Source: Diplonema japonicum (taxonomy: Eukaryota; Protista; Euglenozoa: Diplonemea). From it: a stretch of DNA of 64,000 nt. Positions 1 to 64,000 of the stretch are shown piece after piece (the stretch's first letter is position 1; every line of letters begins with the position of its first letter). Under the pieces are notes generated by a model. That model was not told the DNA's origin. It saw only the letters and a program-made list of their open reading frames with translations, and searched no databases. The DNA lies in the NCBI GenBank assembly GCA_964019335.1, contig OZ025690.1, positions 372,001-436,000 on the forward strand, read 5' to 3'. Made by a program: the position numbers and the translations under genes.

Positions 1-200
1 AAAAGAGTGTTCTGGTGCATCCGGTGCCATGCTCAGTAGCGTGGTGTGCGCATCCTCCATTCCTTTCCTCCATCTAATGGTGTGGTTTTTTTTTTTTTTT
101 TTGCATACCCTTGCATTCCGGATGCCCCAACCCTATAATTTGCATTCTCGAACTGCTGGGAGTATTTATCCGTGACAGGCTTCGCAAGAGTATCACCCAT
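1..200 (-). CDS. Protein phosphatase 2C (PPM family), 5' part; runs off the window edge; one intron at ~74-108
   Basis: Manual splice across GTATG...TAG gives MGDTLAKPVTDKYSQQFENANYRVGASGMQG|WRKGMEDAHTTLL, the PP2C motif-1 signature (MQGWRxxMEDAH). Not in the ORF track. Confidence 0.9.
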
Positions 201-260
201 TTTCTTTTTTTTTTTTTTTTTTATATTATTCTTCCCTTAGCGTGCTTAGAGGGAACCGGG

Positions 261-293
<33 letters not shown>

Positions 294-330
294 TGTAATG
301 TAATGGTTTTTCTTCTTCCTTTTTTTTTTT

Positions 331-1431
331 TCAATGCATTGTTACGCAAAGTCCCTCGTCGCACATCGAAGCAGCAGGGAAAAGCAAACCCCGCACGTTA
401 TTGAAAGCCACACCAAAACAGTCATTATTGCGTGAGAAGCTGATGGTGCACTCCGTGAAGTCAAGACGAACAGTAATAGTGTCACCCGGGGCGCAGGCCT
501 GCCCGTACGTATAACACTGGGACCCATCCCATCTGAAACCATTATCCTGGAAACAGTAGGAATATGGTGTATTCCCAAGGTGTGTGCTCGAGAGGTTGTG
601 GGTGCTGCTTGTTACGCCCACCATCACTGTGGACGGGATAAACTCACTATTGTCCTTACTTCCAATTTGAAATCTCCACTCGTGCAATCCGGATGAAGCT
701 CCTTCAGTACACAACACTGTGGACCACCCTGGTATGGAATGGTATGCTGTTTTACAATCGGAGGAAATCTCGAATTTCGGGGAATTCTGCCTCCAAGTGG
801 GCGAGCTGATGGTGGGTTCCTCTCCCCCAATATGACAACAGCTGACATGCCGCCGAATTTCGCTTAGATCGTTGTGAAGTGTGGATAACTGGGCATGACG
901 CGAAATTTCTAGTTTCTCCAACCTAGCCTCCAGGTTCTCGTTTGCTTCTGTTAGTTTTGCTATCATTGCTGCGTCCCTTGCCCGTTGTATAACAAGCGCG
1001 GCGGTAAATTCTTTCGTCAGCAGCCTGAGATGCTCACCGACACTGGTTTCAGCATGGTGCTTGACATCCCCCTCGACACCTGTGAACCCACACCCCACAC
1101 AGCTGTAGCCGCATTCAATAGGTGCGAACCCGCATTTTTTCAAATGTTGAGTAAAGTATTCTGCGTATTTTCCTTCCCAGTCGCAGTTTTCGTTGCAGCA
1201 CTTGACAGGGATCTCGTTGATCTGCCTGTTGGCTCTGTGGTCGGGGCGCAAGCTGTAGTCCTTTCGTCTGCACAGCGGGCATTCTCTTGAAGTTTCCTTC
1301 GCTCTGTCGATGCACTCCTTGCAAAATAAATGGCCGCACTCCTCTGTTACCTGTGCTTCCCTTGCAACGTCTTTGCACACACCGCAACGCAGGTCGGCAG
1401 CCACTTCTTCTCTGTATTTTGGTTCGTCCAT
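331..1431 (-). CDS. RING finger / TRAF-type zinc finger / coiled-coil / SPRY (B30.2) protein, putative E3 ligase
   Basis: C3HC4 RING (CGVC...CGHLFCKEC...CPLC), TRAF-like Zn fingers (CCNENCDW, CGYSCVGC), C-terminal SPRY motifs (GLHEWRFQI, GDTITVRLDF, ISFSRN, LFPAASM). Confidence 0.85.
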   Translation of the reverse strand: MDEPKYREEVAADLRCGVCKDVAREAQVTEECGHLFCKECIDRAKETSRECPLCRRKDYSLRPDHRANRQINEIPVKCCNENCDWEGKYAEYFTQHLKKCGFAPIECGYSCVGCGFTGVEGDVKHHAETSVGEHLRLLTKEFTAALVIQRARDAAMIAKLTEANENLEARLEKLEISRHAQLSTLHNDLSEIRRHVSCCHIGGEEPTISSPTWRQNSPKFEISSDCKTAYHSIPGWSTVLCTEGASSGLHEWRFQIGSKDNSEFIPSTVMVGVTSSTHNLSSTHLGNTPYSYCFQDNGFRWDGSQCYTYGQACAPGDTITVRLDFTECTISFSRNNDCFGVAFNNVRGLLFPAASMCDEGLCVTMH

Positions 1432-1595
1432 GTTCCTCTTGACATGGTTTTTTTTTTTTTTTTTCCCCGAAAAGGGGAGGGGGGGAAGGTTAAGAACTCA
1501 CATATTGCACGCACGTACGCACACACCCCTTTCCCCCGTTGTGTAAAAACCGTTTTTTTTTTCTTTTTTTTTTTTCCTCTTTTTTTTTTTCTCTC

Positions 1596-1952
1596 TTAAT
1601 TCGCAATAAGCGTATTCCCCTTTTGAAAAGTAGCGCCGCTGCCACGGACCCGCATGGCTACATAGCTTTTGCTACCGTCAACATTGCGGCCTTTGCGTTC
1701 GACATCGTACACGCCTTTTGTGTGTGTTTTTTTTTTTTTTTTTTTCCCCGACACACACCATCGCTCAAGATCTGTGGGGCGATAAAGGTCCCCTTCTGAC
1801 TCACAAACGTCCCGGACCCCATTCCTGGGAGCCATGAGGTCAACCCTTGTAGAAAACCTACTCGCGAGTCTGGCCTCCTTAAGGTGTGTTACAAACAAAC
1901 AAAAGGCAACATACTGAACCCCCGGACTGCTATACACCTTCGTAGGTGGCAT
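1596..1952 (-). CDS. Small hypothetical protein, probably two introns
   Basis: GC-rich island. Splicing GTATG...AAG (~1879-1914) and GTGTG...AAG (~1715-1758) yields an open frame ending ...GATFQKGNTLIAN*. Start uncertain. Confidence 0.45.
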   Translation of the reverse strand: MPPTKVYSSPGVQYVAFCLFVTHLKEARLASRFSTRVDLMAPRNGVRDVCESEGDLYRPTDLERWCVSGKKKKKKTHTKGVYDVERKGRNVDGSKSYVAMRVRGSGATFQKGNTLIAN

Positions 1953-2085
1953 GTTGTCCCCACCCGCATCCTGACGTTGCGTGGTTTACCAAAGCCAGGC
2001 ACTTCCAACAAAAAATGGGGGAGGGGGAAATAAAATTACATGTTTTTTTTTTTTCTTACTAAAAATCTACAATGGGGATGGGGTG

Positions 2086-5031
2086 TTACGCTTTTTCTCT
2101 AGATGTTTGAAGAGCCAGTTTAGCTATCTCCCTGTCTTTTTCGGCGTTCTGCGTGATCAACTTTTCGTTGAGCTGCCCTTCCGCCTGCAGGCGTTCCACC
2201 GTGGCCCTGTACATGCTTTGGAGAGCAGTGTGCTGGTTTTCGTGCTCTGTTTCGGTATCTTCGAGTCGCTTGTGGGAAGAGTCCCTGTCTTTCTTCGCTC
2301 TCTCCACCTCCCTTTGCAGCCGTTGGATGTCGTCTGAAAGTGTGGCGACTTGGTTTTCGTGCTGCAAGGCGCTTAGTTGATGTGATTCTTTTTCGTTCCT
2401 CAGCTGGGATTCCAGCTCCGTAGCTCTCCTCTTTATGGCTGCAAGGTTCTCTGCGTATTTTTTGTCAGTTTGGGCGATCTCATCCTCCAGCCTATCGATG
2501 TTGGCTGTCAGCTTCGCGATGTCCTCTCTCTGTCCTGCGATGACGTTATTCAGCTCTCCCTCCGCAGCCCTCACCCCTTCTTTTTCTTCAACTGCCTTTG
2601 ATAATGCAGCCTCGGCCTCACCCCTAGCTGCGCGTGCCTCGCCCTCTGATTTTTCATTCGCCTCCACAGCAGAGCGTATCTTTCGCTGCAGTGAGTCGAT
2701 CGTCTTCATTGCCTCTGACACTTCGCCCTTTGCACCTTCCAGCTCCGCTAGCGTCTGGTGTTGCGCAGTTCCCAGCGCTGAGTGTTCCTTCTGCAGCCCC
2801 AGAAGTTCCTCCTGCACCCTCTTCGCTGTTGTGCTGTTTCTCTTCAGTACCGTCTCAAGCTCTGCAACTGCCAGGACAAACGTCACTTCAGACACGGGGT
2901 CCGCCAGTACTCCAAGCACGCTTTCTGACACGCCCTCCAAGTGCTGCTGCAGCAACGGGGCAATCGCCGTCATTGGCCGCACTGTCTCTGCGTAGCTAGG
3001 TGCGGGTGGGGGTGTAGGTGCCCTTATCGCACCCATGGCGCCGACGATGGCTTCACCCGCTTTCTCCACCTCAACTGCCATCTGCCACACCTCTGCCTTT
3101 GCTGTTGAGTACACCTCAGCAGCCGCACTGCGCACAGTAGAAACCTCCCCCAGCAAGCGGCGTTTCATGTTGAAAATCTTTTCCGCATGAATTGTCTGGA
3201 CCCTCTTCACCCGCTGCAAGGAGGCGGTGCACACACGGAGGGCCACCCGCACCTTGGCCTTGATCATCTTCGTGACGTCTACCTCGGACAAGTCGCCTTG
3301 GCAGCCGTCCTCAAGCAAGTCGCGGATCTGCTCTGTGCCGTGGCCGAGGTCCAGGCAGCGGAGCTCCATCAAAAGAGAGGCAATACCGTCATGCAGCAAA
3401 GTGTGGATGCTGGGGAGGTCCGAAGATGGCGGTGGGGGTGGCAGGGGAGATACTTCCACAGGCATGGCCTTCTGCAGCGTCATGACTTCAGCCTTCAACG
3501 CAGCGACAGCCTGCTCCGCAAGGGAACGCCGTTCCTTCTGCAGTGTGGCACCCCTCTTACTTTCTGTTAGCTCGCTTGTCAGGGACGCGACCCTTGCCTC
3601 CAGCATGTTAATGAGGTTGCTTTTCTCGATGTTGGTGAGCGCCATCTTGTCACGCTCGTCCTTGGCGGTCTCAAGCTTTTGCTGAGTGTCGTGCAGGGTC
3701 TTCTCCCAGCTGATCTCTTTCTTCTCCACCCAACCTTTTGTGTCCCGAAGAAGGTGCGTTTCAAGTTCATGCATTTCTTGCATGTGCGCGGCCTTGGGTA
3801 TGTAGTGCAAAGAAATGTCTTGTTCCTTTTCCTTCTCCTGTGCGGGCTGCTGTGGTGGCTGCTGCTGCTGCTGCTGTTGGCGTTCCTTTCCAATTGCGGT
3901 GGTGAGGTAGCTTTGAAACTCGGAGAGGAAGGCATTTGTGGCGTTCACATCGCTGTTGTTGGAGACGTTGCTTTGCCCTGTGCCTGCGGCGACAGCGGTG
4001 TTGGCTGCCTGCATGGTGTGCACAACTTTGAGAACGTCACTCATGTGCGTGCTGAGCAACGTGTGCATCTTGTGGTCAGTCTCCTGACGTGAAAGTTCGC
4101 TTTGAATCTTGCTCACCTCCATTTCAAGGGAGCCATGCTTCTCTCTCCAGCTATCCGCAGCCTGCTCTGCGCGCTGCCGACGTTGATTTGACTTACTGAG
4201 ATCGAGTTCTAGCGAGCGCAGTGCGTTCTGAAGAGAAGACGTATCCTGTGAATCTCGCAGTGAAGTGTCCTTGTCCCGCAGCGCTGCTTTGAGCTTCCGG
4301 TGTGTTGTCTTGAGCTTTGACATATACTCGTGCACAACAGAGCGGGCTTCAGATATACGTTGGACTTCATAGGGGGATGCGAAGATGGGGACGAAGAACT
4401 CCATACACCTTGAGGCAACCCCTCCAACTACGTCCAGCATGCCAGAGACAGTCAGTGTTGGATCGTATCTCGTGAGAAGCGATGTGATGCTTGCTGCGCT
4501 GATGCGGAGCGTTTCAAGCTGCTTTGCGGTCTGCGATGCGGCGTGGGCTTCCCACATGATGGAGGTCTCGTTCTGTTGTTGTTTTTGAAAATAGTTTTCC
4601 GGGACGATTGTTGAGTTGGCGATTTCTTTTCGGTATCTGTCTTGCACTGCTTTGAGGTTTCCTTCGGAGGCCTCGAGCCTGCCTTCCAGTTGTGAGATTT
4701 TTAAGTCCCGTTCCCACTCGGTCTCGCCCTTGCCTTCCATTTCGGTCTTGGTCTGCCGCAGGGCAGTTTCGACTTCACGGAGTTTCCCCCTACAGGTCTC
4801 CAGCTGGACTTCTAAAATTTTGTTACGTTCCGACAAACGCTGTACCTCTGCTTCTTGCTCGCCAGACACCACCCCGCGCAGCATTTCCACGAGCAATTCT
4901 TGCATGTGTTTCGCCGATGCTTCATCACGGCCCATCTGCATCAGGATTCTACTCTCGGCCACCCTTCCCACAGCATTTGTGACATCTCTTGCAATCACGC
5001 TCAGCCGGTGGTCAAGCTGGCCGAAGTCCAT
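2086..5031 (-). CDS. Large coiled-coil protein of unknown function
   Basis: 981-aa ORF rich in E/K/L/A heptads, with poly-Q and poly-P linkers. Confidence 0.8.
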   Translation of the reverse strand: MDFGQLDHRLSVIARDVTNAVGRVAESRILMQMGRDEASAKHMQELLVEMLRGVVSGEQEAEVQRLSERNKILEVQLETCRGKLREVETALRQTKTEMEGKGETEWERDLKISQLEGRLEASEGNLKAVQDRYRKEIANSTIVPENYFQKQQQNETSIMWEAHAASQTAKQLETLRISAASITSLLTRYDPTLTVSGMLDVVGGVASRCMEFFVPIFASPYEVQRISEARSVVHEYMSKLKTTHRKLKAALRDKDTSLRDSQDTSSLQNALRSLELDLSKSNQRRQRAEQAADSWREKHGSLEMEVSKIQSELSRQETDHKMHTLLSTHMSDVLKVVHTMQAANTAVAAGTGQSNVSNNSDVNATNAFLSEFQSYLTTAIGKERQQQQQQQPPQQPAQEKEKEQDISLHYIPKAAHMQEMHELETHLLRDTKGWVEKKEISWEKTLHDTQQKLETAKDERDKMALTNIEKSNLINMLEARVASLTSELTESKRGATLQKERRSLAEQAVAALKAEVMTLQKAMPVEVSPLPPPPPSSDLPSIHTLLHDGIASLLMELRCLDLGHGTEQIRDLLEDGCQGDLSEVDVTKMIKAKVRVALRVCTASLQRVKRVQTIHAEKIFNMKRRLLGEVSTVRSAAAEVYSTAKAEVWQMAVEVEKAGEAIVGAMGAIRAPTPPPAPSYAETVRPMTAIAPLLQQHLEGVSESVLGVLADPVSEVTFVLAVAELETVLKRNSTTAKRVQEELLGLQKEHSALGTAQHQTLAELEGAKGEVSEAMKTIDSLQRKIRSAVEANEKSEGEARAARGEAEAALSKAVEEKEGVRAAEGELNNVIAGQREDIAKLTANIDRLEDEIAQTDKKYAENLAAIKRRATELESQLRNEKESHQLSALQHENQVATLSDDIQRLQREVERAKKDRDSSHKRLEDTETEHENQHTALQSMYRATVERLQAEGQLNEKLITQNAEKDREIAKLALQTSREKA

Positions 5032-5119
5032 TTTCTTCCCCTCCTTTTTTATTTATTTCGATTTGGGAGGGAACCATCGGGATGTTAAAAAAAGAAAGGG
5101 GGTCTTCAGCAATAGGTTA

Positions 5120-6277
5120 CTACCGCTGAGCGTGTGAGATGGAAGAAAGAACCTCTTTGTACCCCGGTAGTATTCGTACCTCTGAGATGGACGTTTGCTT
5201 CTTCCGCGTGGTGTTTGTTTCGGTTTCCAGGACGAGCTCCTCGATTATCCGCGGCACCTTTGCACCGCTCTCCTTCAGAAAGCGGATGAGGGATTTTGCA
5301 CCGTCGGTGCAGTTTACCTGATTGTACAACCGGGCCATCGCAGTGTGCAAGTGGAATGTGGGATCGAGGGGAAGCGCGAGCTTCCAAATCGAAACCCCTA
5401 CCTGTACCTTCACATGAGCAGAAAGCGGCGCAGCCACCAACGCATGGATAAACACTGTGAGTGTATAGGCATTGGGTAGTACGGTCATGGACTTGAAGGC
5501 ATCTATAAAACCAGTGAAATCCAGCGCGAGTCTGTGCGAGTTCAACAGTGCCGTCCACAGTACCACGTCCGGCTCGAGACCCGCTTCTTTAGAAGCGAGG
5601 AAAAGCTCATTTGAAGCCTTCGTGTTGCCTTTACAAAAATGAATGAGCTTCGTAAAATTTTCCAATGTGAGTTCAGCCCCCGGAGCGAATTCCTCGATAT
5701 CACGCATTCTCCTGATTGCTTCGTTGAAAGAAGATGAAGACAAGACCGCCCGCTGCATCACCATCACAGGGTTTGTCATTGTTTTTGTTGCTTTTCTAAC
5801 AATGGCATCTCGTTGGTCTTCTGTGATGGCTACGTGCAACTCGGTGGATAATGAAGCTTCGGTGACTGGGAAATCTTTGCCTCGCATTTCTTTGAGTAGC
5901 TGTTCGACGGCCTCGCGGCAGCCTGCCTTGTGAAAGATCTTCACGAGGAGTTCGTAAGTCTCAGAGTCACAGCCGATCCCGTGGCTCCGCATTTGTTGCA
6001 TTATCATTTTCGCTGTTCTGTCACCCGCAGGCTTTTTCGCTAAAACCTTCAGCATTGTGTTGTAACTGATCACGCCGACCTCGTGGCCTGCAAACCTAAC
6101 TCTGTTCAATGTGCTCAGAATTGCGCCCATATCGTTGTTCACAAGAGATTTCAGGTACCTCGCTGTTGCTGAATCAGGGTATGTTTTTGAGTCGTCGATC
6201 GACGGCCACCGGTGGACGTTCCAACCGGAAGGGCGGAGGTCAGAAAATAACCTTGCTTGGACGCGGGTTATATTCAT
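5120..6277 (-). CDS. Pentatricopeptide repeat (PPR) protein, probably mitochondrial
   Basis: PPR-like repeats (VISYNTMLKVLAK, ETYELLVKIFHKAG, PDVVLWTALLNSH, PNAYTLTVFIHAL). Likely start MNITRVQARLF looks like a transit peptide. Confidence 0.85.
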   Translation of the reverse strand: MNITRVQARLFSDLRPSGWNVHRWPSIDDSKTYPDSATARYLKSLVNNDMGAILSTLNRVRFAGHEVGVISYNTMLKVLAKKPAGDRTAKMIMQQMRSHGIGCDSETYELLVKIFHKAGCREAVEQLLKEMRGKDFPVTEASLSTELHVAITEDQRDAIVRKATKTMTNPVMVMQRAVLSSSSFNEAIRRMRDIEEFAPGAELTLENFTKLIHFCKGNTKASNELFLASKEAGLEPDVVLWTALLNSHRLALDFTGFIDAFKSMTVLPNAYTLTVFIHALVAAPLSAHVKVQVGVSIWKLALPLDPTFHLHTAMARLYNQVNCTDGAKSLIRFLKESGAKVPRIIEELVLETETNTTRKKQTSISEVRILPGYKEVLSSISHAQR

Positions 6278-7511
6278 TTTTTTTTTTCTTTCCCCCTTGG
6301 GGGGGAACCTCTGACTTTTTTTTTTTTGTCCAGGAAGGAAGCAAAAAAAAAAAAAAAAAAAAAAGAAACAAAAAAAAAAACGTAGGTTTTCCCTAATAAT
6401 AAAATAAAAAATAAAAACAAAAAATACCAGCTGTGACATGGCTGTGAACTCAGGGGGGTGCTAAATAATTAAGGGGGGGAAACACTAAAGGTAATATTGT
6501 TTTTTTTAAAGAGGGGAGAGGGGGGGGAGGGGCTGCAACTAAACTGTGAACGAATTGTAATTTTCTTTTTTTAAAAAAAAAAAACTCTATGAGGGAAAGG
6601 ACTAAATTTGGGACCAAAAATTTTTCATTTTAACCCTATAAGTTTCTGCAGACCTCTTATTTTTATCCTGCAAAAGTTCGCCTCTGGAAAAAACAGCGTG
6701 GCTCCCTGTTGGCCGAGGAAGTGGAAAGGAGCAACGCACCCTAAATGGTTTACTCCGGGACTGACTCTTTTCCCCGTTTAGGGGAAAGAAATAAGTTCGC
6801 GATACCCTCCTTTAATAAATCATAGTTTGTGCATTTTTTTGGGGGGGGGTTGTTCTTTGATGTTCCCCATTTGCACAAGCTTTTTTTTATAATTTTAAGA
6901 AGTCGCAAGAGGCTTACAGCGGGAAGAAGAAGAAGAAAAAAAAGAAGAAAAAAAAGCACTCATAGAGAGATTCGTTTTGTTTCACACGGGGGAAAATCTG
7001 GTATTGAAAAAAAAAAATGAAAAAAATACAGACCTATCTAGGACCACTTGCACGCCGACTTTAATTCGTTTTTCTTTTTTTTTTTTTCCCCTTTTTTTCT
7101 TTCATTTTTTTTTTAAATATATTTTTCAAGAAACACCAGGAAAAAAAAAAGAAAAAAAGAAAAAAGAAAACTATCGTTAAAAGTGGCAGCGCACGTGTGA
7201 GTATGAAAAAAAAAAAAAAATGAAAAAAAGAAAACCAATAATTTTCATCTTAAAAAACCCCACACATGTTACAAATTAATAAAAAAAAAGGGGGGAAACT
7301 GGAAAAAAAAAAATAAGGAAAAGCGGAACCAGGCTTCTAGTTAGTAAGGTGTGCAAGGTTCAAATGGGGGTGGGGTTAATATCCATCAATCGCTGTGCTC
7401 CATTCTTTTTTTTCCCTTCCCCCCCCCTCCATTTCAGTCAGTGCCGCCCATCTTGGTGCGCTCGCGTGATCCCACTTGTAGTGAGTCCCTCACAAGCCTA
7501 GCAAAGCTGGC

Positions 7512-10500
7512 TCACGCCTTCTTCTCGGGCTTTGGAGGGCACCCTGCTTCTGCCTCAGCCTCGCTGACAAGCCTCTCCCTCGGCGGGGGACACAACTGGC
7601 AGATGAAGTCGAGGTTCTTGGAAGCCTTCTTGTACCAAACAAGAACATCCCATCTGTGAAGGACCTGTGCCTCCTCGTAGAGGCCATGCTCCCACTGGAT
7701 GCACATGGTCCCCTGCTTCGAGTTCTTCTTGTTGGTCCCCTCCCACCTCTGCTCCCCTTCGCCACCTGCGTTGTCGTGGTACAGCTCCTTGTCCTGCCCC
7801 AGTGACTCGATGAAGATGTTGAACGACTTCTCCTGCACCTTCGTCAGCGTTGCCTTGTGCGTCTCCTTGTAGATAGTTGTTTTATCCGCCTCCCACATCT
7901 GGAACTTGCTCTGCAGGTACAAGCAGTAGTACAGCACAGACGACTGGTCAGAGGCCTTCCGCGCCTCCTCCTTTCGTGTGTTGCACCGGAGTGCGATTTC
8001 CGACACGTCAGCCTCTGGCAGCAGCAAGTACCCGCTCTTGATGTCCTTCGGCGTCACTGAGATGTCCTCCTCGTTCACACCTGCTCGCAGCTTCTGTTTC
8101 ACCAGTGACTCGATTTCCAGGGCGCACTTCAGCACCCTGTGCACCACAAGATCCGCGTACCTTCTGATCGGGGATGTGAAATGCGTGTACAGGGGCAGGT
8201 TCAGCGCGAAATGGCTCAGTGAATGGTCCTGTGTTGTGGTGTGGGTTGTGTGGTGGCAGATACCGCAGACTCGCTCGTGCAGCAGTACTTGGCAAGCATC
8301 ATGCACCTGATGGTGAGTGCCCTGATGGCCTCGATCTGCGGATGCTTGATCATGTTCTCAAGCGAGTCACTGAGACCCTTCCCGCTCCCGACGTTGAGCT
8401 TCAGGTTCTGTTGCCCGAGAGCCTTCACAAGACTCTCGAACCTGGTGGCATCGGGCGGCGGGTGGTACCTGGCGAGGGCCACATCGGGGCAGTACTCGAT
8501 ACACTTCTCAGTCACCCTTGCATTCGCCATGACCATGAACTCCTCCACAAGCCAGTTGGCCTCGGAGGTCTCGTGCATGTGCCTGTTGGTTGTTGTTGTT
8601 TTGTTGTCATTGTCACATACCACCCCTTTGGTGCCATGTTGGAGTTGTGGTCTTCAAAATCAAAGTACATCTTTGCTTGGTTCAGGGACAGTGCACCCCT
8701 CGCATGCCTCGCTGCACGGATGTTCTCAGCAATCTTCCAAAGCCCTTTGACCGACTCCTTGATCTTCTCGATCGTCCACATGTGGCGAGAAGGAGGGATG
8801 TGGGCCAGGTCGATGCTCGCAGGATCGAAGTTCCCATCAATGATGCTCTGAGCGTTCTCGTAGGCCAGCTTGCACTGGTTCCTGATCACAGTCTGCCCCA
8901 TCCACTCGTTTGTGATATTCCCCCTCGAGTCCATCGTCCATTCCACCGTGAAGGCAAGTTTGTCACCCAAGGTGTTCAAGGAGCAGTGCTCCTCACACAG
9001 CTTCCTGGGAAGCATGGGAATCACCTTCTGAACAAGGTACACACTTGTTGCCCTCTTCAAGGCCTCTGCATCCAGCGCAGAGCCGAAGGGAACAAAGGTA
9101 GACACATCGGCGATGTGGACCCCGACACGGTAGTGCCCCCCGCCCAGGTCTTCACAGGACAGTGCGTCGTCCAAGTCCCTTGCGGTGGCGGGGTCGATTG
9201 TGCACACGAAGCGCTCATGCTTTGCACCCAGACGCATGTCTCTCCGTCCTTCCGCAAGAAGTCCAGCCTCGTCAGGGATCGGAACCTTGTCGGGGATCAC
9301 AGCCATGCAAGCCTCGTCGAACTCGTCGGTGTAATCAGTCCCGTTCTGCACAAGGATGGCACGCGACTCGACCTCCACCTGGTGCGCCGCACCGAGCAGC
9401 TTCAGCACCTTTGCCTGAGGGAAGAAACGCTTCTCCCCCCACTCTTTGAGCTGCAGGTACACCTGATGGATGTAGGTTAATGAAATTGTTGCATGCATAC
9501 CAAGTGCCCTTCTGCGTTGTCCATGAGTGGCTGGTATTGCCTCAGGTCGTTTTTATGCACCTCGATATGCGGATACCTGTCACGCTAGAGGGTGGGTCAA
9601 TGCGCATACTTTTCGTCATAGGAGGCGAACCTCACCCACGTCTTGTTTGCGGGGCCCATTGCACGTGCCACGTGCTGCGTCTGGTGGCCGGCTTTCCTGT
9701 GCAGTGTTGACGGTGGGAAGCTAACATGACATACCAGATGTGAACAATCCTCCCAGTCACAAGCTTGTTCTTGGCAAGTGAAGGCTTCGGGGCATCTGCA
9801 AGGGGGTCATCTTCGTTCCTGTTGATTTGTGGCTTTCAATTGTTCATCGCTGGTTTCATACTTTGCATTTGCTTTCTGCAAAACAGCAAGTGCCCTGCAC
9901 ACAGGCCTCTTCCCATCAGGGAGTTTCGACCTCTGGTCCTTGGGGAGCTTCATGTCTTCAGCCCTGCTGCGGATGTTCACACTAGTCACATCGGGAGCTG
10001 CTTCCCCCTTCCGCATCGCCTTCTCGTTGTCCTTCTCCTTCCACTCGGACTCGGGGCGGATCTCCACGATCACCACATCCCCCTGCAAGGCCCTGTTCCT
10101 GTCGCTCTTCTGCTCCACCAGGATGTCCACCCCGTCCCAGTGCCTCTCGTTCCGCACAAAGCAGATCGCACTGCTGTACTTCTTGTTCACGGCAAGCGTC
10201 CCTCTCAGGTACCTCCCGGACATCACCCCCTTGATCACCTCTTCACGGGAGATGTAAGGTGTGAAGGTCGGCTGGTTGTTGGTGGATGGTGTGCCGGGTT
10301 CGGAGCCGTTCCTCCTGGTTCCGGGTGTTATAGGAGTGCCGGCCTGCTGATACTGCTGCTGGGCCATGCTAGGCTTCCGGATGGGTTGGGTGAGGACGGG
10401 GGTTGTTGGTGTGCTCTTGTCTTTCTTGTCGCTGACGCCTTTAAGGATGTTGAGCACATTTTGGGTCATTGGGGCGTCGGAGGAGTTCGGCACAGCGGTA

Positions 10501-10982
10501 GGAGGAGTGGGGGGCAGGCCACGTCGGTCATACATACTCACCTCTGCAGGGGGCGGTGTTTCCACATTAGAGGGGAAGGAGGAAATGGGACTGGACGCAG
10601 AGTAACTGGAGGTGCTGTAGGCCCTCTCGCCACCCTTTCCACCCCTCCCACGTCCTGCGGGGGCGGGGCTTTCTACTGTTACAGGACTAACAGATGCTCT
10701 CTGGAGTAAACTCATTACAGAATGCTCATCGGGCCGTGGCGATCCCTCCTGACCTTTTGCTCCTTTCACACCTTTACCCATATTTCCCTTCCCTCCATCA
10801 CCCCTGCCAGGGCTGGCTGTCATTGCCACCTTCTCAAGACGTTGCGCGGTGGGAGGCACACCCCCCCTTCCCCTTCCTGCTGTCTCTACCATCTGGACCT
10901 TTTCCCTGCCGGCATCTTTTCCCAATAGCTGCTCTGGGGTACACAGTACTCCCTCACTTGAGTCGCTGTCACTGTCTGACAT
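7512..10982 (-). CDS. DIS3L2: DIS3L2-like RNase II/RNB 3'-5' exoribonuclease, copy 1 (long low-complexity N-terminus; 6 introns)
   Basis: [10 protein letters not shown] (cold-shock domain), [14 protein letters not shown] catalytic motif, [18 protein letters not shown]; no PIN domain. Introns 9819-9861, 9697-9734, 9577-9609, 9463-9500, 8583-8620, 8229-8263 restore the frame. A possible extra terminal intron could extend the end to ~7440. Confidence 0.88.
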
Positions 10983-11850
10983 ATTTTGTGTTCCTCGTTT
11001 CTTTTTAATACTTTTTTTTCTCTTCCTTTTTTCTATTTCGTCTTCCTGCTTTCTATGAGGGGTAGTGATGGTGGGCTGAATAAGAAAGAGAGATGGCATT
11101 ATGTGTTTGAAAGAAGGACAATTTGAAAAAAAGAAAATTGGGAAATATATATTAGAGAAGGAACAAAAAGGGGGAGGGTGAAAGGGGGGTGACGAGTGTC
11201 TTTTCCCTGTGCCACGCTCTCCCCCTCCTCCTTCCCACTCAGGCAGAGAGAGGAGAATAGAAAATATGAAATGAAAAAGGATAGTTACACGCCCGCACTG
11301 TTCCGTTGTCATTCTCTCTTTTTCTTTTTTTTTTTTTTTGTTTTGAAGAGAGAGAGAAAAAGAAAACCTTGGGTCACAATAAGGGTTAGAAGATGGTGGG
11401 ATCGAAACTAAGCAAGAAACTTGTTTCCTGAAAGCGGGGTAACTTGGGGTTTAAGGTTAGATTTTGTTGGTAGTTAAAAAAAAAAAAGTCTAGGGGGGAA
11501 AATAAAAGAAAAATACTGATTGGAAAAAAAAGAAACAAGAAACTAACTACAAGAAGATCTTGAAATTGCTTTCTCTTTCCAAGGGTCTTTTCTCTTCTTT
11601 TTTTTTCGCCCCCCCCTTTTTTTTCTTCTTCTTTTTGCTAGCTGATTTGGAGGGGAGGTGTCGCCAGGCACCTTTGGTGGCAATAACGCGACCATGTTGC
11701 CCCTTTGAAGTAAAAAAGAAAAAAAAAGAAAATCACGATGATGGGGAGAAGCTGTTAGCAACGACCCACTACCAAAAAAAAAAAAGAGAGAGGAATAGCA
11801 AACTAGAAAATACTTTTTTTTTCGTCTTCTTCTTTCCTCCTGTTATTCTT

Positions 11851-14579
11851 TTAATGGCGTCTTCCCTTCTTGTCAGGTGTCTCGGGCTTTGGAGGGCACC
11901 CTGCTTCTGCCTCAGCCTCGCTGACAAGCCTCTCCCTCGGCGGGGGACACAACTGGCAGATGAAGTCGAGGTTCTTGGAAGCCTTCTTGTACCAAACAAG
12001 AACATCCCATCTGTGAAGGACCTGTGCCTCCTCGTAGAGGCCATGCTCCCACTGGATGCACATGGTCCCCTGCTTCGAGTTCTTCTTGTTGGTCCCCTCC
12101 CACCTCTGCTCCCCTTCGCCACCTGCGTTGTCGTGGTACAGCTCCTTGTCCTGCCCCAGTGACTCGATGAAGATGTTGAACGACTTCTCCTGCACCTTCG
12201 TCAGCGTTGCCTTGTGCGTCTCCTTGTAGATAGTTGTTTTATCCGCCTCCCACATCTGGAACTTGCTCTGCAGGTACAAGCAGTAGTACAGCACAGACGA
12301 CTGGTCAGAGGCCTTCCGCGCCTCCTCCTTTCGTGTGTTGCACCGGAGTGCGATTTCCGACACGTCAGCCTCTGGCAGCAGCAAGTACCCGCTCTTGATG
12401 TCCTTCGGCGTCACTGAGATGTCCTCCTCGTTCACACCTGCTCGCAGCTTCTGTTTCACCAGTGACTCGATTTCCAGGGCGCACTTCAGCACCCTGTGCA
12501 CCACAAGATCCGCGTACCTTCTGATCGGGGATGTGAAATGCGTGTACAGGGGCAGGTTCAGAGCGAAATGGCTCAGTGAATGGTCTGCAGACTCGCTCGT
12601 GCAGCAGTACTTCGAAAGCATCATGCACCTGATGGTGAGTGCCTTGATGGCGTCTATCTGTGGGTGGTCAGCCATCTTCTCCAAAGAGCTCACAAGGCTC
12701 TTCCCGCTAGTGATGTCCATCTTGATCCCCTGTGCACCAAGAGCCTTCACAAGACTCTCGAACCTGGTGGCATCGGGCGGCGAGTGGTACCTGGCGAGGG
12801 CCACATCGGGGCAGTACTCGATACACTTCTCAGTCACCCTTGCATTCGCCATGACCATGAACTCCTCCACAAGCCAGTTGGCCTCGGAGGTCTCGTGCAT
12901 GTGCCTGTTGGTTGTTGTTGTTTTGTTGTCATTGTCACATACCACCCCTTTGGTGCCATGTTGGAGTTGTGGTCTTCAAAATCAAAGTACATCTTCGGTG
13001 CGTTCATTGAAAGTGCACCCCTCGCATGCCTCGCTGCACGGATATTCTCAGCAATCTTCCAAAGCCCTTTGACTGACTCCTTGAGCTTGTCGATCGTCCA
13101 CATGTGGCGAGAAGGAGGGATGTGGGCCAGGTCGATGCTCGCAGGATCGAAGTTCCCATCAATGATGCTCTGAGCGTTCTCGTAGGCCAGCTTGCACTGG
13201 TTCCTGATCACAGTCTGCCCCATCCACTCATTTGTGATATTCCCCTTCGCGTCCATCGTCCATTCCACCGTGAAGGCAAGTTTGTCACCCAAGGTGTTCA
13301 AGGAGCAGTGCTGCTCACACAGCTTCCTGGGAAGCATGGGAATCACCTTCTGAACAAGGTACACACTTGTTGCCCTCTTCAAGGCCTCTGCATCCAGTGC
13401 AGAGCCGAAGGGAACAAAGGTAGACACATCGGCGATGTGGACCCCGACACGGTAGTGCCCCCCGCCCAGGTCTTCACAGGACAGTGCGTCGTCCAAGTCC
13501 CTTGCGGTGGCGGGGTCGATTGTGCACACGAAGCGCTCATGCTTTGCACCCAGACGCATGTCTCTCCGTCCTTCCGCAAGAAGTCCAGCCTCGTCAGGGA
13601 TCGGAACCTTGTCGGGGATCACAGCCATGCAAGCCTCGTCGAACTCGTCGGTGTGGGATATGTTATTCTGCGTGAGGACAGCACGCGACTCGACCTCCAC
13701 CTGGTGCGCCGCACCGAGCAGCTTCAGCACCTTTGCCTGAGGGAAGAAACGCTTCTCCCCCCAGTCTTTGAGCTGCAGGTACACAAGGTACCCTTCTGCG
13801 TTCTTCAACAGTTCAGGGAAGGGCTTCAAGTCGTTGACATGCACCTCGATATGAGGGTACATCTCGTCATAGGAGGCGAACCTCACCCACGTCTTGTTTG
13901 CGGGGCCCATTGCACGTGCCACGTGCTGCGTCTGGTGGCCGGCTTTCCTGTGCAGTGTTGACGGTGGGAAGCTAACATGACATACCAGATGTGAACAATC
14001 CTCCCAGTCACAAGCTTGTTCTTGGCAAGTGAAGGCTTCGGGGCGTCTGCAAGGGGGTCATCTTCGTTCCTGTTGATTTGTGGCTTTCAATTGTTCATCG
14101 CTGGTTTCATACTTTGCATTCGCCTTCTGCAAAACAGCGAGTGCCCTGCACACAGGCCTCTTCCCATCAGGGAGTTTCGACCTCTGGTCCTTGGGGAGCT
14201 TCATGTCTTCAGCCCTGCTGCGGATGTTCACGCTGGTCACATCGGGAGCTGCTTCCCCCTTCCGCATCGCTTTATCGTTGTCCTTCTCCTTCCACTCGGA
14301 CTCGGGGCGGATCTCCACGATCACCACATCCCCCTGCAAGGCCCTGTTCCTGTCGTTCTTCTGCTCCACCAGGATGTCCACCCCGTCCCAGTGCCTCTCG
14401 TTCCGCACAAAGCAGATCGCACTGCTGTACTTCTTGTTCACGGCAAGCGTCCCTCTCAGGTACCTCCCGGACATCACCCCCTTGATCACCTCTTCACGGG
14501 AGATGTAAGGTGTGAAATGCTTGACAGCGCTCAGAGACGAGTTCTTGGGGCTGGTCTTCGGGGAGATTCTCGAACTCAT
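11851..14579 (-). CDS. DIS3L2: DIS3L2-like RNase II/RNB exoribonuclease, copy 2 (short N-terminus; 3 introns)
   Basis: Near-identical to copy 1 over most of its length, with the same catalytic motifs. Three GTATG...CAG introns join the track ORFs 14058-14687, 12834-13922 and 11851-12945. Confidence 0.88.
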
Positions 14580-14750
14580 GGTGTTTAAAGTTTTTTTTTT
14601 TTTTTTTTGTAACAAAGTGTAGACTGGGAGGGGTGGAGAAGTAAAGAAGGAAGGGGAGGGAAAACAAACACAAATCATTCTACACATCTATACAATATTA
14701 TCAAACAACAACATACACATCCTTCTAATTTGTGCCTAAACTTTGCACCC

Positions 14751-15257
14751 TCATTCCCACGGCAGCCTCCTGCCGATGCGTGTGGGTTGGGAGGCATCGT
14801 GTTTCCGGATCATGTCCCGTTCATACCTTCGCTGGATGTCGCGTTCCCTTGCTGCCTTGTTTGTGTCTGCCACAGGCATGGGGCGGGTTGTGCTTGAGGA
14901 GGGGACCTTCAGATTGGGCTTCCAATGGATCTGCGGCTCAAAGGGCCTGTTCGTGTAGTTTTGAAGGGCATAGCCGGTTTTTTCCTTATCGAGATACTTC
15001 TCCACAAGAGAGTCTCGCTTGCTGGATGGGAAGAGTCCCTCGAGGTTGCGCCGTGTTCGCTCTTCTTTACCTTTTGCCGCAACACTGCCGCTTCGTGAAC
15101 CGCTCCTGTACGAGACGGATGGTGAGCTGCTCCTCGTTCGACCCTTGCACCCGCTTCTCCATCTTCCTAGGTACTGCATGTCATATGAAGGCCCTGTCTG
15201 CAGTGAAAAGTTCATCTCAGTAGTGGCCGCCACAGAGTCGTCGATGTAACTATCCAT
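14751..15257 (-). CDS. Hypothetical basic Ser/Arg-rich protein
   Basis: GC-rich ORF from MDSYIDD to GRRLPWE between homopolymer spacers. Confidence 0.6.
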   Translation of the reverse strand: MDSYIDDSVAATTEMNFSLQTGPSYDMQYLGRWRSGCKGRTRSSSPSVSYRSGSRSGSVAAKGKEERTRRNLEGLFPSSKRDSLVEKYLDKEKTGYALQNYTNRPFEPQIHWKPNLKVPSSSTTRPMPVADTNKAARERDIQRRYERDMIRKHDASQPTRIGRRLPWE

Positions 15258-15627
15258 TCTCCCCCCTCCCACCTTTTTTTGTTGGGAGATAGATAAATTT
15301 TGAAACAAAAAAAAAAAGGAGGAAGATGCGCGAAAGGGGACGGGGGAAGGGGGGGGGGCAAAATCTTTCTTTATTTTTAAATTTCTTTGTTGTCCTGCAG
15401 AATTTTTTTTCCAAAAAAAAAAAAAAAAAAAAAAAAAGGGAGGGAAAAAAAATCAGGGAAAAAAAATCTGAGGGTCGAGAGGCTAGGGAGAAATAAAAGA
15501 AGAAAAAGAAAAAAAAAAAGGAAACTGGCCTTACGTGCAGGGTAGAAACCGGGAGAAGTTTATAAAATAAAACCCGTAAAACACGTTGTCAACGTTCCAA
15601 AGAAAAAAAAAAAGAAAAAAAGAAATC

Positions 15628-17055
15628 TCACAACAAAAACCGCTTGACGGTAGAGGAGGAAAGACACAGCTTGTGGTTAATTGTGCGCACTCCGCCGTTC
15701 CGCAAATTTATGGTGATCTCGATCACGAATTCGCCCCAGCCTCGGCGGGACACGGTGAACGGCGCCGCGTGAAGAGTAACGGCGGTGGGCGTGAAGGTAG
15801 GGTGCAGCTTGAAGGTAACATTCGCAATGCTGTCGCACGGGTCGTTTAAGGTGACGGCCCAAGGTATCATCCCATCCCCAGCAGGCTGTGATATGTCATT
15901 CGTCAACGTAACCTCAACCTCACGAGGCATCGGCGGTGCCGAAGCAGCAGGAAGAACCACCCCCGCATCGATTTTCGCATATTGTTCCTGACTTTTCGTG
16001 AACTCTTCCAACCGAACCGCTGCCTCAATATACCTGCTATGAACACCATTTCTCCTCAACTGTGATATGGGCAAAGCGTCCTTAGGACGCCAAACAGGCA
16101 CGCCTTCAATGTCTAAGCTCAATCTTTGCATCAAACCCTCCATCAGTTCATCGCAGGTTGTCCAAATTCGGAGATCGCATTTTGCATCGTCCGGTGTCGC
16201 TTGCAAGTTCACAATTACGGTTTTCTTAGCCTGGAAGGGGAAGTGTGTGATGTGCCGCAGCGACATAGAAGTCCCCATCACAATGCAAAGATCAGCTTTC
16301 TTGCAATGGTGAGCCGCATCATTCCAATCCCGAACGTCAAGTACTTCGCCGAAGTTGATGTGCGTGTCTTTCGTTCCGACATTCTTGTCTCTTGTTCCAA
16401 TCAGACCGTTGGTTTCGAACTTGACACCGCTGCCTGTTTCCGTTCCTTGTACAGGTCTGCCTGTGTATGTGGGAGGTGGAGCTGATTTGCATTTTTCACA
16501 AGTTCCCACAGCATGGTCATGCACGTGGATACCCACGCGTCGGACTTCATAGTTACGTTCAAATTCGTACCCGCATGCTGTGCACCGTTCTGTGTAAACA
16601 TCGCCGTGGAGGAAGCAGACTTGTGTGTGGGCTTCTAAACCTGCTTTGCGGTATAGACCGTCAAGGTTGGTCGTTACCACGTATTGTGCAAAGTTTTTCT
16701 GGATTAGCTTGACGGTCGCCATGTGTGTGTAGGAGGGTGTGGCGTCCAGCATGTTGACGGCGCCGCCGGAGGTTTTTCGCTTCTCCTTCGCCTTCTCGGC
16801 GAGGAGCTTGTCGAGCTCCTTCTTTGCCTTTTCGGATGAATCCCTTCGAAGCTGTGCGATTCTTTGCTCCGTCCACGCTCCGCTCGGTCCACGGTAGTCG
16901 CCTACCCCCGATGACGTGGACACCCCTGCGCCCGTATAGAAAACAGTGTACTTGCTCTTTTGAACCATGTCCGACAAAGAATCAAGCTTTGCAGCAAGTG
17001 TCTCCGGCGGTTCATGGTGCTCAGCCACTCTCGATGCATCTACGGTGGACGCCAT
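15628..17055 (-). CDS. Class IV (SIRT6/7-like) NAD-dependent deacylase fused to a C-terminal YEATS domain
   Basis: TGAGVSTSSGVGDYRGPSGAWT, TTNLDGL, LHG, CxxC pairs, INFGE, MGTSM, VNLQATP. C-terminus ...VTFKLHPTF...APFTVSRRGWGEFVIEITI...HKL is YEATS-like. Confidence 0.9.
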   Translation of the reverse strand: MASTVDASRVAEHHEPPETLAAKLDSLSDMVQKSKYTVFYTGAGVSTSSGVGDYRGPSGAWTEQRIAQLRRDSSEKAKKELDKLLAEKAKEKRKTSGGAVNMLDATPSYTHMATVKLIQKNFAQYVVTTNLDGLYRKAGLEAHTQVCFLHGDVYTERCTACGYEFERNYEVRRVGIHVHDHAVGTCEKCKSAPPPTYTGRPVQGTETGSGVKFETNGLIGTRDKNVGTKDTHINFGEVLDVRDWNDAAHHCKKADLCIVMGTSMSLRHITHFPFQAKKTVIVNLQATPDDAKCDLRIWTTCDELMEGLMQRLSLDIEGVPVWRPKDALPISQLRRNGVHSRYIEAAVRLEEFTKSQEQYAKIDAGVVLPAASAPPMPREVEVTLTNDISQPAGDGMIPWAVTLNDPCDSIANVTFKLHPTFTPTAVTLHAAPFTVSRRGWGEFVIEITINLRNGGVRTINHKLCLSSSTVKRFLL

Positions 17056-17090
17056 ATATCTTCTTTTTTTGGGGTTTTTTTTTTTTCTTT

Positions 17091-17720
17091 TTATATAACT
17101 CCAGTCAGATTTTCAAGGGTGGGAGTGAATATAATATTTCACATTATTTCACGCTCCACATTGCAGATTTCAGGCTTGTTTTAGGAAGAAAACAGGGGCA
17201 GAAATGAAAATTACTTTATGAGTGAATATAAAGTACTTTATATTCACGCTTGCCCTATTTTCACTGCACAGCAAGGGGTTGGGGGCGCAAACACGGAAAA
17301 GAAATCACCTAAGTGGTTACCACACAGGCCTCTTGTTTTGGAAACCCCGGTTCGAATCTGGGAATCTCACTTTTTACGTCACTCAAGGATCTGGTTCTCA
17401 ACAGAAGGGGAGAGAGGTGGGCTTGGCAAGCCAGCAGCGGTGACAGCTGCTAGTGGGGCAACCTCAGCAACCCAGGCAGCAGCCTCACAGGTCCTGTAAG
17501 CACTCATGGACGCACAGCCCGCACCACACAGGATATGCCTTGACAATCAATATCAACCATAAGCACCCCAGTAAAATTTTAACTTGTAACTTGTAATACC
17601 CCACCCTGTAATACCCCACCCTCACTCGCTTCGCTCGTGAAGTCATATACCCACTCGTTAAACCACTGCCACCACGCGTGAAAATCATACGATCTTATTT
17701 TCACTAAATAAATAGTTATT
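17091..17720. mobile_element. Non-autonomous IR + terminal-hairpin element H1 (Crypton-like or Helentron-associated)
   Basis: Starts TTATATAACTCCA, with a degenerate inverse (TGAAGTCATATA) at ~17638-17649. Internal palindrome GTGAATATAAAGTACTTTATATTCAC; terminal hairpin GTGAAAAT...ATTTTCAC; end TAAATAGTTA; flanked by T-runs. Confidence 0.65.
17300..17375 (+). pseudogene. Decayed tRNA-like segment (A box, B box, T5) inside element H1
   Basis: AAGTGGTTA (A-box/D-loop-like), CCCGGTTCGAATCTGGG (T-arm/B box), then TTTTT. The acceptor stem is poor. Confidence 0.4.
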
Positions 17721-17923
17721 TTTTTTCCCCTTTTTGGTTTGTGTTTTTTTTTCCCCTGGCACGACAAAGAGAACGTAGTAAAAAAAAAGGGGGGGAGGAT
17801 AATAACATGGGAAAAGGAGGGGACGTTTGTGTCAGTAATTCCCCCCCCCCCCCCCCCCCTCCCACAGTACTGGGTATCTCTCAGACATATTTTTCCTATT
17901 TTCGTTTTACAGTAGACTTTTAT

Positions 17924-18355
17924 TTAGCGCTTCATGCTAACTTTTCCCACCACCAACTCCTCGCTCGGGTCTGTTTTCACGTAGACAATGGACGTGCTGT
18001 TCACGCAGTGTCTCTGTGCCTCGGGGTCCTTCTCGACCCGTCTCTTGTAGATGTGCCCCAGATGCCCTTTGCAGTTTGAACAGCAAATCTCTAGTCCCTC
18101 TCCGTGGGACTTTTCAGGCCGAGGCGTCACGTGTTTCGTGTAACATTTGCTGAAGGCAGGCCAGCCACAATCGCAAGGGAACTTTGCATCGTGACCGTAC
18201 AGTGGTGACATGCAGGCGCTGCACGCGAAGTGCCCCTCCGTGGGTTGTGCCCGGTAGTATTCTCCTTTACCTGCATCGTCGCAGCCGCCTTCACGCAGTA
18301 CCTTGTACTGTTTAGGGGTGAGGGTTTCCTTCCATTCTGCCTCGGTGCGGATCAT
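17924..18355 (-). CDS. msrB: Peptide methionine-R-sulfoxide reductase
   Basis: EWKETLTPKQYKVLRE, CSAC, KF..CGWPAF, CSNC..HLGH, RHCVNS (catalytic Cys). Confidence 0.92.
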   Translation of the reverse strand: MIRTEAEWKETLTPKQYKVLREGGCDDAGKGEYYRAQPTEGHFACSACMSPLYGHDAKFPCDCGWPAFSKCYTKHVTPRPEKSHGEGLEICCSNCKGHLGHIYKRRVEKDPEAQRHCVNSTSIVYVKTDPSEELVVGKVSMKR

Positions 18356-18466
18356 GTCTTCTCTCCCCACTGTCAATACTGCCTCAGAAATAGTAACCCA
18401 CAAAAAAAGAATTTCAACAGGGGGATAAGGGGAGGGACTACCTGTAAAGGCTTCCATCCACTACTA

Positions 18467-20125
18467 CTAATCAAAAGGCGTGACCCACTTCATCTCAGAG
18501 CTCCTCGTCGTCCCACATGAAACTCCTGTCAACGACGTAAACCGGTTAACCAAAGGCGATGTAGAGGTCAGTGTGAAATACGCCTGCCGCCACTTGGAAG
18601 CACCGGTTTTGTCCCTCTTCCCGGCTTCGTACCATGGCAGGGTGGGGAGGGAGTAGTCAGAACTGTGAACTATCTTGCTGGTGCGGCGAGGGGATTGTTG
18701 TTTCGATGGTTTCAAGGGTGAGGTTGGCTTTAAAGTGGGAGAGGGAAGAGAGAGCGTTGGGAAAGAATTAACTGTGTCGGGATTGTGCCCGTCGCCGTTG
18801 TTTACTTTGTTCCGGATGTCGGCGAATTCTTTGCGAAGCTTGTCGAGGTCCGCCTTGAGCCCCGATGGGGGCAGGTCTGAGAAAGCAAGCGCGACCCTTG
18901 TGTACTGTGCGAGCTTCCCAAACGCCGGGCTACCCCCTCCGAACCGTACGGTTTTTTTAGGAAGACTGAAGCTTGTGTCGGACGCAGACGCATCGTCGTC
19001 CTTCTTGTTCAGTTTGCTCAGAAGAAGTTGTTTTGCAATTTTTGTACTTTTCTTTTTCTTCGAGAGGAACAGCTTTGGAACCATTGGTTTCTCCTTCTGC
19101 ATGCGCAGCTTCTCCACACCCGTCAACCAGTAAGTAACACGCCTTTGTATATTCCTTTCAAAATCCCTCTTCATGTCCGATTTGTAGTAGGGCACCGCCC
19201 GTTCAAAGAGCATCACCAGCACCGTGACCACCACCTCGGGGAAGTCTCGTAGCAGGAGATCCTTGTCGCTTGACGGGATTGATTTGAAGATAATGGTGTA
19301 ATGATATGACATTCTCGAGAAGAGGTTTCCCAGCTCCTTGTCAAGCAGCTCCTCAGCAGTGATACGCGAAGGCGGGACAGCTTCAATACTGTGTACGGAT
19401 GTGCTTGGACTAGACGGCATTGATGGAGGTCTTGACGACGAAAACGAATAGTTGTCCTCAGAATGACAGGAAGGATGCGGCGATGACCTTGCCTTACTGA
19501 GATACCGTGAGAACAAATCATCATTTGTCATGGGAAGCGAGAACCTGCATTCCCGAAGGATCTTTTTCACACCAACCTCCGTATCATCTAAACGAGTTTC
19601 TAGGATCTTAGGTGTGGTAGGACGTGGTAAAGCTTGCCCTTTGCCGGTAAAGGCCAAGTGGCAGACCTGATTAATCCGTCGGCGTGGAGGTGCGTTTTTA
19701 TCTTTTTTTTGATCAGCGGGGGGACGTGGGGTTGTTGTTGAGTATTGGGTTCCTTCTTTCGCGGTGCGGAGTGTAGAAATCTTCTGTTCAGCATCGCCCA
19801 AAGCGAACTCATCGACGAAGATGAACCAGAACATGTCCTCTATGAGCCGCACCGTGCTTTTCTCCAGCAATAGCTTCTTCAGTTTCGGCCTCCCTTCCTT
19901 GTCTTGTTTCACCAGTGCGGTCTTCACGACGCCGGCTAGATGTATTTGCTTTCCAAACTGTTTCGGTAGTGGGATGTCGCCTGTGCTGCCGTTCTTCCAC
20001 CCTGGATATTCTACTGGGATGCACTCGCCCAGTTCCAAGCCTTTGTCCCTCTTCACACCTGCGATCTCTGCCCTGCTGAAGAGAGGGACACCTTTTTTCC
20101 GTATGGTCGCTGTCCATTTTTTCAT
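18467..20125 (-). CDS. FAM227-like (FWWh domain) protein
   Basis: DMFWFIFV motif, LFSRMSYHY..IF...DKDLLLRDFPE and YWLTG, recalled as typical of the FWWh family. Confidence 0.7.
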   Translation of the reverse strand: MKKWTATIRKKGVPLFSRAEIAGVKRDKGLELGECIPVEYPGWKNGSTGDIPLPKQFGKQIHLAGVVKTALVKQDKEGRPKLKKLLLEKSTVRLIEDMFWFIFVDEFALGDAEQKISTLRTAKEGTQYSTTTPRPPADQKKDKNAPPRRRINQVCHLAFTGKGQALPRPTTPKILETRLDDTEVGVKKILRECRFSLPMTNDDLFSRYLSKARSSPHPSCHSEDNYSFSSSRPPSMPSSPSTSVHSIEAVPPSRITAEELLDKELGNLFSRMSYHYTIIFKSIPSSDKDLLLRDFPEVVVTVLVMLFERAVPYYKSDMKRDFERNIQRRVTYWLTGVEKLRMQKEKPMVPKLFLSKKKKSTKIAKQLLLSKLNKKDDDASASDTSFSLPKKTVRFGGGSPAFGKLAQYTRVALAFSDLPPSGLKADLDKLRKEFADIRNKVNNGDGHNPDTVNSFPTLSLPSPTLKPTSPLKPSKQQSPRRTSKIVHSSDYSLPTLPWYEAGKRDKTGASKWRQAYFTLTSTSPLVNRFTSLTGVSCGTTRSSEMKWVTPFD

Positions 20126-21752
20126 TCTCTCCTAAAACAGTGTTTTTTTTTTTTTTTTTTTTTTTTTTTTGAAAAAAAAAGAAAATGTTGGGGGAAAAAA
20201 AAAAAACAATAATGGAAATAAACAATGTGTGTGGGGTGGGCGGTGGTGATTTCCTTTTTTTTTTTTGGGAAAAAAAAAAAAAAAAAAAAAAAGTTGTGCA
20301 TGAGTTGTGAAACGAGAGGAAGGAAAAAAAAGGGGGGGGGTGGGGAGTTTGGATAGAGGAGGGCTACTCGGATTCCTAAAAAGTCATTTTACGCGGCGAA
20401 GATCCAACCAACCGGCTGAGTCAATCAAAACGCAAAATGCAAAATGCAAAAAAAGTTGGTTTTACTTGGTTTTACTGCGGCCATGCAGTGTGTGTGAAGC
20501 TTCGCCCCGAAGCCTCCAAGTCAGGAGAAATGAGATCTCGAAGTTTTTTTTGCGCCACCAACGAATTTATGACTTTTAGGAATCCGAGTTCATATTTCTT
20601 CATTTTTCTTTTGTAAACTTTATTTTTTTTTTCTTCTTCCACCTTCTAATTCATTTTTTTTTCTCCCCCGGAAAGACTGGAAAGATTGTGTGGGAGACGG
20701 AGAAAAAAAAAAGAAAAAAAAGGGGGGGGGAAAAACCATTGTAAATCTCTTAATTTTTCCCGGGGAAGAAAAAAAAAAAGAGATTTACAGTTATTCTTTT
20801 TCCCCTCCTCGTTTTTTAGCACCGATGTAAGTACTACATCAAAGCAAAGGAACCAGCAACTGAGACAACTAAAATTGAGTAAGCGATCCTTTTCCCTTTT
20901 TCCAGCTTCCGATAAGATTAGGGCTTCCTTTTTATACCCCTTCTCTTTTTTTCTTTTCTTTTCCTTCTAATTATTTGGCCGTCTTTTTCTTTTTTTTTTC
21001 TTCTTTTTTTGGCTTTGCAAAAAGCAAACAAAACGGAACTACTGTTTTCGAGAAAAAGAAGGAAAAAAGAAAAAGCAAAAAAAAGAGGAGGGTTTGCGGG
21101 GGAAGTCAGTAGAGTAATACTGTAATCAAAAAAAAACTTTTTTTTTTCCCGGAGAGTACACCTTTCCTTCTGGACAGTTTCGTTTTTTTTTTTTTTTTTC
21201 GTTTTTTTTTCCTGAGGGAGGTTTTTTTCTCTTTTTTTTTTTCTTGTTCCTTTCCGGATTTTTTTCTTTTACAGCAAAAAAAAAAAAAAAAAGAAAAAAA
21301 AAAAAAAGAAGAAGAAAGGGGGTAAAGAAAAAGAAAAAAAAACAAGCACATGTAGCCACCTTTAAGCATTTTTAATAGTTTGAAGAGAAGGGAAGGGACA
21401 AAAAGAAGGAAAAAAAAAAAAGAATCCGCTCTAGTTTCAGGAAAGCGACAGAGCAGCATGTAGAAGACAAAAGAAAAAGAAAATACAGTATAGAGGGAAA
21501 AGAAGGGCATCTGGGTAGTTGGGTCAATATCTTTTTTTTTTTTTTTTGAAGCCCAGCTGGGAAACAGGATTTCCCGACTGGAGGCCCACTGGGTCTCCTC
21601 CAGTCGTACTGGGGCAGGCTATTTAGTACCATTTTCTAATTTTTTTTTGTTGCCCTTCTTTTTTTTTTTTTTACCCCTCCTCCTAAACATTTTCCCTCGT
21701 GAATAGAACATAGAAAGAAAAGAGAACAAAAAAAAAAAACTTGATTTTTGTT

Positions 21753-21794
<42 letters not shown>

Positions 21795-23409
21795 GGGAGC
21801 GGGCGCCAATGGGGGGAGGGGGACAATGGCAGATTAAAAAACGAAAAAAAGGCAAATTGCACCTCTTGTAGACCAGGTCGATGCTCACCTACAGCATCCT
21901 TGGACCAAAGGAACTCACGTCAGGGAGTTGGGAGTGCAATGGCTAAAGGGTGACCACGCCTCGCATAATCTTGCGTCTCGTGAGGGGTGAGTTGTCATCT
22001 ACCACCCCCAACATAAGGAAAAAAACTCTTGAGGGACGGTATTGTGGTCACTTTGGACTTGGGTCTACCCCAATGCGGGGCTGGTTGTAACAATTTTTTT
22101 TTTGATTTTTTTTTTTTTTAATGGTTCCCTCTAAAAAAAGAAGAAAGGAAAAAAAAAAATGGGAGGAGTGCACACTCCTAGCCTGTCCGCAGCGCAACCC
22201 CGTCCAGTGTTGCAAACGGTTCCATGTGCTGCCCTAGAAGACCCTTTCCCTCCTCTCCTCCCCCATTAAAGTACGTGTGCAGGGTGAAGAAGGAATAGGT
22301 GTGTGAAGGGGGAGAAAAAAAAATCTAACAAATAAAAAAGAAAAAAAAAAAAAAAAAAGCCGAGTGCAACGTTGCAGGTGCGGCTGAAGGATCGCAAGGG
22401 GAAAAAAAAAAAAAGAGAAAAAAAAAAGGGAAAAAATTGAATTGTAAAGGACCTGAGGTGCCAGTACAAGCTTATTCTCTCTCCAAACCCCTCCCCCGGC
22501 TTTTTTTTTTTTTTTTAAAGTATACCGCCCCCCCTAACACATCAGGAAGGAGTACATTTGGAGTACATTGACGACCATTTTCTTTTTTTTCTTGCAAGAT
22601 TTTAACAAAATTTTATTTTTGGATATTTTTTTTTTCTTTTTTTTTTTCCTGCCATAAAGGCCAGGTGTTGAAAGAGAGGAAGGAGGGAGAAGGATTGGAA
22701 AAAAAAAAAAAAAAAAAACAAAAAAAAGAAAAAAAAAAGAAAAAAAAAGCACCCCTGTTGGGAGCGAAGGTGCGACAGTTATTGCAACAAAGGACAACTG
22801 GTCTTTGAATACGAAAATGCAAAAGGGGGGGGGACTTCGTGTGCCGCTGCTTTCTTATCCCATTACATGACAGACTGCTCGCCAATTTCCTGTCGTTTCT
22901 CTCTTTTTTTTTTTTTTTTCCCATGATCCCAACCAAAAAAAAGGGAGGGACTGTTTCAGGTTTTTTTTTTTTAAAACTCCTTCACTCTCTTTTTGTTTTT
23001 TTCTTCTTATTATTGGTTGCTCCTACTTCTACCTATTTGTACAGCTGCTTAAGCCAGAAATAATAACAATAATAAAAAAAAAAAAAAAAGCTGCCCGTGG
23101 ATGGAAAACGAAAATATTATATTTTAAAAAAAAAAATCATAAAAAAATAAAGTAAAAAGAGTATTCATGCGAAGCCAAGAGGTTCTATCGCTGTTCTTTT
23201 TTTTTTTTTTTTTTTTTTTTTTGTTTTGTTTTGGTTTTTCTTTTTTTTTTTTCTTTTTGGTCCGTAAATGTTGAAGGGTCCCTTTTTTTGTTTGTTTTTC
23301 TTCTTCAATTCTTCTTTTTTTTTTTTTTTTTTCTTCCCCCTTTCTAAACTTTTTTTTTCCCCCTATGTTCGAAATATCGTAAATTACCGATGTCAGACCA
23401 GGGAAATCC

Positions 23410-23440
<31 letters not shown>

Positions 23441-24834
23441 AGAAAACGGGGGAAATAAAAAAAGAGAAATAAGAAGAAGATCGTTGTCCCTTTTCATTTA
23501 TGCAATAGGTGAAAAAAATGAGATTTTCTAAGAGAAGCGGGGGTGGGAAGAGACTGTATTTAGCTCCAGAGCAGGAGGGGTGTCATGTCAGGGTTTATGA
23601 AGTAAAACCCCCCCTCCCCCTTTCTGGGAAGTACTATGTCACACCAGACATAACTGGGAAGTAACTGACCGTTCATGCCTAGGGAGGTGTCCGTTTTTTT
23701 TCTTTTTTTTTTCCCCTCTTTTTTTTTTTCCAGCTCAATTAGAGCTGTAGAGTCTTGCAGATCAACTTATTTGTTTGTGCGCACGAGCGGTATTTTACCT
23801 AATAAAATAGCTCATTACGCTGCCATCAACTAGTTTTTAGTCTCGACAATAATATTGTTAAAACAAAAAAAATCTTCCAGGCAGGGGCTTCTTTTCAGAA
23901 TTCTTTTTTCTTTTTTTTTTTTTTTTTTTTTTTCTATTTTACTTTTTTTCATTTCCACCTTTGTCCCCTTCTCTGAAAGAGGGAAAAGAAGAAGAAAAGA
24001 AAAAAAGGGGCAAAACAAAAAAAATAATATGAGTGAGACAATAATAAAAAAAAAGAAAAAGAAAAAGAAAAAGAAGAGACAGGGAGGGAAAAAAAAAAAA
24101 AAAAGAACGTAAAAAAAGTGCTTTCCAGCGCTTTGGGTATACTATTTTCTTTTCCCTCTCTTTTACCACTCCCTTTTTGTTTCTCCCCCGTTTATTTCCT
24201 CCATTTGTCGTCAATCTTCATTTTTTTTTGAAAAGGGATCTTTTTTTTAAATACAAAAAGTATGCTGTCATCACCTTTTTGTTTCTCTTTTTTTTTTTTT
24301 TTTTTTTTTGCTCTTTTAGTTCAGAAAACTCCGTATTATACAGTATGTTGTCTAATTTTTTTTTTTCCCTTTCCAATCCTAGGCCACGGCTGCACCTCCG
24401 AATCGGTGTCTTAAAAAAAAAAAAGAAAAGAAATTAGAAAAAAGGGAGAAAGTGGGGGGGAAGGGAACTGGAGAACGGTAAAAAAAAAAAAACAAAAAAA
24501 CAAATATAAAAAAAAACCGCACCCTCAGAAGAGAGTGAGCGAAATCTTCTGTTTTTTTTTTTCCCACCCTTTTTTCACCACTTCCCTTCTCTGTACTCCC
24601 CCCTCTTTTTTTTTTTTTTTTTTCCCCTCAGTAACACAAGGGTACCATTAACTTCTTTAAAATCCAGGGGAAGGGGGGAGGGACTTCGCCACGAAAGCAA
24701 AAAAAAAAAAAAAAGAAAAATGAAACGGGGTGCAGAGTGGGGGGGGGGGGGGGGGGGGGGATAACACAAAAAATATAAGAACATAACTAAACATGATAAA
24801 AAAAATAAACTCCCCCCCCCCCCCCCCCCCCTCC

Positions 24835-25532
24835 CTAGTAGCCGTCGTACTCTGAAGCGACAGAAGAAAGACCATTCCTGTTTTGTGTGTGTATGTGTTA
24901 GTGCCCACCCGTCTTTTCCCGGCATACGAAGAAAGAAGAGAATCGATAGATTCCCCCCTGGAGTGGAAGTTTCCAGGCTTTGTGATGTACTTGACCAACT
25001 CGGACTCCTGGCTTTTCGGGGGCACCGCCTCTGCCTTGGCGGCTGCCGGGGCAGGGGCTGTCGTTGTCTTCTCCTCCACTTCTGCGTCTAGGTTGGGGAT
25101 TTCTTCAATAGTAACAGTACACGGGGAAAAGTGCTTCTCAAGTTTTGGGAGGTATGCTTGATGGTTTGGGGTACCTGAGCATTCGTACTGTAGAAGGAGG
25201 TGCTGTTTGTCAAATCTGTAGCTGCACCTCAGTACCCGGATGTTGGTGGCATTCTCAGGGAGGAGTTTGCACGCCTGCTTCCTTGCCTTTGACTCGTCCT
25301 CGATGAGCTGAGTCCTCCAGTACTCGCTTTCCTCCTTTGTCCCTTCCCTGTGGATAATCTTCGCCCCGTGGGTAGCTCCCTCCCCGCACCCGATCACCAT
25401 CCCCATGTCTATCCCGCTGTCGGCCTCTACTAGAACGTGCGTCCCGTTGTTGAACGCCGCCTTGCTGCCGTACTCCCCAAGCCTCCCCCACTTGAACTGA
25501 ACATCGACCGTGTAGCTGCTGTTTTGCGGCAT
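24835..25532 (-). CDS. PSP1 C-terminal domain protein (kinetoplastid CSBP-like family); one intron at 24878-24927
   Basis: VQFKWGR, VLVEADSGIDMGMV, YRFDKQHLLLQY. Intron GTATG...CACTAAC...CAG gives the end ...SNGLSSVASEYDGY*. Confidence 0.8.
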
Positions 25533-25750
25533 CTTTTTTTTTTCTTCTTTTTTTTTTCTCTCTTCCTGTTTTTTTTTTCCCGGGGGGTTGGCATAAAGAG
25601 AAATTAAAAAAAAAAAAACAGTCTAATAAAGGAAGGGGAATAATCTAGAATGAAAAAGTAAAATAAAGGGGAGGGGAGGGGAGGGGGTGGGTTACACAGC
25701 AGAACTTTACATACACCCCCTCCCCCCTTCGCCTTTAAAAAAAAAAAGAT

Positions 25751-27079
25751 CTAAACGGAAACGGCGATTCTACGTCTTTTCGCGCTCCCTTGTGTCGGGG
25801 TGGCCACCACCAGGGGAGTTGGTTTGATCCCTTTACTGCGGATAGGGAAATAGTGCACGGGGATTCCCCAATTGACAGCAGCTGTTAGTTTTTTACTGCT
25901 CTCCGTCGCGCTCACCAGTGTCAGGGGGTAAAGATGGTATTTCGGCAGATCAGGGAGCACGGTGTAGCCCATGCACAGGTGGAGGAACATCACCGCACCA
26001 AGATGACAATCCGTATAACCGGTAAGACAAACCGCACGACCTAAAGATGGCGCAGGCATCGTGTGAAGCGTAACAGTTTCTCCACAATACCTCGCACCAC
26101 CATGCCTGGACACATTGAGCTCTCCGTTCACTGCAAGCACAGTGTCCGTGTTTCCCGGAATGGACCCGTCGGGGTGCACCTTCACAATTTTTTTTCCAAT
26201 AACGACGTCAACAGGCGACCACAGCTCTGACTCCACAGGGGGCACCATGAAGCCTTCGTCGATACACCTTGCAAGCCACCATTCGTTCCCCTTGGGAACC
26301 CCAACCACACTGTCTAACAAGGAACACACGCTATTAGACAGAACATACCCTGTCCGCCTTCCTCTGTTTTTAAAAGAACGCAATGAACGGGCTACGGTGC
26401 CGCCGTTAGCAGTGAATGTTTGTATGCTACTGAAACCAAGAGCGGTGATGGGGGGTTCTAACAAGAGAAGAGTCGCGCACCTGAAATCATCAGATGGGAA
26501 GAGCTTGTGGGGTGTAGTCGGTGGTGCTGCCACAACAGTCTGAGAGTCCGGTATAAACGGCTGCGGGACCTTGTACCTCTCGAAGAATGGAACGGATGAG
26601 GTAGCAACAGCGTCGAAAAGCCAGTGGGGCGTGACAGGACGCGTGCTCGAGGACGCCCTGTTAATAGATAACATTTTGAACTTCCGTGTACTGTTGTCGG
26701 CCACAATAAGAACATCCGTAGTTTCGAGGTTCAACGAGGGGTTGTACTTGCCGCCGTGATGCCTTATCAGAAACATGATCTTTGCAAGGGGCTCCTTTGG
26801 GAAGCCTGTTGTGCTGATTTCGAGGCCTGCTAGAAATTGTTTAATGTGTGCCCAGCCCCACGGGCTTACGATTTTACGTGAAGTGACACACGCGGTTATC
26901 CATCCTGGTCGTGCCACGGGTGTTTTCCTACACCCTGTTACAGAGACGGGTTTTTCTGAGACGACCACTTTAGCTGTTTCGGGTGTCGGTGCTATTTTCC
27001 CTCCGTTTTGCTGGAATATCTGTTGGCTGTCTTCGCTTATCTCGTCTGTATAAAAATATACAGGGATGTTGGAGAACAT
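25751..27079 (-). CDS. Multi-BRCT domain protein (TopBP1-like)
   Basis: Repeated BRCT motifs: NGGKI...PGWITAC, ISTTGF...HGGKY...PHWLFDA, NGGTV...WLARCI, VCLTGY...SKKLTAAVNWGIPV. Confidence 0.8.
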   Translation of the reverse strand: MFSNIPVYFYTDEISEDSQQIFQQNGGKIAPTPETAKVVVSEKPVSVTGCRKTPVARPGWITACVTSRKIVSPWGWAHIKQFLAGLEISTTGFPKEPLAKIMFLIRHHGGKYNPSLNLETTDVLIVADNSTRKFKMLSINRASSSTRPVTPHWLFDAVATSSVPFFERYKVPQPFIPDSQTVVAAPPTTPHKLFPSDDFRCATLLLLEPPITALGFSSIQTFTANGGTVARSLRSFKNRGRRTGYVLSNSVCSLLDSVVGVPKGNEWWLARCIDEGFMVPPVESELWSPVDVVIGKKIVKVHPDGSIPGNTDTVLAVNGELNVSRHGGARYCGETVTLHTMPAPSLGRAVCLTGYTDCHLGAVMFLHLCMGYTVLPDLPKYHLYPLTLVSATESSKKLTAAVNWGIPVHYFPIRSKGIKPTPLVVATPTQGSAKRRRIAVSV

Positions 27080-27397
27080 TTTTTTTTTTTAATACTCCTC
27101 CCCCCTCCTCCTTTTTTTGTAATGGTTTTTTTTTGGGGGAGAGGTAAAGGGGGAGGGGGTAGGTGAATTCAAACAATCACACACTTTCACATTATTTTTT
27201 TCCCCCTTCCCCCCCCCCCCCCCCCCCCTCATTTCGCTTTTTTTTGACAAAATAAAAGATATCAGATCTTTGTTGGTTCCCCCCTTTTTTTGTGTGTGTG
27301 TTTTTTTAAAAAAAGCATCGTCTCTCCTAAACAAAAGAGGGGGGAAAAAAAAAAAACAGGGAGACGCTTCTGGAAAAAAAAACCCCTCACTCCTTCC

Positions 27398-29083
27398 TTA
27401 ACGCCGGCGGAACCCAGGGCTCGCTTTAACAATAGGAGGAGGTGTGTAAAGCGGGGTCGCTGTTTGATTGCGCAAAGTGATGGCCTTGCATCGACCGGAC
27501 TCCCGGCATCTTTTGGCGTCGGCTTCGAGGTTTTGACAGGCGAAATATCTGTTTTTTTTTTTTTTTTCTTCATCCAATGCATACCCCCACTCCACCGGAC
27601 CTTGCCTAGTGGTTGCCTGGTTGATGTTTGACACGAAAGCGCCAAACGTCCCCTCTCCCACACGCATTCTTTTCTTCGCCTTCGTGCAAATTGCAGCCTC
27701 GGCCAAGGCACACGCCCTCGGGTTCCCTGACAAAATCCTGCCAACCGTTGTATCCTGCGTCTTGTCGTTACTGTGGTCAGGTGAGCCGCAATACGAAGCG
27801 TGGGATGGGAGGTGCGCGGAGATCGCTTTTTGAGCCCAAACAGTCCATTGCTTGTAGGAGGTAGCAGAGGACATCCCGTCGAAGTGGGTGGTGGCCGTCC
27901 CGAACTCGTCCTGCATGTCGTGCATGAGAAACATGTTCCCCTTGGATTCCCTTGCCACCATTGTGGATAGTTCTAAAATAGACGTTAGACAGGATTCAAG
28001 CTTCTGGTTCGTAGGCGACCCGTCCGGCAGGTTCTTCCAAGGAAGCGTTCGCTGCGTCAGTAAGATCCTCCTGACGAGCTTTTCAAACCTAATGTGCACG
28101 CACCCGTAATCCCCTCCTGAAAAATGCTTGTCGGAAAAATGCCGACCCAAATCGAGCCATTTCTGGTTGACCCTGGGCATGGGTGTGTACCCGTCGCAAA
28201 TTCCCATCCAACCTTTGACCAGAAAATTGCGTTGTGGTTGTGTAATCATGACGGAGGTGTGTCCTGAGGTTGCGGATTTAAACTGTTCTTTTGTGGAGTT
28301 TGAGTAGATACAGCTGATTTGCTTCACGGTGACCTGTCCGGAAAGGGTATCGACAATCTTCCCTTCCATCCCACCACCGACGTACTCCCCTTTACGAACG
28401 GGCCGTGCCATGTATTCTGTGAACCATTTCTGTAAAGTGCATCTTGTGCCGGGAGCAATGATGAAGAGCATTAAGTCGACCGTTGATTTTGTTTTTTCCG
28501 CCCAGTCGTTTGCCTCCATGCGGGGTAGGCACGACCATCCACGGAGGAGGTAATCCATATCTATCATATCCTGCAAGGGGTAGTATTTTTCCCTTCCTGG
28601 AATATCTTCGTGGGTGTACCTAAACCCTGGTTCGTCGAATCGCGCGCTGGGGATTACAGCGGTTCTGTCTGACACTACTGCTGTTTTCAAAAACCTCATT
28701 AATCCTTGTTGAAGAGCGGATGCGAATTGCTGTGGAACAACTGCTATTAACAGGTACGTCCCTTTATCTCGAGCGATAGATTTTGTTTTCAAGGTGGGGA
28801 CGTCGGGATCGGTTTTTATTTCCTCGTCGTTGTCTGGTTCTGTGGGTTGTGGTTGAGGTTGTGGCTGTGAGGGCGGAGGAGGGGGGCTGGTTGAAACGGT
28901 GGAACGTGGCGTCCGTTCGATATTGATCGGGTCTTTCGGTGTTATTTCGTTGTCGAAATCCTTCAATTCCGGGAGATCGCACCCGCCCATTCTGCTATAT
29001 TTTACCACGACCATCAGCAACAATAACACCGCAATCCCGCACCAAAATCGTATGTTGCTCTCCCCCGTTGCCCTTGACGGCAT
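27398..29083 (-). CDS. Type II membrane glycosyltransferase, O-fucosyltransferase-like
   Basis: N-terminal TM helix, Pro-rich stem, RTAVIP, YGCVHIRFEK and EAAICTKAK...GTF motifs typical of GT-B fucosyltransferases. Confidence 0.65.
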   Translation of the reverse strand: MPSRATGESNIRFWCGIAVLLLLMVVVKYSRMGGCDLPELKDFDNEITPKDPINIERTPRSTVSTSPPPPPSQPQPQPQPTEPDNDEEIKTDPDVPTLKTKSIARDKGTYLLIAVVPQQFASALQQGLMRFLKTAVVSDRTAVIPSARFDEPGFRYTHEDIPGREKYYPLQDMIDMDYLLRGWSCLPRMEANDWAEKTKSTVDLMLFIIAPGTRCTLQKWFTEYMARPVRKGEYVGGGMEGKIVDTLSGQVTVKQISCIYSNSTKEQFKSATSGHTSVMITQPQRNFLVKGWMGICDGYTPMPRVNQKWLDLGRHFSDKHFSGGDYGCVHIRFEKLVRRILLTQRTLPWKNLPDGSPTNQKLESCLTSILELSTMVARESKGNMFLMHDMQDEFGTATTHFDGMSSATSYKQWTVWAQKAISAHLPSHASYCGSPDHSNDKTQDTTVGRILSGNPRACALAEAAICTKAKKRMRVGEGTFGAFVSNINQATTRQGPVEWGYALDEEKKKKNRYFACQNLEADAKRCRESGRCKAITLRNQTATPLYTPPPIVKASPGFRRR

Positions 29084-29116
29084 TTTTTTTTTTTTGCTTT
29101 GTTTTGTTTTTTGTTT

Positions 29117-29155
<39 letters not shown>

Positions 29156-29710
29156 TTCCCCCTTCTACTTTCCCACGTTTTTTTCTTCTTTTTTTCGCCT
29201 CATTTCCCTTTTAACCATTAACGGACCGAAAAAAAAAAAAAAAAAAAAAAAAAGAAACGAAAAAAAAAAAAAAAAAAAAAAAAAAGAAAATCACTCTGAC
29301 ATGGTAACGAAGAGGGTTTGAGCAATAAAAACCGTTCGCGGCGAACCACTATGTGATACCCTCCTTTTTTTTTTTTTTTTTCTCTTTTTTTTCACGTAAA
29401 AAAAATATAATAATTTGCTTATCAAAATTATTCCCCCCCCCTGAAAAATCTTTTCGGTCAAAAAAAAAAAAAAAAAAGAATCCCCCTCCCCTCGGTCCGT
29501 TAATGGTTAAAATTGATACGAAAATGATGGAAGAATGGGGGAAAAAAAAAGAAGTATAAAAAAAAGCAGAATATTAGGTTCTCCCCTATATTTTCTTTTT
29601 CTTACTTTTTTTTTTTTTTTTTTTGCCCCAATTCTTGATATCTGACAGTTCTTTTTCTTTTTTCCTAACGAGAGAAAAAAAGGAAAAAAAAACAGAAAAA
29701 CAACGACGCT

Positions 29711-29994
29711 CTACGCGTCGGCAACAGTCAGCTCAACGTCCACACCAGGCTCGATGTTGATGGCGGTCAGCTTCTTGACGAGCTGCAAAGGGGTGGTAAA
29801 GTGAGGGGTTTTTTAATTTTCTTAAACATACCTCGCTGGGTGCGAACAGGTCAATCACACGCTTGTGGACCCTCATCTCGAAACGGTCGAAGGTAATGGT
29901 ACCCTCACCGCAGGGCGACTTCATGGTGGTGATACGGAGAGTCTTGGTGGGCATACGCATGGGCCCCTGTTTTTTGTTGGTTGTTGGAGGGAAA

Positions 29995-30029
<35 letters not shown>

Positions 30030-30188
30030 GTGTACCTTCACCCTAACCTTCTGCTCCTTGGCACGGTTCACGAGCTCCTTGCACGCCTTCTCAAGGGCCT
30101 GCACCTTCCTGGAGGAGAGGGTGATACGGATCTTCTGGGAGGTACCGGTGGCCTCCTGGGTGGGCTTCTTGACAGGGTAGGAAGACAT
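29711..30188 (-). CDS. RPS20: 40S ribosomal protein S20 (uS10), copy 1; two introns
   Basis: KIRITLSS...[20 protein letters not shown]...[12 protein letters not shown]...[14 protein letters not shown] after removing GT-AG introns. Confidence 0.95.
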
Positions 30189-30318
30189 GTTGTTGTTGAT
30201 GCAAGGGCTGCAAAGGGGAAAGAAGATAGACAATAGTGGACAACTCGACGCACCTTCACAAAATAAAAAAATAAAAAAAACAAAAATAAAAAAAAAAACT
30301 ATGAACTTGCAACTATGT

Positions 30319-30589
30319 CTACGCGTCGGCAACAGTCAGCTCAACGTCCACACCAGGCTCGATGTTGATGGCGGTCAGCTTCTTGACGAGCTGCAAAGGG
30401 GTGGTAAGTGAGGGGTTTTTTAATCTTCTTGAACATACCTCGCTGGGTGCGAACAGGTCAATCACACGCTTGTGGACCCTCATCTCGAAACGGTCGAAGG
30501 TAATGGTACCCTCACCGCAGGGCGACTTCATGGTGGTGATACGGAGGGTCTTGGTGGGCATACGCATGGGCCCCTGTTTTTTTTGTCGG

Positions 30590-30629
<40 letters not shown>

Positions 30630-30787
30630 TATACCTTCACCCTGACCTTCTGCTCCTTGGCACGGTTCACGAGCTCCTTGCACGCCTTCTCAAGGGCCTG
30701 CACCTTCCTGGAGGAGAGGGTGATACGGATCTTCTGGGAGGTACCGGTGGCCTCCTGGGTGGGCTTCTTGACAGGGTAGGAAGACAT
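30319..30787 (-). CDS. RPS20: 40S ribosomal protein S20 (uS10), copy 2; two introns
   Basis: Exons near-identical to copy 1; same intron positions. Confidence 0.95.
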
Positions 30788-31173
30788 TTTGCTGTTGAAG
30801 ATCAAAAATCTATTTTTTAGCTTTTTTTTTTAATTTGTGTCATCGACTACCAGACATAAAAAAAAAAGATTTCTTTTTTTTTTAAAAAAGAAAAAAAAGG
30901 TAGATTGGTTCAGGAGGGTGGGAGGAGGCGAAAAAAAAAAATTGTAAACAAGATTTCTTTTTCCCCTCCTCCCCTGTGGTTCTTCTTCGCTAAAGTAAAA
31001 AAAAAAGGGGGGGTTGGGGCAAAGGAAAACACTTTTTTTCCCCCTGCACGCCGAGAATATCTCGGCTAGAAGTAAGTAGCCTGGAAAAAAGGGGGAAAAA
31101 AATGCCTTCGGGGGGTTCAAGTAAGAAGCAATTTTTGAAGAGCTGAACCGTTTTCTTTCTGTTTTAAACTGTT

Positions 31174-31431
31174 CTATGCGTCGGCAACAGTCAGCTCAAC
31201 GTCCACACCAGGCTCGATGTTGATGGCGGTCAACTTCTTGACGAGCTGCAAAGGGTATTTTTTTCTTTTTCTTTTCCCCCTCCAGTTATCATACCTCGCT
31301 GGGTGCGAACAGGTCAATCACACGCTTGTGGACCCTCATTTCGAAACGGTCGAAGGTAATGGTACCCTCACCGCAGGGCGACTTCATGGTGGTGATACGG
31401 AGGGTCTTGGTGGGCATACGCATGGGCCCCT

Positions 31432-31470
<39 letters not shown>

Positions 31471-31625
31471 ACCTTGACCCTAACCTTCTGCTCCTTGGCA
31501 CGACCAACAAGGTCCTTGCATGCTTTCTCAAGGGCCTGTACCTTCCTGGAGGAGAGGGTGATACGGATCTTCTGGGAGGTACCGGTGGCCTCCTGGGTGG
31601 GCTTCTTGACGGGGTAGGAAGACAT
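31174..31625 (-). CDS. RPS20: 40S ribosomal protein S20 (uS10), copy 3; two introns
   Basis: Same exon structure with a few substitutions (DLVG versus ELVN). Confidence 0.95.
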
Positions 31626-31852
31626 GTTTGATTCTTTTGCGAAGATGAGTGTTTTTGTTTTTTCAAAGGTGTTTTTGTTTAAGAAACAAGTATTGATGAG
31701 ATGTTAAATTTTGAAAAAATAAACAGTGGTGAACCTACCTGTGGGGGGGGGAAATAATGCAGGGAAGAAAAAGAAAAAAGAGCAAATAATAATAATAAAA
31801 CTAAAAAAAAAAGTGCTTGAAAAAAAATAAGTAAGAATCACCTTACTACAAC

Positions 31853-31864
31853 CCCCCCCCCCCC

Positions 31865-31921
<57 letters not shown>
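31853..31921. repeat. Poly-C run followed by a (CT)n microsatellite
   Basis: Seen directly. Confidence 0.95.
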
Positions 31922-31924
<3 letters not shown>

Positions 31925-32123
31925 CCTCCCAAACTTCCTGCCGCTTCTTCTCGATTGCTTTTTCCCGCTTCACCACTCTCTCTGCTGGCGATAGCTTTTT
32001 GTTCTGATAATACTGATAGCCAACAATAGGAACCACACCGAAGGCAAAGCCAAAGACGAACACACGCATATTCATTTCAAACATCTCCCGCGCAGCGACT
32101 TTAAGTCGGTGTGCTGAATTCAT
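31920..32123 (-). CDS. Small single-pass membrane protein (67 aa)
   Basis: ATG-initiated ORF with hydrophobic helix VFVFGFAFGVVPIVGY and a charged tail. Confidence 0.65.
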
Positions 32124-32140
32124 GGTTTTTCCACCCTTTC

Positions 32141-32185
<45 letters not shown>

Positions 32186-32448
32186 CGATGAAGGCCACCT
32201 CCAGGTTCAGAAAAAAAAAAAAAAAAAAAAACACAATGTTGAGTACGTGGGTGGGGGACAGAAGGATGAGACAAGGGGGGGGTAAGATGACAAGCGATAG
32301 TTGGAAAGAGAAAAAAAAAATAACAAAAAAAAAAAAAAGAAACAAATAAAAAAGAGAGACGGCTGAAGGGGGTGGGAGGAGGGAGGGGGAGCGAGAAGAA
32401 AAAGAAAAAGAAAAAAAAAACAAACAAACTTGAACATATAACCTCGTT

Positions 32449-32485
<37 letters not shown>

Positions 32486-32796
32486 CTCTCTCTTTTTTTT
32501 TTTTTATACTCCCTTCTTTTTTTTTCTTCTTTCTTATGTACAACAATAAAAAAAAGGGGGGAAAAAAAAACTGCAATACACTCCAGAATAAAAGAAAAAC
32601 AACAAATTCCTATTTTCTTTTTTTTTTTCTCTTTCCCCGTTGTATGTACAAGATCCCCCCCCTTTTTTTCTCCCATTTCACAAAAAAAAAGAGAAAAAAA
32701 AAGAAAGAAAAGAAAATAAAAGACTGCCCCAACTAAAGATCTATTAATTATACTCTCTCTCTCTCTCTTTTTTTTTTTCTTTTCCATCTCTCATTT

Positions 32797-35347
32797 CTAT
32801 AAAGTAATTTGTTTTCCATGTGTACTAAACTGCTCGAAGGGGTCCTCCTGATAGCTACTGCTCTCCTCTTCTTCTTCTTCTTCCTCGTCGTCCCCACGTT
32901 CCTGTGACTCTTCTTCAACTTCTTCAAGGGACATAGATTCTTCTTCTTCTTCTTCTGGTTTTTCTTTTTCTACTTGTTCCTGGGTTGTGAGGCTCAGTCT
33001 TCTCCCTGAAGGGGTCCGTGAGGCCTCCCTAGGGCGTAGCGTCTCATGTGGAGAACCACTGCGGAGCACAGTCTCAGCTGCGAGATTAGCCTTCTCAAGA
33101 AGCTTGTCCTGGCTGGCAAACATAGCCCGGAGGTCATCCATGACATCTGTGCTCCTGCCCCATTCAGCTGATGGCGACTGTGATGCTACTCTACGTGGGG
33201 ATACGTTGGCCTTTGGTTTTTTTTTTTTTTTTTTTTTTTCTTTTTTTTCCTTCCCTGCATACCGGTGACGACTTGCTGGGCGATGTGATCTCGCATATAG
33301 GTGCCAACGGTGCCTCGGAGGGCGGCTTGCCATCGTCGGCTTCCGCTTCCTCTTCCACCGTCCCGCTTTCGTTTGTTTCTTGCGGTGTCTACGGGGGTAT
33401 TTTTTTTTTTGTTTTTTTTTTTGTTTTTTTTTGTTTTGTTTTTTGCTTTACCTTTAGCGTCTTCAACTTGTGGATTTGGTTCTTGTACGACTTGATCTGC
33501 CCAGCCTCAGGGGTGAAGACCAGCCCGCGTACCTTAACCTGCGGTGGGTGTGTGCCCATTGCTGAGGTCGATACGATGCCCACCTCGCCAGGCAGCAGCG
33601 TTACGCCTCCCCGCAGCTTGATGGTGGCTGTGGTCTGGACTGCCCTGCCCGCACGGTACAGCTGCTCGTCCCAGACATGCCGGGTGGTCGGGGTGTGGTT
33701 GGGATGTGGCGAAGGCACCTGTGTGCATGCCCTGGGTGGGGAGTGCATGGACTCCCAGTCTCCACTGTTCGCAAGACGCCGCACCCTGTCGGACTCGCGT
33801 ACCTTGACAGGCTCGCGCACTCGTTCAGGCTCACGGACCCTGTCAGGCTCGCGCACTCTTTCAGGCTCACGCACTCTGTCAGGCTCACGCACTCTGTCAG
33901 GCTCACGTGCTCTGTCAGACTCGCGTACCCGCCGTTCCTGGCTGTACATCCTTCGCACTTCATCCAGCTTTGCCTCAGCCCTCACCCTTGCCCGCTCCTC
34001 CTCCACTAGCTGGTTGAGCAGCTTGTCCGTGTTCAGCCACTCTTGAGGCTGCACGTTCGTGCCCTCCAACAACAGCTCCTTTACCCGCCTCAGTTTATCC
34101 ATGCGATGCATGTCAGCCCCCGTGGCCCCGTAGTCCAGCGCCACCCTGTCGTTCATGGTGACTGCCTCCAGTAGCTCCGACAGCTGGCAGATGATGACGT
34201 CCTTAGCAGTGTCATCTGAGGAGGAGGCGGGGCCGCGCAGCCGCGAAGTCTCGGAGGTAGTAGTAGAGGTGTTGGTAGGCGAAGCGGACACGGGCGGCGT
34301 AATCGTGTCGAGCTGCTGGCTTGCCTTGCTGAGCGCCTCCTTGACCTCTTGCATGGCGACGGGGTCCAGCATGCTCCGATCCAACGCCAGTTGCGCCCGT
34401 CTGACTTGGTCCCTTGCGAAGCTCACGGTCTGGTCCACGCCAGAGGTGGCGTCTGAGGACAAGGACGCCTCGCGGCTTGCAGGGTTGCTTGGGAAGTGCG
34501 AGGCGACGGTGGAGACGGATGTCGCGGTGCTCAGCCGCAGGACGGCAGCGTTGCGCTCGTTAGACGGACTCTGCTGCCCGACAGTGCTCAGCGTGCGACG
34601 AAACTTGTTGCTTTGGTTAGCTGACAGGCTGCTGCTGGGGGCTGGGCTGCTGGTGTTGCGCGGAGTCACAACACACCCGCGTGGAGTGGCGGGGGCGGGG
34701 ACGGGATTGAACTTCACCGTCGACTGGTACTTCTGCTTCCCGTTGGTTGCTGTGGTGGTTGTGGTTGCGGGGGGTCCTGACGGAGCAGGCTCAGTGGGAG
34801 GCTTCTTCCGCCGCGCGGATGGGGGCTGCGAGGGGGTCCCCTCGACACGTTTCCGGTGCAAAGCAGTGAGAGGCAGAACACTGACACGCGTCGGCGGGAC
34901 TGGAGACTTGGACACCCGTTTTGCCTTCGCCCGTGGCGTGGCCACGGCGGCGGCAGTAGTAGAGGTAGGTGTGGCAGCGGCTGACAACGACCATATCTTG
35001 TCCCCAGACCGAGGGTCCATGGCTGGCTCGAACAACGGTACGCCATCTATCTCCATAGGCATATAGTACCCGTTAGACAGCTTCAACCAGTTTTCGCACA
35101 CCAGCACCGTAGTGACAATGCACCCCTTTGCGGGCCCTGCAGGCTTGGCCCTGTCGCTCAGACTGGTGCTGTTTCGCAGCGCAACTCCATTTGGTGCGAC
35201 AACCCTGAACGTCTTTAGCTCCCCCCAAGGGTCGCGCTTCCTTACAATCGGGTTTGGACTCACCGACCGTGCCAAAGGCGTCACATGCCCTCGTGTTGCG
35301 GGCCGTGCGCTGACGCTCCGCCACTCCGCAGTTCGTTTCGTGGTCAT
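32797..35347 (-). CDS. Low-complexity protein with two small SH3-like beta domains and an (REPD/ERV)n repeat; introns 33389-33451 and 33211-33262
   Basis: The spliced frame joins ORFs 33389-35347 and 32797-33333 (KTLK|TPQE...SKSSP|ANVSP). The domain call is tentative. Confidence 0.7.
33781..33930 (-). repeat. 18-bp coding tandem repeat (REPDRV/REPERV, about 8 units)
   Basis: Repeated caggctcacgcactctgt-like units. Confidence 0.9.
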
Positions 35348-35739
35348 TGGAGGTGATGGGGTTGTTTTGTAAAAAAAGGGTAAAAAAGAAAAAGATTATG
35401 ATACGAGGGATGAATGAATATGTGGGGGGGAAAAAGAAGAAGAAGGGGGGTTGCTTTTTCTTTTTTTTTTTTTGGTGTGTGTGTGCCAGCAACGCCCTCC
35501 CCCTCCTTTATTTTCTTTCTCTTAAGAAATGGGGGAAGGAAGAAACAAAAGAAACCCTCCGGTTCCCCTCCCCTGCTCCCCTCCCCACGCCCCCCCTCCT
35601 CTCTCCCTCCCTCCCTCCCTCCCTCCCTCCCTCCTATAGGGGTGTTGTTTGAGGTAACAGAATATTTCTTTAAAAAAAGTAAATAAATAAATGAAAAGAC
35701 GTGTAACAATGGAAGAAGCAAAAAAAAAAAAAAAATCCA

Positions 35740-35952
35740 TTACATCCCCCTTCCTGGCACGGGCATACAGCTTCCGGTTCTCCTTTTCCACGAGCAGAAA
35801 TCGTTGTAATTGAGCACCAAGGGTTTTTTGTCGATTTTCATAATGCATTTTCCGTTCGCCCGCTCCGCAGCAGAGCGCCGCGCGACGCACGCCCCATGGC
35901 TGGGTTTACACTTCGAGTGCAGACACGCTGGGGGTTCATGAGCGGGGTCCAT
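35740..35952 (-). CDS. Possible small Cys-rich protein (70 aa)
   Basis: ATG after an A-rich leader; the ORF coincides with a GC-rich island. No recognisable family. Confidence 0.35.
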   Translation of the reverse strand: MDPAHEPPACLHSKCKPSHGACVARRSAAERANGKCIMKIDKKPLVLNYNDFCSWKRRTGSCMPVPGRGM

Positions 35953-35986
35953 TTCTTTTTTTTCTTTTCCCTTTCTTTCTCCCCTC

Positions 35987-36022
<36 letters not shown>

Positions 36023-36088
36023 CCTTCCCCTTACGGTTAATCAAATAATAATAAAAAAATAAAATAAAAAAATTAAAAAAAAAAACTC

Positions 36089-37075
36089 TTACGACCGCTT
36101 TTCAACCTTCCTGTACAGTTCCAGCAAGAACTCAGGGACACGCAACTTCGCTAAGTGAAGCTGCTCCAACAACTCCTTCGCATCCGGCTCGCTTCCCGCC
36201 TCCACGAAGATCTCCATCAGGGGTTTGTACAAATGCGTCGAGACCAGCGACCCCTCTAAAAGCGCCTTGTGGAAAAGAACCCTTGTGAACATTACAACAT
36301 CCTCTGTGCTCTCATCTGAGAGACAAGCCCGGACACAACTGAGCGCAGAAAAAACAATAGGGGGTGTCAGGGTCACCCCCAAAGAGGCACAGTCAGTGAG
36401 AACCCGACGGAGCTCAGGCACGCTTCCTGAATTTTTGATGATAACCGACATGAAACCGTCGTCGATCATCCCAATATGCCCCCTATGCGCCATGAGGTCA
36501 AGAACATCTGCTTGTTGCGATGGGGCACGATGCCGAAGTGCTGAGGTGTATGTAGAAATGGTCGGCTCGATGCCCCTAGCCTCTAGTTCATGGAGGGTTT
36601 CGATAGGTTCGCACCATTCTTGAAGAAGATATGCGTCATAGAGTATACGGTTGGTGGGTTTGAAGTTTTTGAACACCCGCTTTGCGGTGGCAGGGTCGTG
36701 TTTCAGAGATGTTAATAGTGTTTTGTAGAAGATGTCGTCCGGGGTAATGCCGGTTTTTTTCATCACGGTGAGCACCGAAATTGCCTCGGAAGAGGTTTCG
36801 GCGAGTTGTAAAGCCCCTGTGAAGGTTGCGATGTCTGGGCGGATGCTCCTCTCGTGCATTTCTCCTAGGATTTGTCTGGCCCACCTTTTTCGGCGAAACT
36901 TCGCAAAGCAAGCAAGCATTGTGTTGTAGCTCTTCAACCCCATTGTCTTATGGTTGTCCCTCGCCGTTTCCCAAAGCTTTGCGAACACGGTGTTCAGTTT
37001 CCGCTGCGGTACGTTCCTCGCGCCTATCCCCCGCGCGATGTTTGCGAGTAAAATCGCCGTCTTGTGGTCATTCAT
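36089..37075 (-). CDS. Pentatricopeptide repeat (PPR) protein
   Basis: SYNTMLACFAK, IRPDIATFTGAL, ITPDDIFYKTLL, IEPTISTYTSAL repeats. Confidence 0.88.
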   Translation of the reverse strand: MNDHKTAILLANIARGIGARNVPQRKLNTVFAKLWETARDNHKTMGLKSYNTMLACFAKFRRKRWARQILGEMHERSIRPDIATFTGALQLAETSSEAISVLTVMKKTGITPDDIFYKTLLTSLKHDPATAKRVFKNFKPTNRILYDAYLLQEWCEPIETLHELEARGIEPTISTYTSALRHRAPSQQADVLDLMAHRGHIGMIDDGFMSVIIKNSGSVPELRRVLTDCASLGVTLTPPIVFSALSCVRACLSDESTEDVVMFTRVLFHKALLEGSLVSTHLYKPLMEIFVEAGSEPDAKELLEQLHLAKLRVPEFLLELYRKVEKRS

Positions 37076-37105
37076 TTTTTTTTTTTGTTCCCCCTTTTTT
37101 TTTTC

Positions 37106-37680
37106 TTTATTTCACTCTTCGTCATTTTCTTCACTCACTAGGGGCCTCATTATTTAACGCGAAATGGCCATTATTTAACGCGAAATCGCCATTATTTAAC
37201 TAGTTAAATAATGAGATTTTGCAGTTAAATAATGGCCCTTCAGAGTGAAATAATGGCCCTTCAGAGTGGAAAAATGAGTCTCGCCGTGGAAAAAAATGCA
37301 CCCAACCCCTTGAAAAATCTTTTTGGGGTGGGGGTATTTTGACTATTTTTGGCCATCTGAGGCCATTCCAGCCCTTAAAAGTGGGAATAAGTGCCTTACT
37401 TCCCCTTTAAATGCCACGGCGAAATAGCAACCCCATATTACCTTAGGAAACTCCCTAAAAAGGCTGACCTGCGTGAAAAAAAACAGCAGTGAAAGCAGTG
37501 AAGAGTGAGTGACTCAAATGACGAAGAGTGAAATAAAACGACTTACTTGCCGCCAAATGAGCCATTATTTAACTCTCGTTACCGGTTTTTTTGCACGAGG
37601 GTCCGCAGGGCCCTCGTGCAAAAAATTCGGGAACTCGAGTTAAATAATGACTCATAATTTGTTGGCAATAAATAGTTATT
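37106..37680. mobile_element. Non-autonomous IR + terminal-hairpin element H2
   Basis: Perfect 22-bp IR TTTATTTCACTCTTCGTCATTT (37106-37127 / 37516-37537); ~135-nt hairpin at 37541-37677; end TAAATAGTTA. Confidence 0.8.
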
Positions 37681-38359
37681 ATTTCACTCTTCAGAAATTA
37701 CTTCACGCACTGGGGGGCCCATTACTTCACGCTAAATTTCATTACTTCACGGTGAAATAATGGCCTGTTTTCCGTGAAATAATAGGGGGTTTCCGGTAAA
37801 TAATATGCCTCAGTAGGCCAATTTTTGCCTCGGTTCGGTTCCCAGTGGGGCTACTTTTTCCTCTCAGTTTGCTAATTTCCCCCAGGCTCAGCTCAATTGG
37901 CCAACTTTTGCCTCGGCTCAGTTCCAAGTTGGACTACTTTTTCCTCCCAATTTGCCCACTTTTGGCTTGGCCTTGTTCCCAGTTTCTGGGGTAACTCTTC
38001 TGTGGGTAAGGGTAACTTAGTCAGCTTACCCAAGCTCCCCAAAAGACTTCAAAATACCGAAGGAGCAGAAAAAAAGGAGCCAGCGGCCGCGCTAGGTATG
38101 GGAAGGCCTGATTAGAGATGGTGACAGTGGCAATGCCAGCGACAGCGGCAGCTCTTAGTCAACAAAAGGAGGAAAAACAACTTGTATTGTAACCTTTGTA
38201 ACCCCTCTCTTGTTGTACCCCTTGTCACCCTGTTGTGCCCCTCGTGGTGAAGTAATTTCAGAGTGTCGTGAAATAAAACCACTTACCTACCGCCAAGTAA
38301 TGCTTTACCGACCTCGAGGTAACGGTAAAGTCATTACTTGTTGGCAGTAAATAGCTATT
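37679..38359. mobile_element. Non-autonomous IR + terminal-hairpin element H3 (head-to-tail with H2; duplicate of H4)
   Basis: TATTTCAC...GAAATTACTTCAC and its imperfect inverse at ~38247-38278; hairpin at 38281-38355; end TAAATAGCTA. Appears identical to 58854-59534. Confidence 0.85.
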
Positions 38360-38833
38360 CTTTTCATTACATCGAAGAATGAGAAAATAATAACAAAAAA
38401 AAGAGCGTGCAAAACGTGCCAAAAAAAAAAAAAAAAAAAAAAAAAAAGTTCACGTTCATTTTTTTTTTTTTTTTTTTTCCTTTTACATGGGGGATGCACA
38501 AGAGGAGAGGTGTCCTCTATTTTTTTGAAGAAAAAAAAAATCCCGATGATGGGGGGGAAGGGGAAGGAGGCCTTAAACAGTTACATTTTGTTCCCTTGTC
38601 CAAACTGGGAAATAAAAGCAAAGGGCGGGAGCGGAGGGGAGGGGGGGGAGTGTTACATGGGCCCGGAGGTGAGGGGGGAACAAAAAATAAAAGAAAAAAA
38701 AGGGAGAATGAAAAAAAAAAAAAAAAAAGAAACTGAGAAATGATGGTTTACCCACCTTAAGATTATACGTTACATCATATTAGTTTTTTTTTTCTTGAAA
38801 AAATCAAAGCAAAAAAAAAAAAAAAAAAAAAAA

Positions 38834-38871
38834 TCACTATGATAGGAACGAAGTGGTTAGCAACGGCCCGC
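38834..38871. repeat. Dispersed 38-nt motif, copy A (TCACTATGATAGGAACGAAGTGGTTAGCAACGGCCCGC)
   Basis: Identical to 42352-42389; 2-nt deletion variant at 60835-60870. Confidence 0.9.
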
Positions 38872-39115
38872 CACACAAAAAAAAAGGAAGGAGAAATGAA
38901 ACAAAATCCCAATTTCATTACGTATCTCGGGGTATATTTCTTTTTTCTCAGCTTTCATGTCTTCTTTTTTTTTTTTTTTTTAAAACTATGTGCGTTACAA
39001 AAAAAAAAAAGTAAATTCTGAAAAAAAAAAAAAAAAAAACCTTCGCGATCATCCCCCAAAAAAAACTTCTTTCTTTTTTTTTTCTTTTGGTACACTTTTT
39101 TTTTTCCTTTCCTTT

Positions 39116-39155
<40 letters not shown>

Positions 39156-39199
39156 AAAAAAAAAACCACACTCCCCCCACACAATTTTGTCTAATCTTT

Positions 39200-40703
39200 T
39201 CACATAACCTCAATGTTCGCCGGGACAAACCAATAGCACACTGCAGCCATCTACGAAAAAAAAAAAAATTTTTTTTTGTAAAAAAAAAAAAAAAAAAAAA
39301 ACCCATACCGTGTAAGTAGCACAAAGGAAAAGACCGGTAATCCACGTCCCATATTCAACATTAATAACAGTGTTGACAACAAGAACAGCGACGAGAATAA
39401 GCACGGTGCAGAAAGGGTGGAAATTGAGATCAAGGGCACCAGGCTTGCCGTTGATAGGCGGGGGATTCTCCCCGTTCAAACCCCAAGAGATAACAACGAG
39501 CAAGGGGATCACGAACGTAGCAATTTGAATGGACGACCCAACTGCTACCCCAATGGCAACGTCCATCTTACCCCTAAACGCCATAATAATGGCTGACGCA
39601 TGTTCACACACATTACCCACAATGGGAAGTAAGATGACAGCAATAAATGCCCGGGAAATCCCGGAGGACTTAGCGAAGGGTTCCAAGGCACCCACTACAA
39701 TATCGGACTCTATGGATATTAGAACGGTACACACGGCCAACGCGGTCACCGCGAACGAAACGGTGAACAACGGGTCTTCTTCCTCGTCATCGCTCTCGTT
39801 CTCGACAAGCTTCATCGCCTCCTCATCAACAACTTTTCTTAAAACCGGCTTCTCATCACCCTCTTCAAAATGCTCCTTGTTCACCGCTTGATAATATAAA
39901 AAGATACAGTAACAAACCACCATTATAATCGACAGGCACCGAGAAACCAATAAAACAGTATGTTCACCGTCTTGCTGTTTGTAAAATGGTAACGAAGAAT
40001 TGATAGTGGGAAGGTGTGCCAAGGCGGTAGGGATGATCAACGCGAAAACGGCAAGAAGTAGCAACGATGAGTAAATCGACACACCGGTTCTGTTGAAACG
40101 GAAGTCTTTTCTGTCGTAACCTGCTGCAAGGAACGCCGATCCGAGGACAAGAAGCATGTTCCCCAGAATAGAACCCAACATCGACGCTTTAATAATGTCA
40201 AAAAGGTTCAATCTGATCGCTGCAATACATATAATCACTTCAGTTGCATTCCCAAACGTTACGTTTAACAGTGCACCCCACGTGTCGCCGAGGGAGCATG
40301 CGAGATCGTCAGTCAGATCGCCGAGAATTGCTGCGAGTGGGATTAAGGCTGTGAAGCCTAAGAAAAAGTTCCAGCCTGGGCTGTCGAAGAAAATATAGAC
40401 GGGGAAAGACAGCAGCATTGCGAGTAGAAGTGTGTTTAAAAGTCGGATTCCTTCAGATGAATCGCCGAAAACTAGGGTTTTAGTCTGCTGCCACCATGTT
40501 TCTTCTCTGCTTGTCTCCATGATCTTCCTAGCGGACTCGGTGGCGGCTCCGCCACCACCCCCACTTCTTAAATGTTTCCCGCTGTTTGTTCCGTAATGCA
40601 CGAACGAGCTCTTCGGCAACCCTAATGTGCTGCTGTGCCGCCGTTTTAAAGGTGGAGGGTGGGTAGTCCCACCTGACCCACCATTGGTTCCATAGTTTGT
40701 CAT
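39200..40703 (-). CDS. Ca2+/H+ antiporter (CAX/VCX1 family); one 3' intron
   Basis: Alpha-1 repeat LLNVTFGNATE, alpha-2 repeat LPIVGNVCEH, GSSIQIA. Splicing GTATG...TAG gives the end ...TYT|MAAVCYWFVPANIEVM*. Confidence 0.93.
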
Positions 40704-41466
40704 TTTTTTTTAAAAACTTTTTTTCCCCCCCTCCCTTTCCCCTCTTTGAAATTTTTTTTAGAATATAAGCGAGATTTTTTTTTAAAAAAAAAAAAAAAAA
40801 GAAGAAGTAAATAAAAAGTATTAAAAAAAATTGTAACATCCCCCACCTTTTTTTTTTTTTTTTTTGTCATTTTCCACAGAGAGAGTGAGATGGTGAATGA
40901 AAGGGGGAAATAAAAACTTAGATGAAAAATCTTTATTTTTATTTTAAACGGGAGAGGGGCGGTAAATGGTCAAAAGGCCACGGGTGGAAGTAGGGCGGTA
41001 ATGGCGAAGAAATATACTAAACTTCTAAAAATAGAAGATCAATATTTTAATTTGTTTAAGAAAAAAACGTGATCATTTCTGGGAAACTTTCCGGTTCCCC
41101 CCCCCCCCCCCCCCCCCTGAAACAACATTTCACTAATTCACGGACGTTAGTTGTTTCTTTTTCTTCTTCTTCTTTCTTCCCCTCCTCATCTTTTCGAAGT
41201 CAATGCAAAAAAAAAAAAAAAAAAGAGGAAGGGGAAGAAAAATAGAAAGAAAGAGGGGAGAGAAAAAAAAAAGTTTTGGCGGTATTTTGTTGTTGTTGTT
41301 GTTGTTTGCAAAAAGGTTAAAGTGGGTCTCGATTAACAATTTCACTTAATAATTTTTCTTCATTTTTTTTTTTTTTTGACCACCTTAGTCATCTCGGGAA
41401 CAGCCCATTTGGAGTGAGCTTCTAAACCAGCTGCCTGCGTCTGTTGAAGCTAAACATGCCCGTGGC

Positions 41467-41503
<37 letters not shown>

Positions 41504-42246
41504 GGAAAGAAAAAAAAGTACAAGAAACTAGGCACTCACCTCAGCTCGAGGGGCCTAGCTCTCCCTGATTAAAAAAACTTTTTTTTTTTTTTTTCCTGTG
41601 CCAGTTAACAAATTTTATAGCCTGTCGACCATGAGTTGTGTGTTTAAAAAAAAAAAAAATTGTATAGCGGGAGGAATTTCTTTTGATCTTGATTTTTTTT
41701 TTTTGAGGTTAACTTTCTACAAATCCCTTCCCTTTTTCGAGAAGGGAGGGAAGGAGAGGGGAGGGGAGGGGGAGATTGGAGATCCATTGCCCACGCACTC
41801 GATTTAACCATTGCATGAGAAATGAATAGGGTGGGAGGGGAGGGGGGTTTTTTTTTTCTCCCTTCCGAGCACCCTAAAGGGCCTGGTGGGAAAATCTATC
41901 TTTTTTTTTGACGATCTGAGCATGTGTCAGAAAAATCTTCGTTGGCAGAAAGGATTTTGTCGCCTTTTCGTGTGTAGGTGTAAAGAAAAAAAAAAGTATA
42001 AAAAAGAAAGAGGGGGGGGGGGGGGGGGAGTTTGAATAGGAAAACATATCTCAAAGAAATGAAAAAAAAGTGAATTACACAGCTTCTTAAAAAATAGAAA
42101 GAAAGAAAAAAAAAAGTGAATCGCATTCCAAAAGAAAAAAAATTATACTTCACCGAAATAAGGAAGAAGAAAACAAAGAAAACAGGCCCGGAGAAGAGGG
42201 GAAGGGGGGGGAATCCCTGCCCCTGATCAAAGCGTCGTTAGAATTC

Positions 42247-42288
<42 letters not shown>

Positions 42289-42351
42289 TAAAGCACTTTC
42301 AATACAGATACAGCTTGCACCCTCAATCTTCCAAAAAAAAAAAAAAAAAAT

Positions 42352-42389
42352 TCACTATGATAGGAACGAAGTGGTTAGCAACGGCCCGC
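42352..42389. repeat. Dispersed 38-nt motif, copy B, abutting the LINE 3' end
   Basis: Identical to copy A. Confidence 0.9.
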
Positions 42390-42447
42390 GAAAAAAAATT
42401 TGATAAATTTCGGTGTGCGGGTGGGTGCTCACCGTTCAGGGAGAAAT

Positions 42448-45400
42448 TCACACTAATCGGTCACCGTTCTGCGGTTGCTGTCTGGTGCCTGCGGTGGCTG
42501 TTTGTCGCGATGAGATGGACGGCATCTGGGCGAGAAACATTGCTTGGAGTCGTGCTAGGTAGGGGGCGGTTTGGCTCGAGGAGAAGAGTGGTCTCCTGTC
42601 GTAGCCGTGTGTCGTCGGGCCCCCAAGATGTCGAAGGGTGTGTACCCTTGTCTTTGCGTTGGCGGGGAAAGCATTCTTCCCACTCTTTGCTGTGCATTTC
42701 TGAATACGTCCTAAGATGTATCGCATCCTTCCAGCCTTCTCTGTGAGCCAGTCCTGGTCGTCGAGGGGTCCAGCCAAGGACTGCCGGGTGGCCTGCTCAT
42801 AGTCTACTGCGAGCTCCATCGTCGTGACGGACGTCAACTTCCTACCTGCGTACCATCTTAGGCTTTTCAGCCACCTGAGGACGCTCTTCATGTAGAACAT
42901 TAGGACCTTTCCCGACGCTCCGTTCGATTTCAACAGCTCCACTGTGGGCACAGTGTGCTGCTTCCCCGTTGTGATCTCATCCCACGGGTTGGTGGTGAGG
43001 ATTCTGGTGCTCCGTTCAGCCGCTCTGGCGTCTCGTCTTGACACGACATCCAACAGGTATCGTTGCACGACTGCCGCCTGTTGCTTCGCAGCCCCCGTTG
43101 CGCCCCTTGGAATGATCCCGTGGAGGGCGGTCACTGCAGGTAGGTCACTTCGCGTCATCCCGCCATATCTTTCGTTTGTCAGGGCAGCTCTCGCTGGTGC
43201 ACATTCCCATAGGGCGTGCTCCGTGACTTCTGTCGTCGTCTGGCATCGATGGTCGCAGACGTCGCACGCAAGAGACGAGCTTTCCACACCCTCACGTTCA
43301 TCCAATTGCTTCCCCCACACTCGAGGGTGTACCGTGAACACTGCACCGCTGATGATCCGCCGCAGTCTGTACGATATCAGCGGTCTCCGTGACTGGAGCT
43401 TCCTCCACCAGGCGTTCGTGGACGGACATGCACCCGCTTCCATTCCAGCAAAAGACGACCTGCCGTGGATCAATTCCTTTGCAACAGCCGGTCTGATCGC
43501 CTGTCTTACTTCATGGCGTCTCGCACTGGGCACCAGAGCGCGCAAACCTTCAATGAAGGACCACCCCTTGTTCAGGAAGGGTAGCCACCTCTTCAGCAAG
43601 ACCCCTAGCGGCCCCCTCTCCTCGTCGTCCTCTCGCTCCCGGTACAGTGTAACAATCTCATTGACTCGCTGCCACAGTTGTGGGGAGGTGAGGCTTTCTC
43701 GCATCAGGCAGTTCACCGTGTTGTAAACAATCTTCGCTTGTGGATATGCTGTGTGTCCAGGTAACAGCACATTGAGCACAGCCATCGGGGATCTCATCCT
43801 GAAGCGCGGTCCCCACAGGGAAGTCACCGTCGCTGTACAGAGCTTCTTCAGCTGGTTGTCAGACGGCGCAGCGTAGGTCGTACCGTATAGACAGGATGGT
43901 AGCACAGTGCCCGTCAGCATTGACGCCTTGTTCCCGAAGCTTAATGGCAATGCACCAAGCCGGGACAAACGGCCTTCGGCGGAATGTAGCTTGTCCAAAC
44001 TATGTTTCCCGTTCATGTTCAGGATCACGCCAAGCGCCTTGATCCCCTTCGTCACTCTGAACGATGAGCCTGTGCACTTCAACCAAGGGCCGATCTCATC
44101 CTTCGTCGAGAATGCTTGTGACTTGTTTTCGTTAAGGCGCATGCCTGTCCGCTCGCAAAACTCGATTGTTTTGTTGGTCGCTCTCTTGAGTACCTCGACC
44201 AAACGCGCAAGTAGGTACGCGTCGTCCGCGTACGACAGCGATCGCGAGCCAGGTACCTCAGCAATCACGCACTTCACCATCACTGACACCAGAGCGTTCA
44301 CCAGGATGACGGAGATTGGACACCCTTGGAGAATTCCATTTGTCACGTGGAACTCGGAACCCACGCCAGTAGGGAAGCGGAAACGTCTTTTGAGGCCTGC
44401 GTACATCGCTTTGAGCGGGGTCAGTATCCTCTGGTGCAAACCCAGGTCTTGCATAAGCCCGAACGCTACTTTCTGTGGCACCCTGTCGAAGCACTTGACG
44501 AAGTCCAGTGCTATGCCGTTAAGAGGGGTGTTGGTCAGCATCGCCGTCTCCAGCTGCGTGCTGAGCTCCATCAGGATGCTGTCCGTCCCGTGACGTGGTC
44601 GAAAACCATGCTGCGAGTCGTCCGCCCATTTCTCTTGCCATGGCGATATATCACGCAACCTGGCACAGGCCCACAGTCTGTAGACCGCACTCGTGACTGT
44701 GATGGGGCGGTGGTTGAGCGGAGTCCTCTCGCCTCCCTTCGGGATCAGCGTAACCAACGCCGTCAGGAGTGCCTTCGGCCACTTCCCTGTCACCTCGATG
44801 GCGTTGAAGAGCATCGCCCACGCATCCAACAATACATTTGGCATAGCGCGAAGTTCTGCCATCCTCCACCCATCAACTCCCGGTGCTGTCCTCGTCGATT
44901 TCTTGGCCAGAACTGCTCTCAGATCAGCCCCTGTCAGTGGCTGGAGCACCATGTCATGCGTCGAGATGTATGGCCCGTATCTAGCCTTGAAGGCCTCGTA
45001 CGATGGTTCTTCATGCCCTTCACCGTACATCTGGAGCACGCCGTCCCATTCCGCGTGCATCATCCTGTCCATCTCGTCGAGGTCTGCGGTCAGCACTCCG
45101 CCGCTCTCCACTGCCTGCGCCGCTGACGTAGAAGTGTTTTTCACAAAGGCGGTCATCCCCCTCCGCTCCTCCTGGAACTGGGTGTTGATCCTCGCCTCGT
45201 ACTTCTTCTCCCGCTCCACTCTCGTGTCCTTTGCGATCTCGCGTAGTAGCGAGGAGAGGTTGTCGTCTAGCAGTTGAAGTCTGGTGACAATCGACTCCAG
45301 GTCATCCTTCAGCAAGTTCCTATCAAACACTGGAGGGTTCGGCAGTTTCTCCAGCAAACTCAGAGCATTCGCCCAAGTCTTCAACAGAACTACTGGCATG

Positions 45401-46536
45401 TTGCACACTTGTCCCTTGTCAATCATCACCTGGATTTCCGCGCTGATGTGTGCAAGCTTCCTCTGCAAACAGGCAATCGACTTCTGTCTACCCACCGCTG
45501 CGCCCGTGGCTTCCTTTACAGACTTGGCCGACAGGCATTTCTCCTTGGGTTTGCGCTCCTCGCCCCTCCCTCGGAAAGTCTTCTGTTGCTCCATCGGCAC
45601 GCCTGTGATGCAGTGTCTTTCCGAGACGTCAGCCAGCACACGGTATGCGCCGTCGATGTCCTCAAGTTTTTGGATGAATCTCTCCGCCTGTAGCAGCTCA
45701 ATCACGTGGTCATCACTAGCAGTCGACACCGGCAGTTCCTTCGGGATGAAGTACTTGCGTGTCTTGCTCTTGAGAGTAGGGATACACAGTTTGATGGAGA
45801 GGCATCTGTGTTCGTTGGTATACACCGTGTCGTGGACCCACGCCTTCTGTAGTCCCGCCGCAGCGATCGGGTTCATCAAGACGTAGTCGATGCGTGTCTT
45901 TGTGTCAGTGGCTCTCCTCACAAAGGTGTGGCTCGGCCTTACCCCGTCTTTCTCGGCCTGCATTGCTGCTGCATCCACCCAGTCACACCCAACCGCCTGC
46001 TGTAGTACACCTGATTGCGACACCTCGGTGTTTAGGTCCCCCGCGACGATGATAGGAACATCTCCCAGGGCACATCTCATCTCGTTCAGCACCTTGTTCA
46101 AAAGTGTCTCACGCTGGTGTTTGCCGTAACTTCCCGAGTGGCAATATACCACAATGAGGTGGAGCCACATGTCTCGTCCGTCCAAGTTGATCATAGCATG
46201 GACCCACCTGTTGCCGTCGTCCATCGAAGCGACTGCTTTGACTATCGCCGGCCTGCACCGCTGTACTAGTATGCCGACTCCACCTCTTTGTGCTTTGTCG
46301 GGAGCAGCAAGTCCATCGACCACGATACCGGGCTGTGGGTTTCCCCACAGCGCACGATACCTGCCGTTGTCCTCAACATGCCTCCCAATCATGTGTTGTC
46401 CGTGTGCGGTCAGCTTCACTTCCTGCAAGCACGAGATGTCGCTCTCCATGGCCAACACCTCGTCCACCTTATTGCTCAGGGACCCCACATTGAGAGTTGT
46501 GATTGTGAGCGAATTGGGGTCCCTAGCTCCACCCAT
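42448..46536 (-). CDS. LINE ORF2: AP endonuclease + reverse transcriptase + CCHC zinc knuckle
   Basis: TLNVG, CLQEV, GDLN, RIDY, EH (APE); APGVDG, LIPK, RPI, QHGF, LDFVKCFD, QGCPIS, YADD (RT); CDVC...H...C. No RNase H seen. Confidence 0.95.
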   Translation of the reverse strand: MGGARDPNSLTITTLNVGSLSNKVDEVLAMESDISCLQEVKLTAHGQHMIGRHVEDNGRYRALWGNPQPGIVVDGLAAPDKAQRGGVGILVQRCRPAIVKAVASMDDGNRWVHAMINLDGRDMWLHLIVVYCHSGSYGKHQRETLLNKVLNEMRCALGDVPIIVAGDLNTEVSQSGVLQQAVGCDWVDAAAMQAEKDGVRPSHTFVRRATDTKTRIDYVLMNPIAAAGLQKAWVHDTVYTNEHRCLSIKLCIPTLKSKTRKYFIPKELPVSTASDDHVIELLQAERFIQKLEDIDGAYRVLADVSERHCITGVPMEQQKTFRGRGEERKPKEKCLSAKSVKEATGAAVGRQKSIACLQRKLAHISAEIQVMIDKGQVCNMPVVLLKTWANALSLLEKLPNPPVFDRNLLKDDLESIVTRLQLLDDNLSSLLREIAKDTRVEREKKYEARINTQFQEERRGMTAFVKNTSTSAAQAVESGGVLTADLDEMDRMMHAEWDGVLQMYGEGHEEPSYEAFKARYGPYISTHDMVLQPLTGADLRAVLAKKSTRTAPGVDGWRMAELRAMPNVLLDAWAMLFNAIEVTGKWPKALLTALVTLIPKGGERTPLNHRPITVTSAVYRLWACARLRDISPWQEKWADDSQHGFRPRHGTDSILMELSTQLETAMLTNTPLNGIALDFVKCFDRVPQKVAFGLMQDLGLHQRILTPLKAMYAGLKRRFRFPTGVGSEFHVTNGILQGCPISVILVNALVSVMVKCVIAEVPGSRSLSYADDAYLLARLVEVLKRATNKTIEFCERTGMRLNENKSQAFSTKDEIGPWLKCTGSSFRVTKGIKALGVILNMNGKHSLDKLHSAEGRLSRLGALPLSFGNKASMLTGTVLPSCLYGTTYAAPSDNQLKKLCTATVTSLWGPRFRMRSPMAVLNVLLPGHTAYPQAKIVYNTVNCLMRESLTSPQLWQRVNEIVTLYREREDDEERGPLGVLLKRWLPFLNKGWSFIEGLRALVPSARRHEVRQAIRPAVAKELIHGRSSFAGMEAGACPSTNAWWRKLQSRRPLISYRLRRIISGAVFTVHPRVWGKQLDEREGVESSSLACDVCDHRCQTTTEVTEHALWECAPARAALTNERYGGMTRSDLPAVTALHGIIPRGATGAAKQQAAVVQRYLLDVVSRRDARAAERSTRILTTNPWDEITTGKQHTVPTVELLKSNGASGKVLMFYMKSVLRWLKSLRWYAGRKLTSVTTMELAVDYEQATRQSLAGPLDDQDWLTEKAGRMRYILGRIQKCTAKSGKNAFPANAKTRVHTLRHLGGPTTHGYDRRPLFSSSQTAPYLARLQAMFLAQMPSISSRQTATAGTRQQPQNGDRLV

Positions 46537-46575
46537 GAAGATGTCCCTCCGGATGTCTTCATGGCTGGCGTCCCT

Positions 46576-48978
46576 TCAGTTGAACTCGTCAGGGTCATGT
46601 TCGATTGGTAGGATGGGGGTCATAGTGTTAGCTATGGCCATGTGCACGTCAGGTGTGGCCGCACATGTCGGTGTGCCGCCGGGCAGGTATATCGGTGTCA
46701 TCGAACCCGTTGCACTCGTGGGGACAAGGGCACCCGAATGTGCCTTCTTGCTGGTCGTCGTGTCGTCGCATTTCCTCTTCTTGTCCGTGCGCTTCGCAGT
46801 CTGGATGTCCTGCTGGATAGACTGGACAGTCTTAACCAGCTCGGACACCGCCACAGCCACCGCATCCAACCTCTCGAGACGTGTTGTTACCATCTCCATC
46901 TGCCTGCCGAGAGCTTGCATGTTCTGCTCCATCGACTTCACTAGCGAGATGGTCGCGGCAGCCTTCCTCTCCATGTCCACCACTCTCGCTTCCATCGCTT
47001 TCCTCTCCTGCTCGTGCTCCAGCTCTTTCTTCCGCGCCCACTCCTCGAAAGCGTCGACAGACGCCATCGTTTTCGTAGCAGGTGCTGGCGCGTTCGGTGG
47101 GGGTAGAGCCTCGGCTACCGGCGTTGAGTGCGTCGCAGGTGTTGACGCAGCGTGGTGTGTTGACGCCTGCGTGTCCGACACTGGCGCAGGTGTAGGCGCG
47201 GATGATGGGTTCGCCTGCCCGGCTTGTCTGCCCCATATGGCGTTCGGCGGCAATGTGAATACGGCCTTATTACTGTCACTCGCGCCCTTCTTGTTCTTCT
47301 TCTTCTTCTGCAGGTCACCCTCCAGCGGCTGGATGGTCCAACGCGTGCCCTGGACATTCAGAACCAGACCTCTCGGTTTCGAGCACGAAGTCACGGCCCA
47401 GGACTGTTTTTCGCCAAACCTATGCAGCCTCTTCCTCACCGTGACCGGCCATCCCGACCGTTTCAAGCGGTCTTCCAGCTCGAGGCCGTTCATCGAAGAG
47501 GGCACCCCTTGTACCTCATAGTGCTCGCCGTCGAGCAGTGTCGCTGCTGTCGCTGTCACCTTCAGATCGGCATGTCGGTCTTTGAGCACCCGCCTTGCTG
47601 TGTCAAGCTCGGCTTTCGGTACCCTTACCCCGTAGACGACGGACTTGCCCGACTTCTTGAAGGTCAGTCCCCATCCGCACACTTCACGCCTGAACAGCAG
47701 TGCCGCTTTCAGTGCCGTGCCCTCCAGCCACAAAACCGGCAGGAGATCGCGTGCTTCCCACGGTTGGCGCACAAACACGCCGTCCTCGCCACTGCGCATG
47801 AGGATCGACTGGACATCGGTCTTCATCACCGTGATTGGGACCTCGAAAACGCCGTCCCGCTTCCTGCCTCTCTTGGTGAGGTACCGCCCTGCTCTCTCCC
47901 TCAGCCATGTCAATACTCTCGACCTGGCCTTCTCGGCGTCCAGCGATGTTTGAGTAACCAGATAGAGTTCCGAGGTGCAGGTCTCCGGCTCCTCCAGCTC
48001 CTCCTCTTCCTCCATCTCCTCCTTGTTTGCGTCCGGCATCGCAGGGTGACCATTGCGGGATGTCACCTGCAGGCGTCTGCACGTCTTCCCGCGCCCTTCG
48101 TTCGTGCTCAGAAGGACCTCAGCCTCCTCGCCGCAGAAGTAGGGGAGACGTCCCCATGAAACGACCGTTGCAGCCGGCGCGCCCCTTAGCCACTCCGCTG
48201 CCAACCGTTCAGAGCCTTGCGGGACAAGGTACACCGCCCGCTCCGGCTGTGTCTCCGCCCCTTCCCACTCCCGCACGTGCACGGGCCACTCGTCCTCGGC
48301 AAGGCATGCGATGATGGCCTTGCGTGCCGGCTTGCCCTGCTCCTTCTTCTTCCCGTCCTTCGCGCCCTCGCTGCGGATGGGGAGTGGGATCCTCACCGGC
48401 GGCACATACGCTGTAGTGGTAGGCATCTTCGAGTCCTCCCCTTTCACCGCGCAGACGTAGTGGCCCTCCACATAGCCCAGCCATAGCGTGGCCGTGTCTG
48501 GTACCTCATTCCTACTCCCCGGCTCGAAGCAGCTCAGGGTGAGGATGTCATCCCTTACAGCAAAGACACAGATCCTGCGTCCCATCACCACGGACATCGT
48601 GCTGACCGTCAGCCTGTCCGCCCACGTTCCCGAAAGAGTTACCAGCCTCTGGTACTCCTTCCACGCCGCAGCCTTCTCCCCTTCCTCCACCATCATGAAG
48701 GAGGAGTAGTCCTTCCCCGCCAGATGAGAGGCCACCACCTCCCGCAGCGCCCCCGCCTCGTCCCTCGCGCCGTGCACCGCGTACGACACCGCTTCGAAGA
48801 AGCACTCTCCCTGCCTTCTTCCGGTGTCTATCACCTTCCAACCCTCCAGCCTATTGGCCAGATCCTGCACCGCTTCCCTCGTCTTCGGCCTGGTGGATTC
48901 GCCGGACTTCCCCTTATGAGAGGAAGCCCGCCCAGGAACCGCCGTCGTGGAGGCTCCACCTCGGCCTTGCGGTGGCAT
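46576..48978 (-). CDS. LINE ORF1: N-terminal OTU-like cysteine protease, central possibly RRM-like region, coiled coil
   Basis: GECFFEAVS (Cys box), LREVVASHL, Y...SGTWAD, ICVF, LWLGYVEGHYVCAV (His box); C-terminal heptad region. Confidence 0.85.
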   Translation of the reverse strand: MPPQGRGGASTTAVPGRASSHKGKSGESTRPKTREAVQDLANRLEGWKVIDTGRRQGECFFEAVSYAVHGARDEAGALREVVASHLAGKDYSSFMMVEEGEKAAAWKEYQRLVTLSGTWADRLTVSTMSVVMGRRICVFAVRDDILTLSCFEPGSRNEVPDTATLWLGYVEGHYVCAVKGEDSKMPTTTAYVPPVRIPLPIRSEGAKDGKKKEQGKPARKAIIACLAEDEWPVHVREWEGAETQPERAVYLVPQGSERLAAEWLRGAPAATVVSWGRLPYFCGEEAEVLLSTNEGRGKTCRRLQVTSRNGHPAMPDANKEEMEEEEELEEPETCTSELYLVTQTSLDAEKARSRVLTWLRERAGRYLTKRGRKRDGVFEVPITVMKTDVQSILMRSGEDGVFVRQPWEARDLLPVLWLEGTALKAALLFRREVCGWGLTFKKSGKSVVYGVRVPKAELDTARRVLKDRHADLKVTATAATLLDGEHYEVQGVPSSMNGLELEDRLKRSGWPVTVRKRLHRFGEKQSWAVTSCSKPRGLVLNVQGTRWTIQPLEGDLQKKKKNKKGASDSNKAVFTLPPNAIWGRQAGQANPSSAPTPAPVSDTQASTHHAASTPATHSTPVAEALPPPNAPAPATKTMASVDAFEEWARKKELEHEQERKAMEARVVDMERKAAATISLVKSMEQNMQALGRQMEMVTTRLERLDAVAVAVSELVKTVQSIQQDIQTAKRTDKKRKCDDTTTSKKAHSGALVPTSATGSMTPIYLPGGTPTCAATPDVHMAIANTMTPILPIEHDPDEFN

Positions 48979-49502
48979 TTTTGTCGTCGTGACTTTTGAT
49001 TATCCGAACCCAGTGTTCCCTCAAAAAAAAAAGGAGAGAAAGTTGGGGGTGCAAGGTTGTACCTTCTGAAAACCGGGTTTCACTTTTTTTTATTAACCCC
49101 TTCCCCGAAACGGTGCTTGTCTCCTTCTCTGTCTCTCTCTCTCGCTGCCCAACGAAGGGCGTCCTAATGCGTTGTTAAGAAGAGAAGGGTGGGCACCATA
49201 CATCGATCTACCAGAAAAAAAAGGGGGGAGGGGGGGGAAATACCAAAACCAATACAGAAACGCAGAAATCCGGCAGGAAAAAAAAAAAAAAAAAACTAAG
49301 TGGAGCAATAGCACCCACATTAAACACAACGCAAAGTAAGCATTTTGGAAAAATGAAGGGGAAAAAATAGGGGGGGGGGAGAGGATATAAGAGGAAATAG
49401 TTTGTAATTTTTTTTTTTTTTTTTTTTCGTTACCTCATTTTTTTTTAAAAAAAAAAAGATTCTTTTTTTTTTCTTCTTCTTTCTAGTTGCATAACTTTAA
49501 TG

Positions 49503-49556
<54 letters not shown>

Positions 49557-49752
49557 ACTCCGCGGGTGGAAGAATGGGGAAAGGGCACTAAGAACCCCAC
49601 GAAGCCCCCCAACCCATTTGATCATGTTTGTGTTTCTTCTTTTTTTTCCCCCCCCTCCCTCTTTCTTTTGCTCATCAGTACATAAAAAAAAAAAACAAAA
49701 AAAAAAAAACATACATTATATAGGAAAAAAAAAAAAAAAAAAAAAAAAAAAA

Positions 49753-51456
49753 CTACACCTTTTCAATCGGCGAAGGCGGTGGTGACCATTTAGGAGTGGG
49801 CTCAGGTGTCTCCGACATGCTCTCTTCGTCTTGCGATGGTGAAATGGTGGGCTGGAAGGTTAAAATCGTATTCCGCCGTGTGGCGAGCTGCGTGTGGTGC
49901 ATGGTCTCTGCCTTACTCACAGTGGACCATTTCAAGGGACGACAACAAGTAGTCAGCTTTCCATTAGACCACAAGGTACACACGGACAAAACCAAACACA
50001 CAGCAAGCAAAGATAACAATGCAACTGCCGTTACACACGTACTCCTCTCCACGGCCCCACCCAACCCAAGACACACAACCACCCCAACAAAGACCACACA
50101 CATCCATGAAGGCGGATTTTTATCACGAGGAAGCTGTAGTTCATTTGAAAGCCTTTTCAAAGCCACTTCCGAGATTACATAACCAAACACCATTCCAACT
50201 AAAGCGAGCAATTGAAGCCCCAACGACTCACCGTCAACCACTTCAAAAACCAATAAAACAGACACCACCAATCCCCAGTACAACACTGTCGCCCAAGGAC
50301 GCCCGCCCATGTTGTTTGCAGTGCCTAATATTGCAGGCATTTTTCCGTCGGTTGCCATTCTGGAGACCATGGAGTTAAATGCCGTGTAAGATGTGAGGAT
50401 GCTTCCTATCATGAGAATTGCACCGTCGAAACCAACTAGTTTTTCTAACCATGATCCCGTCCTGCCAGCCATCACCAACAGAAGCGTTCCCTCATCACGG
50501 TACAGAGAAACCATGTCAAATCGAACCAGGTACACAGCAAGAACAGAAACAGAAAGAGTCGATAAAGATATGAAAGCGAACGTTCTGGTAAGCGCCTTGC
50601 GCGCGGTGTATGTGAAAACGTGGAGTTCGGGTTGTTCGGCGATATCAATGATACCGGACATGCCGATGAACGATGCGACAAATCCGTGGTAGATTGCGTT
50701 GAAAGTTAGACTGCTTTCATCAACGTTCCAATTGAAAATGGTTCGATGATCGACAGAATCTTCGTCATGCGAGGCTTGCACACCTTGGAACGCGAAGATT
50801 GTGGATGACAAAAGGAAAACAGCCAGAACCAACACGTGAAATGTTGTTAAGAAAAACGTTGCCCTGCCGGAAGGCTGTGCACCAAACGTGTTCCACATCC
50901 CAACAACTGTTACAAGCGTCAGACTAAACGGAAGCTGTGTCATCCATGCCGGGTACCCCAAGAAGTTTCTCAATATTAAAATAGAGTACCTTGCCGCCGT
51001 TACACCCATAGACACATACACAGCAATGTTCATACCCGCGAAAAAAATCGCAGCACTAGCACCGTTCAAAACTGTTAAAGCGTTATATGACCCACCGTTG
51101 ACAGGGAGGGCACTAAGGATGTCGAGGAGAAAGCTTATAAGGCAGTATGAGATGATGAAGCAAAATGCCAGGATGAACGGTGCGTATGTCCCTGCTTCCG
51201 CCATGCAGAAGGCCACGGAGTAGAATACAGCCGCGATGCCGCCGCAGCCGCATAGAGATGTTGCATCCCAGGAATCCAGCTTGACTTCTTTGATGATATC
51301 GTGGGGGCTTTCGATGCTGTCTGCGCTGCACACTACTGCGGAGTCGCTGCTTCCTTCTGTTACCTCTTCCGCCATAGAGGAGTCCAGGTTCGTGTCGTTG
51401 CCCACGTCCACCCGTAGTGACACGAAGGAGCCCGTTCTTATGGGGCTGGATGTCAT
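49753..51456 (-). CDS. Amino acid permease (APC superfamily)
   Basis: About 12 hydrophobic helices; SALPVNGGSY, RMATDGKMPAIL, RPW motifs. Confidence 0.85.
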   Translation of the reverse strand: MTSSPIRTGSFVSLRVDVGNDTNLDSSMAEEVTEGSSDSAVVCSADSIESPHDIIKEVKLDSWDATSLCGCGGIAAVFYSVAFCMAEAGTYAPFILAFCFIISYCLISFLLDILSALPVNGGSYNALTVLNGASAAIFFAGMNIAVYVSMGVTAARYSILILRNFLGYPAWMTQLPFSLTLVTVVGMWNTFGAQPSGRATFFLTTFHVLVLAVFLLSSTIFAFQGVQASHDEDSVDHRTIFNWNVDESSLTFNAIYHGFVASFIGMSGIIDIAEQPELHVFTYTARKALTRTFAFISLSTLSVSVLAVYLVRFDMVSLYRDEGTLLLVMAGRTGSWLEKLVGFDGAILMIGSILTSYTAFNSMVSRMATDGKMPAILGTANNMGGRPWATVLYWGLVVSVLLVFEVVDGESLGLQLLALVGMVFGYVISEVALKRLSNELQLPRDKNPPSWMCVVFVGVVVCLGLGGAVERSTCVTAVALLSLLAVCLVLSVCTLWSNGKLTTCCRPLKWSTVSKAETMHHTQLATRRNTILTFQPTISPSQDEESMSETPEPTPKWSPPPSPIEKV

Positions 51457-51549
51457 TTTTTTTTTTTGGGGGATATGGAAATCTTTTTTTTTTTTGATTT
51501 TTTGTCATGGGAAAAACGAAGGGAAAAAAAAAAAAAAAAAGAACCCAAC

Positions 51550-51583
<34 letters not shown>

Positions 51584-51595
51584 TTATAACCGACT

Positions 51596-52042
51596 CTAGT
51601 TCTTCTTCTGCTGCATCCTGTGGGTTTTTTTTTTTTGGTGAGGGGTAAAAAAAAAAAAAAAATAATAATAATAAGATACACATACCTCTGAAGCTTCCTG
51701 GGGGGAGTCCTGATCTTCCTGGTCACGACAGACCTGACACGCACCTGTCTGGAGTGGATGGCGCAAGAGATGCAGTATGCGATCTTCAAGTACATTTTGG
51801 GGAGAACGTACCCCGCGAGGGCACTGGCATCGGTCATGTCACGCACGGCGGCCTTGGGGGGAGAATGATTTTTTTTTTTTTTTTTTTTTTTGTGTCCATA
51901 CCTGCTCAACCATGTTGCGGACGATGAAACGCTTGCACGCCTTGTCCTTGGGGCACATCTTGGCGCAGTTGCTGCAACGAATGGACGCAGTGTGACCCCT
52001 ACCCTTCTTGTTACGCCCGTGGGACCTTCTCTTGACGGTCAT
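51596..52042 (-). CDS. RPS26: 40S ribosomal protein S26 (eS26), copy 1; two introns
   Basis: [23 protein letters not shown]...[13 protein letters not shown]. The spliced end is ...LQR|MQQKN*. Confidence 0.95.
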
Positions 52043-52218
52043 TTTAAGATGTGGGTATTAACTGGTAAAAGAAATGAGGGGAAAAGCAAAAAGAACAGAG
52101 CAAGCATAGATGGCGGACCGATAATCACTACGGATGGGGGGGGTAGGGCTTTTGGGTGGGGCGTAAAAAAAAAAAAAAAAATGAAAAAAAAAAACGGGGG
52201 TCCAGAAAAAAAAAAAAT

Positions 52219-52640
52219 CTAGTTCTTCTGCTGCATCCTGTGATTTTTTTTTTCTTTTTTTCATTACTCACTTCCTCAATCATACCTCTGAAGCTTCCTG
52301 GGGGGGGTCCTGATCTTCCTGGTCACGACAGACCTGACACGCACCTGTCTGGAGTGGATGGCGCAAGAGATGCAGTATGCGATCTTCAAGTACATTTTGG
52401 GGAGAACGTACCCCGCGAGGGCACTGGCATCGGTCATGTCACGCACGGCGGCCTTGGAGGAAGAATGATTTTTTTTTTTTTTTTTAATTGTGTCCATACC
52501 TGCTCAACCATGTTGCGGACGATGAAACGCTTGCACGCCTTGTCCTTGGGGCACATCTTGGCGCAGTTGCTGCAACGAATGGACGCAGTGTGACCCCTAC
52601 CCTTCTTGTTACGCCCGTGGGACCTTCTCTTGACGGTCAT
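52219..52640 (-). CDS. RPS26: 40S ribosomal protein S26 (eS26), copy 2; two introns
   Basis: Near-identical exons, same intron positions, diverged introns. Confidence 0.95.
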
Positions 52641-53014
52641 TTTATGCGCTTGTAATAAGGGTCTGTCGAAGGATATAAGCTAAAGAACGCGCGAGAAAAT
52701 AAGAGGGAAAAAATAAAAATAAAAATGAACCTCTCCAGGTTCTCCTCTCCTCTTCCCTCCAGGCTCTTTTTTTTTTTTTTTTAGATCAGTCCCAAATAAA
52801 AAAAAGAAGATAAGTCTGTCACATAAACCCTAAAATAACCCACCCCCCTTTTATTTTTTTATTTTATTTTTTTTTGTTCAGCACAAAAAAAAAGTATCCT
52901 TTTGGACAGGATCGTGTATCGAGTTCTTTAAAAGAAAAAAAACAACCAAAAAAAAGGGGCTAGACGACCGTTTTTTTTTTTTTTTTTCCTCCTTTTCTCT
53001 CCTCCCCCCCGCAT

Positions 53015-55905
53015 TCAAGGTATGATAAACGACAGGATCATAAAGCGAATCGTCCCTGCCAGTTGAGCATTGTCGGCTGCAGCAGCAGAAGTGACAGTCT
53101 TGGCATTCGTGTCAATAATCAGTTTGGTCAGCGCCTAACAAGTTTTTTTTTTTTTTTTAAATCACATACCCTCATCCCAGCGTACGTAGTGCTCGCCAGC
53201 ACTGTGGACATGTCGTCTTCTACAGAAGAAAGGACATCACACTTCAAGCAACTATTTTTTTTTTTTTTCCCCCTCTTTGTGTACGGTATTATCCCCATAC
53301 TTCTTGACTATCACAGCAATGTTCTCAGGAAGCACCAAACTGTTATCCGCGAAAGAGGAAACCTCGCTGGGCACTGTCTGCAGGCTATTGAACAAAGAAT
53401 CGAACGTTGCCTTTTTTTTTTTTTTTTTCTTTTGTGTTGAATTTCACCTCCTCCCAACACACACCTCGTCTGTCGGCATGCCCTCAAACACCGGTACGCA
53501 CCATTGCATGCAATGCAACGGGACAAACAAGGCCACCTGGTTGTCACTCCCATCCTCTCTCTTGTACCTCATGTCCAGCCTCAGCCGCATGGCAGTAGGG
53601 GCCGTCAAGCGTGTCTTGAACTCCATCACCACAGACCCGCCTGCAGCAAGCTGTGTTTTTCATTATCTCATGTTCACAAGGACACACCTCACGGGGGGGC
53701 TGTGCTGTCAGCTGGTACTCGATGGGTACCATGATCGCGCTGTCGGGTTGCAGCACGCAGTTCTTGGCACCCGCCTGTTGTGCTTTTAAAAAAAAGAAGT
53801 TAGATGGCTACCTGCATGATCCTTGACTCGAGGCTGTCGACTGCCTGCACGGCGGACAAGGTAAGCTGCACGTGACCGTAGGCTATCCCATCGCTGATGG
53901 GGAGCGCAGTCAGCTGTGTCGCCTTCACGTCGAGCACGCCGTTCGCCAGCAGTGTCCCGCCCACCTGACACGACCCCCGCATCCAGGCCTCCTCTACACC
54001 CCCCTCGGCCCACATGCGGTGTGTCCCCACATCCACTGTCTCCGCTGCCACAAAGGTCACCACATCAAACGCAATGTCCTGCATCCCCAGCGGTGCAGGT
54101 CCGGGAGGCGACGGCGACCCGAAGTCCTCACTCGGGAACGACGGCACGTCAAAAGCAGGGGGCTGCTCGGCACTTGTGGGGGAGGGTTCTGCAGGTGCAC
54201 TAAAGGGAGGTGGTTGCTCTGTGGGGGGGAAGGAAGGTGCGGCCTGCTCTGTAGGGAACGCAGGTGGTGCGCCGAATGCAGCCTGCTGTTCGGGTTGCTC
54301 TGACACAGGGAAGGGGGTCTCCATGGGGAAGACAGGTGGGGCATCAAAAGCTGCCTGCTCAGCAGCCGCCACTGGTGGGGCATCAAAAGCTGCCTGCTCC
54401 GAAGGGAATGCAGGTGTATTTGACTCGGTGGGGAATATAGGTGAGTCGAATGCAGTTTGCTCAGCAGGTGTGGTTGTGGGGAATGCCGGCGGTCCATCAA
54501 AGACAGGTGGCTGCTCCTGTGCCGCAGGTGCTGTTGCAGGGAAGCCGAAGGAAGGCGGCGCAGATTGCGCCACAGGCTCCTGCACAGCAGGGTCGGCAAA
54601 GGATGGCCCGCCTACTGCACTGCGCTGCTCGTTGGGGAACGCAGGCTGGTCAAATGTGGACTGGACCACACCCGTGGGTGATGCCTGTGCAGGTGCGGCA
54701 CCGAACAAGGGCGGGGCACTAGAGCTCGGCTGCTCATCTGTAGGCATCGGGAAGAGAGGTGGCTGGTCGGCAGTTGCGACAGCTGGTGCAGGTGGGTCGA
54801 AAGGTGCATCGAACGCGCCGAAAGCAGGCGGCGAGGAGTCGAAGGGGCCTTGGCTGTTGGCAGTGGGAGAGGCTTGAAGGAAGTCAGGCTCGGGGAAGAG
54901 AGAGGGCTGCTGCTCACTACGGGGCTGGCTGCTGGCGGTGGGGGATGCTTGCGGGAAGAGAGACGGTTGTTGCGACGCCTTGCTGGCATCGGTGGGCTGG
55001 TCGAACCCCACCGCAAACTCGGGTTCGAAGGCAGGAGTTGAGAAGTTGGCGTTGGTGGTACTTGAGGGGCCGGTGGGCGGGACGCTGAAGTCTGCCTCCC
55101 ACGACGTTGCAGGGGGCCAGTCCTTCGCCTCACTACCACCACCGGCCCTCAACCTGTTGAGCTCGGTTTTCGTCTCTTCAAGTTCCTGGCGGAGCTGGTC
55201 GCGTTCTTGTGTCAAAACACGGTTTTCTTCAGTCAATTGTGTAACTGTTGTTTGGGAGTTTCTCGCCTCCTCGAGTTGCGACTCAAGCTGCGAGAGTTGC
55301 ATGGCAAACTGCATCTCGTTTTCAGTCATCATTTGCTGCAGCCGCGTGACCTCCTCTTGGCTGGACGAAGAACCTTGGGCAGCGGCTACAGAGGCGGAGG
55401 GTGCTGCAACGGAGGTGTTCTCAGTGGCCCCACCGGAGTAAGGAGCTGACGGAGGAGCTTCAGGCAGGACGAGCCCTGCAGGCACGTAGCCGTCTGGGTG
55501 CATGATGGCATCTAGAAAGCAAGAAGCGTGTTCACCAAGAATTCGGAAATTATGGACGAAACCCTTCACATCAGCAAAGGCATGGTCCTCGGCCCCTTGC
55601 ATGAATTTTGAGATTTGTATTTCGGTCCTTCCAACCTCCTTCAGCTTGCCTTTAGGCTGTGGTTCTCCCAGGATCAACGTTAGGTTCTTTGCCTTCCACA
55701 TCCCGGATTTGTCCTTCTCTAAGTTCGTGGTAAAGACAAGGTCCTCCCTAAACTGCAGCGTTCCATCTTGGCCCATCTCCACTGGTGCGCTAGTCCCGTT
55801 GTTTCCCCCCCTCTTCCAATGCAGTACGTACTGCATTCCCCTTCTGAACACCTGTGACTGCACCGTGGTTATCCTGCCTTCGAATCGGTAAGTTGTCCTT
55901 CCCAT
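53015..55905 (-). CDS. NT-C2 domain / coiled-coil / Pro-Phe-rich linker / adaptin-appendage-like protein; 5 introns in the 3' part
   Basis: LHWKRGG...FREDLVFTTNL..DKSG.WKAK.L...VGRTEIQISKF (EEIG1/EHBP1-type C2). Manual splicing continues RIMQ|AGAKNC...PPRE|LAAGGSVVMEF...PTDE|ATFDSLF...VKN CLK...AGMR|ALTKL...FIIP*. Confidence 0.75.
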
Positions 55906-56683
55906 TTTTTTTTCTCTTTTTTTTTTTTTAAAGTTTGTGTGTGTGGGAGCGGGGTCCCCCTCTCTCCTTGGGTGAGGTTATTATTTTTTTTTGTTTTTTT
56001 TGGAGGGGGAGCGAAGGAAAAAAAATAAAGCAGAGGGGAGGTTTATTTAGGGAGAGGTGGAAAAGAAAAGGGGAAAAAAAAAAAGAGAGAAAAAAAATAT
56101 CACTATTGATGGATGGTGAAGGGAGGGGAAGTATTGGTAATGATCCGATCCCCCCCCACACACGGTAAAAAAAAAAAAAGGAAGAAGAAATGTAGGCGAG
56201 GCGAAAAAAAATACAGTTTTTTTCTTTTCTTTTTTTTTTTTTTTTTTTTTCCAGAAAGGAGCAAGAAGGACGGTGAGAAATCATAAATAAAGAGAAAAAA
56301 TTTTTTATTTGGGATAAAAAAGAAAGACAAGAAAAGAAAAGAAAGAAGAAAAAAAAAAAATATATGAGTTAAAGGAGGCCGGTGTTGGCGGCGCCCTGCA
56401 CAAGAACTGTCTACTTGATTACAGGGGGCGCGCCGCGGCCGAGTTGTAGCTTCTTCTGCGTTCCGCGTCGTGTCCTTAATGCGTGCGGTGTGCAGCTCAA
56501 CCCCAGCCGGTGCGTCCCGGGTAACCAAGCTCTACTTTTTTTTTTTTGTTGACATAACCCTCTCCTGATGTACCTCTTAAAAGAAAAAGAAAATCGACTG
56601 ACGCAGTCGTTGCTGTTTTCTGTTTTTGCTTTTTTTGTTGTCGGCTTGTCTTACGAAATGAAGACCAGACGCTTCTTTGTCGT

Positions 56684-56716
<33 letters not shown>

Positions 56717-57092
56717 CTACCTTCACAGCAATGTGTCGTTCTTTTTTTTCGTAAGGAAGAGAGTGGTGTGCCACATTAGAATTTGTAGTTTTTTTTTTTT
56801 TTTTAATCTTTTTTTTTTGATGTGAGAGAGCCGAAAAAAAAAAAAAAAAAAGGGACCGGTTTCAATTCCCGTTGGTATAATATATAAAAGGTTCAAAATT
56901 CAAAAAAAAAAAAAAAAAAAAAAGTAAAGAAAAAAAAATGGAATATAAATGTTGATACGATAGAGGGGGAAAAAATCTTTTTTTGATGAAATTGACTGAA
57001 TATATAGGGGAGAGGGTGAAGCCCCTCTGCCCGCCCCCCCTCTCTTTGGTTTCTGAAGACCCCCCCTTTTTCTCCGAATAAGGCCTCAATAA

Positions 57093-57133
<41 letters not shown>

Positions 57134-57371
57134 GCAGTTGTACACCAGGAGTTAAAAACCAGTTTGGGTGCATAACACCCCGTGTTTTTTTGCATTTTAT
57201 TGGGGGGGGGTGAAAGGGAGTACAAAGACGAATTGTCGAAAAATGAAGAGAAACGGAAATGCGTATTTCTTTTTTTTTTTTTTTTTTTTTTTTCAAATAC
57301 TGTAAATCGGGAAAAAAAAAAATGTCCGGACCTAAGAACACCCTGGCCTGACAAATCTTTGGACGTGCCGG

Positions 57372-57413
<42 letters not shown>

Positions 57414-57493
57414 GTTCTTTTTACCGATTGGGGGTACTTAAGGAACTGCTTTTGTAAGACCCGGCACTTTTTTTTTTTTTAAATTTTTTTTTT

Positions 57494-58160
57494 ATTTTTA
57501 TTTAATTCCGAGCAGCTCTCTCAAAGAATTTAGGCCGGAAGATATAAATCAGGTTTCACTTTATTTCACGGGCGTGAAATAAAGTATCTGATTTTTTTCC
57601 TCATGTATTTAAGCCAACGTTGCTGGGTTTGCTGGGCGTGAAAATCAGGTACTTTATTTCACACCCACAGTCATTTCTAGCAAAATGGGAAGAAAACCGA
57701 AGGCGACCGGGAAGCGAGCCAAGGGCATCAGCCTCGAGAAGAGGCCAAAGCTGTGATGGAAGACACGCTTCCAACGGCAAGCAAAATAGCCTACAAGAAG
57801 GAGTGGGAGAGGTTTTGCACCTACCACTCGATCAAACCCACGCCCCTTCAGCCCTGCCCCCTTCGACACAGCCCACTTCTTCAGCAGTGCACAGAATCAC
57901 GTTTGACATAAACGTCAACATCATTTCGCCTAATTGATCATACCAAACCCAGTACCGTGTTCAATAAAGACTCGCGCATTGCGCCAGCGAAGCCACACTT
58001 AGCACCTAATTTCTTTTCGAGAGCAGCTCATCATTAAATAAAATCCAGTATTGAATAAAATCAGAGCATGATTTCACTCGCGAAGTAAAATCACTCGTCA
58101 AAAATGGGACCCCACAAGTGAAATCAGGCTATCTGATTTTCATTTAATAAATAGCTATTT
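57494..58160 (+). mobile_element. Non-autonomous IR + terminal-hairpin element H5 with putative tyrosine-recombinase remnants
   Basis: Imperfect ~38-bp IR (57494-57535 / 58005-58043); hairpin at ~58048-58149; end TAAATAGCTA; flanked by T-runs. Confidence 0.75.
57685..57937 (+). pseudogene. Frameshifted, internally deleted remnant of a Crypton-like tyrosine recombinase
   Basis: MGRKPKATGKRAKGISL / frameshift / EEAKAVMEDTLPTASKIAYKKEWERFCTYH resembles the YR N-terminal SAM-like domain start. The tail RITFDINVNIISPN* resembles Crypton-type C-termini. Both resemblances are from memory. Confidence 0.5.
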
Positions 58161-58853
58161 TTTTTTTCTTTTTTTTTTTTACAGCATTTAAGTTTTTCAA
58201 ATTGGTATTCTTCTTCTTTTTATTTTTTTTCCTTTCCCCCCCCTTTTTTTTCCCGTAAATAATATAAAAGAAAAAAAGTTCGTTTTCTGGGGGGGGGGGA
58301 AGGGGGTGTTATTTTCATTTTTTTTTGAATTCCTTTTTCGCTTCTCATTTCAGCTGGGCTGAAAGGGGAGAGAATCAGGCAGAAAAATTTGCTATTTTTT
58401 TGTAGGTGGTGGGGGGAAGTTGATGAAGAGAAGGAAAAAAAAAAGTTGCGATCAATGATCCAAGGGCACGATTCTCAAGTTAAGTATTCATTCAGAATTT
58501 TGTGCTTCATGTTAAGCGGGGAGGGGGGTAAATGAAAGGACATTGAGATTCCAAGAGGGTGCTAAGAAAGAAAAAAAAAATCAGGGATTACGTTGGAGGG
58601 GAAGGGAGGAGAAAAAGCGTGTCCACAAACCTCTTTTTCAGTTTCTTTTTTTTTTTCTTTTCTTTTCTCGAAACTTACTTTCTAGATTGAGGCGGGAGCA
58701 CAAAGAAAAAAAAAAAAAAAAAAGAAAGCAGGGGCCCCATACATTTCAGGGGGTTTAAGCTTTTTCTTTTTTTTTGATAATTTTCTTTTTTTTTATTGGT
58801 ACACAATTAGCAGGGCGGGGATTTAAAAAAAAAAAAAAAAAAAAAAACAACTT

Positions 58854-59534
58854 TTATTTCACTCTTCAGAAATTACTTCACGCACTGGGGGGCCCATTAC
58901 TTCACGCTAAATTTCATTACTTCACGGTGAAATAATGGCCTGTTTTCCGTGAAATAATAGGGGGTTTCCGGTAAATAATATGCCTCAGTAGGCCAATTTT
59001 TGCCTCGGTTCGGTTCCCAGTGGGGCTACTTTTTCCTCTCAGTTTGCTAATTTCCCCCAGGCTCAGCTCAATTGGCCAACTTTTGCCTCGGCTCAGTTCC
59101 AAGTTGGACTACTTTTTCCTCCCAATTTGCCCACTTTTGGCTTGGCCTTGTTCCCAGTTTCTGGGGTAACTCTTCTGTGGGTAAGGGTAACTTAGTCAGC
59201 TTACCCAAGCTCCCCAAAAGACTTCAAAATACCGAAGGAGCAGAAAAAAAGGAGCCAGCGGCCGCGCTAGGTATGGGAAGGCCTGATTAGAGATGGTGAC
59301 AGTGGCAATGCCAGCGACAGCGGCAGCTCTTAGTCAACAAAAGGAGGAAAAACAACTTGTATTGTAACCTTTGTAACCCCTCTCTTGTTGTACCCCTTGT
59401 CACCCTGTTGTGCCCCTCGTGGTGAAGTAATTTCAGAGTGTCGTGAAATAAAACCACTTACCTACCGCCAAGTAATGCTTTACCGACCTCGAGGTAACGG
59501 TAAAGTCATTACTTGTTGGCAGTAAATAGCTATT
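58854..59534. mobile_element. Element H4, duplicate of H3
   Basis: About 680 bp matching 37679-38359 at a constant offset of 21175; flanks unrelated. Confidence 0.88.
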
Positions 59535-59574
59535 TTTTTTTCGTTATAGTATCATATGCTGTACCCGTTTGTCC

Positions 59575-59614
<40 letters not shown>

Positions 59615-60582
59615 CCCGTAACCGAGGCTACAATTCCACAGGGAGGACATTTCTGGTTTATCCTCTCCCCTAGAGGGTAACAGCAGACGAGGGGTTTTCT
59701 TCCTACATGTGTTTTTTTTTTTTTTTTTTTTTTTTTCTTTTTTTTTAAAGTAGCTACATGATTCTTTTTTTTCATCTAGAAAAAAAAAGGGGGGTGTGAT
59801 TTACCCTTCAATAGGTGTGAAGGGGGAAGACTCAAAGAAACAAATGTGTCAATGATAGAAAAACCAGCTTCTTTTCAAAGAAGAGGGCTAACAAAGAAAA
59901 ATAATTTCCTTCCCCTCCCCTTTTTTTTTTCTTCTCTCTATGGCCTCTATGGCAATGAAGGAGAACTGAGAGGGGAACACAACAACAAAAAAAATAAACA
60001 CACACACACTGGTATTTCCTTTTTTTTTTCTCTTTTTTTTTTCCCCCCCCAAGGAAGAACAAAACTATGTGATGGGGGCGTTCTCTTTTTTTTCCCCTAA
60101 ACGCTCCTCTCGTTATTTGACGGCAAAAAAAAAAAATCTACCACACACAAAAATTAAAAGAAGTCACGCTCGGCAAAAAAAAAAAAAAAAAAAAAAAACA
60201 AAAAAAAAAAACCTATATATAGTGCGGGTCAAACCGGATGGGGGGGGAGAATGAAGAAAAAAAAGAAAGAAAAAAAGAACAAGAAAAATGTGCGCGCTAA
60301 TTTGAACGGAAATCTGATTCATGAAGGTGAGGAGGGGGAAAGGAGGGGGGGGGTACGGGCGCGGGCGTCACTGTGATCGCTTCCCTTGTGTGCTAGAAAG
60401 TATCAAAATATGTTAAACTAAAAAACACGTCACAAAAGGCAAATAAAACTCGATTTAAAAAAGGGTGCTGGACGCAACTTCCAATAACAGGCCTGCATCC
60501 GAGCACAGACTCAAGTGAACGGTGGAGACTTTTGAGGCGAGCAATTCCACCTTGTGCCGTGCAACAAAAAAAAAATTCCATT

Positions 60583-60616
<34 letters not shown>

Positions 60617-60834
60617 CCCTCAAAAGAATGACTACGTGAGTTAAAACACAACAAGTAAAAACAAAAAGAAATAAAAAAGAGAAAAAAAAAAAAAAGAAAA
60701 ATCACTCAGGACTAGAAAGGTAGTTAATGAAACTTCACGCCCCTTCCCCTCCATTTTTTTTTTTTAATTCTTTTTTTCAAACCAAAAAAGGGTGGAAGGA
60801 AGAGGAGGAAAAGTTGAAAAGATAAGAAAAAAAT

Positions 60835-60870
60835 TCACTAATAGGAACGAAGTGGTTAGCAACGGCCCGC
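60835..60870. repeat. Dispersed 38-nt motif, copy C (2-nt deletion)
   Basis: TCACTA--ATAGGAACGAAGTGGTTAGCAACGGCCCGC. Confidence 0.88.
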
Positions 60871-61239
60871 AAGAAAAGAAGCAAATATCACACAAAACAA
60901 CAACAAAAAAAAAGAAGAAAGAACGAAAAACATTTCTCCCCCCCCCATTTTTTTTTTCTCCAATATGATTTTTGTCCTTTATTTGCCAAGACAAAAAAAG
61001 AGGGGGGGAAGAAGAAGAGAAAGAAGAAGAACAGAAGAAAAAGAAAAAACGAATTTACCGCAATTTGCCTTGTCAGAAAAACAATTTTCCGCAATGCCCC
61101 CCGTCCTCCTGTCTTTCATTTTTACTTCTTCTTTTTTTTTAAATCTCTTCCCCCCCCCAAAAAAAATAAGAATAAAAAAATAGATTGTTCACAATTAATC
61201 GGGATTTTCTTTTTTTTTTTTAAAGTGGTGCAGGATCCC

Positions 61240-61288
<49 letters not shown>

Positions 61289-62737
61289 TTAGCAAACACG
61301 CATTGCTACCTTCCCATATAAGGGGGGCAACAAACAGGGAAGCAGAGGGGGGATTTAGGCAGAGGGAAATAAACTCAGAAAACAAAATAAGGCGAGATTT
61401 TTGAGAAACTACATATAAACACGAAAAAAAAAGGGGGGGGGGAAGAGAACTTTCCGCAACGTATCTCTAAAGGTTGTCCAGCTCGTCCGGACGAGGCCTA
61501 AAGGGTCCAAGGACCGACAGAGGCAACTCGTTGCAGTAGAAAAGAAGAATGACTTTGGTTGCTTGTCAACCGCCTGGCGTACAAGCAACTGGAAACTGGC
61601 AACCAACTCGAGATATGATGCATCAAAAGAAGAGGGGAAGTACGCGGGAAAAAAAAAAAAAAAAAGAGAAAAAAAAAGATTTCTGTCCCCCCAAGACGAC
61701 CATCCACTGATGGGGGCAATGGGGTCCTATTTTTTTATTAGGGAAGGGAAAAAGAACAAAAAAAAAGGGGGGAAATAAAAAAAAAAGAAAAGAAAACCTC
61801 TGTATGTGTTTTAGCACAACCCTGCTTTTGTGGTTTCTTTTTTTTTTTTTTCCCCTCTCTTTCTTTCCCTTTTTTTTTTTCTCTCCTTCTCCCCCTTCTA
61901 TCCTCTTTTAAAAAAAAGAAGAGAGGGAAGAACGAGGGGGAAAAAAAAAAAAGAGGGGGAAAAAAAAAAGAAGGAAAAAAAAAGAGGGGAAAATGTGAAG
62001 TGGAAGGCTGCCTGTTCAACAAAGAACGGGGCACATGCACCATTTTTCTTTTGTGTTTGTTGTTGCTTTTCTCTTATGGTTTTTTTTGGGGGGGGTGGGG
62101 GCGAAACTATTTTCGAAAAAAAAAGAAGAAGAAAAGCATTTAAAGGTATAGTTGCGTCCATGTATGGAGGCCTGTAGGCCTATGTTTCTCCTTTTTTTAG
62201 CATTTCTTTTTTTTTTTCTTTCTGTATTGACTTTCTTAAGGGGGAGAATGCCCGCCCCAGAAAATAAAAAGGGGGGGGTACACTTTCTTTTTCATTCTTT
62301 CTTTTTTTTCCCTTTTTTTTTCTTCTCATTCAAAAAAGTGCTTTGATCCTTGAGGCAGAAGTTGCCTACTGTCTAGTTTTTTTTTCTTCTTTCTTACATT
62401 TGCCTTCAACCAGCTAAGGTATTATGAGCAAATCTTTGTGTAGTTTCTGCATTTTTTGAGGAAACTTATTTATATTTCCACATCACTGCCCATATACAAA
62501 CGTTTTTTTTTTCCCTTTTTTTTTGTTTTTTCATTTCATTCTTAAATCAAGAATCTTTTTTTTTGGGGGGGGAAACCCAATCACAAATTTTTTTTCCACA
62601 TTTTTTTTTTTTGTTGTGCTTTAATATCAAGAAACGCAATTGTAGTTGGGGCAGGCAAGGAACACTTTAAAAAGAAAAAAAAAGATTAGAAAAAAAAAAA
62701 AAAACAAGAAAAAGATAAGTTAAGCGTGAAGGAGAGG

Positions 62738-62779
<42 letters not shown>

Positions 62780-64000
62780 GGAAACAATCCCGCTTGAGGA
62801 GAAAGTGCCCGAAGGAGTAAACTCGAAGGGGGAAGAGGTACGCTGGGAAAGTGAGGACAGTGGGGAAACAGAGGGGTAGTTTTTCTTTCAGTTTTTTTCT
62901 TTTTTTTTTTTTTTTTTTTACACAATTTTTTTTTTTTTGATTCCCTTCCTTTTTCCAGCGCGTTGAGGTGGAATAATATAAAGAAGAAGTTATCTCGCGA
63001 AAAAGGGGTATAGAAATAACCACCTCTTTTTTTGTTTTGTTTTTGTTTTTGTTTTTTTAAATTTTATTTTTTTTTTTTTTTTTACTTCCCTAAGGGGCTT
63101 TAGGCTAGATTTAGATAAATAAAAGTAAACTTTATTTTATCTTTATTTAAATAACCTAACACAAGAAGATTAGCATTAGTCGGAAGTAAAAACAATAAAA
63201 TTAAAAATTATGGATTATTTGGTCTAATATGCCTTTATTCTTCCCTTGGAAGAAGAAAGTTACTTTTTTTTTTCTTCTTTTTTTTTTTTTTGAGAAATCG
63301 GAAAAATAGGAAAAATATCCCAATTCTCGATAAAAGTAAGGGCGAAAGGGCCGGGTGTATCCAAGGAAAAAAAAAAAAAAAAAAAAAAAAACAATTTGGC
63401 AAAATTTTTTTTCGCCCTCTTTCCTCCCCTATTTTCTCTGTTGGTACTATAATTCGCCGCTTTTTTTTTTTTTTTTTTAATTTGAACTCCGTTTTTATTT
63501 ACCCCCTTCTTTTTTTTTTTTTTTTTTTTTTTTTTTGTTTGTTTCTTGTTTCTTCCCCAAAGGAGAGAATGGCCAGTTGGGGAGGCTATAAAATATTAGA
63601 AGAAGAAAGGGGGGGCTGTAATGAAAGCCTGATATTGGTCATTGTTGGCCTGGGGTAAAGAAAAAAAAAATAAATAAATAATAACCCCTGCAAGTCTGTG
63701 TAATGGAATTTCTACATGACTTTTTTTTGTTTACAAGAGAAGAAGCAAAGAATTGAATAAAGTAAACAAAGGGAGGTGGGGCACAATCCAAGAAGTGAGG
63801 CGACAAGTATAAAAAAAGAAGGAGAAAAATAAAAATCCTGCAATGGAATCTGGGCAGGTGTCGTTTCTTTTCCATGTCTTTTTATCGAACCTCCTGTTGG
63901 CCCTTCGAAAAATTATTATAAAGAAAAAAAAAAGGGGGTGGGGAAAAAAATAGGAGAGAGAAGAAGAAGAAAAAAAAGAAAGAAAGAAAGAAGGAGGGGG

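Follow-up and report, generated by a model that had tools for sequence, protein, structure and literature searches.

How the second open reading frame (ORF2) of LINEs is translated has been described as an open question (PMC3894237, PMC3708506). Stop-codon readthrough has already been proposed for such elements, namely for the non-LTR Group 3 of Paramecium tetraurelia, where readthrough of the ORF1 stop was suggested from consensus sequences (Guerin et al. 2017, PMC5405496). Among other two-ORF LINEs, SART1 has an RNA structure past the ORF1 stop and in L1 the ORF2 AUG is dispensable (PMC5972666, PMC3894237, PMC5009743), while L1Tc and Ingi carry a 2A/StopGo recoding signal just before the APE domain (PMC3708506, PMC3894237). 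Outside LINEs, 3′ structures follow the in-frame stops of alphavirus nsP3-nsP4, furo/tobraviruses, Drosophila kelch and, as a pseudoknot, MuLV gag-pol (PMC3159437, PMC13517186); known readthrough stems begin 7–12 nt past the stop, and kelch combines such a stem with UGA-A (PMC3159437).

Here we describe a LINE in a 64,000-nucleotide stretch of the genome of the marine protist Diplonema japonicum (contig OZ025690.1, positions 372,001 to 436,000; hereafter the window). Like Paramecium Group 3 (PMC5405496), it is an APE-type LINE whose two ORFs share a frame; unlike Group 3, for which the text of that report gives no stem, covariation or experiment, its ORF1 has an OTU fold and its relatives use 2A. 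With the readthrough signals that have a 3′ structure it shares one in-frame stop before the polymerase, apparent compensatory changes and a stem, some 12 bp long, that begins 7–12 nt 3′ of the stop. It differs in being a LINE, known here from sequence alone, with a UGA-AGG context and a local stem with a 4-nt loop that is followed by a second hairpin. This context fits none of types I–III (UAG-CARYYA, UGA-CGG/CUA, UAG-G; PMC13517186), and the UGA-A of kelch is a precedent outside these types (PMC3159437). In contrast to SART1 and L1, there is no overlapping UAAUG, the spacer of 39 or 33 nt is open and in frame, and the AUG is buried or absent. In contrast to the 2A/StopGo elements, the window lacks 2A and has a stop and a predicted hairpin at that position after a full ORF1.

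Results

Organization of the element

The element lies on the minus strand and is an APE-type non-LTR retrotransposon by its ORF2 endonuclease and reverse transcriptase (Table 1). Sequence and translations confirmed what the sequence-only reading of the window had reported, a single UGA between two long ORFs that share one frame. ORF1 ends in ...DEFN-TGA (TGA at 46578-46576). The frame then runs through 13 stop-free codons (RDASHEDIRRDIF), reaches the Met at 46536 and continues to 42451, so that ORF1, the UGA and the rest of the frame sum to 2176 codons (800+1+1375). UGA and AUG are 39 nt apart and do not overlap. UGA is a normal stop here, since it ends 3 of 12 host ORFs as well as ORF2 itself; Paramecium belongs to a ciliate clade with another genetic code. 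The element matches D. japonicum transcripts, and a transcript copy of ORF2 differs at 3 of 1362 residues. A GD(V/I)ExNPGP-like 2A motif before the endonuclease is absent from the window and from P0002, P0003 and P0116. Five weak Rfam matches (E up to 5) in 42000-49700 included no SECIS, although a diverged element could escape this search. A comparison of the flanks for a target-site duplication gave just two common words, of 9 and 12 nt, neither convincing.

Table 1. Features of the element and of the ORF1-ORF2 junction (positions in the window).
Feature	Position	Strand	Remarks
LINE ORF1, 800 aa	46579..48978	-	OTU-like cysteine protease fold at N-terminus, probable RRM-like domains, long coiled coil, C-terminal DEFN
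OTU-like domain	48400..48867	-	alignment and predicted structure
In-frame UGA, context AAC-UGA-AGG	46576..46578	-	sole stop separating ORF1 and ORF2
Purine-rich spacer, 7 nt, stop to stem	46569..46575	-	sequence
Hairpin 1 (3 bp + 9 bp + 3 bp, GGAG loop)	46529..46568	-	fold prediction; re-lettered two-sidedly in sister family
Out-of-frame AUG in 5′ arm of hairpin 1	46476..46562	-	opens 28-codon ORF overlapping ORF2 AUG
ORF2 AUG	46534..46536	-	paired in 3′ arm of hairpin 1; U at -3; UCG in sister family
Hairpin 2 (10-11 bp, 27-nt loop)	46477..46525	-	directly after hairpin 1
Next in-frame AUG, codon 43 after stop	46447..46449	-	also in sister family
LINE ORF2, 1362 aa counted from Met	42448..46536	-	TGA stop
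APE endonuclease in ORF2	about 46497-45868	-	Pfam Exo_endo_phos E 2e-9
Reverse transcriptase in ORF2	about 44745-44023	-	Pfam RVT_1 E 5e-21

The OTU assignment of ORF1 combines a Pfam match just under the cutoff (E 1e-4) with a structure model of the domain (pLDDT 91) that matched OTU structures at E 6e-8. All 12 aligned rows have the OTU Cys, and at least 90% have the His; the customary acidic residues before the Cys and after the His are not kept. The model of the whole protein has a mean pLDDT of 59.5 and includes a 97-residue helix (639-735); structure matches to RRM proteins were weak (E about 1e-4, poor TM). The exact ORF1 was not found in the protein collection searched and a word-based search with it gave no matches; a HMMER search returned 13 proteins.

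Predicted structures after the stop

Two consecutive hairpins are predicted downstream of the UGA. In the first, 46568-46566 pair with 46529-46531 and 46564-46556 with 46533-46541, in addition to an inner 3-bp stem. Every pair has a probability of at least 0.99. As in the earlier prediction, the hairpin begins 7 nt past the UGA and has the ORF2 AUG inside its 3′ arm. The 41-nt hairpin has a folding energy of -23.6 kcal/mol (z -6.0, 0 of 200 shuffles equally stable), values inflated by trimming the segment to the hairpin. The 100 nt after the stop rank second among 129 windows of the element, both by z and by energy, and synonymous-codon resampling gave an equally stable fold in 4 of 1000 draws for 99 nt and in 12 of 1000 for 48 nt. 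Both hairpin 2 (46525-46515 paired with 46477-46487) and the first AUG past the stop, which is at 46562 and out of frame, had been missed by the sequence-only reading; two listed sister-family changes in the arms of hairpin 2 preserve pairing (U-G to C-G, A-U to G-U). The in-frame AUG at codon 43, for which the sister-family evidence includes one contig's loose end, lies downstream of an endonuclease Asn (codon 29) shared by all 15 aligned proteins.

Apparent conservation of the stop, the stem and the frame

Contig records from runs X9, X12, X14 and X15 were compared over 46450-46600 (X13 does not reach the junction), leaving aside one X9 contig end of depth 3 whose 22 letters are unlike the rest. 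The depths of the X9 contigs, 3439 and 6608, are not copy numbers. Five records cover the UGA without a listed change (X9 records 7 and 10, X12 record 1, X15 record 6 and X14 record 4), and none of the aligned contigs has a sense codon there, as a nonsense mutation confined to this copy would have predicted. By a 31-letter bridging rule, two of the five bridge the stop: X15 record 6, with 9 differences in the 282 letters of its full length, and X12 record 1, which may be the source of the window itself; X14 record 4 extends just 8 letters past the UGA and both X9 records have fewer than 31 letters on one side. The ORF1 tail P0147, which comes from a different Trinity gene of D. japonicum and is 53% identical, also terminates with this DEFN, even though the 30 residues ahead of it diverge. 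Together, these records suggest that the stop is conserved over copies and relatives.

In the sister family, seen in X9, X12 and X14, the outer-stem arms read GACUGG and CCAGUC. All five altered letters of the 3′ arm (46535-46539), read by hand from the contig difference tables, have changed Watson-Crick partners, so that every changed pair is two-sided, and two further changes (46554, 46542) close the internal loop. By our own arithmetic, such five-pair covariation would arise about once in 1000 under random partners; the five pairs may not be independent, since a single template-switch event could re-letter the whole stem. The stem changes also convert the ORF2 AUG to UCG. The stem starts 7 nt after the stop in the window and apparently about 6 nt after it in the sister family, and these two families suggest that a stem with compensatory changes is maintained at about the distance of known readthrough signals.

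The alignment of X14 record 4 runs through the stop and lacks 6 letters between 46558 and 46571. On this one contig, the distance from the UGA to the AUG position is 33 nt, compared with 39 nt in the window, a multiple-of-3 difference by which the sister frame would be kept, and the spacer residues of the two families are alike (DIRRDI vs DVRRDV). Four of the 17 differences in this record are unlisted, and one reading of them places a second UGA in the stem, where X9 and X12 have UGG. From one contig end and one protein end, we infer that the sister family keeps both the UGA and the frame; P0147 probably belongs with the AUG-less ORF2. The evidence for frame conservation consists of two families, each with a 1-in-3 probability by chance. 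In a third family, P0116, a Met (MSGGA) occupies almost this position, which gives an AUG before the endonuclease in two of three families.

Wider relatives

Of 71 homologues that match the endonuclease, 13 have a 2A-like motif at this position. In a quick, unrooted tree of 59 rows (L010 was omitted for lack of RT coverage), the window's family falls within a 99-supported group that contains all 13 2A proteins, and elements with in-frame stops occur at four separate places, with the order of gain and loss not given by the tree. Sequence before the endonuclease is available for ten loci: four have an in-frame TGA, four have no such stop and two (L011, L052) have an ORF1-like sequence in another frame. 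In the distant relatives L001 and L010, whose ORF2 frames are broken, an in-frame TGA is followed by 42 codons without an in-frame AUG and then by a 2A motif; L005 and L006 likewise show an open frame and then an in-frame TGA. The junction fold in distant relatives is unexceptional (z -0.3 to -1.3).

OTU and endonuclease-RT form one ORF in P0006, P0010, P0025, P0059 and P0061. Across Diplonema families, ORF1-like proteins are separate ORFs, and in the P0149 cluster 10 of the 11 members have a common C-terminus; the Trinity label "complete" was not treated as proof of an upstream stop. P0008, considered as a one-frame ORF1-2A-ORF2 protein, was dropped as its 587-aa N-terminus fails to match the ORF1 profile. 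Family pattern scans gave no hits in metagenome contigs or in viral contigs, a protein scan of viral contigs found no relatives among 73 stretches, and the 50 metagenome and 5 genome loci included no close family.

Discussion

The best reading of this junction, which we hold with moderate confidence, is that the ORF2 enzyme is made by programmed readthrough of the UGA, probably stimulated by the hairpin. Most ribosomes would terminate at the UGA and release ORF1p; a smaller share would decode it with a near-cognate amino acid and go on to make the 2176-aa ORF1-ORF2 protein, which would set a high ORF1:ORF2 ratio. The predicted hairpin, 6–7 nt downstream, may act on the ribosome to stimulate this event. 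We favour readthrough because the UGA and the frame appear to be kept in the sister family, where the stem covaries and the AUG is lost, because in the window an out-of-frame AUG comes ahead of the ORF2 AUG, which is itself paired and carries U at -3, and because an in-frame TGA recurs in L001, L010, L005 and L006. The earlier preference for readthrough over initiation at the AUG is partly supported by what appears to be kept and lost at the junction, on evidence that comes from two families and short contig pieces.

Termination-reinitiation is a possible but rather unlikely alternative, by which ribosomes would stop at the UGA, be retained by the hairpins and restart, at the stem AUG in the window's family and at a non-AUG codon in its sister. 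As in SART1, a structure, here a predicted one, follows the stop. Neither the stem nor the loss of the AUG alone separates readthrough from reinitiation, because SART1 depends on the structure past its stop and L1 is described as starting ORF2 independently of the AUG; caliciviral reinitiation also tolerates start-codon changes (PMC5972666, PMC5009743). The contrast with characterised LINEs drawn in the sequence-only reading is therefore weaker than stated. The Met just before the endonuclease in two of three families and the separate ORF1-like ORFs across Diplonema families also fit a restart. However, stop and start lie 39 nt apart here, a restarting ribosome would meet the out-of-frame AUG first, and reinitiation needs no in-frame spacer, multiple-of-3 change or alike residues, yet the two families show all three.

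We give little credence to translation of ORF2 from its own mRNA, arising by spliced-leader trans-splicing or from a start inside the hairpin, with the hairpin serving packaging or RT binding. In its favour, AG dinucleotides lie directly upstream of the ORF2 AUG, any co-transcribed genes of Diplonema would be resolved by trans-splicing, and transcription of gene groups is likely in Diplonema (PMC10161547). Against it, a pyrimidine tract is absent before the ORF2 AUG (at most 5 T in 20 nt, compared with 9–19 at 11 other starts, one of them misplaced), and the first in-frame AUG in a sister-family transcript would follow the invariant endonuclease Asn. The idea that the element was once a single ORF, like its one-ORF OTU-endonuclease-RT relatives, whose dead copies carry the UGA as a nonsense mutation, or that the UGA is a selenocysteine codon or reassigned, is scarcely credible and largely refuted, as both ORFs are intact with a near-identical transcript copy, the ORF1 of a divergent sister terminates at this residue too, host genes end in UGA and the Rfam matches held no SECIS.

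If readthrough is true, this junction would represent a structure-stimulated readthrough signal in a LINE; in the literature searched, we found no such signal proven by experiment. It would also mean that, at one and the same site, a single LINE clade switches among stop readthrough, direct fusion and 2A StopGo. The junction is compact, its naturally AUG-less and re-lettered sister provides a built-in control, and the genus has a sequenced model species.

OTU proteases cut after Gly-Gly. Readthrough might be combined with a retrovirus-like Gag-Pol strategy, doubtful as we consider it, in which the OTU protease of ORF1 would free ORF2p from the polyprotein by cutting after the Gly-Gly of GGA, replacing the 2A StopGo found at this position in related diplonemid LINEs. 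A GGA motif is present at the ORF2 start in three families (FMGGA, QSGGA and MSGGA); of the relatives in which OTU and endonuclease are directly fused, just 1 of 9 has GG there. Separately, GG is found in four of six usable short-start proteins, from which we draw no inference.

One frame divided by a single UGA

ORF1 and ORF2 of the LINE occupy one frame that is interrupted by a sole TGA (see table). ORF1, translated from the Met at 48978, comprises 800 aa and ends in DEFN, and the 13 codons between the TGA and the ORF2 Met at 46536 are all open. The sequence-only reading had described a single UGA followed 7 nt on by a stem-loop that buries the ORF2 AUG, and window sequence, translation and predicted fold bear this out; a second predicted hairpin lies directly 3′ of the first. 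The 100 nt 3′ of the stop rank second among 129 windows of the element by both shuffle z-score and energy, and synonymous resampling gave an equally good fold in only 4 of 1000 draws. Past the stop, the first AUG lies in another frame and begins a run of 28 codons. In the window DNA, UGA serves normally as a stop: ORF2 and three of the 12 host ORFs tested end with it.

Coordinates of the LINE and of other features in the window
Feature	Position	Strand	Basis
ORF1 open frame	48999-46579	minus	window sequence and translation
OTU-protease domain of ORF1	48400-48867	minus	predicted structure
Sole TGA between ORF1 and ORF2 frames	46578-46576	minus	window sequence
ORF2 open frame, same frame as ORF1	46575-42451	minus	window sequence and translation
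27-nt motif, three exact copies	38845-38871, 42363-42389, 60844-60870	minus	
686-nt repeat, two copies	37679-38364, 58854-59539		
Dis3/RNB nuclease gene, tandem duplicate	7523-10265, 11880-14516		

ORF2 contains an APE endonuclease and a reverse transcriptase (RT), and its closest homologues are diplonemid. P0003, a protein from a Diplonema japonicum transcriptome, has the same starting Met and matches at all but 3 of 1362 residues, which places transcription of the family in D. japonicum or a very close species. ORF1 is modelled with an OTU cysteine-protease fold (pLDDT 91; best structural match E 6e-8) and, with low confidence, probably also holds RRM-like domains and a long helix. In D. japonicum and D. 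papillatum its homologues exist as proteins of their own; within one D. papillatum cluster, 10 of 11 members have the C-terminus in common. A literature search on OTU domains in non-LTR ORF1 proteins found no paper on that point.

Conservation of the junction

The junction is a real, conserved feature. In contigs from five public sequencing runs, from which rare variants are lost, the UGA is covered by five records, all without a listed change at it: two from X9 and one from X12 (possibly the window's own source) without differences, one from X15 differing at 9 of 282 letters over its whole length, and one from X14 belonging to a more distant family. The rule of 31 letters on each side of the stop is satisfied by the X12 and X15 records only. 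P0147, an ORF1 tail of 53% identity encoded by another Trinity gene, has the same DEFN end after diverged residues. A sense codon in other copies had been named as an outcome that would speak against the readthrough idea; the unchanged UGA and the end of P0147 make a copy-specific nonsense mutation unlikely.

A sister family with common junction substitutions occurs in X9, X12 and X14, and X15 has its downstream part. Its letters, read by hand from difference and loose-end tables, give outer stem arms GACUGG and CCAGUC. All five differing letters of the 3′ arm (46535-46539) lie opposite a changed Watson-Crick partner; covariation of this kind, here between two families, is what the sequence-only reading had proposed to seek. 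Where the window's stem has an internal loop, the sister's is closed by changes at 46554 and 46542. The resulting stem has 12 pairs, one bulge and the GGAG loop of the window. A single template switch could re-letter the whole stem. The spacer, too, would keep a multiple of 3: X14 record 4, which stops 8 letters beyond the UGA and leaves 4 of its 17 differences unlisted, aligns through the stop with 6 letters omitted, so the sister spacer would be 33 nt and in frame. One reading of the unlisted differences would place a second UGA in the stem, where X9 and X12 read UGG. Through the stem changes, the sister family has UCG in place of the ORF2 AUG; its next in-frame AUG is codon 43, past the endonuclease Asn (codon 29), a residue shared by all 15 proteins aligned. 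P0116 represents a third family; it begins MSGGA, its Met lying close to the position of the window's.

Proposed readthrough and alternative routes to ORF2

We favour, as the somewhat more probable route to ORF2, readthrough in which the hairpin would stimulate ribosomes to pass the UGA. Passages of PMC3159437 describe readthrough stems beginning 7-12 nt past the stop and, for kelch, a UGA-A context that works with a 3′ stem. The window's stop context lies outside the classical viral types as presented in parts of PMC13517186. The junction may resemble, in how it works, the viral stops that are read through with the help of a 3′ stem, by likeness and not by established membership of that class. 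The main rival, termination-reinitiation, is a possible but distinctly less probable explanation. According to passages of PMC5972666 and PMC5009743, SART1 reinitiation also depends on structure 3′ of the stop, and loss of the AUG is tolerated by L1 and caliciviruses; against this rival, two families keep the frame, change length by a multiple of 3 and have similar spacer residues, which is why we prefer readthrough. Production of ORF2 from its own trans-spliced mRNA appears improbable, since there is no pyrimidine tract and the model fails for the AUG-less sister family. A dead copy or selenocysteine is disfavoured and most unlikely.

As a bolder extension, the ORF1 OTU protease might conceivably release ORF2p by cleaving after GGA, a motif that three families share; among 16-residue windows in five family proteins, 0.2-5.7% contain GGA. 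OTU proteases prefer Gly-Gly.

For the Group 3 LINEs of Paramecium, readthrough has already been put forward on the basis of consensus sequences (passages of PMC5405496). Our literature search, with most subscription papers outside its coverage, found no experimental demonstration in a LINE. The passages found of the D. papillatum genome paper list LINE ORFs and do not discuss their translation (PMC10161547).

Junctions in wider relatives

The endonuclease profile matched 71 of the 113 ORF2 homologues. Ahead of this domain, 13 of the 71 carry a 2A-like motif, as known in LINEs (passages of PMC3708506 and PMC3894237), and 16 a distinct PGEGP motif; nine have a long upstream part with neither, some with a fused OTU, while 10 start close to the endonuclease and 23 inside it. 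In a quick, unrooted RT tree of 59 rows, from which no order of events can be read, P0002, P0122 and P0116, which make up the window's family, have support 100 within a 99-supported group of 32 rows including 13 of the 14 labelled 2A.

Sequence ahead of the endonuclease was available in 10 of 55 fetched loci. L001 and L010, from one family, have an in-frame TGA, then 42 codons without in-frame AUG, then a 2A motif (L001:97-225; L010:685-813); readthrough and StopGo could act there in series. In-frame stops also follow open frames of 244 codons in L005 (TGA-CTG) and 79 codons in L006 (TGA-CAA), with in-frame AUGs later. No such stop was seen ahead of the endonuclease in L004, L008, L013 or L051, and ORF1-like sequence lies in another frame in L011 and L052. 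L001, L010 and L052 are broken copies. Junction folds among these relatives are unremarkable; the loci show in-frame junctions recurring in the group without demonstrating recurrence of the hairpin.

The PGEGP motif, FDxTLG(Y/F)PGEGP in 16 homologues (P0084-P0104), sits just ahead of the endonuclease at the 2A position of other families. The six rows tested form one 99-supported group, and the motif may be a 2A-like signal not yet described. In L005, L006, L011, L013 and L051 the endonuclease is immediately preceded by another motif, RVGEAx(N/H/T)PG. L051-L055 are eukaryote-type LINE contigs within prokaryotic MAG records, probably through binning contamination.

Other features of the window

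The 27-nt motif, with 0 copies expected by shuffling, is part of a repeat of ~45 nt followed by a T run, and one copy lies ~60 nt beyond the ORF2 stop. The motif may represent a small mobile or regulatory sequence, or a target for insertions. The 686-nt repeat (99.9% identity) contains a 64-nt direct repeat. Both copies of the Dis3/RNB gene (92%) have an in-frame TGA at matching positions as well as shifts of frame that split them, which suggests introns, pseudogenes or another recoding site.
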